The notes beneath the pieces are model-generated. The model did not search any database, had not been told where the DNA came from, and saw only the letters and a program-made list of their open reading frames with translations. From positions 1 through 11,539 of the forward strand of contig JAWXBZ010000009.1 in assembly GCA_034440375.1 (NCBI GenBank): 11,539 nucleotides of DNA, read 5' to 3'. The stretch comes from Candidatus Eiseniibacteriota bacterium. GTDB taxonomy: Bacteria; Eisenbacteria; RBG-16-71-46; JABDJR01; JAWXBZ01. Shown piece after piece: positions 1-11,539 of this stretch; the stretch's first letter is position 1, and the number at the start of each line of letters is the position of its first letter. A program made the position numbers and the translations under genes.

Positions 1-1
1 A

Positions 2-1195
2 CTCGGGTTCAAGTACTTCGGTCCGATTGACGGACACAATCTCCCCGACCTCGTCGACACGCTGAAGCACATCAAGGAAATCGGCGGGCCGATCGTCCTG
101 CATGTTCTGACCCGCAAGGGAAAGGGATACAAGCCGGCCGAGGCCGACCGCCTGGCCCTGCACGGTGTCACCCAGTTCGACAAGACGACCGGCGCCATGA
201 AGAAAAAGACATCGACGGCACCGACCTACAGTCAGCTCTTCGGCGAGGCGCTGACCGAGATTGCCGAGCTGAACCCAAGGGTCGTGGCGATTTCGGCCGC
301 TATGATCGAAGGAACGGGCCTGCGTGCTTTCGAGAAGCGCTTTCCCGATCGCATTTACGACGTCGGCATTGCCGAACAGCACGCCGTGACGTTTGCCGCT
401 GGCCTGGCGACCCAGGGCATGAAGCCGGTCTGCGCCATCTACTCGACGTTTCTCCAGCGTGCCTTTGATCAAATCGTCCACGACGTCTGCCTGCAGAACC
501 TCGACGTGACCTTTGTCCTGGACCGGGCCGGCCTGGCCGGCGATGACGGGGCCACGCACCATGGTGTCTTTGACATGGCCTGGCTCCGGACCGTGCCGGA
601 CATGGTCATCATGGCGCCGAAGGACGAGGCGGAGGCCCGCGACATGCTGTACACCGCCATCGAGCATCCCGGTCCGGCGGCGCTGCGGATTCCACGCCTC
701 GAGGCGTCCGGAGTCCGTCAGGCCAGGGACTTCTCCCGGTTGCCGATCGGCGAAGGGGAAATTCTCAAGGATGGCACCGACGTCACCCTGATCGGCATCG
801 GCACCATGGTCGATCAGGCGCTTCGGGTGGCCGAGGAACTCGAGCGGCGGGGCGTCAAGGCCGGGGTGATCAACGCCCGGTTCGTCAAGCCGATCGACAG
901 TCAGCTCATTCTCGAGCGGGCCCGTCGTTCCGGCCGGCTTGTCGTGATCGAGGAGCACTCCCCGCACGGCGGCTTCGGGGCCGCGGTGCTCGAGTGCCTC
1001 TGCGAAGCGGGTCTCGCCGGCATTCCGGTGCTGCACGCCGCCCTGCCGGACCGGTTTGTTCACCACGGCTCGCGTGAGCTCCTGCTGCGCGAGGTGGGTC
1101 TCGACGTACCGGCGCTGACGGAGCGCATCAACGCCTGGCTGACGGCCCTGCCCGTGCCGGCCCTGCAGAAGGAAGAGGGCCGGTCCGGCGCCTGA
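2..1195 (+). CDS. dxs: 1-deoxy-D-xylulose-5-phosphate synthase, 5'-truncated by the window edge
   Basis: The frame is open from position 2 (LGFKYFGPIDGHN...HVLTRKGKGY) into the listed 197..1195 ORF, so ATG 197 is internal. DXS motifs present: DVGIAEQHAVTFAAG, IYSTFLQRAFDQIVHDV, DRAGLAGDDGATHHG, and the C-terminal INARFVKPID and IEEH...GGFG. Confidence 0.97.
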   Translation, partial: LGFKYFGPIDGHNLPDLVDTLKHIKEIGGPIVLHVLTRKGKGYKPAEADRLALHGVTQFDKTTGAMKKKTSTAPTYSQLFGEALTEIAELNPRVVAISAAMIEGTGLRAFEKRFPDRIYDVGIAEQHAVTFAAGLATQGMKPVCAIYSTFLQRAFDQIVHDVCLQNLDVTFVLDRAGLAGDDGATHHGVFDMAWLRTVPDMVIMAPKDEAEARDMLYTAIEHPGPAALRIPRLEASGVRQARDFSRLPIGEGEILKDGTDVTLIGIGTMVDQALRVAEELERRGVKAGVINARFVKPIDSQLILERARRSGRLVVIEEHSPHGGFGAAVLECLCEAGLAGIPVLHAALPDRFVHHGSRELLLREVGLDVPALTERINAWLTALPVPALQKEEGRSGA

Positions 1196-1246
1196 GGTCG
1201 CCCCCAGGGCAACGGCCTCCGCCCACGGTTCCTGCGCGCCCACAAC

Positions 1247-2149
1247 ATGACGGCAAACTCGGTGATCGGGCTGATCGCCAATCCGGCCAAGGCAACGGCG
1301 CCGGAAGTGGCCAGGAATCTCGTGGCACGTCTGGCCGCCGCCGGGCGACGGGTGTGGCTCGATCCGGCGATCGCGGGCCTGACCGGGGTCCTTCCCGGCG
1401 CTGAATCACGGCCCGACACGGCTGCGCTGGCCGATGCCGATCTTCTCATCGTCCTGGGGGGTGACGGGACGTTGCTCCATGCGGTCCGCACGCTCGAAGG
1501 GAGTCGGGCCCCGATCCTTGGCGTCAACCTGGGCACCCTGGGATTCCTGACCGAAGTCGGCGTCCAGGAACTGGATGAAGTTCTGCCCCGGCTCTTGGCC
1601 GGCGACTTCACGATCGTCGAACGTCCACTTCTCGAAGCGATCATCGAGGAACGCGGCGGGCGCGATGTGGCCCGGCTTATCGCACTCAACGATATCGTTG
1701 TCGACGAGGGGAGCCCGACCCGCCGGGCGGTACGGCTCCAGCTGACTCTCGGCTCGGAATTGGTTGGCACGTTCACCGCGGACGGCATCGTGGTAGCCAC
1801 GCCGGCCGGCTCGACAGCCTACAGTCTCTCGGCCGGGGGACCCATCCTGGGGCCCGGGGTCGCGGCGCTGGTGGCGACACCCATCTGTCCGCACACGCTG
1901 TCGGTCCGCCCGCTGGTCTACCCCGATCGGGAACGGCTGACGGTGGAAGACCTTCGCACCGGACTTTCGGTCAAGGTCACCGCCGATGGACAGGTCTGGC
2001 ACGAAGTGCCGGGTGGGGGACGGGTGCGCATCGGCCGGCACGGCGATCGGACGGCGCGACTGGTCCACTTCGGCCGGTCTACCTACTACGACGTTCTCCG
2101 GACGAAATTGCGATGGGGGAGCATTGATCCTCCACCTTCGGCCCGCTGA
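1247..2149 (+). CDS. nadK: NAD(+)/NADH kinase
   Basis: Motifs LGGDGTLL, GVNLGTLGFL, ALND, DGIVVATPAGSTAYSLSAGGP, TPICPH and C-terminal LRTKLRW. Usual position upstream of recN. No clear SD before ATG 1247, so the exact start is slightly uncertain. Confidence 0.96.
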   Translation: MTANSVIGLIANPAKATAPEVARNLVARLAAAGRRVWLDPAIAGLTGVLPGAESRPDTAALADADLLIVLGGDGTLLHAVRTLEGSRAPILGVNLGTLGFLTEVGVQELDEVLPRLLAGDFTIVERPLLEAIIEERGGRDVARLIALNDIVVDEGSPTRRAVRLQLTLGSELVGTFTADGIVVATPAGSTAYSLSAGGPILGPGVAALVATPICPHTLSVRPLVYPDRERLTVEDLRTGLSVKVTADGQVWHEVPGGGRVRIGRHGDRTARLVHFGRSTYYDVLRTKLRWGSIDPPPSAR

Positions 2150-3897
2150 TGCTGGTCGAACTACGTGTACGGAATCTTGCGGTTGTGGAAGAAATCGTCC
2201 TCGAACCGGGACCGGGCCTCAATGTCATCTCCGGCGAGACAGGCGCCGGCAAATCCATCCTCGTCCTGGCCATTGAGCTGCTCTTCGGCGGCCGGGCCGA
2301 TGCCGATACCATTCGAACCGGCGCCGAGGTGGCCCGCATCGAGGGACTCTTTCAGTTCGAGGATGCTGATTTTTTTCGCCGCCGGGGAATCGACCAGGAT
2401 ATCCCCGATCGGCAGCTCCTCCTCGTCCGCGAACTTCAGAAGAACGGCCGGACGCGCGCCCTCGTGAACGACCAGATGGCCACGATCGGCCGGCTGAAGA
2501 TCCTTGGCGAAGCGATGGCGGATCTGCATGGCCAGCACGAGCACCAGCGGCTGCTTCGACCGGAGAGTCACGTCGATTACCTCGATCGCTATGGCCTGAT
2601 CCCGGGAGCCGATGGACGGAAGGGAATCGTGTCCACCGGCGCGCTCTCGCCCGTCGAGGCGTGGCGACTGGCACGCGAGCGCTGGCAGGTGGCCGTTCGC
2701 TCTCTCGCGGCGCTGGATGCCCGGGGCGGCACGGCCACGGAGCGACGCGCCGCCATGAACGCGGAGCTGGCCGACATCGAGTCGGCGTCACTTGTGCCGG
2801 GTGAGGAAGTCACGCTCAAGGCCGATCGCCAGCGCCTGATCCACATCGAAAAATTGATGTCGGCCGTTTCCCTGTCACTCGACTCGCTGGACGAGGGGGA
2901 CATGGCCATTGACGACCGCCTGGCCGAGATCACACGGCGACTGACCCAGGCGAGCGCCCTCGATCCGGCGCTTTCGTCGATCGTTGACGGAATGAAGCGG
3001 GCGCTGGTCGAATTGACGGAGGCGGGAAGTGAGCTGCGGCATTATCGCGACGACCTTCCATCAGAGCCCGACCGGGCGGCCCGCATCGAGGAACGGCTGG
3101 CACTCATTGGCCGGCTGCGAAAACTTCACGACACCGACGAAGCGGGGTTGCTCGAACGGGCGGCGGCGCTTCGCCTTTCGATTGATGCCCTGGCCGATGA
3201 AACGCGGGCCCGGGCCGCGCTCGCCGTGGAGCGCGAGCGGGCCGCCGCTGACCTTTCGATCGCGGGACTCGACCTGCGTCGCTGGCGGCAGGGCGTGGCG
3301 GAACGTTTCGCCCGCGGCGTCGGCCACGAACTGGCTTCGCTTGGCATGAAGGGGGCCTGCCTCTCGGTTCGGATCACCCCGCTTGAGTCGCCGGACGGCA
3401 TCGAGGTTGAGGGTCGCCACCTTGATCCCGGTTCCGCCGGGTTCGATGAGATTGAATTTGATCTGGCCGCCAATCCGGGGGAAGAGCCCCGCCCCCTGGG
3501 CAAGGTAGCCTCCGGCGGTGAACTCTCCCGCGTCATGCTGGCGCTGAAGGCCATCCTCCGCGCGGTGGATCCGCTGCCGATTCTTCTGTTTGATGAAGTG
3601 GACGCCGGGATCGGCGGGCGTGTGGCCACCGAGGTTGGACGACGGCTGAAGGAAATTTCCACCGGGCGACAGGTCCTGGTCATCACGCACCTGCCGATGA
3701 TCGCGGCGCCGGCCGATCATCACTTTCGGGTGACGAAAGAGATGCGAAAGGGACGGACCGTCACGCTCGTTGCGCGACTGGACCCGGCCGAGCGCGAAGA
3801 GGAACTGGCCCGAATGATGGTCGGCGCGGAGACACCGGATGAGGCCCGCCGAACGGCCCGGGCCCTTCTCGACAGTGCTAGGCGTGAGGCACGATGA
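2149..3897 (+). CDS. recN: DNA repair protein RecN (SMC-like ATPase)
   Basis: Walker [10 protein letters not shown]-loop HGQHEHQ, long coiled coil, [10 protein letters not shown], signature ASGGELSR, Walker B/D-loop [13 protein letters not shown]-loop VITHLP. TGATG overlap with the nadK stop. Confidence 0.97.
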
Positions 3898-4469
3898 TCT
3901 TCGTCCTCGATAACTATGATTCGTTCACGTACAACCTGGTGCAGTACCTGGCCGAACTGGGGGCCGAGGTCCAGGTGGCCCGCAACAACGAGGTCACCCC
4001 GGCGGACATCCTGGCGCGCCGACCCGACGGAATCCTGATTTCACCTGGACCGGGTACCCCGGCGGAAGCCGGCATCAGCAAGGAATTGATCCTGGCGGCG
4101 GCCGGCCGGGTGCCGCTCCTCGGCGTTTGCCTCGGTCACCAGGCACTTGCCGAAGTGTACGGCGGGCGGGTCGTCCGCGCGGCGCGGTTGATGCATGGCA
4201 AGACCTCGCCGATCCATCATGACGGACAGGACCTCTTCCGTGGGCTGCCCGATCCCTTCACGGCCACCCGATATCACTCGCTGATCGTGGCACCGGAGGA
4301 TCTGCCGGCTGTCCTCGAGGTGACTGCCTGGACAGCCGAAAAGGAGATCATGGGACTTAGGCACCGGGAACATCGACTGTGGGGCGTACAGTTTCATCCC
4401 GAATCAATCCTCACCGGCTCCGGCAAGGCGCTGATCCGAAATTTCCTCGAGGCGGCGGGAGGCGCCTGA
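3894..4469 (+). CDS. trpG: Anthranilate/aminodeoxychorismate synthase component II (class I glutamine amidotransferase, TrpG/PabA)
   Basis: N-terminal [20 protein letters not shown], nucleophile GVCLGHQ, MHGKTS, RYHSL and QFHPES (Cys-His-Glu triad). ATGA overlap with the recN stop. trpG is preferred over pabA because trpD follows. Confidence 0.93.
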
Positions 4470-4473
4470 TTCC

Positions 4474-5505
4474 ATGCTGAAGCCGTTTCTCCGCCAGATC
4501 GTGAATCGCCAACACCTGAGCCGGGCCGAAGCGGAAGAAGCCATGAGCCTCATCATGGAAGGGGCGGCCACGCCCGCGCAGATCGCCGCGTTCGTGGTCG
4601 GCCTGCGGCTGAAGGGAGAAACAGTCGACGAGGTGGCCGGCTGCGCCCTGGCCATGCGAGCCCGTGCCAGCCGCCTCGATACCGGCAACCGGGACGTTCT
4701 CGACACCTGCGGCACCGGTGGTGACGGGGCCAACACGTTCAACATATCCACCGCAGCCGCCTTCGTGGCGGCCGCCGGCGGCGCCCTCGTGGCCAAGCAC
4801 GGCAACCGGGCCGTCTCCAGTCAGTGTGGCTCGGCCGACGTGATGGAGGCCCTGGGCATCACGCTGTCGCTCGATCCGGGCGGCCTCGCTCATTGCCTCG
4901 AAAGGGCCGGTATCGCCTTTCTTTTCGCCCCCAATCACCATGCCGCCATGCGCCATGCGGCCGGACCTCGTCGCGAAATCGCCGTCCGGACCGTCTTCAA
5001 CATTCTCGGGCCGCTGTCGAACCCGGCGGAAGCCCGGCGCCAGCTCCTTGGCGTCTACGCGCCGGAACTCGTTCCTCTGATGGCCGACGTGCTGCGGGAG
5101 CTGGGGACCCAACGTGCCTGGGTCGTTCATGGACACGATGGCCTGGACGAGGTTTCGATCTCCGGGCCGACGCGCGTCGCGGAACTGAACGACGGGGTGG
5201 TGACGACCTTCGACGTGACGCCGGAATCGGCCGGCCTGACCCGGCATCCCATCGAAGCCATCGCGGGACGGACGGCCGGGGAGAATGCGGCGCTTCTTCT
5301 CCACATCTTCGAGGGTCGGGAGCGGGGAGCGCCACGCGATGTGGTTCTCCTCAACGCGGGTGCGGCCCTCGTGGCGGCGGGGCTGGCCGGGACTCTGGCG
5401 GAGGGTGCCCGGCAGGCGGCGGAGGCCGTCGATTCCGGGGCGGCGTTGGAGCGGGTTCAAAGGTTGGTCACAGCCTCCGGGGAACGAGCCAGGAAAGACG
5501 ACTGA
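4474..5505 (+). CDS. trpD: Anthranilate phosphoribosyltransferase
   Basis: DTCGTGGDGANTFNIST, KHGNRAVSSQCGSAD, FAPNHH, RTVFNILGPLSNP and GHDGLDE. GGAGG at 4458-4462 upstream. Confidence 0.97.
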   Translation: MLKPFLRQIVNRQHLSRAEAEEAMSLIMEGAATPAQIAAFVVGLRLKGETVDEVAGCALAMRARASRLDTGNRDVLDTCGTGGDGANTFNISTAAAFVAAAGGALVAKHGNRAVSSQCGSADVMEALGITLSLDPGGLAHCLERAGIAFLFAPNHHAAMRHAAGPRREIAVRTVFNILGPLSNPAEARRQLLGVYAPELVPLMADVLRELGTQRAWVVHGHDGLDEVSISGPTRVAELNDGVVTTFDVTPESAGLTRHPIEAIAGRTAGENAALLLHIFEGRERGAPRDVVLLNAGAALVAAGLAGTLAEGARQAAEAVDSGAALERVQRLVTASGERARKDD

Positions 5506-5510
5506 ACTCG

Positions 5511-5536
5511 CTTCGCCGTCGCTAGCGACGGCGAAG
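5511..5536. terminator. Perfect 26-bp palindrome/hairpin between convergent genes; possible bidirectional terminator or pause
   Basis: CTTCGCCGTCGCTAGCGACGGCGAAG is its own reverse complement. It starts 5 nt after the trpD stop and spans the stop of the convergent gene. There is no good U-tract, so the terminator role is inferred. Confidence 0.55.
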
Positions 5537-7108
5537 AATGTGGGTATCCGTGTCGTACAGATCGAGCGGCACCGGCCAGCGCTTTCCAAAAAATCGGACC
5601 TTTCCCGGAAAGTTGGCCACCACCTCATAGGCGGGGTCGCTGAGCCACTCCAGTTCACGCGGTTTCCGTGCCGTCCAGCTGGTCAGGACCACGATGTCGG
5701 GCTCCGCCGGCCGGGCGGTCCGATAGTCTTTACCCTCGACGAAGCGCCACGATGTTTCGCGGGAATAGGATCCGGGGTTCTCACTGGCCAGGCTCTCACG
5801 GAGCGGAAGATCGGGAAAGTAGTAAATGGCGGTTCCCGCCAGATGGATGAGCGGCGCGTCGGGCAGGTTTCGTCGCATCCAGTCCGACGCCTGCTCCTGC
5901 GGCATCACCCCGACGAACCGTCCGAGATAGGCGATGTCGGCCAGTGCCACGAGGAGGAGCGAGACCATGATGGCAGCAAAGCCCAGCGCTCGATGCCGTC
6001 GAACCAACGCGTCGAAGGCGAAAGCCGCGCTGACCGCCATGGCCGGGAAGATGGGCAGGAAGCGACTGTCGCTGGCCAGGGCGCCGGCCTTGATCGTTGA
6101 CGCCACGAATGCGAGCAGAAAGGCCAGCAGGACCAGCCGCCCGGGGGTGCGGCGCAACCAGAGAATCCAGATACCGGCAAGGCCAGCCAGGAGGAGGCCG
6201 GGGGTCGCCGAATAGAGATACATCGCGATCACCTTCAGAAGGGCCGCCGCCGGACCGCCCTGGGGCGGACCCGCCGCGAAGTAGGTCGTCATCTCGATGA
6301 AACCGTCCCGGAATTCGGAGAAGGCCAGGACGGCGTAGGGCGTTCCGGCCACGAAGGCCAGGAGTGCCGCGAGGCCAAGCGCCGGTGCCTCGACCAGCGC
6401 CTGGCGGAAACCCCGTCGTCGAACAACCAGGAGAGCCGCGACGGCGGCCACCGGCAGGAGGATCGCCGCCGAGTATTTCGTGGTGATCGCGAGGCCAATG
6501 GGGATGCCGGCCAGCATGGCGGACGGCATCCCTGGTCGGTCAAGCCAGCGCACCAGGGCCAGGATGGCCAGTGTTGACCAGAAGGTGACCGGTGAGTTCA
6601 CCGTCATGAAGTGACCGTGGATGACATGGGCGGGGAACAGGGCCAGGAGACCGGCCGCACCCATGGACATCGACCGGGAAGCCCCGAGCCGTCGCGCCAG
6701 CCGGTAGACCAGCCAGACCGTCAGGACGCCGAACAGCACCGACCAGAGTCGACCCGCCAGGATCATGCGACCCACATGTTCCGGATGCTCAAAATAGAAT
6801 CGTTCATCGCCCCGGATATTGATGAGCCCGGTGACATGCGCCAGTGCAAAGGTGCCGCCATACAGGTAGTACTGCAGCGTCGGGTTGAAGTAATAGTGTG
6901 GATTGAAGTCGAGGCGGCCCGGATCCATTCCTCGAAGCACCTGCATCGGTGTCCATTCATCCGGGTTGTAGGGGTAGGCGTGCCGCTCGTTCGGGAGTCC
7001 GAAATCGATGCCGATGAGCCGCAGCGCTAGCGCCACGACGAGGATCGCGCCCATGATTGTCGCGGGGCGTCGGCCCGGGGAAACCGGGGATCCGGCATGA
7101 AGGGTCAT
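5522..7108 (-). CDS. GT-C fold membrane glycosyltransferase (family 39 / ArnT / PMT_2-like), about 528 aa
   Basis: First TM ending ALALRL, then a periplasmic loop with the acidic PDE motif (YNPDEW) and FNPHYYFNPTL. Also GRLWSVLFGVLTVWLVY, GLAITTKY, FVAGTPY and RFLPIFP, about a dozen hydrophobic segments and a soluble C-terminal domain. Start placed at ATG 7108 because the 7180 extension is low-complexity and overlaps the tRNA promoter. Confidence 0.85.
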   Translation of the reverse strand: MTLHAGSPVSPGRRPATIMGAILVVALALRLIGIDFGLPNERHAYPYNPDEWTPMQVLRGMDPGRLDFNPHYYFNPTLQYYLYGGTFALAHVTGLINIRGDERFYFEHPEHVGRMILAGRLWSVLFGVLTVWLVYRLARRLGASRSMSMGAAGLLALFPAHVIHGHFMTVNSPVTFWSTLAILALVRWLDRPGMPSAMLAGIPIGLAITTKYSAAILLPVAAVAALLVVRRRGFRQALVEAPALGLAALLAFVAGTPYAVLAFSEFRDGFIEMTTYFAAGPPQGGPAAALLKVIAMYLYSATPGLLLAGLAGIWILWLRRTPGRLVLLAFLLAFVASTIKAGALASDSRFLPIFPAMAVSAAFAFDALVRRHRALGFAAIMVSLLLVALADIAYLGRFVGVMPQEQASDWMRRNLPDAPLIHLAGTAIYYFPDLPLRESLASENPGSYSRETSWRFVEGKDYRTARPAEPDIVVLTSWTARKPRELEWLSDPAYEVVANFPGKVRFFGKRWPVPLDLYDTDTHILRRR

Positions 7109-7159
7109 GGCGCGGCAGGATACGGGTCCAACCGGGGGAACGCCACCCCGACCCGCTCC

Positions 7160-7188
7160 TTGAAAATTCCTGGCCGGCATGGCACATT
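7160..7188 (+). promoter_or_regulatory. sigma70-type promoter for tRNA-Arg
   Basis: TTGAAA (7160-7165), 17-bp spacer, then TG-n-CACATT (TG 7180-7181, hexamer 7183-7188) followed by a GC-rich discriminator-like stretch, 35 nt upstream of the tRNA. Confidence 0.6.
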
Positions 7189-7223
7189 CGGCAGCCGATC
7201 CGGGCCCTCCGGGTCGGTCCAGT

Positions 7224-7300
7224 GCGCCCGTAGCTCAGCTGGATAGAGCACCAGCCTCCGGAGCTGGGGGTCGGAGGTTCGAATCCTCTCGGGCGCACCA
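7224..7300 (+). tRNA. tRNA-Arg, anticodon CCG
   Basis: 77 nt. Acceptor stem GCGCCCG/CGGGCGC, D arm GCTC-AGCTGGATA-GAGC with the A20 arginine identity base, anticodon stem CCAGC/GCTGG with loop CT-CCG-GA (CCG at 7258-7260), T arm GGAGG-TTCGAAT-CCTCT, and encoded ACCA 3' end. Confidence 0.99.
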
Positions 7301-7328
7301 CCTTCCGACTGAACGCGGGGCCCTCCAC

Positions 7329-9095
7329 GTGCGGATACCACGATCGACCCCCAAAATGAGTGCCGCCCTTCTCGTTTTGATTCTCGGAGCCGGGGTTTTC
7401 GGGTCAACAGCCCCGGCCGGATCCGCTGGCGAATCGACCCCGGACACCGGGCGCATGCTGGCAACCATTCGGCACTTCTCCGAGGATGAAGCCGGCCAGC
7501 CGATCAGCCGGTTCGCCTATCGCATCGAGATGAATGCACTGGAAGACGACCTGCGGGCCCGCATGGCCGAGGCCATCGGCGAGCGGGGGACAGCCATGCT
7601 CTGGCCGTTTCCATCGCGCCAACCGCCGGGCCTGTGGGATCCGACATCGGCCATTTGCGGCGGTCTCGATCCGGCCTCCCCCGTGCACTCACACCCGACC
7701 CCGTGGGCGGCCGGTGGCGACATCCCCTTCCGAAGCACCTTTCAGAACGTGATCGGCCGAATTCCAGGCACGAATCCGGGCCAGGGGAAGTACGTCATCT
7801 GTTCGCATTTCGATGCCATCGGTGCCCGCACGCCCGACTGGCGCGGCTGGATCGACCCGGCTCCCGGTGCCGACGACAACCTGAGCGGAACCGCGGCCGT
7901 ACTGGAGCTGGCGCGGATTCTGTCCGCCGAACCGCCGTTGCCGTTCGACCTGGAATTTGTCTGCTTCGACGGTGAGGAACTGGGCCTGTGGGGAAGCGAC
8001 ACGCTGGCCCACGCCGATCGGGCCGCCGGCGCCCCGATACTGGGTGTCTTCAACATGGACATGATCGGCTACAACCCGCGGAGTGACTCGCTGGTGGTCA
8101 TGACGAACCGGTCTTCCTGGTACCTGGGGGACTATGTTCGCGAGACCGAGGCCCTGACCCCGCAGCCCGAACTGACCTTTCGCCTGGCCATCGACAACCT
8201 GTTGAACAGCGACCACGGGCCCTACTGGTCGGTCGGTTATCCCGGTCTCATGCTGATCGAGAGCCTGCAAATCGTCCGTCACAATCCCCAGTACCATCAG
8301 ATCATCGATCGACCAGCCACGATTTCGCGCAACGGGCAGATGATGGGGAAGGCCGCCAACATCTATCTGAAAACCCTTCGACGGCTGGCCGCGGCATCCA
8401 CCGCCGCACCCGAACTGCGCGTGAGTGAAACGGATCTCATCGTCTCGGTGAACGGCGCCATCGAGTCGCGTATTGCCACGCCCGGCGACGACATCACCAT
8501 CGAGGCGGGAATCTTCAACACCGGCGGAGATACCGAGGGAGCGCCCATTTCGGTGAGCTTCTTCCTGATCGACAATGCCGGGGCGCGCCACCTCCTGGAA
8601 TCAAGAGTGGTGACGACACCCATCCGGACCGGAGGACATCTGCGGGTGCCATTCTCGCGGGAAGCCACCGCCGCCGACATCGGCGCCATGACCATCGAGA
8701 TGGAGGTGGATGACGGTTCACGAATCAGTACGGCCCGCCGTGCCATTCCGGTGCGCGGAACGATGAGCCGGGTGGTCAGCCACTACATGGCGCCCAACCC
8801 GGTCCGGACGATCGAGCAGGCGGCGATCACCTATGAACTGTCACTGGATGCCACGGTGCGCATCACCCTGTTCGACATGCACGGCGCCGAACTTGGGAAA
8901 CAGTACTATCGCTATGAAGTCGGCACGCGGGCCACGAATACCGCCACCGGTACCGGGCAGAACCGGGTTGAGTTGCGTGAGCTGCTGGCCGGCCAATCGC
9001 CGGCGCCCGGAATCTACCTCTATCGGATCGAGGTGTTTCCCGATGGGGAAGTCGAGGGAAACGCGGTCCTCGGCAAATTCGCCATCCTGCATTGA
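7329..9095 (+). CDS. Secreted M28-family zinc metallopeptidase with CARDB/Ig-like domain and T9SS-sorting/FlgD-like C-terminal domain, about 588 aa
   Basis: Signal-peptide-like N-terminus from GTG 7329 (RIPRSTPK followed by hydrophobic AALLVLILGAGVF..APA); alternative start ATG 7356. M28 motifs: SHFD (7803-7814), PGADDNLSG, FDGEELGLWGS, NMDMIG, SDH, YH. CARDB-like PELRV...GDDITIEAGIFNTG from about 8409. C-terminal PNP...ITYEL...VRITLFD..G...PGIYLYRI. Confidence 0.88.
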   Translation: MRIPRSTPKMSAALLVLILGAGVFGSTAPAGSAGESTPDTGRMLATIRHFSEDEAGQPISRFAYRIEMNALEDDLRARMAEAIGERGTAMLWPFPSRQPPGLWDPTSAICGGLDPASPVHSHPTPWAAGGDIPFRSTFQNVIGRIPGTNPGQGKYVICSHFDAIGARTPDWRGWIDPAPGADDNLSGTAAVLELARILSAEPPLPFDLEFVCFDGEELGLWGSDTLAHADRAAGAPILGVFNMDMIGYNPRSDSLVVMTNRSSWYLGDYVRETEALTPQPELTFRLAIDNLLNSDHGPYWSVGYPGLMLIESLQIVRHNPQYHQIIDRPATISRNGQMMGKAANIYLKTLRRLAAASTAAPELRVSETDLIVSVNGAIESRIATPGDDITIEAGIFNTGGDTEGAPISVSFFLIDNAGARHLLESRVVTTPIRTGGHLRVPFSREATAADIGAMTIEMEVDDGSRISTARRAIPVRGTMSRVVSHYMAPNPVRTIEQAAITYELSLDATVRITLFDMHGAELGKQYYRYEVGTRATNTATGTGQNRVELRELLAGQSPAPGIYLYRIEVFPDGEVEGNAVLGKFAILH

Positions 9096-9325
9096 AACCG
9101 GGGCCCGCCGATCGCCCGCTGCTCTACCTGCTTCTCGGACTCACCGCCGCCCTCACGGTCGTCCTGCCTGTCGGGGCCATCAGCCTCTGGGGTCTCCTTG
9201 ACGCCGAGATTTACCGGGACGGTCCGGGTCGCCTGAAACCCATGATCGCCGGCCTCGTCGTCCTGGGCGAATTCCTCCTCATTCGGCGATTCCGACGGCT
9301 CCAGGCGAGAATTCGGGGTATTTGA
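9092..9325 (+). CDS. Small hypothetical membrane protein (77 aa, two predicted TM helices)
   Basis: TTG start overlaps the peptidase TGA (TTGA). Hydrophobic segments LLYLLLGLTAALTVVLPVGAISLWGLL and MIAGLVVLGEFLLI, an Arg-rich positive-inside tail, and GC-rich third codon positions. Confidence 0.6.
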   Translation: MKPGPADRPLLYLLLGLTAALTVVLPVGAISLWGLLDAEIYRDGPGRLKPMIAGLVVLGEFLLIRRFRRLQARIRGI

Positions 9326-9373
9326 CCCCACCCGGATGACGGAGGCACCCCGCAAGATCAACGAAGCCGGGGC

Positions 9374-9401
9374 TCAAGACCCGCCACCGGTCGGGCGATA
9401 A
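9374..9401 (+). promoter_or_regulatory. Putative sigma28 (FliA/WhiG/SigD)-type promoter upstream of the GGDEF gene
   Basis: TCAAG (9374-9378), 15 nt, then GGCGATAA (9394-9401), a 7/8 match to GCCGATAA, in the 152-bp intergenic region. Confidence 0.45.
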
Positions 9402-9477
9402 CCCCTCTGGACGAAACGATCGTCGGGCACCCCCCTGGATCACCCGTTCGGGCCGCGCGAACGTGACGGGAGATTAG

Positions 9478-10512
9478 TTGAAGCAGCAAGATGAACGCCG
9501 CATCCTGATCCGCACACTCCATCGGATCGCCGGGCTCATGGCCGGCGATCGTGATCTGGAGCGAATTCAGGCTGCCGTGCTGGACGGAGCCCTGGAGCTT
9601 TTTGGTGCCGAGGTGGCCCTCCTCCTGATCCGTGACGGCGTCAGTGACGTGCGTCTCGCGCGACGACGCTCACAGATCAACCAGGCCAGCTCCCTCGAGG
9701 AGGACCGACTGCCGCACTCGGAGTTCCTTTCGCGGCTCCTGGGTGTTCGCCAGCCGATCCTGGTCGGGCAGGCCGGCGGCCTTTCCGCCTCGGAGCTGAC
9801 CAGCCTCGGCTGGAGCGCGGCCGCACCGCGTAATCTGGCTGCCGTCCCGTTCCTTGGGAGAGGCAACAATGCCGGCGGGCTCGTCGTTGTGAACGGACTC
9901 CGAATGGACAGCGAGCGAAGCGAGTCGATGGATCTCCTGACCGTGCTGGCCAACCAGGCCGCGGTGGTCGGCGAAACCTTTCGACTTCACCGCCGTCTCG
10001 AACAACTCGCGATCACCGACGAGCTGACCCAGGTTTACAACTATCGTTTCCTGAAGACCGCGCTGCGCAAAGAGGTGAAGCGGGCCGGGCGGTTTGGCCA
10101 CGAGTTCTCGATCCTCATGATCGACGTGGACAACCTGAAGAAGTACAACGAGCGGAACGGCCATCTGCGCGGCTCGGAACTCCTGCGCCGGGTGGGCCGT
10201 CAGCTGCTCGACAATTCCCGCGGGGCCGACCTCGTGGCCAAGTATGGCGGGGACGAGTTCATGGTCATCCTGCCGCACACCGGGCCCGACGGCGCCGCCA
10301 TCATGGGCGAGCGGATTCGCAAGGCGGTGGCGGACGCCTCGTTCATCAACGCCGAAACGGGCGACATCACCATCTCCATCGGCATCGCCGTATTCCCGGG
10401 CCACGGACGCAGCGTGGAGGATCTCGTGGCCAGCGCGGACGATGCCCTCTTCCGCGCCAAGCGAGCCGGCCGCAACTGCGTGCAAACGGCTCTCGAACGC
10501 CTGGCCGCCTGA
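9478..10512 (+). CDS. GAF-GGDEF dinucleotide cyclase with Hypr (3',3'-cGAMP synthase-like) signature
   Basis: TTG start with SD GGGAG at 9468-9472. N-terminal GAF-like domain (DLERIQAAVLD...AVPFLGRG..AGGLVVVN...DLLTVLANQAAV), linker RLEQLAITDELT, IDVDNLKKYN, GHLRGS, I-site RGAD, KYGGDEF (GGDEF at 10246-10260), TISIG and ADDALFRAKRAGRN. Confidence 0.93.
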   Translation: MKQQDERRILIRTLHRIAGLMAGDRDLERIQAAVLDGALELFGAEVALLLIRDGVSDVRLARRRSQINQASSLEEDRLPHSEFLSRLLGVRQPILVGQAGGLSASELTSLGWSAAAPRNLAAVPFLGRGNNAGGLVVVNGLRMDSERSESMDLLTVLANQAAVVGETFRLHRRLEQLAITDELTQVYNYRFLKTALRKEVKRAGRFGHEFSILMIDVDNLKKYNERNGHLRGSELLRRVGRQLLDNSRGADLVAKYGGDEFMVILPHTGPDGAAIMGERIRKAVADASFINAETGDITISIGIAVFPGHGRSVEDLVASADDALFRAKRAGRNCVQTALERLAA

Positions 10513-10561
10513 GCCGGGGGGCCGTCTTGTCCGCCCGCCCGGCGGATGGTCTAATCTGCGC

Positions 10562-11362
10562 GTGTCCAACGACCTTCTCTGGCTGATCCTCTCCTATGTC
10601 GCGGTCGGCTTCATTATTGCCTTCGCCACCTGGGCCGGGACCGGCGGCGGCCGCTCCCCTCTAATCACCCGCAAGATCGTCCACATCGGCGTCGGCACCT
10701 GGATCATTCCCACGACGCTCTTCTTCGACAGCCCATGGATGGCCATCATCCCGCCGGCCAGCTTTGTCCTGATCAATCTTCTCTCCTATCGATTTCACCT
10801 GGTCAAGGCGATGGAGGGAGGGGATCGAAATCCGGGCACGATCTACTTTCCGCTGGCCTTCGTCATCTTGATTCTGGTGTTCTGGCCGGGAGGAATCTGG
10901 CCCGGCGGGTTGTACGGGGAGATGGGGTGGCGTTGCGGGATCTCCGTGCCGCTCGAACACAACTTCTCGGGCCGCCTGTTGCCTCTGCGGCTCCCGGCAA
11001 TGGCCGGCATTCTCGTTCTTGCTTGGGGCGATGCCGCCGCCGCCATCATCGGGCGCGCCGTGGGTCGGCATCGGTACCGCGTTTTCGGCGCCACCCGTTC
11101 ATGGGAAGGCTCATTGGCGTTCGTCGCATTCGGCGCACTGGCAATTGTCGTGTCGCGACTGATCGTTCAATCCGCAGGATTCAGCGAGGAGCCCGGCTTT
11201 CGCCTCGAAACTCCCGCCCAGCTCGGCGCCTTCTTCTCTCATGTCCTTCCATCCAGTGTCCTGCGTGTCCTGCCGGCGGCGCTCGCCGAAGCCGTGACGC
11301 CGTTCGGGCTCGACAACCTCGTGGTGCCGATCGTGGTGGCGCTGATGATGTTCTACTGCTGA
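10562..11362 (+). CDS. CTP-dependent polyprenol/lipid kinase of the SEC59/DGK1/VTE5 (dolichol/phytol kinase) family, about 266 aa
   Basis: Polytopic membrane protein with TRKIVHIG, GTIYFP, LAWGDAAAAIIGR, RSWEGSLAF and AEA...GLDNLVVP. Start placed at GTG 10562; the listed 10244 start overlaps the GGDEF gene and does not look protein-like. Confidence 0.85.
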   Translation: MSNDLLWLILSYVAVGFIIAFATWAGTGGGRSPLITRKIVHIGVGTWIIPTTLFFDSPWMAIIPPASFVLINLLSYRFHLVKAMEGGDRNPGTIYFPLAFVILILVFWPGGIWPGGLYGEMGWRCGISVPLEHNFSGRLLPLRLPAMAGILVLAWGDAAAAIIGRAVGRHRYRVFGATRSWEGSLAFVAFGALAIVVSRLIVQSAGFSEEPGFRLETPAQLGAFFSHVLPSSVLRVLPAALAEAVTPFGLDNLVVPIVVALMMFYC

Positions 11363-11539
11363 TGAAGATCTTCCTGACCGGCGGCAGCGGCTATCTCGGC
11401 GGGCGACTCGCCGCGCGATTCGCCGCCGAGGGACACGAGTTGGTGCTGCTGTTGCGCGATCCGGCGCGGGCGCCGGTTCTTCCGGGTGTCGCGTACCGCA
11501 CGGTCATCGGTGCGCTGGGTGATCCGCATCCGGATGCGG
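11362..11539 (+). CDS. NAD(P)-dependent epimerase/dehydratase-family (extended SDR) protein, 3'-truncated
   Basis: Not in the ORF track. ATG 11362 overlaps the upstream TGA (TGATG) and translates MKIFLTGGSGYLGGRLAARFAAEGHELVLLLRDPARAP..., a Rossmann TGxxGxxG motif with Arg at the end of beta-2. The frame is open to the window end. Confidence 0.9.
   Translation, partial: MKIFLTGGSGYLGGRLAARFAAEGHELVLLLRDPARAPVLPGVAYRTVIGALGDPHPDA

Follow-up and report, generated by a model that had tools for sequence, protein, structure and literature searches.

What does the GAF-GGDEF protein encoded in this stretch of Candidatus Eiseniibacteriota DNA (the window, 11,539 nucleotides of contig JAWXBZ010000009.1) synthesize? 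Public sources label its family 'diguanylate cyclase', as the initial annotation had expected of standard pipelines when it proposed that the protein is a candidate 3',3'-cGAMP synthase of the Hypr type rather than an ordinary diguanylate cyclase. The analysis described here leads, with moderate confidence, to a related answer: the sequence of the protein, designated P0001, suggests a Hypr-type GAF-helix-GGDEF cyclase that is GacB-like in design and a candidate cGAMP synthase. A literature search found no paper on the KYGGDEF motif, nor on Eisenbacteria in connection with GGDEF, cGAMP or c-di-GMP.

Architecture of P0001 and its genomic setting

The coordinates of the gene, its domains and its active-site residues are collected in Table 1. 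The TTG start is supported by the conservation of residues 1-20 among 344-aa homologues. One database gene call (P0002, 324 aa) begins at Met21 instead. Pfam recognizes the GAF domain as PF01590 (E 3.1e-5), and in the AlphaFold2 model (mean pLDDT 91.7) helices alternate with strands through residue 138. The long helix that follows is probably the signaling helix of a presumed dimer. When the model was compared with solved structures by Foldseek, the top matches were the sensor-helix-GGDEF enzymes 5llw and 4zmu, the latter being the GAF-GGDEF protein Dcsbis. GacA (6d9m), the founding Hypr enzyme, ranked only 14th for the full model, after canonical sensor cyclases; the fold does not tell Hypr from canonical enzymes.

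Table 1. Positions in the window of the P0001 gene, its domains and its active-site residues
Feature	Position	Strand	Remarks
Gene for GAF-helix-GGDEF cyclase P0001, 344 aa	9478..10512	+	TTG start; open reading frame and Pfam
Shine-Dalgarno-like GGGAGA	9468..9473	+	4 nt upstream of the TTG start; read from the sequence
N-terminal GAF sensor domain	9478..9918	+	residues 1-147 in the model; Pfam GAF at residues 26-163
Long helix from GAF to GGDEF, residues 148-179	9919..10014	+	helix 148-179 of the model
GGDEF catalytic domain, residues 178-333	10009..10476	+	Pfam, E 8.7e-43
Tyr189 (TAT)	10042..10044	+	cross-dimer position of PleD R300 and GacA Y304; HMMER alignments
DVDNLKKYN	10123..10149	+	Asp216 (metal; codon from 10123), Leu220 (PleD F331), Lys221 (K332), Asn224 (N335; codon from 10147)
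Ser233 (TCG)	10174..10176	+	base-selecting position, PleD D344 / GacA S348; HMMER alignments
RGAD (Arg248/Asp251)	10219..10230	+	RxxD inhibitory (I) site
KYGGDEF	10240..10260	+	Lys255 (PleD R366; codon 10240-10242), GGDEF at 10246-10260 (residues 257-261), central Asp259, general-base Glu260

The order recN, trpG, trpD, M28 peptidase and P0001 gene is conserved, a neighborhood that offers no functional lead. Around the P0001 gene, neither a promoter-like nor a terminator-like site was found, and the only Rfam element was one tRNA.

The active site and the Hypr signature

For the comparison with characterized enzymes, P0001 was aligned pairwise by HMMER to PDB chains of PleD, WspR and GacA, the alignment that the initial annotation had recommended as a check. 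The alignment with PleD is gapless through the catalytic core. PleD numbering was taken from the full-length chains 9g85_A and 2wb4_A, in which position 287 corresponds to residue 176 of P0001; the resulting offset of 111 equates D216 with D327, K221 with K332, N224 with N335, S233 with D344, R248/D251 with R359/D362 and G257 with G368. Chain 1w25_A of PleD is indexed one lower. At the base-selecting site, GHLRGS of P0001 lies over GHDIGD of PleD and GHLVGS of GacA (6d9m), and at the cross-dimer site NYRF lies over NRRY and NYRY, respectively. The residue coordinates and the PleD register that the initial annotation had read from the letters were thereby confirmed at every position. The equivalence of Ser233 and D344, on which the alignments to PleD and GacA agree, holds, as do Tyr189 within NYR in place of the usual Arg, GGDEF instead of GGEEF, and the RxxD I-site. 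The statement that GacA has Tyr in place of the same Arg was correct, both in the alignment and in the available portion of PMC6456294.

According to that portion of PMC6456294, Hypr enzymes are defined by Ser at GacA position 348, by a motif that is GGDEF and never GGEEF (the 'Goldilocks' rule), and by a cross-dimer residue other than Arg; Tyr, Ser, Ala or Gln at the last position results mostly in cGAMP, Arg in more c-di-GMP. Replacement of the Ser by Asp turns GacA (PMC6456294, in part) and Bd0367 (PMC9140294, in part) into c-di-GMP synthases. P0001 has Ser233 where Ser or Thr marks a Hypr enzyme, GGDEF with the central Asp of the GGDE[F/Y] pattern at residues 257-261, and Tyr189 at the cross-dimer position, and thus possesses all three published determinants. 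The metal-binding Asp, the general-base Glu, the Lys and the Asn are intact (Asp216, Lys221, Asn224, Asp259, Glu260), as is the KxxGRN tail. The combination typical of GacB, an N-terminal GAF domain followed by a Hypr GGDEF domain with an RxxD I-site, is likewise present. The pair of residues that identifies a canonical diguanylate cyclase, the guanine-reading Asp and the cross-dimer Arg, is absent, Ser233 and Tyr189 occupying these positions.

Among solved structures, the best HMMER match to P0001 was the Hypr domain of GacA (6d9m, E 1.3e-36). The family profile also scored GacA highest, at 198 bits compared with 188 for GcbC and 155 for PleD, a lead of only ~10 bits over the next chain. Chain 6zxm_A, which from its title we tentatively take to be Bd0367, was a far weaker match to P0001 (E 6.5e-22). 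Bd0367 (DgcA of Bdellovibrio bacteriovorus) differs from P0001 in that its cross-dimer residue is Met and in that it carries a receiver domain (PMC9140294, in part). GacA of Geobacter (GSU1658 / Gmet_1914; PDB 6d9m, 5VS9) shares with P0001 the Ser at 348, the Tyr at 304, GGDEF, Asn339 and the RxxD site (PMC6456294, in part), but has a receiver domain where P0001 has GAF, and reads DLDFFK and RYGGDEF where P0001 reads DVDNLK and KYGGDEF. With PleD and WspR, P0001 has in common the fold, the gapless catalytic register and the I-site; it differs in Ser for Asp344, Tyr for the cross-dimer Arg, Leu for F331 and Lys for R366, and from PleD also in the motif, GGEEF in PleD. Closest in design is GacB (MXAN_2643) of Myxococcus xanthus, described as having the same GAF-GGDEF architecture, an active site of the Hypr type and likewise an RxxD I-site, a likeness at the level of overall design.

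Conservation, phylogeny and distribution of the clade

The signature is invariant in 121/121 homologues, down to 37-39% identity, and in 26/26 clade representatives. Ser233 is kept in all 121 homologues and in 80/80 related genomic loci. It is encoded among 81 sequences by AGC (71), AGT (6), TCC (2) and TCG (2), and so persists across a switch between the AGY and TCN codon families. Position 189 is Tyr in 110 homologues and Phe in 11. The GGDEF motif, Arg248, Asp251, Leu220, Lys221, the metal Asp and the general-base Glu each occur in 121/121 homologues and Asn224 in 120/121. Of the three deviations to which the initial annotation had drawn attention, all real, the Lys of KYGGDEF and the Leu of DNLK proved invariant in the family, whereas the NE position is variable (D 76, E 41, N 2, A 2; n=121). 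Given the strict conservation of Ser233 and the rarity of Hypr-type domains, reported as 0.17% of GGDEF domains (PMC9140294, in part), the Hypr signature of P0001 is, as judged from these sequences, more than chance.

The P0001 clade is monophyletic (SH-aLRT 97). The tree, built from sequences other than those of the characterized Hypr enzymes GacA, GacB and Bd0367, gave it no firm placement among GGDEF proteins; a topology joining it to a GAF-Hypr-like clade of classical signature was not rejected (AU p 0.64). The clade always pairs Leu at the position of PleD F331 with Lys at that of R366. In a set of 258 GGDEF domains drawn from the best 150 representatives in the library, Lys occupied the R366 site only together with Leu220 and Ser233 (26 domains). 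The GAF-Hypr-like clade of classical signature, a clade apart in the tree (SH-aLRT 100), consists of GAF-GGDEF proteins of Acidobacteriota (the P0255 family), which resemble P0001 in architecture and in a similar linker (TDDLTKLYNSRY). In 121/121 members they have the selecting-site Ser, GGDEF and a non-Arg cross-dimer residue, as P0001 does, but they differ in keeping Phe and Arg at the F331 and R366 positions, again in 121/121, and in having Ser, Gly, Cys or Ala at the cross-dimer site instead of Tyr. An assignment of the P0255 family to the Myxococcus GacB was rejected when the proteins turned out to be from Acidobacteriota.

The K[YF]GGDEF signature was found once per genome in 128/151 sampled Eisenbacteria genomes (~85%), as counted with a degenerate pattern whose reversed control gave 0 matches. 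A profile count at E<=1e-60 yielded 142/151 genomes and was dropped as unspecific in favor of the pattern count: among 20 lower-scoring profile matches that were checked, 9 belonged to the P0001 clade, 8 were canonical Asp/Arg GAF-GGDEF proteins and 3 were degenerate paralogues.

The probable product, its candidate readers and the competing explanations

From these features we infer the following scheme for the product, the dimer, its control by the GAF domain and inhibition at the I-site. P0001 would act as a cytoplasmic dimer that binds one purine nucleoside triphosphate per GGDEF half-site. Ser233, in place of the guanine-specific Asp, could form a hydrogen bond with adenine as well as with guanine; Asp259, the short acidic residue of GGDEF, would keep the Mg-triphosphate as far off as a site of the Ser type requires; and Tyr189 of the partner subunit would stack on either base, a position filled in canonical enzymes by the guanine-favoring Arg. 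With Ser233, Asp259 and Tyr189, P0001 should join ATP with GTP, yielding chiefly 3',3'-cGAMP and smaller amounts of c-di-GMP and perhaps of c-di-AMP. On sensing its signal, the GAF domain would adjust the dimer geometry by way of the long helix. GacB is activated via its GAF domain by cAMP and is inhibited by c-di-GMP at its I-site (10.1101/600031, in part), and by analogy c-di-GMP may inhibit P0001 at the RxxD site. The GAF ligand of P0001 may differ from that of GacB, since the genome that carries the P0001 gene (93.66% complete) gave 0 matches to the class III cyclases of PF00211; it encodes 2 cNMP-binding proteins.

Candidate readers of cGAMP occur in the phylum. GEMM-I riboswitches were detected in 18/101 sampled Eisenbacteria genomes (23 matches), and 22/23 carry A at the base taken as the equivalent of Vc2 G20, where A is the mark of the cGAMP class (PMC6140456, PMC6274999). 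The A20 type is present in 17 of the 101 genomes and the G type in 1. The P0001-clade enzyme is found in 17/18 GEMM-I-bearing genomes, none of which has a SMODS CD-NTase. Evidence to the contrary comes from G081, a single-contig genome (90% complete) in which two A20 riboswitches occur and a P0001-clade gene is absent; a conserved Asn-variant GGEEF enzyme would be the alternative writer there. In some families the A20-type riboswitches precede genes of secreted fibronectin-III proteins and of an MFS transporter. They provide an independent context that supports the cGAMP reading of the clade. Against that reading, the genome of P0001 itself (93.66% complete) yielded 0 GEMM-I and 0 GEMM-II matches and thus lacks the GEMM-Ib riboswitches that serve GacA in Geobacter. 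Its four HD-GYP proteins have the motifs RPYR, RVYR, RPYR and RVYS, with no cGAMP-type RxxQ/N among them, and the pairing of writer with a GEMM-Ib A20 riboswitch or an RxxQ/N HD-GYP protein was not encountered in this genome.

Alternatively, the chief cellular role of P0001 may be that of a diguanylate cyclase that prefers GTP and supplies c-di-GMP to PilZ and HD-GYP proteins, a minority reading of appreciable weight. Of the four GGDEF matches in its genome (93.66% complete) none is an intact Asp-type GGDEF, those besides P0001 being the conserved Asn-variant GGEEF enzyme, on contig C11, one degenerate copy and one Rec-GGDDF; hence P0001 might be the c-di-GMP source of a cell that encodes one PilZ protein and has no cGAMP-type riboswitch. 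Known Hypr enzymes also make c-di-GMP, Bd0367 in vivo (PMC6456294, PMC9140294, both in part), and for this reason the contrast with an ordinary diguanylate cyclase drawn by the initial annotation, sound as regards the signature, may overstate the exclusivity of the product. Moreover, Ser alone is insufficient, as the D-to-S mutant of GSU3350 is still a diguanylate cyclase (PMC6456294, in part). Arguing against this possibility is the strict retention throughout the clade of Ser, Tyr/Phe and GGDEF; selection for guanine specificity would be expected to favor Asp and Arg, the usual residues elsewhere. Five Eisenbacteria genomes that are closed or close to it each encode Asp-type GGDEF proteins alongside the P0001-clade enzyme. 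In V. cholerae, HD-GYP proteins with the canonical motif degrade cGAMP, and 5z7c is the top match of one HD-GYP protein of the P0001 genome.

It is rather improbable that Leu220 and Lys255 endow the clade with a distinct product spectrum, whether cGAMP exclusively, c-di-AMP for the most part or a different purine dinucleotide. F331 and R366, whose positions they occupy, are among the listed substrate contacts of PleD (PMC7186502), the restriction of Lys to domains with Leu220 and Ser233 would fit such a role, and Phe and Arg persist in 121/121 members of the Acidobacteriota clade of classical signature. However, both exchanges, F to L and R to K, are conservative, the base-reading Asn224 and Ser233 are identical to those of GacA, and the genome already encodes a DAC-type c-di-AMP synthase. 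That P0001 is a catalytically dead GGDEF protein, a nucleotide receptor or scaffold only, is very hard to credit: some Eisenbacteria genomes do contain degenerate paralogues of the clade with broken GGDEF motifs (L166-L168), but the catalytic residues of the P0001 family are intact with the single exception at Asn224 mentioned above.

A candidate synthase of the Hypr type that forms cGAMP is the reading we prefer, tempered by the exchanges at two positions that contact substrate in PleD, Leu220 and Lys255. A wider proposal, which we regard as doubtful, gives the Tyr-Leu-Ser-Lys-Asp clade the role of dedicated writer in a cGAMP pathway that is a core trait of Eisenbacteria, with A20 GEMM-I riboswitches reading the signal in some families. 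Leu220 and Lys255 would then make the synthase more selective for cGAMP than the promiscuous enzymes of Geobacter, and the GGDEF fold would have arrived at such a solution a second time, independently.

Work on Hypr enzymes has dealt with Geobacter, Myxococcus and Bdellovibrio; in the present case their active-site solution, together with two further fixed changes, Leu220 and Lys255, is found in single copy in most sampled genomes of an uncultured phylum. As P0001 is small and soluble and the A20 riboswitches are natural candidate readers, the prediction is directly testable in E. coli. Should the clade make cGAMP, this nucleotide would join c-di-GMP among the core messengers of Eisenbacteria, and c-di-GMP surveys run automatically on soil metagenomes would be wrong for this phylum.

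Active site and architecture of the cyclase

The initial annotation of the 344-residue protein P0001 (hereafter the cyclase) is confirmed in what it observed, and every codon position that it gave is correct on reading the window sequence. The exact PleD spacing it had noted was borne out by a HMMER alignment without a gap across the catalytic core, in which D216, K221, N224 and G257 coincide with D327, K332, N335 and G368 of PleD (offset 111 relative to the full-length chains 9g85_A and 2wb4_A), R248/D251 with RxxD, and Ser233 with D344. Ser233 is also aligned with the GacA serine (GHLVGS), and the Tyr attributed to GacA at the cross-dimer Arg site is indeed found there, Tyr189 being aligned with the GacA Tyr (NYRY) and the PleD Arg (NRRY). 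Among solved chains the top match is 6d9m (E 1.3e-36; PleD, E 1.1e-29), in which the Hypr domain of Geobacter metallireducens GacA is fused to T4 lysozyme. GacA was still top in a family-profile search, with a lead over the canonical GcbC domain of only about 10 bits.

According to an eLife 2019 paper (PMC6456294), the canonical Asp position is Ser348 in Hypr enzymes, and natural Ser/Thr enzymes have GGDE[F/Y] exclusively because Ser combined with GGEEF results in no substrate binding. At the cross-dimer site, 94% of predicted diguanylate cyclases have Arg but GacA has Tyr, and Y304R moves the GacA product toward c-di-GMP; enzymes with Tyr, Ser, Ala or Gln at this site make mainly cGAMP (PMC6456294). 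There, too, D-to-S alone is described as insufficient for cGAMP synthesis, since a GSU3350 mutant remained a diguanylate cyclase (PMC6456294). Substituting Asp for the serine (Bd0367 S214D, GacA S347D) turns both enzymes into c-di-GMP synthases; the Hypr share of GGDEF domains is 0.17% (PMC9140294). The cyclase has all three published Hypr sequence determinants, namely Ser, GGDEF and a non-Arg cross-dimer residue. The sites of Leu220 and Lys255 are listed among the PleD substrate contacts (PMC7186502). The GAF-GGDEF design is common to the cyclase and GacB, a Hypr enzyme of Myxococcus whose GAF domain mediates activation by cAMP and whose I-site mediates inhibition by c-di-GMP (10.1101/600031). 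That the cyclase synthesizes cGAMP is a well-founded prediction from these residues, and on balance cGAMP would be a substantial product.

The AlphaFold2 model of the cyclase, which rests on 77 family sequences (mean pLDDT 91.7), predicts a GAF domain, a single long helix (148-179) and the GGDEF domain, in that order; the nearest solved architectures are the sensor-helix-GGDEF enzymes IsPadC (5llw) and Dcsbis (4zmu). In NCBIfam the generic GGDEF domain model was the sole match over cut-off, and no named diguanylate-cyclase equivalog was found among these models. One database gene call (P0002, 324 aa) starts at Met21. The 344-aa form is more likely to be the true gene, because the 20 upstream residues (window 9478-9537) are conserved in 344-aa homologues and GGGAGA precedes the TTG.

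Coordinates of the cyclase, its neighbours and other GGDEF proteins of the genome
Feature	Location	Strand	Remarks
Cyclase gene	window 9478..10512	+	TTG start; 344 residues; GGGAGA ends 4 nt before TTG
GAF domain	cyclase residues 26-163		Pfam, E 3.1e-5
GGDEF domain	cyclase residues 178-333		Pfam, E 8.7e-43
tRNA-Arg(CCG)	window 7224-7300	+	within 5' end of mechanical ORF 7179..9095
Membrane protein	window 10559-11362	+	downstream of cyclase
Asn-variant GGDEF, 517 aa	contig C11 50287-51840 (L002:1381-2934:-)	-	GGEEF; Asn at D344 position; Arg cross-dimer
Rec-GGDDF protein	contig C239 3925-4917 (L004:1072-2064:+)	+	shortened GGDEF-like domain; HVGGDDF; Asp at selecting site

Conservation and ancestry of the cyclase clade

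Among the matches listed by a word-indexed search were 120 homologues at 39-100% identity, called 'diguanylate cyclase' where the source gave a name, several with the organism Candidatus Eisenbacteria. Ser233, Leu220, Lys221, Lys255, GGDEF and RxxD are present in 121/121 sequences (query included), and at position 189 Tyr occurs in 110 of them, with Phe in the other 11. A species-genome scan yielded 530 relatives, the best 80 of which are nearly all from Eisenbacteria, plus one record each from Latescibacteria and Krumholzibacteriia and a few under other labels. All 80 carry the signature (Tyr/Phe189, Leu220, Ser233, Lys255, GGDEF), 71 of them in the Tyr form and 9 in the Phe form. At these loci and in the window the serine is encoded by AGC (71), AGT (6), TCC (2) or TCG (2), which indicates that it was kept across a switch between the AGY and TCN codons. 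When cluster representatives were searched exhaustively with HMMER, 26 of the 258 GGDEF domains from the best 150 proteins had the signature; every domain of this set with Lys in place of PleD R366 also has Leu and Ser. Two other Ser-bearing representatives, the GAF-GGDEF proteins P0255 and P0221, retain Phe and Arg, a classical pattern that is uniform (121/121) in the acidobacteriotal family of P0255.

FastTree and IQ-TREE both recovered the cyclase clade (support 0.965; SH-aLRT 97), the classical-signature clade had a support of 100, and both branch from a polytomy of Asp-type domains. With the signature columns left in, an AU test did not reject a tree joining all 41 Ser-type rows (p 0.64), and the log-likelihood of this constrained tree exceeded that of the quick free tree by 9.8 units. 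The serine may therefore have had a single origin. The cyclase would best be filed as a GacB-like Hypr GGDEF enzyme of a clade in which two further changes, Leu220 and Lys255, are fixed.

A profile count at E<=1e-60 (142/151 genomes) proved too generous, as 20 lower-scoring proteins that were fetched comprised 9 clade members, 8 canonical enzymes and 3 degenerate paralogues. The pattern K[YF]GGDEF matched exactly once per genome in 128/151 sampled phylum genomes and in 100/118 of high quality; the reversed control pattern had no match in the sampled genomes. Both tallies include G015, a genome flagged unpublished (pattern count without it, 127/150). The order recN, (trpG, trpD), M28 peptidase, cyclase recurs at 12-13 of the 80 loci, those of Latescibacteria and Krumholzibacteriia among them. 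From the once-per-genome matches and the recurring order, the gene is old, single-copy and vertically inherited.

Given the tRNA inside ORF 7179..9095, the true start of the M28 peptidase gene must lie downstream of the tRNA. The membrane protein, next gene in 9 of 80 related loci, matched no Pfam model at a threshold as loose as E 0.1. Second Ser-type copies in genomes G121, G009 and G074 (loci L166, L167 and L168) keep Leu and Ser, have Arg in place of Lys and broken motifs (HGEDSF, CGDDAF, NAGDGF), and are probably inactive derivatives. In the single-contig genome G054 the Ser-type gene lies in two reading-frame pieces (L099/L118; break at about 94 of the Pfam model), for which a frameshift or a misassembly would account.

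Cyclic dinucleotide signalling in the genome and the phylum

The window spans all of contig C9, part of a 3.96-Mb assembly (93.66% complete) with four GGDEF matches, the cyclase included. The 517-aa protein has weak, sub-threshold GAF matches (E 0.0015), the third match is a degenerate copy, and the Rec-GGDDF protein is conserved elsewhere (L109, L114-L117); GSU1937, a GGDDF enzyme of Geobacter, is reported active (PMC8835794). Four HD-GYP proteins have the Rxx(K/R) motifs RPYR, RVYR, RPYR and RVYS, placed by alignment to PmGH (RPYK), and there are one PilZ, one DAC and two cNMP-binding proteins. No EAL protein, class III cyclase or GEMM-I/GEMM-II riboswitch was found in this 93.66% complete genome, nor an intact Asp-type cyclase among the four GGDEF matches.

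The genome holds no component specific to cGAMP, which, with the lack of an intact Asp-type cyclase, leaves room for a cyclase that mainly supplies c-di-GMP. We consider such a role unlikely: five closed or nearly closed phylum genomes each pair one clade enzyme with Asp-type GGDEFs. A different product spectrum is more doubtful still, and an enzyme without activity, given the intact catalytic residues, is very improbable. The literature library searched contained no paper linking Eisenbacteria to GGDEF, cGAMP or c-di-GMP, and none with KYGGDEF in it.

GEMM-I matches occur in 18/101 sampled phylum genomes (families f5, 12/20; f8, 5/5; f3, 1/38; loci L122-L143 in genomes G012-G081), ahead of genes for secreted fibronectin-III proteins (motif WTAPGDDG...Y.IRY) or an MFS transporter. 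Most have GACGC-AGA in place of the consensus AAA. The final unpaired base ahead of the P2 pair, A in 22 of 23 matches and G in one, is taken as Vc2 G20 from the junction layout of Gs1761, the equivalence of A14 and G20, and the Vc2 numbering as we presume it to be. In Gs1761, J1/2 ends with A14, and J2/3 consists of A41 alone (PMC6274999); A14 is equivalent to G20, and G20-to-A marks the cGAMP-sensing GEMM-Ib class, some members of which are bispecific (PMC6140456). The 22 A-type matches fall into about three orthologous sets and are therefore not 22 independent events.

A clade enzyme is present in 17 of the 18 riboswitch genomes. Since the clade is nearly universal, and G081 combines two A20 riboswitches with just an Asn-variant GGEEF enzyme, the riboswitches do not single out the cyclase clade. 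Of the GGDEF proteins in G081, the one that best fits the profile of the cyclase family belongs to the Asn-variant GAF-like family (motif YGYEGGN; also L094, L102, L107, L110, L147-L151), whose G032 orthologue has Asp. Because G081 has A20 riboswitches without a Ser-type enzyme, the Asn-variant family is another candidate for a changed base preference. Neither the 18 riboswitch genomes nor the genome of the cyclase yielded a SMODS CD-NTase. Together with the A-type riboswitches, this supports the use of cGAMP in the phylum, which would come from a GGDEF-type source.
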